A stretch of DNA of 64,000 nt from Guillardia theta CCMP2712 (taxonomy: Eukaryota; Protista; Cryptophyta): positions 479,741 through 543,740 of the forward strand of contig NW_005434656.1 of the NCBI RefSeq assembly GCF_000315625.1. The letters run 5' to 3'. The notes beneath the pieces were generated by a model, which did not search any database, was not told where the DNA came from, and worked only from the letters and a program-made list of their open reading frames with translations. Every line of letters begins with the position of its first letter. The first letter of the stretch is position 1. The position numbers were made by a program, and so were the translations under genes. Shown piece by piece: positions 1 to 64,000 of this stretch.

Positions 1-266
1 GCAGAGAACTGGCTCTTTGACCACGACAGCTCCACGCCCGAATCACTCGACTGGCAAGGCAGCGTCAAAAATGCACGAGAAGCGAACATAAATAATCCAA
101 GCATTGAACAAGTCTTCCTTGCCTTAGAACTACTTAGCAAGCTACATCTGGTACTGCAGCTGATTTGACGGCTAACTCCATCTGTTGGTCTGCACTTGCT
201 CCTGGATGTTGTCTCTCTCAAAGTCATTTGATTAATCATTCGTGTAATCTTTCTTATTCCTGTCAT

Positions 267-267
267 G

Positions 268-323
<56 letters not shown>
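267..323. repeat. (CCTCGT)n microsatellite
   Basis: About 9 tandem hexamer copies read directly. Confidence 0.95.
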
Positions 324-324
<1 letters not shown>

Positions 325-669
325 ATCCTCATTCTCACCTTTGCCACCAGTACTTCGAACATTTTGCTTCTCGTCTATTTCCGGAAGCAGCACAGAAGAG
401 GAAAACAGGGTACGGGTAGGGTGGTAGCTTTACCTCTGAAAGTAGGGGTATTTTATGCTATGAGTCAGTGTCATATTGGGGGTAGGGGTACAAAACTTTT
501 GGGTCAGACTAGAAGAGTAGGGGTAGTACGTAAATCGTGTAGGGAACAGGGGTAGTAGATCTGGGTGGGGTAGTAGAACAAGTGGAGCCGGGAGGGGATG
601 AGGTCCATCTAACGGCTAAGAGCGAACGATGAGGAACGAGAACAGAGGGGGAGGGGAGAAGAAGAGGAT

Positions 670-817
<148 letters not shown>

Positions 818-1129
818 ATCAGAAGCAGAAGCAGATGAAGAAGGAGCAGGAGAAGGAGAAGAAGAAAATGAGAGGAGAGAAAAGGTGCTGAAAAACTACA
901 AGGAAAGGAGGGAAGGAGAGAAGTAGCTGAGAAATCTTGAGAGAACGTAAAAATGACGAAGAACAGGGAGAGACTAGGGCTCGAGAAAGACAAGGAATCG
1001 AAGGCATCAAACAGCAAAATGTATTCTGAGTGCCCAAAAATGCACGGAAGTGACATAACAATGGCAATGAGAAGATGAGGCTGAGCTATCATCGACTTCA
1101 AGGCTTGTCTGATGCTTCTTGCAGTTAGG

Positions 1130-1705
1130 ATGTCTTTCTTCGGCATCACGACTTTGGGTCCGCCCAACATCTTTCAACTCTACAGGCACCAGGAGATCTC
1201 CGCCATCTCCAAAGAAGACTTCTTCGTCGCCTTTCGCATGGTTGCAGGAGGAGCTGGCACCATCACCAAGGATCAGATCAAAGACGTCATGCATGAGGTC
1301 GGCGCTCCCACAGAGGGTGAAGACTTCGACAAGTTCTCCTCCTTCTTCGACAACCATGACGCCTTCAACCTTGAGAGCTTCGAGGATGCGCTCGACGACT
1401 TCATGGCCAACAACCCCACCAAGCCAGCCAAGCAGTATGTGTCGTCTTCTAAGCTTAAGGAGGACAGGCTCAAGCACAAGCGATGCGAGGGATCCTCCGC
1501 CCAAAAGTACCACGTGCCCCTCACGTCCTCACAAGAGTACGGCTGGGGGAACCCAACCGACAACATCAAGCGAGCCCTTCCTCCTTGCGGTAAGATGTTC
1601 GCTCACCGACCATCGCACATGTCCTACTATGCCGAGTGCATGATCTGCTATGAGGAAGGACGAGACTTGTCTGCTGGGCCCACCTTGAAGGCCATGGAGC
1701 TATGA
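1130..1705 (+). CDS. TEX49/SPMIP11-like ciliary microtubule inner protein with inserted EF-hand-like segment
   Basis: N-terminus MSFFGITTLG and C-terminal YHVPLTSSQEYGW...SHMSYYAE resemble TEX49/SPMIP-type motifs. The central ITKDQIKDVM...FNLESFEDAL segment is EF-hand-like. Single open exon. Confidence 0.65.
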   Translation: MSFFGITTLGPPNIFQLYRHQEISAISKEDFFVAFRMVAGGAGTITKDQIKDVMHEVGAPTEGEDFDKFSSFFDNHDAFNLESFEDALDDFMANNPTKPAKQYVSSSKLKEDRLKHKRCEGSSAQKYHVPLTSSQEYGWGNPTDNIKRALPPCGKMFAHRPSHMSYYAECMICYEEGRDLSAGPTLKAMEL

Positions 1706-1774
1706 GAGGGGTCTCAGTTGGATCTTCGCGTCCTCTTCTCTCTTTATTGTCTAAGCAGGATGTGTCTGGTAACC

Positions 1775-4700
1775 TCATTTCGTCACTTGCCCCTGGGCCG
1801 TGCTTCGTCGAGCTCGCACACGCGCAAGAGCAGACGTGAGGGCGGGCTGGGCGACCATGGCCGCGTCCTGCTCGTTCATGGGAGCCTGCAAGATCGTGAG
1901 TGCAGGCAGGAGATGACAAGCTGATTGCCTTGGGCTCGATCTGCTGCTTCTTCTTGTCTGCTCGCTTGAGCTCCTCAACTTCAGTCTTGAGCCTCATGAT
2001 TTCAACCTTTTCATCATATCAATAAACTGTAAAGCCACAGCAGGTTGGCTGCTCAACCTGGTATTTCCGCTCTTCGATCTGCTGGATGTTTCTCAGCTCC
2101 ATGTCCAGCTTCATCACTTTCGTCTCCAAGTCATCGCGCTCCCTGTTGCTCCGATCAACCAGCATCACTCAGGGAAGAGGGTGAACCTCTTGAGCTCGTC
2201 ACGTTCAGACATGACAGGCTTCATCTGCTCCTTGTGTGAGTTGAGATCTTGTTCCTTCTTCTTCAGCTCATCGTCCTGCGGCGAGTGAGGCAGAACCAAC
2301 AAAACCTTTCTCATCGACCTTGACTTTGAGCATCTTTCTCAAAGTGTCAAGATCTGCCTTGCAAGCCTCCATCTCCTTGGACAGTCGTTCCTTGTCCGCT
2401 GACAGCTTTGTGAACTCCTTCTGCTTTGAATCTGAAACACAATCAGGGCAGCAGCCCGGGTGGAGGAGGTGGGAAGCGGGCGGTAAGAGAGAAGAAGACA
2501 CACCTGTCATCACTCCCTCGGAGAAGGCCTTCTTCAAGTCAGACTTGCACTTCACCAATTCCTCCTCCAGCTGCGACAGATTCAAGTCATTCACGTGAGG
2601 GTTTGCCATCCCTCTACTCGCCTTCTTCTTGTCCGCATCGAACTTGGCTCTCTCGGTTTCGCGCTCTCGCTGTACCTCCGCCTACACCAAGTGTGAGGTT
2701 CTGAATACATGCTCTGGATAGAATACCAGCGCACTCTGATTCTGTGACTTTTGAGACTCCAAGTCTCGTTTGTAGAGGTCTTTGGATATCATATTCTCCA
2801 TGAGTTTCTTCTTTTCGGACAACTCCTCCTTCAGCTGAGCAAGCTCTCGACGATCCCACTCTTCCTGCTTCTCGGAGCGCAATCGAGTCATCTGATGTTC
2901 ACCCTTCTCGTCACTCAACTCTTTCTGAGTTTGCTGCAGTTGCTCTTTCAATCCTTTGATTTGCGAGGACAAGTTTTCCTTCTCTTCGTGCAATCTTGTT
3001 TTGTTCTCTTGCAGAGACGAGTTGATGCGCTGTTCGTTGGCCTTCAAGCTTTCAATCCTCTCGTTCAAAACTTTGTTTTCCGTGAGCTTGGCGTTAATCT
3101 CCTCTTTGAGATTACGAATCTTTTCTTCCGACTTGACCCTCAAGTCTTCATATCTCGCCTTCGCCTCGTCTCGTTCCTTTGTCATTCTCGCTTCGTCTTC
3201 TGTCTTGATATTCTGGATCTTGACTCGCGCTTCAGAGAGCTCGGCTTCTTTCGTCTGCTCCAACTCTCGCAAGACGGTTTCTCTCTCCTTCAATTGCTTC
3301 TCCAAGTTGTCAATGTGTGACTTGAGCAGAGCCCTTTCGGTCTCGTGGTCTTTGGTGGTCATGATCTTCTCGTTTTCAAGTCTCTTGACTTCGTTCTTCA
3401 TGTCTTCAAGCTCAATCTGTTTGAGCCACTTAGCCATAAATAACAAACGCAAGAATCGTTACCTGAAGCTCTTTTTGTCTCTCATCGTTCAACCTTTGCA
3501 GCTCCTTGCGCTCGGTCTCGGCCTTATCTTGGTAAGCAGCTGTCAAAAAAGTGTCAAGAATCAAATAGACTGAATGTAGAAAATCGACCATATTTTGAAC
3601 TCAAGTCAGAAATCTGTGCCGTGTGTTTCTCTTGCGCCTTCGCCATGTCGTCCTTGAGCATCTCATTCTGGGACACGGGAAAAAATGAACAACTCTGGAT
3701 TGATCAAAAACTTCGATTTCACCTTGGCCATGGTTGCGCTCAGGTCTTGTTCAAGCTGTTTCATCTTGGCTTCAACATCCGTGCGATACTCTTTCATTTC
3801 TTTTGTATGTCTTGCTTCAAGGTACTCTTTCTCTTCCTTGTAACTCGCTTTCAACTCTACCAACTGCTTCTCGATGACCTCGTTCCTTGAGGAAAGACCT
3901 TCGTTTGTCTTTGTCAAATCAGCCTCCATCTATCATGATCATCATCAAAATTTCATCATTCATAACGACTCGCACGCTCACAAACCTTGTAATAATTCTT
4001 CTCAAGCTCATTGAATTTGGCAGTGAGTTCCTTTTCTTTTTCATCCATTTCAGCTTTGAGCTGCTGCTCCAATTCATCCATCGCTGTTTCATACTCCTTG
4101 AGCGTCTCGTCAAGTTCAATCTGCTTTTGATCACGCTCCTCCATGGCATCTTTGACTTGATTCTCCAATGACTTAATGCGAAGATTTAAAACTTCCTTCT
4201 CGGTCTCAAACCCGTTCTTCATTTCCACCTGAGATCTTTCACTTGCAGCATTGATCTCTTCAATCTTCCTCTTGTGCTTGTCTTCGATCTCCTTCTGCGC
4301 CTGTTTCCATCTAGCCTCTTTTTCTTGAATATCTTGCTCCGTTCCTCCACGTACCGCTTCAAGCTCTTTGGTCAAGTTCTCAATCTCATCGGCTTGTTGC
4401 GCATTTTTTTCATTCAAATCTGCAATCTGACTGTTGAGCTCATTCTTGAGATGATCAAGAGAAGTTGATTTCTCATCGAAGCCTTTTCTGATGCCATCGA
4501 GTTCGTCAGTCTTCTGCTGGAGTTGCGTCAGCAAGTCTCGTTCCTTGGCTTGCTTTTCCTGGCTTATCTGTGTCAATTGCTTTCCGAGCTCTTCCAGTTG
4601 TTTTCTTTGCTTTGATCTTTTTCTTCAGTGCTTGCCAAAGAGCGTTGGAGCTGGTCTAATTCAACAGAGAGTTTCTTGACCTTCTCATCATATTCTTTGC

Positions 4701-7160
4701 AGTCACGTTTGACCTGCTGTAACTGACCTTCCAGTCTCTGCTTCTCCTCCTGACTGACAAGCACCTGATTGCTCAAATTGGTCTTGTCATGAGAAAGGTC
4801 ATCAATCTTGGATTTCAAAGCTTCGATGTCTCTGACGAGCTGCTCGTTTTCAGCCTTTGCTTTTTGCCCTCCAATCTTTTCGAGTTCGTCCTTCTGCTGC
4901 TTCAGCTCTGTACACAATGCCTTATTCTCCTCCAGTTCTACGGAGAGCTTCTTCAGCATTTCTGACATTTGAACTCCAAGAGCAGCATGCTTTGTTTTCC
5001 ATTCCTGAGCCTCTTCAGAAGCACGATCCAGCTGTTCAGTGAGTTGCTGGAGGCTGCTGCTTGTTTGCTTCTTCTCCATTTCGAATCTTTCTTGAAGGGC
5101 TTTTGCCTCAGATTCAGCATCTTTCTTGGCATTTTCCAAAAGTCTTCGAAGATCTGCCTCTCGGCTCCTGAGAATCAAGTCACCTTGAAAGATTGGTCAT
5201 CATCTAGGGTGTGATCTTACTGGGACTCGGCGGCATTTCTCTTTGCGAACTCTTTCTCTTGCTCGAGCAAAGCAGTCTGCATCTCTTGATCTTTTTTGAA
5301 TTGCAGCAATTGTTGTTCAAATTGCTGAGCTTCCATTTGTGCTTTCTGTCGCTTTTCTTCCAAGGCATTGACCTGCGCTTTCAGTTCCGCCTCCGCCTTT
5401 GCCCTCAATTCCTTCATTGCCTCTTCATGAGTAGACCTAAGTCTCTGCATCTCCTCCTTGTTCTCTTTCTCCCTGCTTTTTGCATCTTCGTTATACTTCT
5501 CAGCAAATTCCAGCTTGAGCTTGAGATTCTTCAGGTTGTTGTCGCTTTCCATCTTCAAGGCCGAGAGTTCTTTGGCCATCTCATCTACCTGAACTTTCGA
5601 ATCTGCCTTCACCTTTTGAATCTCTCGTTCTGATCTGTTGCCAAATCTTAATCCAACCTCTGCCAATTTTTGTTCCATGAAGCTAGAAAGAACTTCTTGT
5701 TTAGCAGGTCCATTCGGTACCTATGCTATTGAGTTAGAAGTGGCAAAAATCGAGCATCATCCACCTCCTCCAGATACTTGGAGCGAACTGTTTTCCTCTC
5801 TGATTCAAATTCTTCAAAAGCAGAAAACTCATCAGATTGTACTTTCGCGTCAACGTCCTTGTACAGCTTTTCAAGAATCTCCTTAGCGCGGTCGCGTCCA
5901 CGAGCGGAATTCTCATTCTGCAGCAATCTATGCAACTCACGGATCTTGTCTTCGAGTTGATGTTTAAAATTTTCGGTATCAGATCCGATTGCATGCTTCT
6001 GGAATAGAGCCCACGACTGTTTTTCCATTGCTCGGTGCTTGTGTTCTAGGTCTTCCATGCTCAACGGCAATTCGTTGGCAATCATTTCCTTGGATTGCTT
6101 GTCATATGATGATATGGCATCATTGAGAGCTTGTTGACACTTGCTTTCACAGATGTAACTCCAGGCATTCTGAATAGAAGGAACACTTCCAGTGTTGATA
6201 GACATGGTGTACGCATATGCTAGGTTCACAAGCGCGACTCCGTCGAGTTCGGTTCCATTCATTTTCTTCGGTTTGGCACAAGAGACGATCGTCTTTCGAA
6301 GAGTAAGCATTTGCTCACGAAATTCCGGTCTCAACTGGTCGGACGGGGTTTGAGAGAGTCTCTGAAGGAGGGATTCATCAGTAACAGGGCGCACCATCGT
6401 AAAACAATCTCTGTCCGGGAAAAAGTGTGTAAGCATCCTTCTGATTCTGTTCTTTGCCTCAATCTGCTCCGTAAATCCTGGAACTGGCTGCAGGGCCCGC
6501 TCAAGATATTCTTTAGCCGAGAAGGGCTGGCCATCGTGGTTCACCAGCTGCAAAGTGAAGTCGCGAACTAGCCACATGAATGAAGGGAAGTATTGAGCGA
6601 AGTCTGCACCATCATCCTCCCCACCCTGTGCGGAACTCCTAACATGAATGTGCTTGGTAAGGTTAACTACGAGGGAAAGATTGTTCAGAGCTCCCTCATC
6701 GATGGAACCAACACTGTTATATACAAAGTAAGACGACAACAGCAAAGCCAGGGAGAAAATGATTGAATCATGCTGGCTGTTAGTGTCTAAGGCCCCAATG
6801 CCCTCAGTGTCGATGATGAGGTAGTTGACTGTGTTTCCGTCTTTGTCTTGGGTCTTCATCACACGGTTCCAAAGCCATAACCCCTTCGTGCAGGGATTCA
6901 CAGTGGGACCAACTTGAAAACCATCTGATTGTTCAAGCAAGATTCTGTTGAGCAAAAAGCTCTTGCCAGTACGGTAGAGACCGACGACTGCTATGACAGA
7001 GACGGGATATTCAATCTGAAGCAAAGTCAAAAATAAAAAAAGTGAGCTCAAAATGAATCGGAAATCTCACTGATTTCAAGAATTCCGCAGCTTCTTCTGT
7101 GACGTTAAATTTGCCGTCCTGAAGAGCGATGAACGGAATCGCCTTGCCTTCCGTAGGCAT
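1775..7160 (-). CDS. Guanylate-binding protein (GBP/atlastin family) GTPase with very long C-terminal coiled coil, multi-exon
   Basis: G1 GLYRTGKSFLLN, G2 TKGLW, G3 DTEG, G4 RDF in ORF 5726-7051; start MPTEGKAIPFI at 7160. E/K/Q-rich heptad exons (5217-5678, 4573-5178, 3956-4576, 2682-3452, etc.) can be joined by short introns down to a stop at 1775. Confidence 0.85.
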
Positions 7161-8606
7161 CGTTGAGTGTTATTACTTCAAAACGGATGCACTACGAAGA
7201 AGACGAAAGACAGCTGTTGTGAAGGCTGTCTTGAGGTCTAGAAATTGCAACCGTCAAAAAAAAAGTACAATCAGAAGATTTTTGAGTCAGTCTGCAAGAA
7301 GTTGCTGAAATCACACTACACCATATCATTGATCGGCTATGGATTACAACTGTCTCTGTAATTCTTTGGTCTGGGATGCAGTTTTTTCCATCACGTGCAC
7401 GAATGGGATACAAGAAATGACGGGTTAAGTAGCAGGCCCGCAGACCTGCCCAGTGATCCGCTCAAGACAACAACTCACACAGAGTTGTCAGTTGCATTCA
7501 GAGTCGAAGAAGAGGTTCGAAGCACACTCAAATGAGAAAATTTTCCTAATCCATCTGAGAACTATTATCCTGACGTGCGGGAAAGCATTCAAAAGTGCCT
7601 TCATCTACTTGAAAACAGAGCAACACAGATCGTCCAGATCTGGGTCAGGACATGCAGACAAGCTTCAATCTTCAGCAGTCTATGACGGTAACTTACAATC
7701 AAAGAGCTTCTAATGTTTTGACAGAGAGACCAATGCTGGGTAGAAACAAACCATCTGACTGTCCTAATTGACTATGCTGACGCACGATTTTTTGCACACA
7801 GCAAGGAATGGAAGAGGAAAAGAGGAGGAGGGATGAGGAAGAAAACGTGGGGGTCGAGAGAATGTGAGCAGTCGGACGAGGAGTTAGCAGCCTCAGCAGC
7901 AGATCCTGCAGAAGATCATGGACGACACGACCAACAAGCCACCATGACGGAAGGCGGGAACATCGGGACACAAGGGGGTGGGGGGGGTGACACGAGTGCG
8001 GGGGTAGTACATTCGAACTACAAAAATAAATATTTGAATTACTAACTATCAGGCTTGAGTCGACTGCAGTCTACATAGAGTCCAAAATGTCTCTTTTGCT
8101 TTTTTATTTCGAGCCATCTGCTCACCTACCCCGGAAAAAGAGACACCCTACCTCCTATGTTGTCCATCGTGAACCTTTCGCGCCCCATCAGCAAGAGTCT
8201 GGGTAGCAAAAGAGGGGGTACTGAAAGCAATGATTGAGTATGTAACCCCCAAATATCGATCTTTTTCCTTTGAAGAAACTAGGTGGGTACTACTACCCAC
8301 CACAATCTTTCGGTGGAATTTCAAATGTCGCGTTGACCACCTCCTCCACTTTCAAACGCAGAGCCGCGTGACCACCCTACCCACTAGAACTTTGATCGAT
8401 AACCCCCTCGGGTTAAGACTACCCGTTGTTTCGTTTTGCTCACCCGTTGATTTTATAACTGATCACCCGTAAAGTCTACAGCAATAAACACCACCCCACC
8501 CCTTCAAGCACTCATCGACGACTGGAGTACCCCCCGGGGTTAAAGTGAGCAAAACAATTGAACCCCACCCCTATATTTCGCTCTGAGGACCCACCCACCT
8601 TTGACC

Positions 8607-9170
8607 TCGCGGATCGGAGTCACACTGCCGTGTGGTGGAGGCTCCGCCGCTGAGCCTTCCGAAGTCCACAAGTCACGGGCCGCCGCCGGCACTGACACGG
8701 CGGGCCGCGTGTGTCGGACAGAGTCCGGCCAGGGCCCGGGGGGGGCTCACGGGGCCCGCTCGGACGGCGGCTGTCCGTCGGGGCCCGGGCCCGGTGCCCC
8801 GGCGGCGCCGGGCGGCCCGGGGGCACCACGCCGCCGTACGGTCACCGATCCGATCAATATCACCCGGCGCCCAACTTGCGGTCAAGTGGCAACTTCAAGT
8901 TGGCAACGGACACGCCGAAGTTTGATCGCCGCGGGCTCCGGCGAAGTGGCTCGCAACCGGCGTACGGTCTGAGTCAGTGCCCCCCGCCAGACTGAGAGCC
9001 GGGCTCCGGCACGGTGGCCCGCTGCCCAGGCGCCGCCGGCGGGCGATCCGACGGATCGCCGGAGTCAGTCCGTCGGACGCTCCCGGCTCCGGCGGGACTC
9101 CCGGGACTCCGGGAGCGGCCGCCGGCCCGGGGCCCTGAGCGGCCCGGCGGGCCCGGCATGGCGCCGCTCG
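8607..9170. other. GC-rich intergenic island (CCGG/GGCC/GAGTC/GTCAC motif-rich)
   Basis: Abrupt compositional shift and no credible ORF; similar islands at 14140-14410, 23530-23895 and 33757-33980. Confidence 0.7.
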
Positions 9171-9351
9171 AACATCAAACTTGACAGTCTCGATTGGGCC
9201 TGGAGAAGTTGAGCAGAGCGATGAGGAGGGAGAGAAGCATACTTGCAGTGGTTGCTGCTGCATACTAGCCTCTCCTCCACTCTTGTCCTTCTGCCCTGTT
9301 CCCTCCCCTCTTCCCTTGTTGTGTTGCTGGACCCATGTGCTTTACGTCCGT

Positions 9352-11141
9352 ATGTCTCGAAATGCTTCCTGGACCTCTGGCATGTGCTCCTCTCACGCCT
9401 GCTCCAGGCCACACGGCGCATGCGCCATGGCAAGCCCAGCAGCCAGAGTGCGATCTACTGATGAAGAGACTCATCGACTTCTCCCTCACGACTACTAACG
9501 AGAAAGAGGCTTACATGATCACCAACAGCGTAGTGCTGGACGACGGAGAAGACAGGAAGGAGCAACGGGAGGTGCTGGTCGTGTTTGAAGGAGACCGCGA
9601 TGAAGAATGTGGCGAAGGAAGAAGATTGAGAGGGAAGGGAAGGAAGGAAGTGCACGATCAGGCGGAGGAGATGGAGGCCGATCTTACGGATAAGAAGTAT
9701 CCTACGGTGATGCAAATCACATCGTGTTGGCTGAAGGTGACCTCCATTAGGCGGTCGGCTCGATCACATCTGACATATCCAAGACCAAATTATTTCTCAT
9801 CTTTGTGAGCCATATCGCTCTGTTCTTGTTCTTGTTTTATCTCTCTGATTTTCTTGGTGAAAGGTTCTTGTGCTCTTAATCCTCTTTTCCGTCATCTTGT
9901 CGCTTCCTGAGATCGCAAGCGTGAGCTCTCTCTCTTTATCATGCAGGGACTGCTCAACTTCTTAAACTTCTTCTGTAGGTTGAGGGTGGCAGTGAGTTCG
10001 AGTGGAGCCCTCGGTCAGTGCAGGACTTTATCAAAGACAAGAACTTGCTCCTCAGGAACACTTGAGCGAGCTTCAAGCTAGCGAGGCTGAACGTTGTGTC
10101 AGATATCGAGATGCTTACTCGGGTAGACTCTTGATCGGAATCATGGTCATCTACATCATGTGAGCCCCGTGTCTGTGTTTGCCTCGATCTCTCACCAGCC
10201 CTCTAGATCGCAAACTTTTTGCATCCCATCCAGTGGAACTGTCCTGAACCTCCTTGGTCACATTTCAGTTTGGTGATGCTTGACTCTGAGGCTTTCCGGC
10301 AGTCGGCTACATCTACAGCGAGGTGACACAGAATGGGGTGAATGATTGTTTATCCGTTCCATCTTGTGATCCTTGAAAGGAATATGTTGTGGCTCTTCCC
10401 GTCGCCATCTTTTGTGCTTCGGTCAGGGCGACCAGCTTCAAACTTTTTCCCTCTGACCATGATCATGAGGCAGAGTGGAGCTGTGATGACGTATTTGCTA
10501 TCTTACTTCACTTGTCGTGGACTTGTGATGCGAACGTTTCCCAAGAGGGTGCAATGGTTGAGGTATGAGCCTGCATTGTCTGACTTCGTTCAGTCGCTTC
10601 TTTCCCTCACAGCCTCCTAGGCAGAGGGTCGCCGAGCTTCAGCCACTTGCGGCAATTTCTTTTTTACGTGAGCGCAACATCGGCAGCAACATGACGAGCT
10701 GACAACGTGAACGCTCAGGTCCATGCGGGTCTCACCCGTCATACCTGCCTACCTCCTCAATCTCGCTGCTCCGCTGACCCCGTGCTCCGCTTGGTCGGAT
10801 GCCCCACGTACTTACCTTGGGTCTTGCAGGTTGCCGCTGTGGCAATTCTGGTTGGCAACTGTGTTTGGCTGCACCCCACACAGGTGGACCAGACTGAGAA
10901 TGCACCATAGCGAGTGGAACAGTTCTAACGGCAACATGCCGCAGTCTCGTCACTGTGACAGCTGGAGCGACGATCTCGCGGATGAAACCGGGGGAGAATG
11001 TGAGTTCCTGCATTGCAGATAACGACTGAATGAGGTTGACAGATCTTCAAGACGAGCTTCATGCAGATAGTTTGGCTGCTTTTGCTTGCGGTGGCAGTAG
11101 CATTAATCCCCTTCCTCCTGCGCGTCAGAGCTCCTGCATGA
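9352..11141 (+). CDS. VTT/DedA (SNARE-associated, TMEM41-like) membrane protein, multi-exon; 5' end uncertain
   Basis: Exon peptides SGAVMTYLLSYF, SMRVSPVIPAYLLNLAAPLTP-LPLWQFWLATVFGCTP and terminal TM IVWLLLLAVAVALIPFLL match the TMEM41 pattern. Confidence 0.7.
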
Positions 11142-11305
11142 GCAAATGATGCCAAGGGGTGAGTGGAAAACCAGTGCGAGGAGGGTTCGAGGAGGCGGGA
11201 GGTTTCGAGATTTTTGTCGATCCAAAATGGTAGGAGTGAAGGTTCATCTACAGCGATAAGCATCTAAGTCCTCCCATGCTGCCGTCGCCCTGTAACAGAC
11301 GGCGA

Positions 11306-11679
11306 CTAATAGCGAGACTCTCTCTCCTTCCTCTCGTTCACGTGATTGGTGTACCTATCAAAGCCGTCATCCTCCTTGCATCCTTCAACATGATGAAGGA
11401 GCTCACCACATGATGAAGCCCAGCGTGAGGGCAGCAGGGATCATGTCGGGCAGCACGTCAAACACCTTGTGCTTGAACTTAGCGCCGAAGTTGGCGAGCA
11501 AGCCGTTGACATGCTGGATCTCAAAGGGAGAAGTGTGCTGCTCCACCTGATAACCGACAAACGAATAAAGGCCGGGATAGCTTCTATTTCACACCTTCCG
11601 ATTCCTCACTCCTACACAAATACACAAATACACAAAACATACAAACACACAAAACACACAAAAAAAAAATTACTCACAC

Positions 11680-11754
<75 letters not shown>

Positions 11755-12121
11755 TTTGTCATCCCATCTCTCCTCTCATTCTGTCACCTTTCCGCTTGAC
11801 ACTCGAAGCGAAACCATCACGACTCAAACAACACACAATCGACTAGCATAATAGAAAGCTATGCATGCATCATCTTGCCAACTCCCCTCCCCCCCCGCAG
11901 TGAGCACCGTCATGACAAGGACGAGAACGCAACAAGGAGGTGCAAGCGAGAGACCAGAGGAAGGAGATGAGGACATGGCATGAGATACTCACCACTCCTC
12001 GCATGCGCTTGTAGTAAGGAAGCTTGTCTCCCACAGGTCCGCCTGCCATTCCTCGTCTGCCTGTCGCTGCCATGGTCGCGCTCAAGCGCGTCACCTTTCC
12101 CGTATTCATGAACGCACGCAT
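11306..12121 (-). CDS. QCR8: Cytochrome bc1 complex subunit 8 (QCR8/UQCRQ), 3 exons
   Basis: Spliced peptide KRMRGV-VEQHTSPFEIQHVNGLLANFGAKFKHKVFD...LGFIMW-YTNHVNERKERESRY* resembles plant-type QCR8 (SPF motif, HKV, single TM). Confidence 0.75.
11683..11750. repeat. (CA)n microsatellite in QCR8 intron
   Basis: Direct read. Confidence 0.95.
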
Positions 12122-12271
12122 TGTTGTGAACGAGGAGAGGTAGAGAAACCGTTATGACCGTTGTATCCGTTACGCAGAGGCTTCCAGACACGAACAGCCG
12201 TTTGCAAAATCGGTTTCAGGACGATAACGGTTTGAATGTGATTTCCGCTTTTAGCGCATGGCGGGGGTTTG

Positions 12272-14032
12272 ATGGAGGAGGAGGACGAGCTGTCGACGCT
12301 CTCAGGGGCCCACAGGTCGTACAAAGAGCATGGGAGAGAAGGAGAACTGATATCGGTAAGGATGATCTACTCTCTCTTTACCTGATCAGACGAGACATTT
12401 CTGAGCAATACACGTTTGAAATGCCATCACTCGCGCGCCATTGCTGATGTATACTTGTTTCTGCAGGCGAATCGGAATCATGCACAGGGAGAGGGACTGA
12501 ATCTTGAAGGTGGGAAAGAAAAACACAGGTCAGATCCTTCAAACGAACAACTATATGGTGTTGCCATACAATTCAAGCAGCACCCTTCAGGGGTACTATG
12601 CGTAAATGTGATCAAGGAAGGCGGGCCTGCCTGGGGGAAGGGCATCTTGCCGGGTGACATCATCGCAAGTGTAGATGGCAGGGACGTGCTGCATGAACCA
12701 TTCGAAAAGGTCTCTCCTCTCATCAAAGGCCCCCAGGGCTCCGTCGTTTCCATCGGATTCCTTCGACCGGAGTCAGAAGGCAGTCTAGAGGAGAACGGGA
12801 TTCCTGTCGGGCAGCATTACACAGTCAAGATCAGGAGGCAGGAATCTGTCTTCGGACGTTCCTTTGGCAGCGGGAGAAACTTGGTCAGCAGCAGTGGGCA
12901 TGGTGAGAAGTCTAAAGCAAGTAGGGAAGACCCAAAGGATGGGGATTGTGAAGAAGATCAAGCAGGAGCGGCGAATTTAGTAGCGCGATCACAGGCGATC
13001 ATGCAGGCAGCTGTAGTTGCACGTGTCAATGCAAATTCAGCGATCATGTCAGCAGCCACACGACGAAATCATCACTCGCTTCCATCCACCTTGTCCGATG
13101 GGCTGAGGGTATGGTTCCAGATGTGATGTTGCTCTGCTCATTCAGCTTGCTGGACAGGAAGAGGTGCAGCGAAAAACTAAGAGTGACACGTATGCAAGGG
13201 GAGTTATGGAACAGACCAAGACGGAACAGATGGAGCACTTGACAGCATATGCTCAACCTGTCTCTGCAGGTTGCCTTCCCCTCCCTCTTTTCACCTGTTT
13301 CAATCTTTAAGGTGCGACAGCTGAGAGGATGGAGCTTGCCGCTGAGAATGCCTCCTACCAACGTCAACTTCGGCTTCGAATGAAAGCGTTGAAACTTGAG
13401 GTTGTTTGGCGCACAGATGGAAGACCAACATGGATAGCAAAGCCTGAAACTTGTTTCTTAGGCGAAGGAAGAAGTCGCTGCGCAAGACGATGCCGCTCAT
13501 GAAATTCCTCTCATTTCATCGAGATCCGCGAAATCTCAGGAGGTACACAGCGCTAGAAATGCTTCCTTGTTTTCCATTCTCTTGCTGACACAATCTTACA
13601 AACCGTACACTCCCCCATATCTCTCGTCATCCTGAGACCATCTTGCTGATGCTATCCGACAGAAGACAGACAAGGACAGCGATGTATTGAGTGCGCAGCA
13701 GCTGGAGGATCGGGATCGGGCTCGTGCACTGAAGCGAATGATTCTATCCCGGAAAGCTCGGTGATGGCTGCTGCTTGTGAAAGAGCTTCTAACCCGTTAT
13801 CGTGGTAGTCCTCATTCAGCAGTCAAGGGCTACGGTGAGCATGCAGACTGGCTGGAAGTGGTGGAGCAGAGAAGGCGAGTTGCCCGCGAGTCACAAGCAC
13901 TGACGTGAGATTGTTCCGTCGGCTGGGGTTATGTCTGCGCTGAGAAGTTTGCAGGCATCGGAGCAGCAGGAGCAAGACAAAGCCGCCGCTGCAGCCTATG
14001 AAGCCTGTGACATGGCAAGAAGAATGTGTTGA
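12272..14032 (+). CDS. PDZ-domain protein, multi-exon
   Basis: YGVAIQF...VIKEGGPAW...ILPGDIIASVDG...LIKGPQGSVVSIGFLR is a canonical PDZ; downstream exons inferred from splice signals. Confidence 0.7.
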
Positions 14033-14139
14033 GATGGTCGGCGTGTGTAGAAATTGTTTGACCCAAGCAATTAATGCTATCTGATCTCGTCAGCATCTCA
14101 GGGCCTTCTCAGGCCGCGTGTCTGCACATTGAATTAGTG

Positions 14140-14410
14140 GTATGATCCGTGAGCCAGTCCGCCGGTCCGGTCCGAGTCACCCGGTTGGTCCAAGGTCCGT
14201 TGTCGGCGGGTGACTGACCGGCGCTCAGCTGGCTTAACCCGGCCGGGCCGTTCGCCGGAAGTCCGACGGCCCGACGGTCCGGCCGGGCCGGACTCCGAGG
14301 CGGGAGTCAGTGCGGCGGTGCGCGGCCCGTCCTCCGAGCGTGCGACTGCTAGCCTAGTAGGCCGGGCACCGTCCGGTGTCATGGTCAGCGCCAGGCGTGC
14401 TGACAACACC
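14140..14410. other. GC-rich intergenic island
   Basis: Same CCGG/GAGTCA/CAGT vocabulary as 8607-9170. Confidence 0.65.
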
Positions 14411-14454
14411 TGGTCTTCTAGCTAGATCAACTTATTAGACTTGCATGAGCAGAC

Positions 14455-14720
14455 ACGAAGAAAACAAGATGAGAAGAAGATAAGAAGAAGAAAAGAAGAA
14501 GAAAAGAAGAAGAAAAGAAGGGGTGAGAGAAGAAGATGAGAAGAAGACGAGGAGGAGAAGAAGAAGAGAAGAAGAAGAGAAGAAGAAGAAAAGAAGATGA
14601 GAGAAGAAGATGAGGAGAAGATAAGAAGAGGATGAGAAGAAGAAGAAAGAAGATGAGAGAAGAGGATGAGGAGAAGATGAGGAGAAGATCAGAAGAAGAT
14701 GAGAAGAAGATGAGAAGAAC
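14455..14720. repeat. GAA/AGA purine-rich low-complexity tract
   Basis: Direct read. Confidence 0.9.
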
Positions 14721-14958
14721 GATAGGGTGAATGGAATGCAGGACGCATTGAAATATAGAAGGGGAATGAGGATGTAAACTGGATGGGATCGGGGGAGGGA
14801 CCTCGGGATCAGAGCAGGTGAGCAGGTGAGGGGGAGCAAGAGCTAGAGCTCGTGAGGTTCCTCGAGTGCCAGAGTTCGTGTTTCATTGTTGCGTGCTCCT
14901 GTTCTGCTGCCGCTTGCTAGCAGACGGAGCCTGCGATGTGCTCACAACTGGACAGGAG

Positions 14959-15778
14959 ATGGAGGCTGGCCACAAGCGAGACGTCAACGGGCAGATCAAG
15001 ACAGCAGAGGCCCCGCCTGATCCCCAGGCTTTCAAGTACAGAGTGACTTCAGGTGCATACGGAAATAGGGGACTGAAAGCTCAGGTCGCTCTCTCCTCCT
15101 TCCTCTCCTCTTGCCTGACTTGTCGGTTAGCTGGAAGACGTGGAAGTGCAAGTCCCGGACCTCTCTGCCTTGGGGTCGGAGGAGCTGAGCAAGTACAGGA
15201 GCGCCTTCTTCGCCATCTTCGACGGGCATGCAGGGAGAAACGCTGCTGAGTTCTGTGCGGAGAACTTGCCGAGGCTGATCGCGGAGAAGATCGAGAAGCC
15301 GACAGAGAACGAGCACGTGAGGAAGGCGATCATGCAGGGCTTCAAGGATGCCGACGCCAAGTTCCTCGCGATGGCGGAGGAGCGCGGCTTCAAGGATGGC
15401 TGTACCGCAGTCACGGTGACGCTCCTACGCGACGTGATGTTTGTAGGATGGGTAGGAGACTCCAAGGCTGTGCTGGCGAGGAGGGAGAGAGAGGAGGAGA
15501 GTTCGCGGCTCAAGGCCCTCAGCCTCACGCGGGATCACACGGCGATGCAGGCGAAGGAGCGGGAGAGGATCGTCAAGGCCGGAGGCTTCGTGGAGAACAA
15601 CCGGGTGAACGGGATCATGGAGGTCAGCAGGTCCATCGGCGACCCGCAGCTCAAGAAGGCTGGTGTTTCCTCCTCCCCTGAGATCGAACGAGTCACCCTC
15701 TGTGACCGCGACGAGTTCCTCCTGCTCGCTTGCGACGGCCTCTGGCGCGTCATGGATGCCAAGGAAGCTATCGAAAGG
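14959..15778 (+). CDS. PP2C/PPM phosphatase (ILKAP-like); C-terminus not found
   Basis: FAIFDGHAG, DGCTA, VGDSKAVL, RVNGIMEVSRSIGD, LLLACDGLW motifs. The final GSxDN motif is not seen downstream. Confidence 0.85.
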
Positions 15779-15823
15779 TCTGGATACTCCCTCCTCCCTC
15801 CTCCCTCCTCCCTCCTCCCTCCC

Positions 15824-18800
15824 CCATTGTTCCGGCCGGTGGCACCAGCAACTCCGCGAGTACACTGAGACAAGTGTGAGAAGGAGGGAGAGGCAGCAAG
15901 GAGGAGGACCTCGGCTCCTTGACGAGGAGTGGCGGCAGGTCATGGACGAAGGCAGCTGGAGGAGAGGAGAGCTCCCTGTCAGCCCCTTCGTCTCTCCTCC
16001 TCGACCATCGAAGGCTCAACTTCCCCGGACTTGCTTCCCCCGCCTGCCTCGGCACGAAGCTGAACAGCATGCATTGCTTCTCCCCGCGTTCCAGCTCAAC
16101 CCCAACTTCCTCGCCGAGAGGACGCAGCTCCTCCTCTCCGAGCTGCAGGGAAGCTTCCTCCAGCAGCAGTGCAGCTGGAGAGAGTGCCTCGAGGATCACA
16201 CGAGCGATCACCGACTCCCCTCGAAGCACAAAATTCGGAGAGGATGAGGCAGCAGCCGGGGAGGCTGAGAAGGAGGAGGAGGAGGAGGAGGAGGAGGGAG
16301 CAGAAGAGGATGGGGTGACGTCTGCTGTGGGTTGGTGTACGAGGAGGCTGTCAGCATGAGACAAAGCCCCGTAGAGGACGGTGAGAAGAAAGGGCTTCTC
16401 TACCTCCACCTCCACCTGCTGCTCCACTCGTGAAACTTTCCCGCTGTCTCCCTCATGCTGCAGCTCCGCACGTAGCGCCAACTGCAGCACGTCCAGCGAA
16501 GGCATCGCCTCCTCCTCCACCACCTTCAAGTGCAAGACCTCCACGTGCTCTTCACCTCCGTCCACCACTGGCAGCTCCAACTCCAGCTCGCTCCCTCCTC
16601 CCTCCTGTCTCCCCGTTGCCTTCGCCGCAAAGAGCTGCACCTGCGCCCTGCCCTGCACGTCTGTCATGTCCACACGACACTTGAGGCGGCCAGCGCGGAG
16701 CTGAGAGGAGGAGGAGGAGAGCACGCGGAGAGCGACAGGGAAGAGCTCGCCGAGGAGAGCCGGAGGATGGCAGACCATGGCGACCTTGGCGTCCGGCTTT
16801 GCCGCCATCACCATCGTCTCCCTTTGCTCCGCGTGCTCCTGCCCCCCGCGACCTCGCGCTCCCTCCTCTGTCCGAAGAAGAATACAAGCAGGCGGTGCTC
16901 CCCAGACGAGCGTGACGTTCCTGATGCCGAGATGCGAGGCAGGAAGAGAGGCAGGAAGCGCACAGTCAATCTTCCAGCAGCTGCCCGGCACGAGATCCAG
17001 CTCATGCTCGATGCGGATACGATGCTTGACCTGCTCCTCCTCCTCAAGTTGCAGTTCACGATCGTCAACCTCGACGGCAGAGAGCAGGAAGTTGTAGTTG
17101 CTGTCTGTGCATCGAGCGACGAGGGCGGAGAGCCGAAGAGGAGCAGGGAGGGCTGAGCTGAGTTCCAGCTTGAATGTCAGCTGCTCTCCGACGGTGAAGG
17201 TCGACGAGCTGAAAGAGAGGGAGAAGCAGAGGAGGGAAGGAGGGAGGGAGACCAGCACGGGAGCTCGTAGGTTAGCCCAGCTCAGGTCCACCTGAGGTCT
17301 TGTCATGTCATGCGGCAGATCTCGCTGCTCACCTTGGTGGGAGGGGGCGACGAGCTTTGGGGCAGCTCGAGAGGAAAGCCGCTGACAAGCAGCTGCACGT
17401 CCTCCTGCAACCTCCTCCTGCGGTCAAGACCCTGCAGGCGGCATGTTAGCTGGGAGAAGAAGGCAGCAAGAGCACCAGCTGGAGTCGCTCCTCCAGCAGC
17501 TTCAGGCTCGTTGCCACCAAGAGCTCGAGATCTCCTAGCGCCCTGCTGGTGTCCAGCTTCCACTGACATCAGCACTTGTTCACTTGGTCGTTCCTAGCAG
17601 CTCACCTGCAGTTGGAGGACTTCTTGCTCGAGCACAAACCAGCGATCCTTTACTATCGGACCAAGCAGAAGACTCGTAAGCTCCTCCTGGTCCAACGGGA
17701 GTTACAAGCTCTCCTCCCCTCCTCCCCACCCTTCCTCTTCTTGTCTCTCCTCCCTCCTCCCCACCCTTCCTCTTCTTGTCTCTCCTCCCTCCTCCCCACC
17801 CTTCCTCTTCTTCTCTCTCTTCTTCTCTCTCTTCTTCTCTCCCCACTCCCTGTATCACCTGGGCTTCTTGCATACTCCCGGACTCCAAGAGCGACTTTGC
17901 CATTGCCAGCTGTACTGCCACTTCTCGTCTCGGGTGCTTTTGCTGCATGTACTTCTCCTGCTCCTCACCGTCAGCTTGCTCTCTTCCCCTTCCATGTAAT
18001 TACTCCCCGGCCCTTCCTCTCTTCCACCTTTCTCCCATCCTTCCCTCACCCTGGCTCGCTTGAAGCATTCTCGTGCTTCGCTCAGCAGGTCAACTCGTCG
18101 TTCCATCTCCTCGTTCTTCAGCTCCTCCTGGTCCTTCTGTCCCCAGAAGAGAGCGCATTCAACCGCATTGTCGTCTCGGCCTGACTTGTCGCTCGTCGCC
18201 TTCAGCGCTTGCTTGCGCTGAAGCAGCAGGCGAGCACAAGCCTCCCAGTGGATACCCGAGTCGATTCTATGAAGCGTGAGAAGCTCTCAAAGGCAAGTCG
18301 AAAGAACCTCGAGGAGGAGCCGTCGGAAGCCTCTGCCTCATCCAGAAGCTTGAGAGAGGTAAGACGAGACCCAGAGCAGCAAGATGAGAGGAAGGAACAA
18401 AGAAGGAGGGGGGGCGGGGGGGGGGAAGGTCTCTACCTTTGCGAATAGGAAGTGCTGGCGAGACATCCAGGCGAGGTGGGAGGGGAGAGACTCTCCTTGA
18501 AAGATGTTCCTACGGGCAAGAAGTGAGGAGGCCCGGAGCGACGTCAGAGACAGAAGACCAGAAGTTGATATGTCGGAACACTTGTTGCTGCGCGTCATGG
18601 GGAGAGGTCAGCTGCATGAGCAGCAGGCAGATCTTCACGTTGAGCACTTCTGCCACTCGTTTGAATTCTCCGAATCTTTCCATCACCACATGCCCGACGC
18701 CATCGCAGACGTCACTGTAGGAAAGGAGAAACTGCTTCAGCGCGGCTGATCGCTCCTTGTGTTCCAGGTAAAACGCGAGCTTGATGCCTTGTCGGACGAT

Positions 18801-19418
18801 GAGCTCAAGCTGGTGCTGGCGGTTGAAGGATAAGAGCTTCGTCCTGGCCCGTGCACATGCCTCGTCCAACAGCAGCCAGGCAGCATCCATCAGCTTGTGC
18901 TGAAGCTTCTCGGCGCTCAGACGCAAGGCAAACTCAGGGTGGCGGATGACGAGGGCAGCAAGCGATCGCTGGTACTCCAGCCTGTGCAGCAGCAGCTCAA
19001 ACCGTTGATCCACGTCCGTCGGCGTCGCTCCCTCCACCACCAACGCCAGCACCACTCGAACGCCTGGACGCGATACCTCCTGCTCAGCGAGAGCCACCTG
19101 CTGTTTGAGCTGATGCAGGTCGCCAGCCTCGTCCGCCGCTTTCCAAGGTATGAGGATGGCGATGGCGCAAGGACGAAGCATCACGTGTTTGCGCAACCAT
19201 TGCTTCTTCAGCATCCCGCTAGCTCGCTGCACTCCATGCCCTCCCTCCTTATGCTGCCCGATCGCTGATGGCAGACTGTCAAGGTCAACGGTGCGAAGAA
19301 GAGGCATGCTCTGTCCTAGCTCCCCTTGCACTTGCTTCATGCCATACAGGGCCACCAGAGGGACGGGAGGCTCATGCAGCAGGAATGAGGGGATGGCTCG
19401 ATGTACCTCCTCCTCCAT
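15824..19418 (-). CDS. TRAPPC11: TRAPP complex subunit 11 (foie gras/gryzun), multi-exon; 3' end apparently truncated
   Basis: N-terminal PPVPLVALYG...GMLKKQWLRKH...P and RQGIKLAFYLE motifs, followed by beta-sandwich gryzun-like exons (15768-17306). Confidence 0.75.
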
Positions 19419-19490
19419 GATGACGCAATCCCTCTTCTCTGCTGTAAGCAAGGAAGGAGTGCAAGAAACCGTGAACAAGATTCAAGGAGA

Positions 19491-19587
19491 CAGCAGGAGA
19501 GCAGCAGGAGAGCAGCAGGAGAGCAGCAGGAGAGCAGCAGGAGAGCAGCAGGAGAGCAGCAGGAGAGCAGCAGGAGAGCAGCAGGAG
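19491..19587. repeat. 11-bp tandem repeat (CAGCAGGAGAG)n
   Basis: About 8-9 copies read directly. Confidence 0.9.
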
Positions 19588-19951
19588 GAAGGCGAAGGGG
19601 TGAAGACTTTCAAGCGGCGAGCACAGGTAGCGACAGCGGCTGGTCAGTGACACCGCATGGCGATTGTACCCCTCATCCCCCCTCACGCCCTCACTGCCTT
19701 GCCCAAATCAAGTTGAGTTAAACTTTCGAGGAACTGAGACATGGCAGCCTGAGGCGCTAGACCGAGAGACCTCAGAAGCTTGTCGCCTCCGCTACACTCC
19801 CTCCCCTCCCTCCCCTCCCTCCCCTCCCTCCCCTCCCTCCCCTCCGGCGCCGCCGCCGGCACAGGCCACTGCCACCCCCGACCCAGAGGACATCAGTGCT
19901 AGAGTCTATTACAGGCATACAAGTACAAGTACAGAAGCTCAGGAAAGTGCA

Positions 19952-22900
19952 TCACAAAGTCCAGCTATGCTTGAGCTCGCTCGGCGAGCTGGACGGAGCA
20001 TCACTCGAAGTAGTCTTGCCGTCCTCCCTCAACCACTGCGAGGACATTAGGGCCGGGCCAGGAGAACCTCTCACCGTCTTCCTACCTGTCGCCAAGTAGT
20101 ACTGGTAGAAGTACTGGTTCCCTAGCTCCAGGTCCTCCTGCTCTCAGGTCAGTCAACTTGTGACTGTTGGCTCGTCTGTCTCCTCCCTCCCCACTCACTC
20201 GATTGCGCATGTCCAGCTCCATGCTCAAGTCCTCGTTGAGCTCCAAGTCGAACTGCATCTCCTCGTCCAACTGACTCATCGCGTCCTCTCTTCCTACCCC
20301 TTCCGCTGCTGCTCCTTGCGACTGAGCTGGTCCCACGAGCTTGTCGACTGCTGTCACTCGCTCTGCAGTGAACCACCTGGAACCCTCTCAGAACTCCGTC
20401 TACCTCTCTCCCTCCTACCGGTGAAGGAGCGCATCAGCCGATCTGATCCTTTTGCGAGGATTCTTCTCGAGCAACTGTACCAACGTCAGAGGGGGTTGGA
20501 GGGGGGGCGATGGCAAAGACAAGAGGAGGGAGGAAGGGGCGTGAAGGGGAACCTGCATGATGAGCTCGCGCATGTCGGAGGAAGCAACCATTCCCCTACT
20601 GCCGTCTCAGACCCTCCTCCACCTCTCACACTCAGCAGCACCAGGAGGGGTCCGGGAACTCAACGGCTGCGGGCAGCGCGACCTCGTGAGGGAGGAAGGG
20701 AGAGAAGCCGAACATCTGCCGCAGCATCAGCAGGTCCTGCCGACCTCAAAATTCCCCACCATCTCGTAGAGAGTTATGCCAAGCGCCCAGATGTCCATAG
20801 CAAAGTTGATCGCCTCCTCCTCCTCCTGCAGTACTTCCGGAGGAAGATACCCGATGGTGCCCGCTGCGGTCTGAGAACAAGATCATCTCCTCCCTCCCCT
20901 CGCTGCTCTCCTGCATTGCCGTGCTACCTGCTCGTGAGCAACAGCAGTATCCGACTGATCTGACAAGTCGACTGCTAAGCCCAAGTCGATGACGTAGGCG
21001 CGTCCACTGAAAGGAGGATGAGCGCAAGACGGGATAGCGAGAGGAGATGAGCGAGGGGGGGGACGAGGGACTAGGAGGGAGGAAGTGACCTGGTAGCGAG
21101 CAAGACGTTTCTCGGCTTGATGTCGCGGTGAATGATCGACATGGAATGCATGTGATCGACGGCTCTGAGGATCTGCGAGGAAGGAACGTGTGAAGGGAGA
21201 AGACCCACAAGACAATTTAGACCTGTAGGAAGATGCTCGCGCAAACTTCTTCCTCCAATCGCCTGCTGATCTACATGATAAAGTCAGAGGAACAAGCGAG
21301 GAGCAGCCCAACACTTGCAACACACCTGAAGAACATCATGCAGCTCTGATCCTTCCACAAACCCCAAGATGAGCGCAACAGTCGCGCCCAGCTCGTAGTA
21401 ACCGTAGAGCTGACAAGTAGAATCAAAATTCATCTCCACTGCTGCCCTTTCATCCCTCCTCACGACCTCCCGGACCTCTTCCTTCTCCCAACGCCTCTCC
21501 TTCTCCTCACCTTTACAATGTTGGGGTGATCGCACTTGCCATGCACACGTATCTCACGGTCAATTGAGTCACTGCCACCTACAAACAGGGTGAGGAGCGA
21601 AGAAAAAAGGGAAGAGGAAGAGGCTGGGGAAGGGAGGGAAAGAGGGACACAGGAAGAGGGGAGATTACTTGCTGTGCCGGGATCTCTGTAGACACACTAG
21701 CAAACAGGAGTGAGTGAGGAGAACTCGGAAGGGATTGTCACCTTAATCGCCAGCTGCTCGCCTTCTTGAGGGAAAGAGAACAGGTGCCTCCTCTTCTCCG
21801 TCACATTCCAACTCTGACAGTTCCTCTTGTTGACAACCTTGTCTGCGTCAGATCACCTCCCCTCCGACTCTCTCAGTCACCTTCACGCACTTCCCGAAGC
21901 TTCCTTCTCCTATCAGCTGCAAGACTCTCACTCCTGCTTGCTTTGGTAGCAAGGCCTTGGAGAACAGAGTCAACCAAAGCCAAGGGAACAGGACGAGACA
22001 GGGGAAGGACAGGTGAGACAAGGGGGAGGTAGCCACCTGCAAGCCACACAGTTCGGCTGAAGCAGGAATGTCTTCCTGCAGCTTCAACGCTTGTTTCATC
22101 AAGGTCTTGTGGTCTTTTGTGTCCACAATCTTCACATCCAGACGTTTTTCTTCCGGCGAGCAACGTCGAGGAGGAGACCACTTTTCGTTCTCAACCTCCG
22201 CTGACGACGAAGGGAGGAAGAAGTTTCTTTGCGGGATGGAGCAGCAAGCCGACTTGGCGATAGCTGATGACGCGGCTCGCGCTGCTCTGTTTAAGTTGGC
22301 GCACTTTCTGTCGGAACAGCAGGATTCGGACCGGGACAGGATGCACGAGCAGCTGGAGCAGTTAAGAAAAGAGTCAGAAGATCCCTCGGAGCTGATGCTG
22401 CTCCTCGGCAGTCGGTTGGCCTGGTGACCATGATGGAAGGTGCCGATGTAGGGGTTCGACTGCAGGCTTCCGGGTCTCTCGGGGAGAGGCCGAAGCACAA
22501 ATTCTCCATCAATCTCCAGCAGTTGGCTGTCCTCTAGCGCATCTCCCCTGCCATGCCGGTCCAGCTCTGTCATGGAGTTGGACCTGCACAGGCTTGTCCT
22601 GGTGTGATGATGAGGAATGTTAAGAGGCTCAGACAGCTCGTTCTTCGACGCCTCCACACTCTCGCTGACGGGACAGACAGATAGAGGCTCTTGCTTGCAG
22701 CCGTCGGCTATTTCAAAGAGGTTGCAGCGCATGGCAAGTCTAGATGACTTGTCCTGCACTAGCTCGTAAAGATTGTCATTCGAATTGGAAGCTGAAGCTG
22801 CAAACAACCTTTCCAACTCTATCTCATTGCTCATCACCTTAGCTGCCATAGAACCAATCGAACCTTCCACCTCTTCTGTTGTAGGAAATAATATCAAGAG

Positions 22901-23033
22901 CGATGCAACCAACTCAGATCAAAAGTCTTGGTGCCTGGATAACGGTACGAGTTGCACGAGAGTTTCACTGTCTCCTCTTCTCTCGGAGCTCCTCCTCACG
23001 CTCCTCCTCTACCGCCTTCCTTCCCACCGCCAT
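19952..23033 (-). CDS. Ser/Thr protein kinase with long Ser/Cys-rich N-terminus, multi-exon
   Basis: IGEGSFGKC, IIHRDIKPRNVLL, VIDLG, GTIGYLPPE, DIWALG motifs across exons. Confidence 0.85.
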
Positions 23034-23529
23034 GGCGTCCGTAGCCTCTAAGATGAGGAGCAAAGTTAAAATGTATGTAAGTTTATAACTTGCTTATATG
23101 ATTAAAACTTTGTAGAGTTGAGGTGTCGGGGGAGCCGGGGGTAGGGAGATATACAAGGAGGGCTGGTCGAGATGGACAAGATGATTTATACAATGATATA
23201 AAGTTAAATTACTAATATATTAGTGCAGATGCGAACATGAAAAGACTCCATTTAAATTATCATCCCCCGGGGATGATAATAGTTTTTGATGAAGTCGCGT
23301 TGGCGTGCAAAAATTACAGAATGTGTCTCATTGATTTCAATTTCTAAAACAAAGCTGAAAGATGATATCAAATAAACTTCAGCCTAGTCGTATCAACATT
23401 GTAAACTTTTGCTCTTGATCTTTGAAAAATGAGAATATTTTTGAAATTTGTTTTGAATCTGAGTGTTCGCAATCAACTGCTGACAGAATTAGTTGAAAAG
23501 ATATCTTTTCGATGGTTTAAAAGACAACG

Positions 23530-23895
23530 TGGCCCGGGCCGGCCCGGCCGGCCGGGCACTTGAATGCCGACTCTCAAGTCACTGAGTGGTCGGACCGTCC
23601 TGGACCCGGGCCCGGTCCCGGTCCGGCGGCCGCCGGGCCGTGTGTGCCACGGCCCGGTCTCTTTTTACTACCCGGTCATCCCTATCAACCGTGCGACGGT
23701 GGCGTATGATCGGAGACAAGTTGCCAACGGTGAGTTGTGTGCAGCGGCCGAGTACGGACGGTCCGGGCCGCCGGTGATCGGATGATGGCATCGGATCAGT
23801 CGGAGCAGTGCGATCTCGTGCGGTACCGTGCTCCTGTGCCCGGGCCGCCTCCCTCTGTCCGCTGCTGGCGGCCCGGCGGTCCCCCGGGCAGCGCG
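23530..23895. other. GC-rich island flanking the left side of the retrotransposon nest
   Basis: CCGG/GGCC/GATC-rich with no credible ORF. Confidence 0.65.
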
Positions 23896-25010
23896 TCCCC
23901 TTCTGCTGCTTGTTACCCCTCAGGCTCCGACGTAGCCACTGTTGCTTGGCCCAGATCAATCAAACAAATTGTGGCTGGGATGAGAGGCCTAAACTTGCCA
24001 ACCGTTGAACTTGACTTGCGGCCGCAGTAAAGAGAGAGCCTGATTGAAGAGAGGAGTCATCCGAATGTGTAAGGCTTGATAGAATTGCATGAATTTTCAA
24101 CTGCAACCGGAAACGGCGGTCACGGGTACTCCTCGCTAGCCTCCGAGTCAGCGGTAGCCGAGTCAGCGGTAGCCGCCCGTGACGGCGGCGACGCCGCGGC
24201 AATGCCCAAGGACCGGCGTGACCCGACCGATGCCGGGGAGGAAGCAGGCGAGCTCGGACCAGCGGCAAGCACCCCAGTGGTGTCGAGCTCTCCGGAGGCA
24301 CCTGACGTCACAGTGAGGGACGGAGACGCCTCGCCAGCTCCGCGCCGATCGTCGGCGCCACTCGACGTGTTTCCCCCATCGGAGTCGGAGACCTCCGGCG
24401 AAGACTCCCCCTCGGGCGACTCGACAAAGTCCGAGGAGGAGCTGTCCTCTGGCTCGAGAAGTGCTTGCGCCTGCAAGGGCGTCATGCGCCTCGCACCAGA
24501 CAAGAGCGCCTCCAGCGTCAGCTGCATGGTGAGGCGCTGATAGGTGGCGGCGCGTTTGCGAGCCAGGACCTCAGCAGCAGGGCCGTCATCAGGCACGAAG
24601 TGCCGACCAAACGCCGCATCCTCAAGAGGCATCGAGCGCTGAGCAATGATGTCCGCGAGATACCAGATGAAGCGGAGGGTGTCAGGATGCAGGGTACCGT
24701 CCGTCGAGATGGCAAGAGGGATGAACGCTCGAGGAGGAGTAGTCATAGCATATGCAGCGCGATGTTTGCGAATCTTCTCAGACGCTGCAGCATGGAGGGC
24801 GTCGAGGTTGACCTCCCCCCACTTGGTCAGGTCGGCAGAGCTACCAATGTAAGGGTGGACCAACGTCACGTCCGCCATCAAGCCCTCGTACTGCTCGGAC
24901 CCTCGATCGCGGATTCCAGGAATGTGGATATCGCCCTTCATCTTGCGGCCGTGACTCAGTGAGGATGGGAGGGTACCTGCCGTCGAGAACGAGGATCCCC
25001 CACTGTATCG

Positions 25011-25571
25011 TACCCTCCGTCCGCTGCCCCAGGCGGACCCCCGGGCAGCGCCGGCTCCTTGTCGGCGGCTGCCCTTTCTCCGTCCGCGGCCGCCCGCTTT
25101 GTGGCGGCAGCGGACGTCTCGACTGACAGTGGTCAGTCGGCTGCCTCCGGGTATCGCGTCTAAGGGATTTTCTTCCTCATGCATGCTCCTGCTGCTTGTT
25201 GCTTGATTGCTTGACCCTTAGGCTGCTTGTCTGCGCGGCTTCGCGCTTGGGCTGGCGATGCCGCGTCTGGGTGCCAGCAGTGCTGGTTCTTTTCGGGCTT
25301 GTGTTTTGTGTGTGTTTGTGCAGCTTCTCGCTGTGGTGCCAGCAGTGCTGGTTCTTTTCGGGCTTGTGTTTTGTGTGTGTTTGTGCAGCTTCTCGCTGTG
25401 GACTGTGTACCTGCCGGTTCAGCTTGTTCCTGCTTTGTTTTGCTTGAGGCACTTTTTACCTTCTGCGAGTAAATCCTATAAAGTCGCTGTGGACTGTGTG
25501 CCTGGAGGTTTAGCTTGTTCCTGCTTTGTTTTGCTTGAGGCACTTTTTACCTTCTGCCAGTAAATCCTACA
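25011..25571 (+). mobile_element. 5'-truncated copy B (ORF end + 3' UTR, two tandem 3' ends) inserted antisense into copy A
   Basis: TSD CCCCCACTGTATCG (24997-25010) / CCCCCCCTGTATCG (25572-25585); ends TAAATCCTATA at 25480 and TAAATCCTACA at 25571. Confidence 0.9.
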
Positions 25572-26779
25572 CCCCCCCTGTATCGATGACGCTCTGAAGA
25601 CCAGCTTCGTTCAGCATCGACCGAATCGTACGAGTAAGGTTGTCATGCGCCGTGGGAAGCTTGGAGGATCGGCCGCCCGGCGTTTGCAGGTCTGGAGATG
25701 ATGTGCAGCAACGGAGGGATCGAGCTCGCGCTGACATCCATCACATTCCGTCGGACACTGGCAGATCGGCATGCCATGGAGATAGCAGTCGAGCATCTGA
25801 GCATAGCGGTGCGGGAAGGCCTTGAGGGGGTAGTAGCTCGAGACTCGCATCGGAGAGTGGCTCAGGTCTCGCTCAGGAAAATGAGCGAAGATGGTAGACT
25901 GCAAGACCCTATCCTGCGACTTGAGCGAGTGTGTCCTGCGGCTGTGCAAGGTGAGGATATCACGCTGCTGATCGGTCAGCGCAGCGCGAGCATGCACATG
26001 GCGAGGGAAGACGCGCATGACAAGAGGAGTCACATTTCGCTGCGCAGGGGGAGGAATGAAGTGCTCATGAGACGAGTCGACGAGAGCGCGCAAACCAGGG
26101 ATGTGTACCACAGATGCCGGGGGGCGTCCTGCATCATCAGGCACAGCAGCCGGGGCAGGTGGGATCGCCGCACCATCTGCAGCCGGTGCAGGAGCCTTGA
26201 CACGACGGTAGAGGATCGCTCCAGCATTATGAACGAAGTCGTGCGCCTCAACGAAGAAGGTCGCCAGAGGATGCTTCTGGGCACGGAGAGATCTCGAGCA
26301 GTGAACGTCCAGGCTATGAGGAGAGGGCAAGGTCCGTGACATGGGCTGGTCAGAGTACCAAGCGAGGAAGCGAGCGATAGCCGTATAGTAAACAGCGGGG
26401 TGTAGACCCTCAGAGGGCGTGAACTCGTCCCCTCCCCGACTATGCGGAAGCTCCCGCTTGAACCTCGCAAACTCTAGCAGGTCGGGATGCGCGGCAAGGT
26501 ACTGCGAGGAAGGCCAGCGGTGGTATTTCTCAAGCGCCAGGTGGACAGAGAGGTCAAAGCGACGAATCTGTGATTGGACCCGCGGGAGAAACGGAGAAGA
26601 CCCCTGGAGGAAGAAGCGCAGCTTCTGAAGATGGCTCGCCCTCACCAGCGTCTTGAACATGAAGCCATGCTGGACGAGCCCGAGCTTCGAGAGCTCTTCG
26701 TTGAGGGTAGAAACCTTCGCTCGGAGCTGACTAGCATGAAATCCATCCGTGCCGATAGGCAGGCCGCCACTTGAAGTGT

Positions 26780-28110
26780 AATCCCGCCAGTGACGACCTC
26801 GAAGTGAAGAAGTTGAGTCTTGAGACGGCGCTTAAGGCTCTTCTTCAGCTGCGAGAGATCAGGGTGTTGATGCCAGGAGGGGATGTAAACTTTCGACTCG
26901 CGAGGTTGAATCTCTAGCTTCAGATCAGCTAACATGTACTTCTTCATAGCGGACGTAGCTGCAACGGCATCCTCGAGTGGACCGACAAGCACGACGTTGT
27001 CAGCATAGGCCAAGACTCGAACAGAGGGAAAAAGCTCTGCGATATGGAGGAGCAGGGGGTGGATACTGTGGCAGAAAAATACGCTGGAGGGGACATCGCC
27101 CTGACAGACGCCCGAGGTACACTGAACGGAGGCTGACTGACTTTTGTGAAAGAGTCGAAGGTCAGCAGAGTCTCCATAGTAGCTGGAGAGGTAGGAGGCG
27201 AACAATCGGAGATGCTCGCAAGAGGGCAAGCTTGCGCCTTCAGTGATGCTCCCATCAAAGTAGTCGCGACTCGCACGTCCCTCGATTGCATCGAAGAGAG
27301 CCTGGCGGTCGAGGGAGTTGAAGGCGTTCTTTGCATCCAAACTCACCAGCACTGTGGGGTTGGCAACATCCTCATCATCACCGCGAGCGTGAAGGGGCAG
27401 GAGCGCTGACGCGGTTTGCGAGAACTTCAGACAGCCGTCTCGATCGAGTCCGAACTGAATCGCTCGAGGGTGAGACGAGAGGAAGTGCTGGTCAAGAAAT
27501 GAGCGAATCGCTGCCAAAGCAAGCTTCGTCGCGAGTCGACGGTGTGCAGAACCGATGACAATTGGCCGGAGACCAGGTTTATCAGCTCCCTTGGAGAGGG
27601 GAATAAATCTGCCTCCTCGACGAATGGCTGACAGGGCAGGAATAAGAAGATCCGGCATTTGGCCAAGAAGGACCCCTTGGAGGATATGTTTGCAGTAGAG
27701 CTTCAAAGCTGCAGGATGACTAGAAAGGGGTGACAGGTGTTGCCGAATCCTCCACCCTTGGTCATCGGTCCCCGCAAAGGAGCTGTAGCGCTTGATCGCC
27801 TGGATCAGGCTAGTGGTGTCGAGGATGTCAGTCAAATCCACCTGCAGTACTGCAAGCGCTTGCTGGGTGAGATGATCCGCGGAAGCACTTCCAAAGGCAG
27901 GCGACGCACCATCAGGGAACTTCTCTTGTGCTTCAGCAAGAAGATCAGCGAAAGATTCAGCCCTGTAGATGCCGGAGCTCAGTAGTGTCCGTACCGCCCG
28001 ATGAAGGTCACCCGCAGTGAACTGATGAATCGCCAACTGTCTTTGGCGCTCGCTCGCAGAGGTGAGGGACAGCGTAGGTCGCGGCGGAGGAGCAGGCTCA
28101 GACTCCTGAG
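26780..28110 (-). pseudogene. Reverse transcriptase domain of the CRE-like element
   Basis: Core of ORF 26642-28336. A 5-bp insertion near 26770 shifts the frame; the copy at 30960-31030 reads GGITLGGLPIG without it. Confidence 0.85.
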
Positions 28111-28117
28111 ACGATAG

Positions 28118-29613
28118 ATAGGATTTACTGGCAGAAGATAAAAAGTGCCTCAAGCAAAACAAAGCAGGAACAAGCTGAACCGGCAGGTACACAGTCCACA
28201 GCGAGAAGCTGCACAAACACACACAAAACACAAGCCCGAAAAGAACCAGCACTGCTGGCACCCAGACGCGGCATCGCCAGCCCAAGCGAGAAGCCGCGCA
28301 GACAAGCAGCCTAAGGGTCAAGCAATCAAGCAACAAGCAGCAGGAGCATGCAGGAGGAATAAAATCCCTTACACGCGATACCCGGAGGCAGCCGACTGAC
28401 CACTGTCAGTCGAGACGTCCGCTGCCGCCACAAAGCGGGCGGCCGCGGACGGAGAAAGGGCAGCCGCCGACAAGGAGCCGGCGCTGCCCGGGTGTCCGCC
28501 TGGGGCAGCGGACGGAGGGAGGCTGGACACAGGAACACGGTACCGCTCGAGGTAGTCCTCCTCGCTAGCCTCCGAGTCAGCGGTAGCCAAGTCAGTGGTA
28601 GCCGCCCGTGACGGCGGCGACGCCGCGGCAATGCCCAAGGACCGGCGTGACCCGACCGATGCCGGGGAGGAAGCAGGCGAGCTCGGACCAGCAGCAAGCA
28701 CCCCAGTGGTGTCGAGCTCTCCGGAGGCACCCGACGTCACAGTGAGGGACGGAGACGCCTCGCCAGCTCCGCGCCGATCGTCGGGGCCACTCGAAGGGTG
28801 TCCCCCATCGGAGTCGGAGACCTCCGGCGAAGACTCCTCGGGCGACTCGACAAAGTCCGAGGAGGAGCTGTCCTCTGGCTCGAGAAGTGCTTGTGCCCGC
28901 AAGGGCGTCATGCGCCTCGCACCAGACAAGAGCGCATCCAGCGTCAGCTGCATGGTGAGGCGCTGATAGGTGGCGGCGCGTTTGCGAGCCAAGACCTCAG
29001 CAGCAGGGCCGTCATCAGGCACGAAGTGCCGACCAAACGCCGCATCCTCAAGAGGCATCGAGCGCTGAGCAATGAATAGGATATAGGATTTACTGGCAGA
29101 AGATAAAAAGTGCCTCAAGCAAAACAAAGCAGGAACAAGCGGAACCGGCAGGTACAATGATGTCCGCCAGATACCAGATGAAGCGGAGGGTGTCAGGATG
29201 CAGGGTACCGTCCGTCGAGATGGCAAGAGGGATGAACGCTCGAGGAGGAGTAGTCATGGCATATGCAGCGCGAGGTTTGCGAATCTTCTCAGACGCTGCA
29301 GCATGGAGGGCGTCGAGGTTGACCTCCCCCCACTTGGTCAGGTCGGCAGAGCTACCGATGTAAGGGTGGACCAACGTCACGTCCGCCATCAAGCCCTCGT
29401 ACTGCTCGGACCCTCGATCGCGGATTCCAGGGATGTGGATATCGCCCTTCATATCCAGTAAATCCTATATCTTGCGGCCATGAGGATGGGAGGGTACCTG
29501 CCGTCGAGAACGAGGATCCCCCACTGTATCGATGACACTCTGAAGACCAGCTTCGTTCAGCATCGACCGAATCGTACGAGTAAGGTTGTCATGCGCCGTG
29601 GGAAGCTTGGAGG
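28118..29613 (-). mobile_element. 5'-truncated copy C (RLE + tail + 3' UTR) containing inserts at 29076-29154 and 29453-29469
   Basis: Begins ATAGGATTTACTGG (reverse complement of the 3' end); near-identical to copy A over the shared region. Confidence 0.9.
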
Positions 29614-29618
29614 GAACC

Positions 29619-30637
29619 TCTCGACGGACGGTACCCTGCATCCTGACACCCTCCGCTTCATCTGGTATCTCGCGGACATCATTGCTCAGCGCTCAATGCC
29701 TCTTGAGGATGCGGCGTTTGGTCGGCACTTCGTGCCTGATGACGGCCCTGCTGCTGAGGTCTTGGCTCGCAAACGCGCCGCCACCTATCAGCGCCTCACC
29801 ATGCAGCTGACGCTGGAAGCGCTCTTGTCTGGTGCCAGGCGCATGACGCCCTTGCGGGCGCAAGCACTTCTCGAGCCAGAGGACAGCTCCTACTCGGACT
29901 TTGTCGAGTCGCCCGAGGAGTCTTCGCCGGAGGTCTCCGACTCCGATGGGGGACACCCTTCGAGTGGCCCCGACGATCGGCGCGGAGCTGGCGAGGCGTC
30001 TCCGTCCCTCACTGTGACGTCGGGTGCCTCCGGAGAGCTCGACACCACTGGGGTGCTTGCCGCTGGTCCGAGCTCGCCTGCTTCCTCCCCGGCATCGGTC
30101 GGGTCACGCCGGTCCTTGGGCATTGCCGCGGCGTCGCCGCCGTCACGGGCGGCTACCACTGACTTGGCTACCGCTGACTCGGAGGCTAGCGAGGAGGACT
30201 ACCTCGAGCGGTACCGTGTTCCTGTGTCCAGCCTCCCTCCGTCCGCTGCCCCAGGCGGACCCCCGGGCAACGCCGGCTCCTTGTCGGCGGCTGCCCTTTC
30301 TCCGTCCGCGGCCGCCCGCTTTGTGGCGGCAGCGGACGTCTCGACTGACAGTGGTCAGTCGGCTGCCTCCGGGTATCGCGTCTAAGGGATTTTCTTCCTC
30401 CTGCATGCTCCTGCTGCTTGTTGCTGGATTGCTTGACCCTTAGGCTGCTTGTCTGCGCGGCTTCGCGCTTGGGCTGGCGATGCCGCGTCTGGGTGCCAGC
30501 AGTGCTGGTTCTTTTCGGGCTTGTGTTTTGTGTGTGATTGTGCAGCTTCTCGCTGTGGACTGTGTACCTGCCGGTTCAGCTTGTTCCTGCTTTGTTTTGC
30601 TTGAGGCACTTTTTACCTTCTGCCAGTAAATCCTATA
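29619..30637 (+). mobile_element. 5'-truncated copy E, inverted relative to C
   Basis: STDGTLHPD...SGYRV* followed by a 3' UTR ending CAGTAAATCCTATA. Confidence 0.9.
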
Positions 30638-30641
30638 CTAT

Positions 30642-31124
30642 GCGGGGTGTAGACCCTCAGAGGGCGTGAACTCGTCCCCTCCCCGACTATGCGGAAGCTC
30701 CCGCTTGAAGCTCGCAAACTCTAGCAGGTCGGGATGCGCGGCGAGGTACTGCGAGGAAGGCCAGCGGTGGTATTTCTCAAGCGCCAGGTGGACAGAGAGG
30801 TCAAAGCGACGAATCTGTGATTGGACCCGCGGGAGAAACGGAGATGACCCCTGGAGGAAGAAGCGCAGCTTCTGGAGATGGCTCGCCCTCACCAGCGTCT
30901 TGAACATGAAGCCATGCTGGACGAGCCCGAGCTTCGAGAGCTCTTCGTTGAGGGTAGAAACCTTCGCTCGGAGCTGACTAGCATGAAATCCATCCGTGCC
31001 GATAGGCAGGCCGCCAAGTGTAATCCCGCCAGCTTCTCGCTGTGAACTGTGTGCCTGCCGGTTCAGCTTGTTCCTGCTTTGTTTTGCTTGAGGCACTTTT
31101 TATCTTCTGCCAGTAAATCCTATA
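30642..31124. mobile_element. Internal fragment F (minus, 30642-31032) joined to 3'-end fragment G (plus, 31030-31124)
   Basis: F duplicates 26395-26790; G is the last ~95 nt of the element; CAG microhomology at the join. Confidence 0.85.
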
Positions 31125-31126
31125 CT

Positions 31127-32745
31127 TCCACCCTTACATTGGTAGCTCTGCCGACCTGACCAGACTAATGGATTACCAAGTGGGGGGAGGTCAACCTCGA
31201 CGCCCTCCATGCTGCAGCGTCTGAGAAGATTCGCAAACATCGCGCTGCATATGCCATGACTACTCCTCCTCCTCCTCGAGCGTTCATCCCTCTTGCCATC
31301 TCGACGGACGGTATAGGATTTAGACTAGAATATAGGATTTACTGGCAGAAGATAAAAAGTGCCTCAAGCAAAACAAAGCAGGAACAAGCTGAACCGGCAG
31401 GTACACAGTCCACAGCGAGAAGCTGCACAAACACACACAAAACACAAGCCCGAAAAGAACCAGCACTGCTGGCACCCAGACGCGGCATCGCCAGCCCAAG
31501 CGAGAAGCCGCGCAGACAAGCAGCCTAAGGGTCAAGCAATCAAGCAACAAGCAGCAGGAGCATGCAGGAGGAATAAAATCCCTTACACGCGATACCCGGA
31601 GGCAGCCGACTGACCACTGTCAGTCGAGACGTCCGCTGCCGCCACAAAGCGGGCGGCCGCGGACGGAGAAAGGGCAGCCGCCGACAAGGAGCCGGCGCTG
31701 CCCGGGTGTCCGCCTGGGGCAGCGGACGGAGGGAGGCTGGACACATGAACACGGTACCGCTCGAGGTAGTCCTCCTCGCTAGCCTCCGAGTCAGCGGTAG
31801 CCAAGTCAGTGGTAGCCGCCCGTGACGGCGGCGACGCCGCGGCAATGCCCAAGGACCGGCGTGACCCGACCGATGCCGGGGAGGAAGCAGGCGAGCTCGG
31901 ACCAGCAGGATTTACTGGCAGAACGTAAAAAGTGCCTCAAGCAAAACAAAGCAGGAACAAGCTGAACCGGCAGGCACACAGTTCACAGCGAGAAGCTGCA
32001 CAAACACACACAAAACACAAGCCCGAAAAGAACCAGCACTGCTGGCACCCAGACGCGGCAGCGCCAGCCCAAGCGCGAAGCCGCGCAGACAAGCAGCCTA
32101 AGGGTCAAGCAATCCAGCAACAAGCAGCAGGAGCATGCATGAGGAATAAAATCCCTTAGACGCGATACCCGGAGGCAGTACCCTGCGGTTTAGCTTGTTC
32201 CTGCTTTGTTTTGCTTGAGGCACTTTTTACCTTCTGCCAGTAAATCCTACTACCGACACCGAATCCATTGTTACCGCTGCATCCTGACACCCTCCGCTTC
32301 ATCTGGTATCTGGCGGACATCATTGCTCAGCGCTCGATGCCTCTTGAGGATGCGGCGTTTGGTCGGCACTTCGTGCCTGATGACGGACCTGCTGCTGACG
32401 CATGTGGATTTAGTGGCAGAAGGTAAAATGCGCCTCAAGCAAAACAAAGCAGGAACAAGCTAAACCTCCAGGCACACAGCGCACAGCGAGAAGCTGCACA
32501 ATCACACACAAAACACAAGCCCGAAAAGAACCAGCTTGAGGCACTTTTTACCTTCAAGGCTGCCAGTAAATCCATTGTACTACCAGCACTGCTGAGGTCT
32601 TGGCTCGCAAACGCGCTGCCACCTATCAGCACCTCACTATGCAGCTGACCCTGGAGGCGCTCTTGTCTGGTGCGAGGTGCATGACGCCCTTGCGGGAACA
32701 AGCACTTCTCGAGCCAGAGGACAGCTCCTACTCGGACTTTGTCGA
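31127..32745 (+). mobile_element. Plus-strand RLE-region copy split by nested inserts I/J (31312-32178, minus), K (32187-32250, plus) and M/N (32406-32573)
   Basis: Host pieces 31127-31313, 32178-32186, 32277-32398 and 32589-32745 are collinear; TSDs GTA, CTGC and CTGCTGA. Confidence 0.85.
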
Positions 32746-33369
32746 TGTGATATCTGCGTGACTTTGGACTAGTACAAGTCTAACAAACTTGTATTCCGTC
32801 GGTTATGAGCCTAGGCATCTCCCCTTATCTCTGCACTGCACATCTAATAGCCCTGCATGAAAATCTTCTTCAGAATGGACAATCTTTGAATGGTTATTGC
32901 CCACTCAGCATGACTGTGAACTTGACGTTGTATCGTCGTATCTTGACTTGGATCTGCTGACATTCTCTTGTTTGAGTGACTTTCTGACGTCCGATGTAAC
33001 GTACTATTTCAGAAACTCGGGGGGAGGATGGAGCGTATGCCAGCCGTGCCAGTCAGATAGCGCCGAGTTAACAAAAACTCTGTAAACCAAGACGACTTAC
33101 GTGTCAAGGCGGCAATGTAGTACGTGTGATGAAGAGGAGGCCTTCCTAGCCGTCCGGTCTTGCTAAGGTCCCCTCATGTCTGGTTGCTTGGGTTTCACAT
33201 CCTAGCATACAGTCTATCTCTCATGTGCTCCTCAATTCTGGTTTTGTGTGCATTAAACTCGGTCTTGAGCAAAAACTGTCTTGTAAACTTGTATTCCGTC
33301 ACATGCACCAGTCCAGGTGGCGCCGCCAGCCGCTGAGCTGAGTTTGCGCATATGGTAAAACTTGAAGTG

Positions 33370-33742
33370 TCTCAAGCAGCTTGAAAATGAAGCCATGCCG
33401 CACTGCTGGACGAGCCCGAGCTTCCAGACTCTGGAAGAGCGGCTCCGATCGTTGAGGTTGCCAGGAAGACCGTACCTTCGCTCGGAGGAAAACCGGGCCA
33501 TCTGTGCCGATCGGATAGGCAGGCCTCCAAGTGTAATCCCGCCAGACACGACCTTGAAGTGAAGATGCTGAGTCTTGAGACCGTGCCAGACGGCGCGGCT
33601 TAAGGCTCGTAAACTTGAAACTTTCGACTCGCGGGGTTGAGTCTCAAGCTTCGAATCAGCCCGGCCACTGAACATGACTCAGTGATGTACTTCGAGTCTG
33701 CATACTATACTATGATAGCTGAGGTAGCTGCAACGGCATCCA
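33370..33742 (-). mobile_element. Older degenerate RT-region fragment of the same family
   Basis: Aligns by eye to 26640-26972 (ETQPRESKV, VVSGGITLGGLPI) with many small insertions. Confidence 0.8.
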
Positions 33743-33756
33743 ACTTGCTTCGAGGC

Positions 33757-33980
33757 TCGGCGCCCGTAGGCGGCCCTTACCGAGTCACGGTGGCGGCCAC
33801 CGGTCACCGGGTCGGGCACTGCGGCAAGCCTGTTTCTGCTCCGCTATGATACAAGATTTTTATATTCACGTCATGTGCCATTCAGTATTCAAAACTTGTT
33901 CTTTCAGTGGAGATGCCGCAGTGCCGTGCGGCGACTCGGCCGCCGGGCCGCAGCTCGCGGCCCGGGCCGGCCGGGCCCTC
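33757..33980. other. GC-rich island flanking the right side of the retrotransposon nest
   Basis: CCGG/GTCAC/GAGTC-rich. Confidence 0.55.
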
Positions 33981-34044
33981 CTCTGTTTTTCAGTCAACAA
34001 ACTTACAAGAACAATACCTGACAACCCTCGAGACGATCCTCGGA

Positions 34045-35851
34045 ATGGTCGCAACTGTTGTCATGGTGCTGGCTCTGGTGGCGGGGATGGTAGGAGGAGA
34101 AGGAGGAGGAGGAGGAGGAGGACAGAGCTTCATACACCCGAGCAACATTGTTGCTCGACCTCCTCGGTTTGACAAGAGAATGTTCTCTACCCCTCTCCCC
34201 TGGCGGCTTTGCGCCAAGGAAGTCGACAAACAGGGTAGCTTGCGACAGCGAAACTTGAAGATAGGAGGTGTTGGAGCAAAGAGCTTGAGGGAGAAACTCA
34301 CAACAAACAGGCAGGAGCATCTTTGTCCTCGAGCTTTCTCACACTAGCACAGCAGTCGATGCTTGGATCGAAAACCAGGTCGTTCACCCTCACTGCTCTC
34401 GTTCGGAATTCTGTTCCTTGCTCCCTATGATCTACCCCACCACCATCTTCGCCTTTAGCCCTCGATCCTCTCCGTTCTGTTTTGACATCTCATGTGCAAC
34501 CAGATGGCAACTGTGGATCCATTTGGGTTGGTTCTGTGGCCAGCAGCACAGGCACGGGAAAGATGGAGGGACAGAATAGGGGAGGGCAGAGGGAAGCGGA
34601 GTGAGCTGAGGGGCTAGGAGGAAGTAGAAGCCTGAGGAGCTAGAAGGAAATAGGAGCATGATCAAAATGTTCAGGCGATCTCACAGAAGCTCGTCAACAT
34701 GTCCTCGTCTCAAATCGACTTTCGGAATCTGACAGTCGTTGAGCTTGGAGCCGGAACAGGTTTCCTCTGGCCCCACCCCGCCCTTCCTTTCTTTCATTTC
34801 TTGTTCTCTTGGTCCCTTCCCTCTCTTTGTATGGCACTCCTACTCCTCTCATAGCTGTCTAACAACAAAAAATGTCTCCTCGTGCTCCTCTCCTCCTCGT
34901 GCTCCTCTCCTCGCATCTTTTCACCGACACATTCTAGGTCTGTGCTCCCTCGTTGCTGCCTCGCTTGGAGCGGATGCGATGGCGACAGACAGGAACGAGG
35001 AGACGCTCAGGCTAGTCGAGCTCGCTGCTTCGCGGTAACACAGAGACCCAGGAGAAAAGGCCAGTGACCCTCAGCTGCAGACAAGGACTAGAAGTGCGAA
35101 CGCAACACTTTGACATTATCGGGTTGAACCTGATCCTTCTTCTACGTCTTGCCTTCCTTCCCATTTCTTTGTTTCCCTCTCTCTCTCTCTCTGTCTCCCT
35201 CCCTCTCCCTCTTCCTCTGTTGACACCTCTTCAGAGGCGTTCCGCTCCCCAGCTGCCATGTTCTCCTTTCAGCTGATTGTATGTACAATGCTGAGGTGGC
35301 GAGGTGCCGGCGCTCGCGTGCGGCCCAAGGGAGCTGACGAGGCTGCAGGAACCTCGCGCGTCTTCTGGCCCGCGCGCATCAGAGGGGGATCAAGACGATA
35401 GTGAGAGTCGGGGAGTCTGCTCAAGGCTGACTTCCTGCTAAGGTGGCAGACAGTGTGAGGATTGCGAGGGAAGAGTTCGAGGATGAGGTAGCCGCGAGAA
35501 CGAGCACGCTCCTACTTGATAGCCTCACACCACCCTCATCTCTTCCTTCCTCCTTCTTCTGATGATCTCCATCCAGCTTTCTTCTCTCGGCGTCGCTTAC
35601 GAAGTGGAGGATTATCGCTTTACCTTCACAGGTGATGGTGCAAGGAGGGAGGGAGGGAGGGAGGGAGGGAGGGAGAGTGGGCGAGTGGTGAAGGGAGGGC
35701 GAGGAGGGAGGTTGGAGTCGTCGCATGAAAGGCTGCAGGTTCTGCCGTCAGCTTCGACGAGGATGTGACGCGTTCAGCTCTCGTCTCCTTCTTCAATTTT
35801 CTCCCCCTGGAGCCTGCAGTAGCTCCTGGAGGAAGCACATTGTCGCAGTAG
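34045..35851 (+). CDS. Class I SAM-dependent protein lysine methyltransferase (METTL21/Methyltransf_16 family), multi-exon
   Basis: TVVELGAGTG-LCSLVAASLGADAMATD and ADCMYN motifs across exons. Confidence 0.75.
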
Positions 35852-35936
35852 CTGCACGAGGGAGGCGGGAGGGAGGCAAGCTTTAATCGATGCACGGGCG
35901 ATGTTGACAGTAAGGCGTTGCCTTAGCCACCGCATT

Positions 35937-38900
35937 CTATGACTGAGTCAGAGCCAAGGAAGTGAAGCTGTGCTGGAGGAGGCGTGGAAAGAGAGGAGGA
36001 GAGGGGAGAAGATGCCAAGGGTGGGGTGAGGTTTCCGGAGAGTAGAGCAGAGTAGGGTAGAGGACAGGACAGGACAGGTGATGGGGAGAGCAGAGGCAAG
36101 GGGAAGGGGAGGGAGAGGGGGTGATGGGAGGTATGGTTTCACCTCTTGGGACTCCTTGATATAACCCTGGAGCTCTCGTCGCATCTGCACCTGCAGCAGG
36201 TCAGGCCTGCAAACAGCTGGGGTTTCTCACTTTGTGAGCCTGCTGGGCGACATGGTCGAGGACCATCCCCTCTGCGATCCTCTCGAGGAGCTGACGCTCC
36301 TGCTCGACCTGCTGGCTGCCTCAGAGACGCTGAAGGGGCGGGGACAGATGTGAAGACAAAGACCTTCATCAGCTGCTTCGACTTTTTCATCTCCGCTCGC
36401 TGCTTGATGTCCTCTAGGTAGCTGGACCGCATGATGCTGGCGACATCCTTCTGTGAACCGACAAGTGGTGAGACAGGAAGGGCAGGACGAGTGAGGGATA
36501 AAGAGTGAAGATACTTGATATTGGTCCATCCATAGAGCAGATCGACCGTGGGGCAGGCTTGAGGGATCTGCGACTTGCGTGAGCATGGAGAGTAGACATG
36601 GAAGGAGAGAAGGACGGACATAAAGTTGTTGGAGCCTTCTGAAATTCTCGCTCATGCCGATTTCTCTCCAGTTTGTCCTCCACCTATGAATGAAGTATGA
36701 GGGCGGGGGGAGGAGAGAGGAGCGTGTTCCTGCAGCTTTAGGAAGTCTAGTCGCTGTCGCTCAAGCGTATGTCGCATCTCCCGCTGCCACAGCGTCAGCC
36801 TCATTGACTTTTCGAACTTGCCCGCTTTGATTTCACGATCCTCCCTTCACTTCCTCCTCGTCATCGTGTTCCCACACTTCCCGTTGCCGCCTCCTTGTCT
36901 TCGCCCTGCCCTACAAGCTCTCTTCACCTGCATACTCGCCGCATACTCTGCTTGTTTTCTCCTCTCAGCAATCTCATCCTCATGTGCCTTCTCCATCTCG
37001 ATCTGTGTAGGGTTCAGACAGGGGACATGCAATCAAGCATGTCAGGACAAGGACCTTGCGGAGGAGCGACTGCTGATAATGCTCTCTCGCTCGTCTTAGG
37101 GCTTCGTTCCGAGCGAAGTTGATGTCTCCTGCTACTTCTCACGCTCGTTTCCTCTGGTGCCTCCTGCTCACCTTCTTCCTCCGGTAATGTCAGCATCACT
37201 TCCCCGTCTTCAGACCTCAGCGTTACGCTCCCATCCCTGCCTCACGGTCATCAAAGGCTGCTTCCTCTGCCTGCTCTCTCGCCTATGATGATGACGTCGA
37301 TGTTTCCGCTTGGAGCTCGACGAGCTGGCGACGGATGTGAAGGAGGAGGCGACGCTGCCGCCACGAGACTCCTGAGGGTCACGTGCTGTTGATCTCTTGC
37401 TGAGGTTCGTCTCGAGTCTGTCCCCTGCTACTCGTCACAAGCAGAAGCGGACAGGACAAGAACCTGTGGTCAGCGCAGTCCTGGCTTGCGTCCACGGATT
37501 GTTCTATCCCGACGTCAAGGAAAGAAGACAGAAATGGGGAGGAGGAGGATGACGGGAAAGGGGTAGGAGGAGGGATGGGAGAGGCGAAGAGACCTTATTA
37601 TCCTCTGGCCACTGGCTGGAGGATTCGAGATCGCGCGTCAATTTGACAGGAGGACAGGAGGAGGACTGCGGCCTTGTCAGCAGCGTCTCTTCTCTCGTGC
37701 CTCCTCGACTTCGGCTCACCGTTCCCTGGCGTCTCGTCTGCCTCGACTGTCCTGTAGCTGCTCGCTTCATGATTGCCGGCTTCACTGCCCTCTGCTCCTC
37801 CTGCTGAAGGGATGTGGGTGGATAATCAGCTGTCTTCCTTGTTGCTTCGGTCGCGGAGCCAACGCACACGAGGGGAGAAGCAGACGACTGCTTCTGATCG
37901 CCATGGTCGCTCCGTCCTCCTCTACCTCCCCGCTCACTCTTGTTGGGTATGCGTATCGCACCAGAAGGAAGTCGCAGGCAGTCTCTTCCTGGTACGGTCT
38001 CTGCGTGGATCGGCTTTGGGATGAACCAATACTTCTTACCCTCTGCCATTAACTTTCCGCAGGACAACAGCAGCTCTTGTCGCTCACCGCTGCAAGCTCT
38101 GCTGCCAAACGTGCTCCACATCTCACGGACAGCGCTCTCCGCCACGCTCTTGTCCACTCCAGCTCGCCTCGCAACCTCAACAAACGACACGTCCTTGCTC
38201 TTCCCCCATTCTCGTTGGTTGGAACCTAAGCTCATCGTGATCCCTCGCAGCCACTTCCCCTGCAGCTCGTGGCGCTTAGAGGAGAGAAGCTGCGAGATCT
38301 TTCCGATCTCTTCCCACACCTGCCGCGTGTCAGCCGATCTGAAGTGACTTCATGCCAAGCTCCCCAACCGCCAGCAGTCGCTTGTCCTTCTTGTCTCGAG
38401 CCTTGAGCATGGCCTCTTCCTGTCGCAGCTTTGCCAGCTCTTGCTCGAGCTGTAGCTCAGCGTCTCCGCCCGCTTTCTTGGTCCGGGTCTTCTCCGCGAG
38501 CTGATACGAGCCGGTGAAGCGATCTGCGAGAACGAGCACCTGCAGGAATTTGAGCTCTCCAACCCCCACGCCCTCCTTCAGACCATGTCGACATTGGGAT
38601 GACCGTGAGGCGTGACAAGGCGACTGGCAGGATACGCGAAGGAGCCATCGAGGTGCCGTTCACCTCCTTCGTAGGTCTCGTTAATGATGATCTTGAAGAC
38701 CTGAGGGAGATCAGCAGACGACACGAGGCTGACGGCACTCACGTCTCTCAGTCGTATGCTTCTTCTCCGCTTGATGTCGTCGAGAAGGACCTCATTAAAG
38801 ACCCTCCAGATCTCTGCTTTCGCTTTCTCTTCCTTCTTCTTCCTCTCTATCGCCTGGTCGCTGCCCCGCATCTCCTCCTCCTCATTTCCTCTGGTTCTCT

Positions 38901-39006
38901 GCGTCTTTGTCTCTCTCTCCTCTTGTCCCTCCTGGTCTCTGTCCTCCTCTGTCCTCACCTCCCTCACCTCCCTCACCTCCTTCTCTCCTCCTCCTCCTCC
39001 GCTCAT
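35937..39006 (-). CDS. CCDC81: CCDC81-like protein (HU-like domains + coiled coil), multi-exon
   Basis: IWRVFNEVLLDDIKRRRSIRL and SFVEVARRAGVDKSVAESAVREMW...CGKL resemble the CCDC81 HU domains; coiled-coil C-terminal exons; 3' end uncertain. Confidence 0.55.
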
Positions 39007-39234
39007 CTTCCAGCGCTGACCCTGAGGTTCAACGGACCAGCACAGTACCACCCCTACAGGGTGTGCACCCCAACCACCTCCCTTCCTGTGACGACCCCCT
39101 TTACAAAATGAATTTACCCACCCCTTGATACACCCCTACCCCCCATCAGGAGTCTCAACACCCCATCGAAAACCGATCAAATCCCAGGCCGTTGAATTTA
39201 GGGGGAAAGTCTCGTTTTGACTAGGAGGAAGGGT

Positions 39235-39899
39235 GACGATCCTCGACCTCATGCAGGAGGGAGGGAGACGATCCTCGACCTCATGCAGGAGGGAGGGAGA
39301 CGATCCTCGACCTCATGCAGGAGGGAGGGAGACGATCCTCGACCTCATGCAGGAGGGAGGGAGACGATCCTCGACCTCATGCAGGAGGGAGGGAGACGAT
39401 CCTCGACCTCATGCAGGAGGGAGGGAGACGATCCTCGACCTCATGCAGGAGGGAGGGAGACGATCCTCGACCTCATGCAGGAGGGAGGGAGACGATCCTC
39501 GACCTCATGCAGGAGGGAGGGAGACGATCTTCGACCTCATGCAGGAGGGAGGGAGACGATCCTCGACCTCATGCAGGAGGGAGGGAGACGATCCTCGACC
39601 TCATGCAGGAGGGAGGGAGACGATCTTCGACCTCATGCAGGAGGGAGGGAGACGATCCTCGACCTCATGCAGGAGGGAGGGAGACGATCCTCGACCTCAT
39701 GCAGGAGGGAGGGAGACGATCCTCGACCTCATGCAGGAGGGAGGGAGACGATCCTCGACCTCATGCAGGAGGGAGGGAGACGATCCTCGACCTCATGCAG
39801 GAGGGAGGGAGACGATCCTCGACCTCATGCAGGAGGGAGGGAGACGATCCTCGACCTCATGCAGGAGGGAGGGAGACGATCCTCGACCTCATGCAGGAG
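39235..39899. repeat. 32-bp minisatellite (GACGATCCTCGACCTCATGCAGGAGGGAGGGA) x ~21
   Basis: Near-perfect tandem copies with no spacers. Confidence 0.95.
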
Positions 39900-40021
39900 C
39901 ACAGGTAAAGTACTGGGCTGCAGGAAGAGGCGTGTGCGGTGCTCGATAACCTGGGAGGGGTGAATGCGATGGTAGGCTATAGTTGAAAAGAAAAAGAATA
40001 ACAGTAACGACTTCCGGCTCG

Positions 40022-42365
40022 TCAAGTTCTAACTAAGGGCTTCCGAAGGCCCTCATGCTCATAGGGCAGCATCATGCTCAGGATCTGCAAGGGGTGGGTC
40101 AGACCTCGAGGGCTGAGAGGAGACATCGACCTCGTCCTCTCTCTCTCTCGGGCTCATAACGTGAGAAATCATCCGCTCCCTGCCAGACAACCCGAATCAT
40201 TGACTGTGCCACAAGCCCGATCAGCACCTCAATTTCTTCTTCGTCTCTTCCGCTTTCTGGTGTTTCTTCAGGGCCAGCAGATAAAGCTTGTTCAAGCTCT
40301 GCGTGCTCAGTATCTGTCCGATCAGAGATTTCGCTGGGCTCTCACCCTCTCCCTTGTTTTCTTCAGGCGCTTGGTTCCTCATTCTCCGCAGTGCGGGGCT
40401 GTCGGCAACCAGCAAGAGACTTTTTACTGCTGGGCTGACCGTGTTGAACTTGGACGACGCATGACCTTTCTTCATCACACCGAAGCCAACAGGAGCCCAA
40501 GGTCTTGTCCGCAGGCTCTCGAAGGCAGGGAGGCTGTTGCTGGAACGCTGAGGCCGGAGGCTGTCGATGAAACTTCGTCCAGGAGGTGCAGGCAGCGGGT
40601 AGTTCAAGTAACCGTCGGGGTCGAGAAGCTTCTCAATGATCTCATCGATCATATCCAGCACGTTCACTTCCTCCTGTTCGGCATGTCAGTCCCAGCGCCG
40701 CCTGTCTGACGTCGCGTCACCATCGGGTTGACGAAGAGGAAGGAGGCTGCGTTGCGGAACACAGTCTCTAACACAACCCGGATAAGCATGAGGTAAATGG
40801 GAAAAGCAACCAGCTTCTGCGCGCGTTTCATCATGTGACTTTGAATTTCCATCCATCCACCAAATATCTTGAGCAGCAAATTCTCAATGTCCTTGTCCTG
40901 CTTCTGTGGAGGACTTCTTGGTCGATCATCAACCTTGATTTCATTTGCTTCTGCAAATTCAATCCAGCTTGAGAAATGTGAAGAACACAACCAGCAATTA
41001 CCGTCACCCTTGCTCCCTTTGAACAAGATGGCCCATTCACAGAATTCACAGACATCAAGTATCAGCTGTAGTCAAGAGGTCTCTTCAAATCCTCGGCAGG
41101 TCGCAATTCGATTTTGGTCACCTGTGCTATTTCCAGTCCAGTAAGCTCTGTCACCAAAAGAGCCATATCCTGATAGAAGCAATCACGAGAATCAAGAGAA
41201 TCCACTTGTGTACAACAAACCTGTGACGAAAGCCTTTCTTGAATGTGTGATAGTGGAAACGTATGGACAAACATAGTTTGTAGCGACAAGATGTCATCCA
41301 TGGTAACCTTCCAACTATGTCACGAACCAAAGACCATGAACCACAACCACCTGAAGGCCGTGAGCCTCGGCTGATGAGGTTGAGCTCTGTGAATAGAGCT
41401 TGACCTGCACCTCTCGCGAATATCAGTATCACCGAACCACCGCAGGAGAAGATGACATGTTGATGGCTTCTCCTGCCTGAAACGCTCCTTGCACTCTCCT
41501 GCGAACAGTTCAGCCCTTCTTGACTAGTCAGCTTCTTTGCTACACCGGCGGCTTTCCCAATTCTTTTGCCACGGCGATTCGAGTTGCGATATCATCTCGC
41601 TTGATGGGGGAGAGAGGAGGAGGCCTGGTAGCACTCGCAACCTTTTGCATCGACAAATGCGGCAGTGCCGATTCCTTGGTCTTGGCAGCTTCTCTTTCTT
41701 GGTCGGGCCAAACGATAGATTTTACAGCCTTGGCGTCCTGGTTAACTTGTACCTCAGCATAGGTCTGTCCCAGCTTCTTGTCGAGGATCTCTGAGAACAA
41801 GCTCTTGGCTGCGTAAGGACGCCAGAGGTGCCGGCCCCTCAGCTTGGGGTTGGTCTTCTCGATGTACATCATGTCCTCCAGCCCCCCCTTGGATTTGTAC
41901 GCTGCTTTTAATTTGAGGTGGTTCAAGGGAATCTCAGACTTGACTCGGCGGATGTTCGATTCGGAAGGCGTCACGCCAATCGATTGAAGATACTTGACTG
42001 CAAATTCATTGATCAAGAGAGACTTCATTTTCTGGACTTGTTCTTCTTTTGGTGGTTCATCAACTTGTTTTAGAGGAATTGCACACAGAGAGAAATCCTG
42101 TAACCTGTGCGACATTATCTGAACCAAAGTTTCCAGGGTATCAGGAAGTTTCAATGTCGGATTTGCTGCACCACACGCTTCGGTTCAGCAAGCCAATCAA
42201 GTGAGACAGCTCGAGCTGGATCAACTCGAGCTGGACGACATGAGGGTGCAGTTAGAAGCATCTCAGAGAGTGCATTCGTTCTGGTCGTCGCTCGGATCCT
42301 CTGCCACGACGTCGCTCGACTTCTTCTGCTTTGCCGCCCATGCCCAACGGCTCAGCTGATACCAT
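40022..42365 (-). CDS. Hypothetical protein, multi-exon
   Basis: Coding-like ORFs 41540-42154, 40664-41026 and 40221-40667 with short introns; no family confidently recognised. Confidence 0.6.
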
Positions 42366-42444
42366 AGACCGTTTTAAGTCGTTTCCAAGTCGTTACAATG
42401 ACGTTATGCTACCGCAGGTGATTTTTAAGTTAACTTTGTTGATC

Positions 42445-42830
42445 CTACCCCACCCCCTACCCCTGCCTCTCATACCACCCTCTAGTTCTCGTTGAATGCG
42501 ATGAATACACCCAGACAGGTTTCAGACCCCACCCCTCATTTACCACAATTCTGAGGTCTAGTACCCCACAATAATCCACCCCACCCCCTATCAAGGGTGC
42601 AGAAATCCTCCTGTACCCCATAATGGTCTGCACCCCCTTGTCTCCCCTTGCAACAACCCCTGAGCACCACCCCCTTGTGAAACTCACCACCCCTATCAAT
42701 GTATACCTCACCATCTTTTTTGACTACCCCACTATTCCACATCATCTACCCGGTACTTTGAAAGCACTCCCATTACCCCCACCCACCTCTTCATTCTGAC
42801 TACCCCACCCATAGAGCTCTCAATCCCCGC
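42445..42830 (-). promoter_or_regulatory. Strand-biased GGGGT/GGGTG-rich tract between divergent genes (putative promoter, G4-prone)
   Basis: More than 15 ACCCC/CACCC motifs on the plus strand; similar tracts lie upstream of other genes. Confidence 0.4.
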
Positions 42831-42841
42831 GCTCCTTCACC

Positions 42842-44931
42842 ATGCGTGCAATGCGTTTTCGCCCATGCATCGACCTGCACAATTCAATCGTCAAGCAGGT
42901 GAATCCTCCTCTTATCCTCCTCCTGCATTCCTCTACCCTCCTCTTCCCCTCCTCTCCCCCTCCTCTTGCATTCCTCTATTCTCCTCTCTTCGTGCATTCC
43001 CCCTCGCACTCCATGTTCATCCCTCCCTCTCCCCTCAACCCCTTCCCTCCCTCCTTCTTTGCTCCTTGTTTCTCCCCCTCCCTCTCTCCAGCTAATTTCC
43101 CCTCCTCCCTCCATTCCTCCTCCCTTTAATCCGCTTTTCCAATCCTCCTCGTATCCAACTCTCCCTCCTCTCTGCCTCCTCCCGCTTATCCATTCTCTCC
43201 ATTCTCTTTATGTCTCTTTGTCGTTCATCAATACTCTTCGTTAATACTCGTCGTCCCCTCACTTCGTTATCAATATCCCTCTGCTTCCTCCTCCCCGTCT
43301 CCACCGCTCCTCTTCGTTCTTCCATTCCGCACGTCTGTCCACTTCCTCCCTTCCACGTCCTCCTTTCCTGCTTCAACATGTTCAGCCCCTTCCTCACTGC
43401 ACGATACACTTACTGCAATCAAATCTTCTTCACGATACACTTACTGCAATCAAATCTTCTTCACGATACACATACTGCAATCAAATCTTCTTCACGATAC
43501 ACATACTGCAATCAAATCTTCTTCATGATACACATACTGCAATCAATTCTTCTTTTTTTGCCCCAACCAGTTTCTGTTCCTTTCACGATCTGAAGCAATC
43601 TCGTGATCTGAAGGAATCTGAACCTCATCCAAATGTCTGTAGAGTTCTTTTCCCCCTTTCGCTTTTACCTTTTCTTTTCGGTTTTTCTTGTGGCCAGCGC
43701 TGACTGTGGGTTAAGATTGTTGGAGGAACGCTTGCAGATGGCAAGGAGCCAACCACCAACTTTACCTCTTCTTTGTCCGCGAAGGAGTATGCGGTATGAG
43801 GATACGTCAATCGTGTTTGCCGTTCGATAGTGATGGCTTGCAACCAACAGGAGAAGTACAAGAAGGACAATCTCCCTGGAGGCCATGTCATCATGCTAGG
43901 CCCAGGAAATGACGAGGCTGCACTTTCTGCTCTGCAGGCCTACCCTGGAGGCCTGCAAATCGGCGGAGGCATTAATCCATCGAATGCTAAACAATGGTTG
44001 GATGCGGGGGCTTCACACGTCATTGTTACCTCTTACATCTTTGAGAATGGAAGTTTGTCGATGGAGAAGTAAGGCTGAAGCTTGGTAACTCTGTCATGTA
44101 AAGCAATCCTGTACCAGGCTGAAAGAGCTGTTCGCCGTGACTGGAAAAGACAAGCTGGTATTCAGCAGATGAGTGTGCCTTGCGCATGAATGAGAGAGCT
44201 GTGTTAGGTCCTCGATCTCAGCTGTCGAAGGAAAGAAGATGGGAAGTATTACGTTGTGACTGATAGATGGCAGACTTTTACTAATCTCGAGGTCATCATG
44301 TCGACGCATGTGACAAAGTATCTGACCCATGGAAACCTCTAGGTTAATAAGGAAACAATTGATATGCTCTCCGAATATTGCGCCGAATTCTTAGTTCATG
44401 GTGTAGATGTGGAAGGAAAGAGAATGGGTATTCTAATTCTTGCGGTTGGTGTCCATAAGCTGAAATGATATCAGGTATTGAAGAGGAATTGGTTCGATTG
44501 CTAGGCGAGCACTGTAGCATTCCATGTACTTATGCTGGTATCGCATCGTTGTCTCGTCCTCGAAGTCTGAGAGATGAACAGGAGGAGCTGATCTTCTTAG
44601 CGATCTTGATCGTGTGAAGGCTATGGGTAAGGGAAAGGTCGACTTGACTATCGGGAGGTATGCCAGGTGTTAGGTTGTGCGATGTCATTTCGTGACGTGA
44701 TTTACAGCTCTCTGGACATCTTTGGAGGTCCCATCAGGTCAGGCTGCATTCTCGAGTTTTTGGTCGACTGAACGTGGCGCTTGCAGCTACGATGCTGTGG
44801 TGCATTGGCAACGTCAGCAGGAGGCAAGAGCGTCGGGAGAGGTCGTTACGGTCTTGTCGTCACGCGCCACTCACAGAGATGTTTGGCAGGCTAAGGGAAT
44901 GTTTGGAGGATTCGGCCGAACATACAGTTAA
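42842..44931 (+). CDS. HIS6: ProFAR isomerase (HisA, eukaryotic HIS6/HISN3 type), multi-exon
   Basis: [79 protein letters not shown]. Confidence 0.92.
43400..43552. repeat. 31-bp tandem repeat (CACGATACACWTACTGCAATCAAATCTTCTT) x ~5 in HIS6 intron 1
   Basis: Direct read. Confidence 0.9.
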
Positions 44932-45050
44932 GGCGTTTGGTCGAGGAATTTCGCGGTCTCTTATTATACCCTCGATAGACTATGCGATAGAAAAATCTCA
45001 TAAGGATCGATTGCTGATCCTCAAATAGACTACAACTCATCGAAAGGCCA

Positions 45051-47380
45051 TCACTGTTGATCTGAACGAAACAACTTGTAGAGGGTCTGCTGACTCTGAT
45101 TTCCTGGGCAATCACGCTTGAAACGCTTGTTTCTACCGTTTACCTGAGGACGAAACAGTTGAATTTCATGGCGACCAAAGAGAGCGTCTCACCTCAACAA
45201 GAAGGCAATCAGTCTCATTAAGACCGCACTTGATCGACATCAGATCCGGATGGTCCCCACAAGAGGCCATGGAGGTTCTCAATCGGGTGACGATTGTCAT
45301 CACTCTCGAAAACACGTCATCTTTGCGGTCACCGTCTGGCAGGAGGGTCAAGGAATGGAACGAGCTCAATGGGGTCAGAGAGGCTTCACCTTGATCCACC
45401 AGCTCCTTGACGATGATGTCCCCAGCTACTGCAACGAGAAGCTTGATGGCAGACCACGACATCTCCTTGTCTCGCAAGAAGCAGGAGGATCGCACTTTGT
45501 CCACTCGCAACTCTTCTAACAAATTCATCGTCTCCCCTATCGTCATATTGACAGCTTTGTTGATGGTTTCTGCAGAAATGATACGCTGAATGCAGTCTGA
45601 ACAAAGGACCTGACGCAATTCTTCGCCTCGGGTTGATACAGGGAGGAAGTTTTGGATGATGAGACAAATGTTATCTGTTCTTTTCTCGTCGAAAAGCTGA
45701 GTACAAATAGCAGACGAGATTCGATGCCTGATTTGCGACTTGGACCATTCTTGTTCAGAAATGCTCTCTAACAGAATTTTGAAAGTTTTCTCAAGAGCGG
45801 TGATAATGCAAGAGCCTCTCTGGGTGTGATGGTGACAAGTCATACTGTCTGTATCCTGTACAAGATCCTCCACACCAGAATCTGTCCTGATGCTGCAAAG
45901 AAGCATAGCCCAGTTTACGACATCATCATCAGACAAGCTAAGTTTGCTGTCAAAACATGAGATGCCATCACATCAGGTTTGAACACGTTTACCTGTGTTC
46001 AAGGCAAGCTTGCAATATCCACAAGAATGGTAAGAGATGCTTCATCAACACAGATGTGGTCGAGCCTGTTGATGCTTGAGCTATCAGCGCATCTTGCGTC
46101 ATTTGCGTACCATCAGGATATTTGAAACGACAATTGGCAACATGCAGATGGGAAAGGAGCATCGGCTCCCCTTCCTGTTTGAGTTCCACCATGGTCTCAT
46201 CGCCATCATCCACCAGCTCTCCTTCCCACCACTTGCCTCCTTTCTTCACCTAACACCGATTTCAATGCCTCTCCTCATACCGCATCTCATTCACCTCCAC
46301 CACGCCCACTCTCGTACAGCGTTCTTGACGGCGAGACTCGTCGACTCTTTTTTGCCAGGAGGAGGGGAGACACTCGGATCTCTGCCGAAGCACAAGGATG
46401 AGATCGATGATACCTCGAGCATCACAGCACCAGTCCGTATCGTATGAGCGCATGAACCAACTCATCTTGGCACCTGATCTGCGTCAGACACGAGGCGGGT
46501 GCTCCAGACAGAAACCGGACGCTGTCGCTAGAGGCTAAGGTCCTCTCGAAAGCCTCCATGGCTCGCCAGCTCACCAGCTCGCTTCCATGGAGCAGCTACG
46601 AGTCAAGTCAAAGGCAGCACGAGGACTGACTTCATGCCACTCACCGCAAGTTGAGCAAAGAAGTCGCAATGCTGGCTTGAGGGACCACATGCCAATTGAT
46701 GATCCAACCATATTATCAGGTCATCCGTGCTTTGCATGAGGGAGGCAAACTGACGTGAGGGATGTTGGTCGTGAATTCGATCGAGGGACAAAGGAGGAGC
46801 TGGTAGAAACATGGAGACTAACTCGGCCTCAGCACCAGCCACACTCGATAGATTCGACTGAATGGCCGACGTAAGTTCATCATCACCGTCATCTCCTCCT
46901 CCTCCTCCTCCTTCTCCTTCTCCTTCTCCACGATAAGTTCTCTTGAAATTTCTCTCCCTCTGATGATGCTCTTTGAACACCTGCCTATGAGATCAGGAGG
47001 GCCAGCAAGTCATCATGGTCAGATGGTTTCACCTTGCAGAGCATCGAGCTCATCTCGCACGCTCTCCTCGCAGACTCCTGCCTCTTCTCTCGTGCGAGAG
47101 GAACAGAAGCCCTGGAGGACCGGCGCGGGGGGTCGCGACATGGCGAAGGCAGTCGAATCTGAGGCAAAGGCGACGCTCCTGGCGAGCTGGAAGGGGAGGA
47201 GGAAGGAGACGAGAGCAACGAAGATGGTGAGGATGAGGGAGGAGAGGAAGGAGAGGGGCATGAAGGGGCTGCAGCTGCATTCTCAGTGGTGGCGGTGCTC
47301 GTGGTGGTGGTGGAGGAGGAAGGAGCAGCCGAGGATTCGCCATTGGCGGCATCGACCGGCGGAGTAGCGCTTGGCGCCAT
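45051..47380 (-). CDS. SLF2/FAM178 (Nse6-like, CANIN domain) candidate, multi-exon
   Basis: NICLIIQNFLPVSTRGEELRQVLCSDCIQRII resembles the SLF2 segment around SRGRQLRQCLS; disordered S/P-rich N-terminus; start could be further upstream (~47539). Confidence 0.5.
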
Positions 47381-47779
47381 TTCTAGCTTCAGAGCCTTAT
47401 CACAGATTTCATAGTATATGTTGGCAGATTATCGCTGTCTTCGCAACATTTCTATCGATACTCTGAGGCGAGTTTCCTTCAACTTCTGGCGCGGTTTTGC
47501 AAAAAAAGTTTCAAAAATGGCGGCAACACGAGATGGCATGGCGGAGGGAAGGGGAGGGGGAGGAGGGGGAGGGCGGAAGAAAGCAAAGGGAGGGGGAAAG
47601 GGGGAGGGAGCAGGCAAGGGGAAGGGTAGGCTGGAGATTGGAAAACATGACATCGTTGCACCCACGAACTGAATTGCTTTTGCATCGTTTTCGTGAATTA
47701 TTGACTTTCGCTTTTGACTTTCAATTCCCAGGGCTCGTGTTTTGATATGTTGCTGACGCTTCTCTGAATAACTTGAGAG

Positions 47780-50700
47780 ATGTCTGCAGCTGCTCCTTAT
47801 CATGATACCGGCTTTAATTTGATGAGCCTTCTCGTTTATGTCTTCATCTTCTCTTCTCTTGCGCTCCTATTGAAACAGGTATGCTTTTCCACCGTAACCA
47901 GGAAGACGCGATCCAGGCGAGCAGTCTCGGACAGATCGAAGAGCGAGAGCGAAGAGAAGCATCGCGATGCATCAAGTGAGAGAGAATCATTGAACCAAGC
48001 AAGCCGAAAGCCCTTGTCTCCCAGCTCGCAACCTCCTTCGCTCTTTTATCGCAGGTCACGACGCGAATTGAACTACCCGGGTACCCCACAGCACCATGGA
48101 GCGAGTGAGCCCAAGTTTCGAGTGATCAACCTTGCGGAGCCGCAGGAGGGATTGAAGGCTGCTGTGAAGTTTGGGGGGTCGAGTCTCTTGGATGCCTCCG
48201 TCGTCGCGTCTCCACGCGTGGAAGTGAGTCGTTGGGAGAGAGAAAGACCGAGCAGCGCAGCGCACCCTGCTCAGACTCCTAAGCGCCTCTCCTCTACCCC
48301 AAGGATCTCGAGCTTAAGAGATAGTCTGAGTCCTCGTCGAGCAGCGCTGCCGTTGTTTTCCTTGTCACCTAGAGCAGATGAGGGAGGGGCGGACGTGAGG
48401 TCGAATCAAACAGGAGACGTGCATGAACTCGAAGCGGCTCGACGAGGTAGCGCCCGCATCAATCATAATGCTCCTTCTCCGAATATCCAAACGACTGCGA
48501 ATAATACCAGGGAATTCCTGAGCGATTCAGTGCTCAACAGTCCTCCTGTGGTGAGAAGCAGTGCTGGCTTGCATCTTATAATATTCACGCACTTTTAAGA
48601 TCGACAACAAGGAGAACAAGTCGCCCAGTCCTAGCAGTAAGTTTTTGTCCTGCGGTTTCCCTTCATTCATTCTCTTGCAGAAATGGAACTTTTGAAACGC
48701 CGAGCTCGAGGTCTCACTCCTGATCCCTCTGGATTGACTCCTCTGCGCAAGCGAAGGTTTCGGTCGTGTTGCTGTCCGTTGCTTGGATTCACATTATGGA
48801 CAGGGCAATCACTGCTAACGTAAATAACTGGCTCTCGCCAAATCTAAAGCGAAAGTTTGACGGCCAGAGTTTATCTGATGCCAGAAAAACGTACAAGTCT
48901 CAAAGGGCTGTAGCTACAGCCATGCGGTGAAAAACATCTGAATGATGTCTTGTCTAAGCTCAAGCTGTTGCAGTGACGATAGAATGTATACCGCTGCACC
49001 TGACAGCCAACTTCTCCCGGTACCTACGAAGATCGGTATCCACTTTCAACTGGTTTAATCAAGAAATGCTTCTTGTTTTGATTTTGCAAATCAGGGTCGA
49101 CAAGCAGCACATTGGATTCATGTCAATCAGCTACAAATCTCGATCTGAACAAAGGCTCTTCCGTCCAATTTAACTCATCAGCTGCATTGAAACCTCAAGC
49201 AGATGGCCAAGCAGTTTATGGAACAAAAATTTCCGGTGAAACCAAAAGCAAACATCTCGCTTCGTCTAACTTGATGAGGCAGATGAAAGCTCAGCAGGAG
49301 GTAACACAGGCAATGTCAGCTTTGGGAGCAGCAGGATAGGTAGTGGAGCAGAAGCTCCGGCGTTCGGGAGCACAAACGCAGCGGCTCCGGCGTTCGGAAG
49401 CACAACCGCAGCGGCTCCGGCGTTCGGGAGCAGCAGCGGGGCAGCTCAGGCGTTCGGGAGCACAACCGCAACGGCTCCGGCGTTTGGGAGCACAACCGCA
49501 ACGGCTCCGGCGTTTGGGAGCACAACCGCAACGGCTCCGGCGTTTGGGAGCAGCAGCGGGGCAGCGGCTCCGGCGTTCGGGAGCACAACCGCAGCGGCTC
49601 CGGCGTTCGGGAGCAGCAGCGGGGCAGCGGCTCCGGCGTTCGGAAGCACAACCGCAGCGGCTCCGGCGTTCGGGAGCAGCAGCGGGGCAGCTCCGGCGTT
49701 CGGGAGCAGCAGCGGGGGAGGAGCTCCGGCGTTCGGGAGCAGCAGCGGGGGAGGAGCTCCGGCGTTCGGGAGCAGCGGCGGGGCAGGAGCTTCGGCGTTC
49801 GGGAGCAGCGGGGCAGGAGCTTCGGCGTTCGGGAGTACCGGGGCAGGAGCTCCGGCGTTCGGGAGCAGTACCGGGGGAGGAGCTCCGGCGTTCGGGAGCA
49901 GCGGGGGAGGAGCTCCGGCGTTCGGGAGCAGCACCGGGGGAGGAGCTTCGGTGTTCGGAAGCAGCGGGGCAGGAGCTCCGGCGTTCGGGAGCAGTACCGG
50001 GGCAGCGGCTCCGGCGTTCGGGAGCAGCAGCGGGGGAGGAGCTCCGGCGTTCGGGAGTACCGGGGCAGCGGCTCCGGCGTTCGGGAGCAGTACCGGGGCA
50101 GGAGCTCCGGCGTTCGGGAGCAGCGGGGCAGGAGCTCCGGCGTTCGGGAGCACTGGGGCAGCGGCTCCGGCGTTCGGGAGCAGCAGCGGGGCAGGAGCTC
50201 CGGCGTTCGGGAGCAGTACCGGGGCAGGAGCTTCGGTGTTCGGGAGTACCGGGGCAGCGGCTCCGGCGTTCGGGAGCAGTACCGGGGCAGGAGCTCCGGC
50301 GTTCGGGAGCAGCGGGGGAGGAGCTCCGGCGTTCGGGAGCAGCAGCGGGGCAGGAGCTCCGGCGTTCGGGAGCAGTACCGGGGCAGGAGCTTCGGTGTTC
50401 GGGAGCACCGGGGCAGGAGCTCCGGCGTTCGGGAGCAGCAGCGGGGGAGGAGCTTCGGCGTTCGGGAGCAGCAGCGGGGGAGGAGCTCCGGCGTTCGGGA
50501 GCAGCGGGGGAGGAGCTCCGGCGTTCGGGAGCAGCAGCGGGGGAGGAGCTTCGGCGTTCGGGAGCTCCGGGGGAGGAGCTTTGGTGTTCGGGAGCAGCGG
50601 GTCAGCCTTTGGGAACTCTAATTTCTCAGCTCCTGGCTTCGGTTGTCAGCCTCCAGGGGTGTCTGCAGCACCTTTTGGGTTCGGTTCAGCGCCTGCATTG

Positions 50701-50805
50701 GGTGGAGGAGGAATGGATGGACCTGCCGTGCCTGGGCCTGCAAAGAGAGCAGGGTCGAAAGGATCAGGCAAGGGAAGGGGGTCAGGCAGGGGAAGGGGTC
50801 GATGA
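47780..50805 (+). CDS. POM121-like transmembrane FG-repeat nucleoporin, multi-exon
   Basis: N-terminal TM helix (LMSLLVYVFIFSSLALLL), S/P/R-rich linker, KRKFD NLS-like motif, about 40-45 APAFGS(S/T) repeats in the last exon (open from ~49283), basic RG tail. Confidence 0.7.
49354..50600 (+). repeat. 27/30-bp coding minisatellite encoding (G/A)APAFGS(S/T)
   Basis: GCTCCGGCGTTCGGGAGC core repeated; all unit lengths are multiples of 3. Confidence 0.9.
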
Positions 50806-50912
50806 TGGAATGCACGATGTTGCTTGTTCAGACATAACGAGAGAGATAAACGACAAGGCTGAGCCTCGAGGTACATGAGATGCCTGTATGTGCTGGAGGG
50901 GCAGGAGGGTCT

Positions 50913-52104
<1,192 letters not shown>

Positions 52105-52551
52105 TCATTCCCTGTGATGCCGCTGTTGCCGTCTCACCGTGTAGCCTACGTCTTGAGCAGGGAACTGCTGAAGGACGAGCAAGGTTTGGGGGACGAGGAA
52201 GCACGAAGGCTGATGGGAAGACGCGAGCAGCGATGGAGCAGCGAGCAGAGGAGAGGAGGAAGCACAGTTGAACGGCTGCTGGGCCTCCCGTTGAGGAGAA
52301 GAAGCGACGGGCGACTATGATGGAGCGAGCTTGGAGCGAGCAGTGCAGGCAGGAGGAGGAAATGGGAATGAGGGGAGATGAGGGCAACACCTAAAACTGA
52401 GGGAGGGCAATAAAAAGATGAAAGAGGCGCATAAAGGTAAATTGCGAGATGCAGAGCAAACTAGAGGGAGGGAGGGAGGGAGGGAGGGAGGGAGGGAGGG
52501 AGGGAGGGAGGGAGGGAGGGAGGGGAGGGAGGGAGGGGAGGGAGGGAGGGG

Positions 52552-52651
52552 NNNNNNNNNNNNNNNNNNNNNNNNNNNNNNNNNNNNNNNNNNNNNNNNN
52601 NNNNNNNNNNNNNNNNNNNNNNNNNNNNNNNNNNNNNNNNNNNNNNNNNNN
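52552..52651. other. Assembly gap (100 N) within G-rich low-complexity sequence
   Basis: Run of n. Confidence 1.
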
Positions 52652-52812
52652 AGGGTTGGGGGGGGGGGGGGGGGGTATATGGGGACAGGAGCAAGGGGGA
52701 GCAGTAAAGGGAAACCAGATGAGAGAAGAAGAGAAAGGAGTAGAGTGTGAGGGTGTGGAGGGGGTGAGGTTGAAAAGTCCTGTGCTAATTATGATGCAGG
52801 GGGAGGAGAGAC

Positions 52813-53740
52813 ATGAGCAATCAAGAGGAGATGAATGGAATCACTACTCCCATGCATTTTCGCGTCAACACTAAGGGAATATCTGCTGAAGCCCAACAGG
52901 CTGTAGTCGACAGCATCCGAGTGGTGCCAAACTTTCCGAAGCCAGGTCTCTTCTTTAAGGATCTCTCGCTCCTCCTCGGCAACCCGGCGGCCTTTGGTAG
53001 CACCATTGATGCTCTCGTGCATAAGTATGCAGGACGCGGCATCACAGGTGCGCTTCTTCACTCTCCCCCCCCATCATCTTTCCCTCACATTCTCTCGTTG
53101 ATCGTCGCAGCTGTGGTCGGCATCGAGTGTAGAGGCTTCTGCTTCGCCGCGCCTGTCGCCATCGCCCTCAAAGTTCCTTTCGTACCTTTTCGAAAACCAG
53201 GAAAGCTCCCATGTGAGTCTGCGCCTCCTGTCGCCCGAAGGCTCACGGGGAGCAGGTAAAAGCATAGGAATCGACTTCAAGCAGTCAGCAGGGAAGCACT
53301 CGGCCTACTTCGGCAAGGACAGGTCCTCCCGCCCGCCCGTTGGTGACACAGTGCTGAACCTCAAACGCATAGGTTGGAGATGCATGAAGATGGACTGACG
53401 GCAGGCTCCAAGGTGTTGAGCTGGGGGAGAGCTGAGAGTGCAGGTGGTAAGGCGAACTTGTCACAGGTCCTGGTCATCGACGACCTACTGGGAACAGGGT
53501 CGACCATGTTCGGAGCTTGTGAGCTGGTGGGTTGAGCCCCGCAATGTGGAGCGACTTTGACGTTGAGATCAGGTCGAGAAGGTCGGGGCAACCGTCGTCG
53601 AGTGCGCGTGCATAGTGGAAGTGAAGGAGCTCGCTGGTCGGGAGGTGATGCTTTGCTCTCGCTTGTCGTGTGCCATATTGACAGGCTTGTAGCGTGTGAA
53701 ACGGGATATTTTCATCTTGATTGAAGACGCTGAAGATTAA
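52813..53740 (+). CDS. APRT: Adenine phosphoribosyltransferase, multi-exon
   Basis: IRVVPNFPKPGLFFKDLS, GIECRGF, RKPGKLP and PRPP motif VLVIDDLLGTGST. Confidence 0.93.
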
Positions 53741-53773
53741 ACTTTCAATCCTCTTTGAGATTTATTGATAAGC

Positions 53774-55880
53774 TTACATGTTGGAACGAGACGAAGACGA
53801 TGGGACCCCAGCGTGGACCTTCCAACTCAACAAGTCGTCGATGCTCACAGTTTTTCGTGCCTCTGTCCCATCTTTTAGCTGCCTCGCGCTACTTCCTTTC
53901 TCCTTGAGACGATTACCGTCAATCAGAAAGTTCAAGGTACGTGCAAGCATCGACACAGGAGATATTCGCTCGACCGTCAGCTTGAATCGAGTATTGCGCA
54001 GCCCCCAAGCCTCGCGGAGGAAGCGACCAGCGCTGTCCTCGTCAACTAGGATGTCGTTGATGCCGACTAGTCGATCCCCCACCTGCCCGTCGCATGTCAG
54101 TCCTAGACCAGATCGTTCAGTTGGATCACCTGCAGGCCGATGCGCTCCGACGGCGAGCCAGCGATTATCTTGATGATTCGACCTCCCTCTAGGAGCAGCC
54201 CAAACGTTCCCTGCCGGTCTGCTGGCTTCCCACGCGACCTTGCTGGGTCCTCATCGCTAGGAGCTCGTTGCTGGCTATCAGTGGCCTGAACCTTGACCGT
54301 TGCCACGAGATTCTCGCGATTCTCCCCTTCCTCCTCTTGGGGTCTGCCTTGCTGCTGCCGCCAGATTCTTTGAGTGATCGAATCCTCCACTCCTCGCATC
54401 GTATCTTTTGAAACGTACTCGAGACTAGTTTCTTTTGCTGGCGCGACTTCAGCTCGGTCGCGCGTTTCCCTCCTGCGCTCGGAGCTTGTTGGTCTTCTGG
54501 TCGCTGCTCTCTCCCAGCCCCTGCCATGTTTGTCATACCGCGTGTCAACATCCCCCGGCGCATCCTCTTGCTCACTCTATCACCCCTGCCCTGCTGCTGT
54601 GTGCGCGGTTCTCGTCTCGACCAGAGGAGATGTGAGAGCCATCGGAAGCGTCGCCGTGCTCTCCCTCCGACTCCGAGTCTAATGGCCGTCAGATGAGCGA
54701 GCGCATCGCGTGACTCACCGCTGACAAGCGAAGAGCCGTCCACCTCAACGCTCCCTTCACTCAGAGCTCGTCCGCTCCCCTGCCGCAGCCTCATGCATAC
54801 TCCGCTCAACACCTTCACCTGCTCTTCCAGGCTCTGGCGAAGTTTTCGCTCGCGCGCGAGCTCCTGCTTCAGTTCTAGCACGCTCATGGCATGATCCTTC
54901 GCGTCGTCCGCGGGGTCTTCTACCTCCCACGATCGGATGGTCTCGAACATGTCAGCAAAGGTAGGGCGGGAGGAAGGTTCGTAGCTGAAGCAAGCGAGCA
55001 ACATCCTGTGGATGGCGGGAGGGAGGCCCGAGGGGAGAGGGGGAATCGCTCCCTCAAGCACGCAGGATATGATCTTCGCCATCTTGACGTCCTGCCACGG
55101 CCGGTCGCCTGAGATCATCTCGATCAACGTGCAGGCGAAGCTCCATGAATCCGCCTTGGACGAGATGCCGCAGAACCTCTCGGGGTCGAAGGCTTCGGGG
55201 CTCATGTAGTTGAAAGTTCCTTGCACGTTTGAAGGCATGTGCAGGGAGTTCTCTTGCAGGATCTTGGATATGCCGAAGTCAGCGACCACGCAGTGATCGA
55301 GGTCATCCAAGAGAATGTTAGCAGGCTTCAAGTCCTGCAACACGATGTTCTGCTCGTGAAGCTCTGCCACCGCCTTGCAGATCTCAGCAGCGTACTTCTT
55401 CACGAGCTTTGCTCCAAGACTTCTCCGCGGTTGCTGTTGGATCAGGTCCTGAAGGCTCTGACGGTACAGTCGCATTACGATGCAAAGTTTCCCGTCCTTG
55501 ATCGTCGTGCCGTAGACCTTGCAGACGTTGTGGCACCTCATGGCGGCGAGAAACAGCACCTCCGTCTCACGCCGGAACATGTCCATCTCCTGCTCCATCC
55601 ACACGCTCGGGTATCTCTTGACCGCCACCTTCCTCCGCCCCGACCCTTCCAGCAGCTCCCCCAGCCAGATCTCCCCGAGGCCTGAGTCTTCGGTCTTGAG
55701 CTTATCGAGGAGGAGGACGCGAGATGGGTCGATCTCCAGGGGGCCACGAGGACGGTCTCCTATCTGCATCTGAGGGCAGGGAATCAGCTCCACCTAGTCA
55801 GCAGGCACATCCTCTCATCTTCGCCTTGGTGAATCCAACAGAAACCTCCTCCTCCCGGCCCCACGTCCCCTTTCGGTCAT
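53774..55880 (-). CDS. TKL-group (KEG-like) protein kinase with coiled coil and C-terminal PDZ-like domain
   Basis: VAVK, VLQDLKPANILLD, VADFG, GTFNYMSPE, ADSWSF; C-terminal FGLLLEGGRIIKIIAGSPSERIGLQVGDRLVGIN; first exon uncertain. Confidence 0.85.
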
Positions 55881-56576
55881 AGTGTCCTTTCTCTCGCTCC
55901 TCTCGTCTCCTCTCTCTCCCTCTGCTGTGGTTTCTTATCTTCCCTTGCACTTAAGAGCTATTCGATTCTATGTCTTGCCCTGCTGCATAGTGTCACCTCA
56001 TCTCGTTCTTTGCCCTCCTTCACTTCACTGGTTCTTCTCATTTATGTCCAGGGATATGATGATTTGTATGGTGTCTAAGCTTCACTTAGCTAGTCTCTAC
56101 TCTCAGTTTTCTTCTCTTCTCTTCTCTTTCTCTTCTCTTCTGCTCTCCTCTCTACTCTACTCTCAGTTCTCCTGTCCTCTCTACTCTACTCTACTCTTGC
56201 ACTTTCTCTTCGCTTCTCTTTCTCTTTCTCTTTCTCTTCTCTTCTCTTCTCTTCTCTTCTCTTCTCTTCTCTTCTCTCGCTTTGCTTGTTCGTCAGAAAG
56301 GATTGAACTCTTCCGTTTTCCTTGTTTTGTTCTTTTCTGTAGACATTCAGGATGGCAACAGGGGTGGGTGCCGATGATTGTAGGGTATGGAAGAGGAGGG
56401 GTACTTGAACACAGAGGATAGGATCCTACAATTATTGGTTGATTCGAAAGATCAATGAGCTAGAGACCAGGAGGTGGGTACAAGGGAGTGAGGGTAGGGT
56501 CTCAACCTGGATGGGTGGGGTGGAGGCTGCTATTGGACCAAGTGGGGGTGGGAGCTTGATATGCCCGTAGGGCCGC

Positions 56577-57771
56577 ATGGAGACGGCGATGGCGACATGC
56601 ATCGCGACAGGCAGGCAGACCGGAGGCGTCAGCGATGAAGCGAACATGGCTGCCATACCCGCCTGTGGAATCAGAGGGAATGCGAAGGAGAAACAGCAGC
56701 AGAATCTCTGCATGCCGAAGCAAGATGGAGGTCTGGTCAAGCTTGTGAGCGATGCGCCATGAGCGTTGAGGAGATCAGCCATGCCATGGAGGACAAGGAG
56801 GAGCAGATGGACCTCCAGGACGGCACTCGATGGCCGTCAGTGAACGATGTAGGCGGTAAAAATGAACCCGAAGGAGAAGTCGATGGTGGACAGAGCAAGA
56901 AGCGATCATTGCAGCGATCAGAAAGTTCAAGACGAGAATCAACAAAGAGTTTGCAGAGAGATAGGTTGAAAAGAAATGCGCAGCTGTTCAACAACAAGAC
57001 AGCGATGCTTTGCTATGCTCAGGACTGTCAGCCCAAGACAATTACTGCGAATGCTCGAGTGGAGAGAAAGCGCTTCAAGTTTCTGCCGAGGCTGACAGAG
57101 TTTCTTAGGGGAAGAAGTGACGAGGAGAGGGTAGAAGCGATGGAAACAGAAGGCTTGGAGCACGAGGAGATGGCTTTCTCTTCCAGCAGTCCCTTTCGAA
57201 CTCCCATGCTTGGGCCTCTCAAGGTGATGCAAGACTGACCCCTCGCCCTTCCTCACCCTTGCGCAGAAAGTCTTGGACAAGCAGAAAGAAATCCGAGAGC
57301 GATATCGCAGCCCCACCCACATCAAGCGAAGTGACAGCGACGGGTGGGCTGTTGAAGAAAAGCAGCAAGCCATTCTACCTGCTCAGCAACTGAGCGGGAG
57401 CAGGGGAAAGAAGGCAGCTAGCGGCAATACGGCTCTAAGTCAGCAGCTGAAAGACAAGAGATCGAGCTCGTCTCAGCCTGGCGGTCGATCTAGCAGGTTG
57501 TGGGATTTGCTGCATGCGGACCTTGAGAAGAAGAAGTACGAGACAGAGCAGCAAGAGGCGCTGATGTACCTGTTCAAGTATGTCTTTCACTACTTACTCT
57601 GCTCTCAGATCTCTGGCAGCATCACAGGACAACATGGGCGACGCCTACACTCTGGTTCGTCAACAAGTTGTATGTGAGCTTTTCGAGTGAGACTCTTGGC
57701 AGTTGCCTCTGAAGAAACGATCAAGCTCGTTGGCTTGGGCTTGTGGGTTGCAATGTCGCGGAGGATTTTGA
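56577..57771 (+). CDS. Hypothetical protein, multi-exon
   Basis: Coding-like ORFs 56759-57238 and 57273-57677 separated by short introns. Confidence 0.5.
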
Positions 57772-57932
57772 GACTTGGGAGATGGGGGAGGGGCAAAAGA
57801 AGCTGATAATCCGTGTTGTAGCTTATCTTACTTGCTTGGTAAAGAGACCAGAGACCCGGTTTACATCAGCTTCAATGTTACAATTCCAGAGATCGACATG
57901 CTCTAACTCAAAGCCCATCTCGCACTTCTTCG

Positions 57933-59955
57933 CTAGTTTTCCGAGTTGTCGGAAGGCAACATCCATGGCATCCTCGCCACATATCTACCCTCTGCTACAG
58001 CAGGTGAGCTCTCCTTGCGCTCTTCCTCGTTCTCTTGTCCTTTGTCCTGAATCTCAAGGCTTTCAACTATCGTTGGCACTTCATCTTCCAGAACAAAGTC
58101 ATCCAAGTCGATCAGGTCGAATCGCTTCTGCATCAGCTCCTTTAAGCGCTTGGCCCGTTTGAAGAGCTTTGCTTGCGCCCCTCTCAACCCTCCGCTCCTT
58201 TCGTCCCTCGGCTGCAAGGTAAAGTGATCGTCTACAAGCTGTAGCAGGCACGAGAGTGAAGGCCCAAGGAAGTTGGACTTTGCGATCTCGTCACGAAAGA
58301 AATCAGCCGGAACATGCTCGAGTTGCCGCCGAAGGGTGAGAACGAATTCAGACATGAGCTCAGGCTTGTCTGCGAGCATCTTTCCGCAAGAGCACAGCAG
58401 AGCCACACAGTTCTTCCAGAAGTCTAGAGCTTCCAACGAAGCGAGGAGCAGGAAGAGCAGAAAAGCGATTTGAAGCTCGGCGAGCAGTTCTCTCCAACTA
58501 GACAGAAGTGAGCAGGAGGAGAGCAGGAGGAGAGCAGGAGGAGAGCAGGAGGAGAGCACCTGTCACTCAGATGCGCAAGGACATGCTGCAGACGTATGCT
58601 CCCGTCCATGTTGAACTCGCTTATCTGCCACCACCATGAGCTCACCGCAGCCACTCCTCCACGTCTCCTCACATCCGCTGCTGTCATGCCTGGAAGGCGC
58701 CGCGAGGAGGACATCTCCACGAACTTCGGGGCCTGAGCGGGAGTCATGCGAGTGCCGTGGCGTCAAGCAGGATGCGGGTCTGGTCGCAGCCTCACCACAG
58801 GAGCATGCTCGACAGGTTGATCCTTGCGAGAAGCGCCTCCCGCCATGATGACTCGTGGAGCTATGCCGCATCGATCTCTTCAACAAGTATCTCCAATCAG
58901 CTCAGTGAAAATCTCTTGAAGCAGCTTCGGAAAGAGGAAGGGCTTACAGCGTGTCAAGAGTTATCCTGCGACATAAAAGTCACAAGAATGCCATTTTCTC
59001 CTCAGGCGTCTGTATAGTACATGTTGGAAAGCTTCAGCCATGCTTGGTAGTCTCCATCAGGAAATCTGACAGAGCTGTTAGTCATGGATAGTGCCTTTCT
59101 AGAGGACAGACTTCCCCAGCTCGGAATCAAACTGATACTCCTTAACCTTCAAGCACAGTCTTTCAGTACCGAAGGCATATATGCAGTTGTCAATCACACA
59201 GCGATCGCCAATCTCTCAGCCTGTTCGCGGTCATCGATGAGTCGAAGGTCCTCCAGTTTCTTTCAATCGTATTACTAGACCTCATCTCATGCAGACGCTT
59301 TCTCATTACCGCATCCCAAGTCCATGTTTCAATGCTCGACTTGCAGAAATGAAGGAAAGTGGCATGCTGTTTGACTATCACTCTCCTTCACATCCGACGG
59401 GATCACCTTGTCATGTCCTGCATCCCAGCACACCAGATGAAGACCAGGAGGAATCATTTTGATCCCTTTGAACTTCTCGCCGCAGACAAGACCAGCCATG
59501 TCGCAAGTCATCTCCGCCCCTGCCCACCCCACAAGACCGCCATGTGAGCACAGACCAACTCGAGGAAGCATCACCCCCAAGTCAAAGCATGCGGGGATAG
59601 TAGCGCATGCGGGGATAGTAGCGCATGCGGGGATAGTAGCGCATGCGGGGATAGTAGCGCATGCGGGGATAGTAGCGCATGCGGGGATAGTAGCACATGC
59701 GGGGATAGTAGCGCATGCGGGGATAGTAGCGCATGCGGGGATAGTAGCGCATGCGGGGATAGTAGCGCATGCGGGGATAGTAGCGCATGCGGGGATAGTA
59801 GCGCATGCGGGGATAGTAGCGCATGCGGGGATAGTAGCGCATGCGGGGATAGTAGCGCATGCGGGGATAGTAGCGCATGGTTGGCCTCTACCTCGCGGCA
59901 TCTCCAGGCACAGTAGTGTCCCTCCAGCATGGAGCTGTCGCAGAGCCTCCTCCAT
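57933..59955 (-). CDS. AAR2: U5 snRNP assembly factor AAR2, multi-exon
   Basis: GEKFKGIKMIPPGLH, LAELQIAFLLFL..SLEALDFWK..V.LLC, QLEHVPADFF..NFL. Confidence 0.9.
59587..59878. repeat. 18-bp minisatellite (GCATGCGGGGATAGTAGC) x16 in AAR2 intron 1
   Basis: Direct read. Confidence 0.95.
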
Positions 59956-60131
59956 GCCTGAATCTTTACTCAACAGCCTCTCCGATCGAGATCACAAGTC
60001 CGCCTCGGACTTTGAAAGAAGGCAGCGAATGAGGGGGATGAGGGGAGAGGACGGCAGAGGCGACGGCAGGGAAACGAGAGACGGGAAGAGGAGGAAGAAG
60101 ATGGTGATGGACGAGCGAGGAGAGTTCAAGA

Positions 60132-60283
60132 AGGACAGGACAGGACAGGACAGGACAGGACAGGACAGGACAGGACAGGACAGGACAGGACAGGACAGGA
60201 CAGGACAGGACAGGACAGGACAGGACAGGACAGGACAGGACAGGACAGGACAGGACAGGACAGGACAAGACAAGACAGGACAG
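60132..60283. repeat. (GGACA)n microsatellite
   Basis: Direct read. Confidence 0.95.
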
Positions 60284-60573
60284 GGACTGTAGAAGAGAAA
60301 TGAGAAAAGAATTGTGGGAAATGAAGGATGATGTGGTATGATGGCGGCAGAGGTGGTTAGCAAAATGCTTTGCGATGCGAGAGTGTAAGAAGGATCACGA
60401 TGATTAGAGTGTGTAATGTTGCACTGGCAGAGCTGAAGGCTAACAAGGAAGGATAGGAGGAGGAGTGATCAGACCGTTGATATTAGTTTAGAAAGAAGGA
60501 GTAGCAGTCTGTCTAGCGTTACTTCCTAAGCCGCACGGAAGGGTGAGGTGGTTGATATAGAGAATGACCCCTC

Positions 60574-61279
60574 GAGAATAGAATGGTGGCAGTAGTACTG
60601 CTGGAGAATAGAATGGTGGCAGTAGTGCTGCTGGAGAATAGAATGGTGGCAGTAGTAGTACTGCTGGAGCATAGAATGGTGGCAGTAGTAGTACTGCTGG
60701 AGCATAGAATGGTGGCAGTAGTAGTACTGCTGGAGCATAGAATGGTGGCAGTAGTGCTGCTGGAGAATAGAATGGTGGCAGTAGTAGTACTGCTGGAGCA
60801 TAGAATGGTGGCAGTAGTACTGCTGGAGCATAGAATGGTGGCAGTAGTAGTACTGCTGGAGCATAGAATGGTGGCAGTAGTAGTACTGCTGGAGCATAGA
60901 ATGGTGGCAGTAGTAGTACTGCTGGAGCATAGAATGGTGGCTGTAGCTCTGCTGGAGCATAGAATGGTGGCAGTAGTAGTACTGCTGGAGCATAGAATGG
61001 TGGCAGTAGTACTGCTGGAGCATAGAATGGTGGCAGTAGTAGTACTGCTGGAGCATAGAATGGTGGCAGTAGTAGTACTGCTGGAGCATAGAATGGTGGC
61101 AGTAGTAGTACTGCTGGAGCATAGAATGGTGGCAGTAGTGCTGCTGGAGAATAGAATGGTGGCAGTAGTAGTACTGCTGGAGCATAGAATGGTGGCAGTA
61201 GTAGTACTGCTGGAGCATAGAATGGTGGCTGTAGTAGTACTGCTGGAGCATAGAATGGTGGCAGTAGTAGTTCTGCTGG
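60574..61279. repeat. 33/30-bp minisatellite (GGAGCATAGAATGGTGGCAGTAGTAGTACTGCT) x ~22
   Basis: Tandem units differing by one GTA triplet; no spacers. Confidence 0.95.
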
Positions 61280-61291
61280 CAGACCCTCCTA

Positions 61292-64000
61292 ATGGACTTG
61301 AGTCCTTGTAGACCAAGAGGCTCAGATGCCATCAGAAAGTTGTTTGGAAGCGGCTCAGTGCGACCTGATACACCCAACTAGCATTTCGAAGTTCGAGCAA
61401 GTTTGCAAACACAGATTTAGTGGATGGAACATTCTGATGAGGGTCATCAAGCGATAGCCAGTGGATTCCACGTGAGAGATTATGTCAGCTAGCTTCATTT
61501 GTGAAGAATGCCCCAAGCGGCATTTCCCGTGATGTGATCTATTTCTGCATTCCACAATTCATAGATACAAACATCATGTTGAGCGCTGCCGCTTATTCGT
61601 AACGATGTTCGATTGTTGGAAATAGTAAGGGAAAGGCGATAAGCAGCCAACGAATCAAGCATTGAGATAAATTCTGAGAGTTTGCATCTTTGCTCTCGAA
61701 TCAATCGGAAGAGCCTTACAAGAAACAAGCTGTCTGGGACTGTATATTGAGAAAATCATGAATGAGGTGCGATAATAATTCTCATGGGACAGACGGATCT
61801 GCACATGTTGTTTGATCCTTGTAGCATCCAATGTTGTGTGCAGCTCATGGTTGTTCGATGAGGCTTGGTGAAAGTCTGATGTGGTACAGGAGTGTGATAG
61901 GTTGTTAGGATAGCAGGCGATGAGTTGCATTCAGCATTCGTGCAAGGATGTCAGTTTCTCCGTCTGATGCTACACCTATGAGCATCAAAGTTTCGTTGTC
62001 CTGTGTTGTATGTTGTCTATGATCAAGTAGAAAGGAAGTGTAAGGGTTGTTCGGAAATTTAGATGTAGTAGGACGAGTGGTTTGAGAGCAGGGTTGTGCT
62101 GAAAAGGAATCAATCTGATGTGCCATGCGATGTTTACTTGAGCAGCAGTCCAGCTACTGCTTGTCAACCAGGTTCTCCATTTGAAGATTTGTGCAGGGAA
62201 GAGGACGAGGAAGGAGAGGGAAGGCCCCGATCCCAAATGCAGGAGGTGATTTGTTTAAGATCCTTCTCGTTGTTGAAACGGGCCGAGTCTTGTGATTGCA
62301 AACTTGCTGTCACCAGAGGCATGTCTGACTTGTGGCTGTTGTATCATCCTCTCCCCCTCTGTACTCGTGTTGGTCTCAACTCTCGTTCAGGCAACAGGCA
62401 ACCGTTCCGCCCTGGCATGTCACGAGGAGCTCTCCCTCTTCAGCCTCCTCGCAGCCCCTTCAACATGCCGAACCCCATGGGAAGAGGCTTGCTCCCCTTC
62501 CCTCGCGTCTCCCCAGGAGCATCTGCCCCCTTCAACAATCTCAGGGGCTCAGGTCCACTTCATCGCGAAGCTGCGGGAGGGCTGAGACTTGTCAGGCTCC
62601 ACCGCGTCAGCTCCGCTCGGAAGCAGGGCGCCGACGTTCACAGGCAACAAACCTGCTGCTCCAGGCATGACCTCAAGCATGCCGTTCAACCCGCCGACAC
62701 CTTCTGGGCGACCGATGGGCTCCATGCCCGGAGGTCCACGAGAGGCTGCGCGTTGAAGTTGTCAAGTCTGCCTGCAGGCTCTGCGTACGGCAAGGGGCTG
62801 CTGATGCCCCCGGCGAGCATGTTTGCCCTCGAGAAGATCCGACAGATTGAAGCCGAGAAGGAGGAGGAGATCAAGCGCCAGGTGCCTCGTGCCTGCAGTC
62901 CATGCTGCCGTGACTGATCTGCTGCTCTAGGAAGCTGAGATCCGGCGGTTGAGAGAACAATGTGAGGCAGAGAAACGTGAAGTAGAAAGGCTTCGTGAAG
63001 AAGAGCGACGAAGAAAGCGCGAAGAGGTTCTGATTGTGCAGTGCCTGCCGACGAGGATGATGGGGCTTGACTTAGGAGCTGAAGGTAGAGGAGAGGAGAA
63101 AGCGAGAAAGGGAAGAAGCCATGAGAATGCAGCGAGAACGAGACAGGTTGGAGAGGGAGAAAGAGAGAGAAAGAGAGGTATCCTCTACGTTTTTATGGGT
63201 CATTGTCTGTTAACCTTTATTTAGATTGAGTTCATGAGGAAACAGGCCATTCGAAACATCGAGATGATTCAAGATCGTCGTCAAGTTGTCAACCATGCAG
63301 GTCAAGGTCTCCCTGCTCACATGGATCACAAGAACATCCATGGGGTCTGTCGGCTGCTCTCATCCGACTTGTGGCTGAGAGTGAGGCAGCAGCATGCCAT
63401 GGGGCACTCGGTCGTCATACCCAACCAGCAGAGCTACGGCGAGCAATTCAACGCGCTGGGTCAGCAAGGCTTGACTCCTCCTGCGCAACAACAGGTCGCT
63501 CTTCCTCGTCCTCCCGCCTTCACCTCACGCGGTTGTCAGCCCTACATGACCAGCCAGCCTGATCCCTACAACCCCTACGCATACGTCTACAGCCAGCACG
63601 AGGGTCTGCGAGAGGCTTCGTGCCACCACAAGCAGTGACTTGAAGGTTTCAGCGCCGGCAGCCCAGCAGCCAGTCCAGTCCTACGCTCAGGTGCCTCCGC
63701 CCTCCTTGATCGCTTCCTGGCTTGTGCTGATTTCTTCACCTCCTCTCGCAGCAAACGAACTATTATCAGCAAGCAAACGCTTACCAAGGTACCCAAGCCT
63801 ACGCTGCGCCACAGGATTCTGCATACAATGCCGCATACAACGCGGCCCCCTACCAGACGCAACCTGGTGTTCCCCTTATCTTCTCCTTGCGCGCTCTTGT
63901 GACTCTCTTGCAAGGGTACGAAGGGCAGCAGTCGAACCCGTATGTGTATGACCCCCAGCAGCCTCAGATGTATAACGTGGTGAGCTGCTTGCTCGAGCAT
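61292..64000 (+). CDS. Hypothetical multi-exon protein with coiled coil and Pro/Gln/Tyr-rich C-terminus (runs off window; 5' extent uncertain)
   Basis: Short exons with EKIRQIEAEKEEEIKRQ, EKREVERLREEERRRK and QPYMTSQPDPYNPY peptides between GT-AG introns. Confidence 0.5.

What the first reader, a model, noticed from the sequence alone, without database searches (positions are those of the whole stretch)
24132..32745. Self-nesting CRE-like retrotransposon: at least 13 copies of its own 3' end written into or onto its own copies
Seen: about 8.6 kb made almost entirely of one element. The terminus ...CTGCCAGTAAATCC(TATA) occurs at 25480, 25571, 29469, 30637, 31124, 32250, 32573 (plus) and 28118, 29083, 31312, 31331, 31908, 32406 (minus). 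I did not notice it in the flanking genes. Inserts range from about 11-15 nt to about 1.5 kb, occur in both orientations and sit at different internal sites. TSDs are 14 (B), 6 (D, CAATGA), 2 (AT), 3 (GTA), 4 (CTGC) and 7 bp (CTGCTGA). Most resolvable target sites fall in the endonuclease-coding part. Known: RLE-bearing CRE-clade elements (CRE1/SLACS, Cnl1, MoTeR) typically insert at one fixed site in host repeats. Inference: this family targets its own DNA with loose sequence specificity, or patches breaks in its own chromatin with cDNA. Either would give a self-limiting sink or trap locus.
Basis: partly seen in the sequence, partly recalled or inferred. Interest (0 to 1): 0.9.

Follow-up and report, generated by a model that had tools for sequence, protein, structure and literature searches.

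The report
Self-nesting retrotransposon island, candidate centromere
This 10-kb stretch of the alga Guillardia theta is a pile of one R2-like jumping gene inserted again and again into its own copies, and because every chromosome-sized scaffold examined carries exactly one such pile, these islands are the best candidates for the organism's still unknown centromeres.

Summary
The terminus CTGCCAGTAAATCC occurs 11 times (at most 1 mismatch) in window 25463-32573 against 0.01 expected, plus two ultra-short copies, and nowhere else in the window.

The element is a non-LTR retrotransposon of Guillardia theta CCMP2712 with an RT, a CCHC motif and a C-terminal restriction-like endonuclease. Profile and fold searches hit only R2 proteins. 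CRE-clade membership could not be tested.

- **Genome-wide:** there are 770 exact termini. In sampled loci, 146 of 147 had self DNA within 90 nt downstream, and the last flank is an old diverged copy.
- **Independent events:** 155 of 156 junctions are unique to one contig.
- **No target site:** there is no target motif, and site use tracks availability.
- **One island per contig:** termini sit in one 2-30 kb island per contig. This includes contigs C2, C5 and C7, which carry TTTAGGG telomeres at both ends.
- **Contrast:** related LINE families lie dispersed on the arms.

This matches Zepp/ZeppL clusters of green algae, so the "sink locus" is better read as a candidate centromere. Two earlier reports of this scan reached the same reading on other islands of this genome.

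The parts
23815..23894 (+). Degenerate old fragment of the element (76% identity to the natural reference copy) at the left edge of the island.
24126..25010 (-). Copy A, 3' portion. It covers the end of the RLE domain and the C-terminal tail coding region. It lacks the last ~440 nt of the element and forms the left border of the young island.
   Evidence: translation
25013..25480 (+). Insert B1: a 5'-truncated 3' end of ~468 nt with a 65-nt internal tandem duplication. It is nested in copy A.
25484..25571 (+). Insert B2: an 88-nt 3' end directly behind B1 (stuttered terminus). B1 and B2 together are flanked by a 14-bp target duplication in copy A.
25572..28115 (-). Copy A, 5' portion. It carries the reverse transcriptase (motif C reads YADN at 26996-27007), a CCHC motif and the start of the RLE domain. 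It is frameshifted and 5'-truncated.
28118..29075 (-). Copy C, 3' part (3' UTR plus C-terminal coding region). Its 3' terminus abuts the 5' end of copy A.
29076..29156 (-). Insert D: a ~75-81-nt 3' end with a stuttered tail, nested in copy C, with a 6-bp TSD (CAATGA).
29155..29613 (-). Copy C continued (RLE coding region). It is interrupted by a 17-18-nt micro-insert of the terminus at 29453-29469 (+).
29619..30637 (+). Copy E: a 1,019-nt 3' end, head-to-head with copy C. Its 3' terminus is joined to fragment F.
30642..31032 (-). Fragment F: an internal piece of the region between RT and RLE, 99% identical to the reference copy.
31030..31124 (+). Insert G: a 95-nt 3' end.
31127..31313 (+). Copy H, piece 1 of 3 (RLE coding region). 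Pieces 2 and 3 lie at 32272-32398 and 32589-32745.
31331..31908 (-). Insert I: a 578-nt 3' end. It is preceded at about 31305-31318 by an 11-14-nt micro-copy of the terminus.
31907..32178 (-). Insert J: a 272-nt 3' end.
32182..32250 (+). Insert K: a 68-nt 3' end. Block I+J+K sits in copy H with a 2-bp TSD.
32272..32398 (+). Copy H, piece 2.
32406..32573 (.). Double-ended insert: L (-, 130 nt) and M (+, 40 nt), with two 3' ends facing outward inside one 7-bp TSD (CTGCTGA) in copy H. An independent DNA run bridges it.
   Evidence: contig X1 record 8 covers 32527-32696 with 0 differences
32589..32745 (+). Copy H, piece 3. It is 3'-truncated and forms the right border of the young island.
33380..33660 (-). 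Degenerate old copy (70-88% identity, RT-proximal region) at the right edge of the island.
   Evidence: (D13, D14)

Best explanation
Window 23.8-33.7 kb is one of the islands, found once per chromosome, of a Guillardia theta non-LTR retrotransposon. The element has one long ORF of roughly 1,500 aa or more: an N-terminal region with a poly-Q tract, an RT, a CCHC motif, a C-terminal restriction-like endonuclease and an S/P/A-rich tail. The 3' UTR is ~250 nt and ends ...CTGCCAGTAAATCC plus about 4 nt (mostly TATA), with no poly-A.

New copies arise by target-primed reverse transcription. The RT starts at the precise RNA 3' end on a nicked target and usually aborts early, so the median insert is about 90-150 nt. 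A second, staggered nick gives TSDs of 1-20 bp (median 6).

The nick itself has no detectable sequence preference. Specificity lies at the level of the locus. Insertions land only inside one 2-30 kb region per chromosome, and that region has therefore become almost pure element DNA, so every new copy has 'self' flanks. Because there is exactly one island per chromosome, the island is most likely the centromere or tightly linked to it. The element most likely reads something peculiar to that locus, such as centromeric chromatin or a kinetochore-associated protein, rather than a DNA word.

Shown here: the anatomy, the RLE and RT identity, independent nested insertions, the one-island-per-contig distribution, near silence in RNA-seq, and an older periphery.
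Inferred: TPRT, recognition of the 3' end of its own RNA, centromere identity, and chromatin-level targeting.
For: Element identity.
- RVT_1 hit at 4.4e-7.
- The family profile hits only R2 proteins in the PDB: 9nl3_A at 5e-9, 9dou_A at 1e-8, 8gh6_A at 8e-5.
- The C-terminal 276 aa fold with pLDDT 75.8 and pTM 0.78. The 7 best Foldseek matches are all R2 retrotransposon proteins (9nl3_A, E 9e-7, TMq 0.52), followed by PD-(D/E)xK nucleases.
- H65, D109, D129 and K161 are invariant in the family alignment.

Nesting.
- There are 770 exact termini genome-wide, against 0 for the control pattern.
- 146 of 147 sampled termini have self DNA within 90 nt downstream. The exception is an old diverged copy.
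- The islands are 87-100% self DNA, apart from the 490-nt patch in L016 (78%).
- 155 of 156 junction types are confined to one contig, so they are independent events.
- 35 clean nested inserts have a median TSD of 6 bp and lengths of 24-1176 nt.
- Inserts are closer to the young reference than their hosts: 97.0% against 93.9%, Wilcoxon p = 0.0017.
- There is no target motif; information content is below 0.1 bit at every position.
- Target use tracks availability in the 3' half.

One island per chromosome.
- All 100 termini listed for contigs C1-C11 fall in one region per contig.
- Of 133 further listed termini, all but one fall in one region per contig. The exception, C21:590288, is treated in the Against line.
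- TTTAGGG arrays in outward orientation lie at both ends of C2 (1.30 Mb), C5 (1.23 Mb) and C7 (1.23 Mb). Their single islands lie at 720-726 kb, 692-706 kb and 307-318 kb.
- Related RLE-LINE families (36-47% identity) lie scattered on the arms, several per contig, and not in the islands.
- Island edges are older copies of 70-90% identity.
- The island has ~60% GC, against 52-56% in the flanks.
- RNA-seq depth is about 0-10 on the element, against 179 on the neighbouring gene.
- All of these match Zepp clusters of Coccomyxa: one nested cluster per chromosome, 1.5-42 kb, 61% against 53% GC, and no ESTs (PMC3446292). They also match ZeppL at Chlamydomonas centromeres (PMC8226300).
Against: - There is no direct evidence of centromere function. 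No CENH3, Hi-C or genetic data were available.
- Inside an island made almost wholly of the element, chromatin-directed and self-DNA-directed targeting predict the same flanks, so the targeting level is inferred only from the one-per-chromosome rule.
- Nested inserts favour the host's orientation: 26 to 9 (p = 0.006) among clean events and 90 to 52 (p = 0.002) among all termini. A purely sequence-blind process does not predict this.
- One small patch at C21:590,288 lies 57 kb from that contig's island, although it sits beside a 100-N gap.
- The census is partial.
- No fully intact ORF was seen in the sampled copies, and RNA-seq is nearly silent, so present-day activity is not shown.
- The 3' UTR shows no thermodynamic structure signal (z = -0.34).
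Confidence: 0.62

Rival explanations
1. Self-DNA homing. A DNA-binding part of the ORF recognises short words that are frequent in the element's own sequence, and the endonuclease then nicks nearby without specificity. The islands are passive 'sinks' that grow wherever a first copy landed. They may or may not be centromeres.
For: - All sampled flanks are self.
- The orientation bias of 26 to 9 and 90 to 52 toward the host's strand would follow from a strand-specific recognition word.
- Relatives in the R2 group recognise DNA through N-terminal domains (own knowledge).
Against: - No motif was found at the junctions, and there is no hot spot along the element once availability is taken into account.
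- Pfam finds no DNA-binding domain in the N-terminal ORFs.
- A passive sink does not explain exactly one island on each of the 12 largest contigs and on three contigs with both telomeres, nor the absence of a second island. Under a Poisson model with about 1 island per contig, 12 contigs each carrying exactly one has a probability near 6e-6 (own arithmetic).
Confidence: 0.22
2. Break patching. The islands are fragile, for instance through inverted repeats or replication stress. Double-strand breaks are repaired by capturing short cDNAs of the element, independently of its endonuclease.
For: - The inserts are very short, down to 11-24 nt.
- Extra untemplated nucleotides occur at the 3' junctions.
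- A few events carry target deletions of -3 to -16 bp.
- Double-ended inserts occur (window 32406-32573).
Against: - 31 of 35 clean events have a positive TSD of 1-20 bp, as staggered nicks give.
- Every insert begins at the exact RNA 3' end.
- The RLE catalytic residues are invariant across the family, which argues that the endonuclease is in use.
- Break repair would also capture other cDNAs or DNA, yet the islands are 87-100% this one element.
Confidence: 0.08
3. The structure comes from recombination or amplification, or is an assembly artefact. The mosaic arose by unequal crossing-over, gene conversion between islands, or mis-assembly of a high-copy repeat in a 2012 Sanger/454 scaffold, and not by repeated insertion.
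For: - The assembly has gaps in many islands (N runs).
- One junction is shared between the C12 and C75 islands.
- Tandem duplications occur.
- Both outer copies of the window's island are 3'-truncated, which implies some deletion or rearrangement.
Against: - 155 of 156 junctions are unique.
- The junctions carry TSDs.
- Inserts are younger than their hosts.
- An independent 2021 DNA run has a contig covering window 32527-32696 with no differences. It also shows many terminus-to-internal joints at single-copy depth.
Confidence: 0.05

Closest known systems
Zepp (Chlorella/Coccomyxa) and Zepp-like ZeppL LINEs (Chlamydomonas and relatives)
   Same: [quoted passage not shown]
- Cluster sizes from a few kb to tens of kb.
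- Higher GC than the rest of the genome.
- Virtually no transcripts.
- No satellite repeats in or beside the cluster.
- The family is absent from chromosome arms.
- The clusters are proposed as centromeres (PMC3446292; PMC8226300).
Searches show each of these here.
   Different: - Zepp and ZeppL are L1-clade LINEs with an APE-type endonuclease, two ORFs and poly-A tails. The Guillardia element has a C-terminal restriction-like endonuclease, apparently one ORF, and a defined non-poly-A terminus.
- The host belongs to a different eukaryotic supergroup (Cryptista).
- The resemblance is therefore convergent.
R2 (rDNA-specific RLE LINE; structures 9nl3, 9dou, 8gh6, 8ibw)
   Same: - The only named relatives found: the RT profile match and the fold match of the CCHC plus RLE module.
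- A precise 3' end without poly-A, variable 5' junctions and untemplated nucleotides, and frequent 5' truncation.
   Different: - R2 cuts one fixed site in 28S rDNA and has N-terminal zinc-finger and Myb DNA-binding domains. Here there is no fixed site and no motif, and no recognisable N-terminal DNA-binding domain.
- Sequence identity is very low; phmmer of the single protein finds nothing in the PDB.
- Motif C reads YADN across the family.
CRE clade (CRE1/2, SLACS, CZAR; Cnl1, MoTeR)
   Same: - An RLE-bearing LINE of a protist with one long ORF.
- Strictly confined to one kind of genomic location.
   Different: - CRE-clade elements use a fixed nucleotide target (spliced-leader genes or telomere repeats). 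This element uses any position of its own copies, in both orientations.
- Phylogenetic membership could not be tested, because no named reference was retrievable.
Centromere-specific retroelements that nest into themselves (plant CR chromoviruses, Dictyostelium DIRS-1, Drosophila G2/Jockey-3)
   Same: Retroelements enriched at, or confined to, centromeres and building nested arrays there (own knowledge; plant centromere review PMC10984392 listed).
   Different: Those are LTR, tyrosine-recombinase or APE-LINE elements. None uses an RLE, and none is described in cryptophytes.

Membership tests
RLE-bearing non-LTR retrotransposons (R2 supergroup) | A reverse transcriptase of LINE type. | tested here: met
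   - Pfam RVT_1 at 4.4e-7, 30.2 bits against a cut-off of 29.6.
- The profile of the family hits R2 proteins at 5e-9 and 1e-8.
RLE-bearing non-LTR retrotransposons (R2 supergroup) | A CCHC motif followed by a PD-(D/E)xK restriction-like endonuclease, C-terminal to the RT. | tested here: met
   - The C..C...H....C pattern and invariant H65, D109, D129 and K161 in alignment A2.
- AF2 model at pLDDT 75.8.
- The top 7 Foldseek PDB matches are all R2 proteins, followed by PD-(D/E)xK nucleases.
RLE-bearing non-LTR retrotransposons (R2 supergroup) | No apurinic-like (APE) endonuclease N-terminal to the RT. | tested here: met
   Pfam finds no Exo_endo_phos or any other domain in the N-terminal ORFs, or in the full-length relatives P0004 and P0174. 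This is absence by Pfam only.
RLE-bearing non-LTR retrotransposons (R2 supergroup) | TPRT hallmarks: a fixed 3' end, 5' truncation and short target duplications or deletions. | tested here: met
   - 770 identical termini.
- 35 clean inserts of 24-1176 nt, with TSDs from -16 to +20 bp and a median of 6.
CRE clade | Groups with CRE1/CRE2/SLACS/CZAR in an RT phylogeny. | not testable with these tools
CRE clade | Insertion at one fixed nucleotide site in a host repeat (spliced-leader gene or telomere repeat). | tested here: not met
   Targets are spread over reference positions 245-4914 of the element itself, in both orientations, with no motif.
R2 clade proper | Insertion in 28S rDNA, with N-terminal zinc-finger and Myb domains. 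| tested here: not met
   All sampled flanks are element DNA. No zinc-finger or Myb domain was found by Pfam.
Zepp / ZeppL | An L1-clade LINE with APE endonuclease and a poly-A tail. | tested here: not met
   The element has an RLE fold. Its terminus ends AAATCC plus about 4 nt, without poly-A.
Zepp / ZeppL | Nested clusters, one per chromosome, absent from the arms. | tested here: met
   The three contigs with telomeres at both ends have one island each.
Centromere | Exactly one locus per chromosome. | tested here: met
   - C1-C12 have one island each.
- C2, C5 and C7 have telomeres at both ends.
- There is one unexplained small patch at C21:590,288, beside a gap.
Centromere | Occupied by CENH3 and the kinetochore, and required for segregation. 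| not testable with these tools
   No ChIP, Hi-C or genetic data were available.

The most novel reading that the evidence does not exclude
The islands are the functional centromeres of Guillardia theta's many chromosomes of about 1 Mb. This R2-like element finds them by reading centromeric chromatin rather than a DNA sequence. That would make it the first RLE-type centromere-homing LINE. It would be a convergent counterpart of Zepp in a different eukaryotic supergroup, and a case where a normally site-specific endonuclease lineage has switched from nucleotide to epigenetic targeting.
Probability: 0.42. Interest if true: 0.82.

Novelty: new variant of a known kind. Interest (0 to 1): 0.7.

Why it matters
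Centromeres have not been described for any cryptophyte in the literature searched. Guillardia theta is the reference genome for secondary endosymbiosis.

A sequence tag that marks one locus per chromosome has three immediate uses:
- it gives testable centromere candidates;
- it gives a way to count and order chromosomes, which appear to number many and to be about 1.2-1.3 Mb each;
- it gives a starting point for artificial chromosomes or stable vectors in an alga that is hard to transform.

For transposon biology, it shows that an RLE LINE, a group known for rigid nucleotide-site specificity, can be confined to a locus without any detectable target word. This makes the question 'how does a retrotransposon recognise a centromere?' approachable in a small genome. 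It also shows that the Zepp-type architecture evolved at least twice, with different enzymatic machinery.

Tried and rejected
1. Long open frames of 1,920-2,559 aa reported by the genome search are artefacts of N-masked stretches.
2. phmmer of the single protein against the PDB gave nothing. Only the family profile reached R2.
3. Naming the clade failed. Two word-index searches, the exhaustive HMMER search, the cluster look-up and the atlas search returned only Guillardia 'hypothetical proteins' and unnamed environmental sequences. CRE, NeSL and R4 placement is therefore left open.
4. A search for a target motif at 133 junctions found nothing; information content was below 0.1 bit per position.
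5. A hot spot along the element was tested. Once the 5' half, which is biased by how the loci were sampled, is set aside, site use fits availability (chi-square about 6.3, 4 df, own arithmetic).
6. Tail-to-tail pairs of termini 5-35 nt apart looked like a sign that an existing 3' end attracts the next insertion. With about one terminus per 250 bp, about 10 such termini are expected by chance and about 14 are seen, so the idea was dropped.
7. An RNA fold of the 250-nt 3' UTR gave no signal (z = -0.34).
8. The one apparently non-self flank (L016, C75) turned out to be an old diverged copy.
9. The outlier at C21:590,288 is a 250-nt patch of element DNA beside a 100-N gap, and its flank is again self.
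11. The relative's contig L063 (P0004, 70% identity, intact 1,511-aa ORF) ends in a (TG)n run shortly after the stop codon, so it says nothing about the 3' terminus.
12. The Zepp primary papers (PMC1169995, PMC169880) are not held.

Full report
**1. Observation**

The 14-mer CTGCCAGTAAATCC, allowing one mismatch, occurs 11 times in the window. All matches lie between 25463 and 32573. The expected number is 0.01, and no shuffle reached 11. Two more ultra-short copies of the terminus are visible by eye at 29453-29469 and about 31305-31318.

BLAST of the whole 64-kb window against a natural copy of the element (L047, contig C77) finds element DNA only between 23815 and 33660.

- Copy A (-) spans 24126-25010 and 25572-28115. 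It is split by inserts B1 and B2 (25013-25571) with a 14-bp duplication.
- Copy C (-) spans 28118-29613. It carries insert D with a 6-bp duplication and a 17-nt micro-insert.
- Copy E (+) spans 29619-30637.
- Fragment F, insert G and copy H follow. H is in three pieces, split by block I-J-K (2-bp duplication) and by the double-ended block L-M (7-bp duplication).

Degenerate fragments of 70-88% identity flank the young core at 23815-23894 and 33380-33660. The only tandem repeats in or beside the island are internal duplications of the element.

**2. What the element is**

The minus-strand ORFs of copy A carry an RT (RVT_1, 4.4e-7). Downstream lies a C..C...H....C motif, followed by AHDNL, KGDIHIPG, ADVTLVH and KIRKHRAAY.

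All named homologues are 'hypothetical' or 'reverse transcriptase' proteins of Guillardia theta CCMP2712. This identifies the genome. It is 87.1 Mb in 669 contigs, and the window is C18:479741-543740.

An exhaustive HMMER search finds 709 relatives. All of the distant ones that were looked up (24-38% identity) are unnamed environmental or Logan sequences.

A profile of 12 family members hits only R2 retrotransposon proteins in the PDB: 9nl3_A at 5e-9, 9dou_A at 1e-8 and 8gh6_A at 8e-5.

An AlphaFold model of the C-terminal 276 aa has pLDDT 75.8 and pTM 0.78. Its seven best Foldseek matches are all R2 proteins, followed by other PD-(D/E)xK nucleases. H65, D109, D129 and K161 are invariant in the family.

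The element is therefore an RLE-type LINE. Whether it belongs to the CRE clade could not be tested, because no named CRE, NeSL or R4 reference could be retrieved.

The longest natural copies indicate one ORF of at least ~1,500 aa, with a variable poly-Q tract. A 70%-identical relative from another sample has an intact 1,511-aa ORF. No fully intact copy was seen among the G. theta loci sampled.

**3. Nesting is genome-wide and consists of independent events**

The exact 14-mer occurs 770 times, 380 on the + strand and 390 on the - strand. The control pattern occurs 0 times.

In 50 fetched loci plus the window:
- 146 of 147 distinct termini have element DNA within 90 nt downstream. The one exception (L016) is flanked by an old diverged copy.
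- Apart from the 490-nt patch in L016 (78%), the islands are 87-100% element DNA.
- Only 1 of 156 junction types is shared between contigs. The junctions are therefore separate insertions and not copies of a composite.

Thirty-five inserts have host DNA on both sides. Their TSDs run from -16 to +20 bp with a median of 6. Their lengths run from 24 to 1176 nt with a median of about 90.

Inserts are closer to the young reference than their hosts (97.0% against 93.9%, p = 0.0017), as nesting in time requires.

After AAATCC come about 4 nt (TATA, ACTA, ATTA, ATTG or TATG), often followed by a few untemplated bases.

No base preference is visible at the junctions; information content is below 0.1 bit per position. 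Target positions follow the availability of each part of the element. That availability rises about 20-fold toward the 3' end because of 5' truncation.

There is a significant bias toward the host's orientation: 26 to 9 among clean events and 90 to 52 among all termini. It is unexplained. Selection against close inverted repeats or a weak strand-specific preference are both possible.

**4. The decisive pattern is one island per chromosome**

All 100 termini listed for contigs C1-C11 fall in a single region per contig:
- C1 at 682-711 kb
- C2 at 723-726 kb
- C3 at 644-646 kb
- C4 at 403-416 kb
- C5 at 693-707 kb
- C6 at 672-674 kb
- C7 at 307-312 kb
- C8 at 788-793 kb
- C9 at 975-983 kb
- C10 at 558-572 kb
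- C11 at about 239 kb

Three further slices of the termini behave the same way: 100 listed of 148, all 33 of a second slice, and all 42 of a third that overlaps the first. So do the RT matches.

TTTAGGG arrays lie in outward orientation at both ends of C2 (1.30 Mb), C5 (1.23 Mb) and C7 (1.23 Mb). These contigs are complete chromosomes, and each has exactly one island.

With roughly one island per Mb, the chance that 12 contigs of about 1.1-1.3 Mb each carry exactly one is about 6e-6 under random placement (own arithmetic).

Two related RLE-LINE families of the same genome (36-47% identity) are scattered on the arms, several per contig, and avoid the islands.

The only outlier is a 250-nt patch at C21:590,288, 57 kb from that contig's island. 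It sits beside a 100-N gap, and its flank is again self.

**5. Independent data**

A 2021 DNA run has a contig covering window 32527-32696 with no differences. That contig spans the L/M/H junctions. The run also shows many joints between the terminus and various internal positions at single-copy depth. This argues against an assembly artefact.

RNA-seq raw reads give a depth of about 0-10 over the element, against 179 over the gene that starts about 300 bp to the right. The family is nearly silent under those conditions.

**6. Interpretation**

The anatomy fits target-primed reverse transcription by an R2-like enzyme. That enzyme starts at the exact 3' end of its own RNA and aborts early.

What is unusual is the level of specificity. 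There is none at the nucleotide level, and it is absolute at the locus level.

Exactly one such locus per chromosome is the signature of a centromere. The same reasoning was applied to Zepp in Coccomyxa. Zepp shares the cluster size, the GC excess (61% against 53%, compared here with about 60% against 52-56%), the lack of satellites and the transcriptional silence (PMC3446292). It was also applied to ZeppL in Chlamydomonas (PMC8226300). Those elements are L1-type LINEs with an APE endonuclease, so the resemblance is convergent.

The element either reads centromeric chromatin (preferred, because no DNA word is detectable and no second islands exist) or recognises its own DNA (not excluded; the orientation bias hints at some strand information).

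Older, decayed copies at the island edges indicate that the same loci have been targeted for a long time.

**7. Novelty**

No paper in the searchable library describes Guillardia or cryptophyte centromeres, or an RLE LINE confined to centromeres. Subscription literature and Repbase reports could not be searched.

Two earlier reports of this scan (s1-431607 and s1-436926) reached the same reading on other islands of this genome. They are not independent evidence, but their claims were re-tested here.

This report adds:
- the contigs with telomeres at both ends;
- the junction-uniqueness test;
- the TSD, length and orientation statistics;
- the insert-younger-than-host test;
- the contrast with dispersed sister families;
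- the RLE fold match;
- the read-level checks.

**8. Limits**

- The census is partial.
- The loci were chosen by similarity to young copies.
- Centromere function and present activity are not shown.
A natural copy (L047) served as the coordinate system.

Noticed in passing
window 26996-27007 (-), and alignment A1: The RT motif C reads YADN instead of the usual Y/F-A-D-D. D366 and N367 are invariant in all 12 family members, including relatives of 22-35% identity. It is unusual for an evidently mobile RT.
   Followed up: partly
G000 contigs C2, C3, C4, C5, C7: TTTAGGG telomere arrays (1,775 matches of a 4-unit pattern) lie at both ends of contigs of 1.23-1.30 Mb, so G. theta seems to have many chromosomes of about 1 Mb. 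Internal arrays also occur at C7:38209, C4:10753 and C7:10071, a few to tens of kb from the ends.
   Followed up: partly
L051-L056, e.g. G000:C19:796730-800500, C22:193553-197260, C31:85972-89679: Two sister RLE-LINE families have long open frames of 1,350-1,406 aa. One is 88-99% identical to P0174; the other is only 40-47% identical to it. Both are dispersed on chromosome arms, several per contig. Their targets were not examined.
   Followed up: partly
L047:3946-4019 (C77), and window 32439-32512: A 74-nt internal piece of the 3' UTR, lacking the terminus, is inserted in the poly-Q coding tract of an otherwise long copy. The copy on C32 lacks it. It does not look like an ordinary TPRT product.
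   Followed up: partly
L017 (C75) and L040 (C12): One terminus-plus-flank junction is identical in the islands of two different contigs. It is the only one of 156. It may reflect exchange between islands or retrotransposition of a composite transcript.
   Followed up: no
window 32816-33200: A strongly expressed gene (RNA-seq depth 29-179) begins about 100-300 bp to the right of the island, so the island is embedded in active, gene-dense DNA.
   Followed up: no
window 25270-25401 and 25393-25571: Insert B1 contains a 65-nt perfect tandem duplication inside its 3' UTR, and a 91-nt near-tandem repeat includes the terminus. Stuttered termini also occur at 29076-29099 and in L014 (t49/t50).
   Followed up: partly
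L061 = G000:C21:588788-591805: An isolated 250-nt patch of element DNA lies 57 kb from that contig's island. It consists of a 115-nt internal fragment plus a 135-nt 3' end, directly beside a 100-N gap. It may be a scaffolding error or a satellite island.
   Followed up: partly
L045:2540-2960 (C32) versus L047:3790-4230 (C77): The CAG/poly-Q tract between the N-terminal region and the RT differs greatly in length between copies, and it shifts the frame in some.
   Followed up: no
window 52552-52651: A run of 100 N, either an assembly gap or a withheld stretch, lies in the window outside the finding.
   Followed up: no
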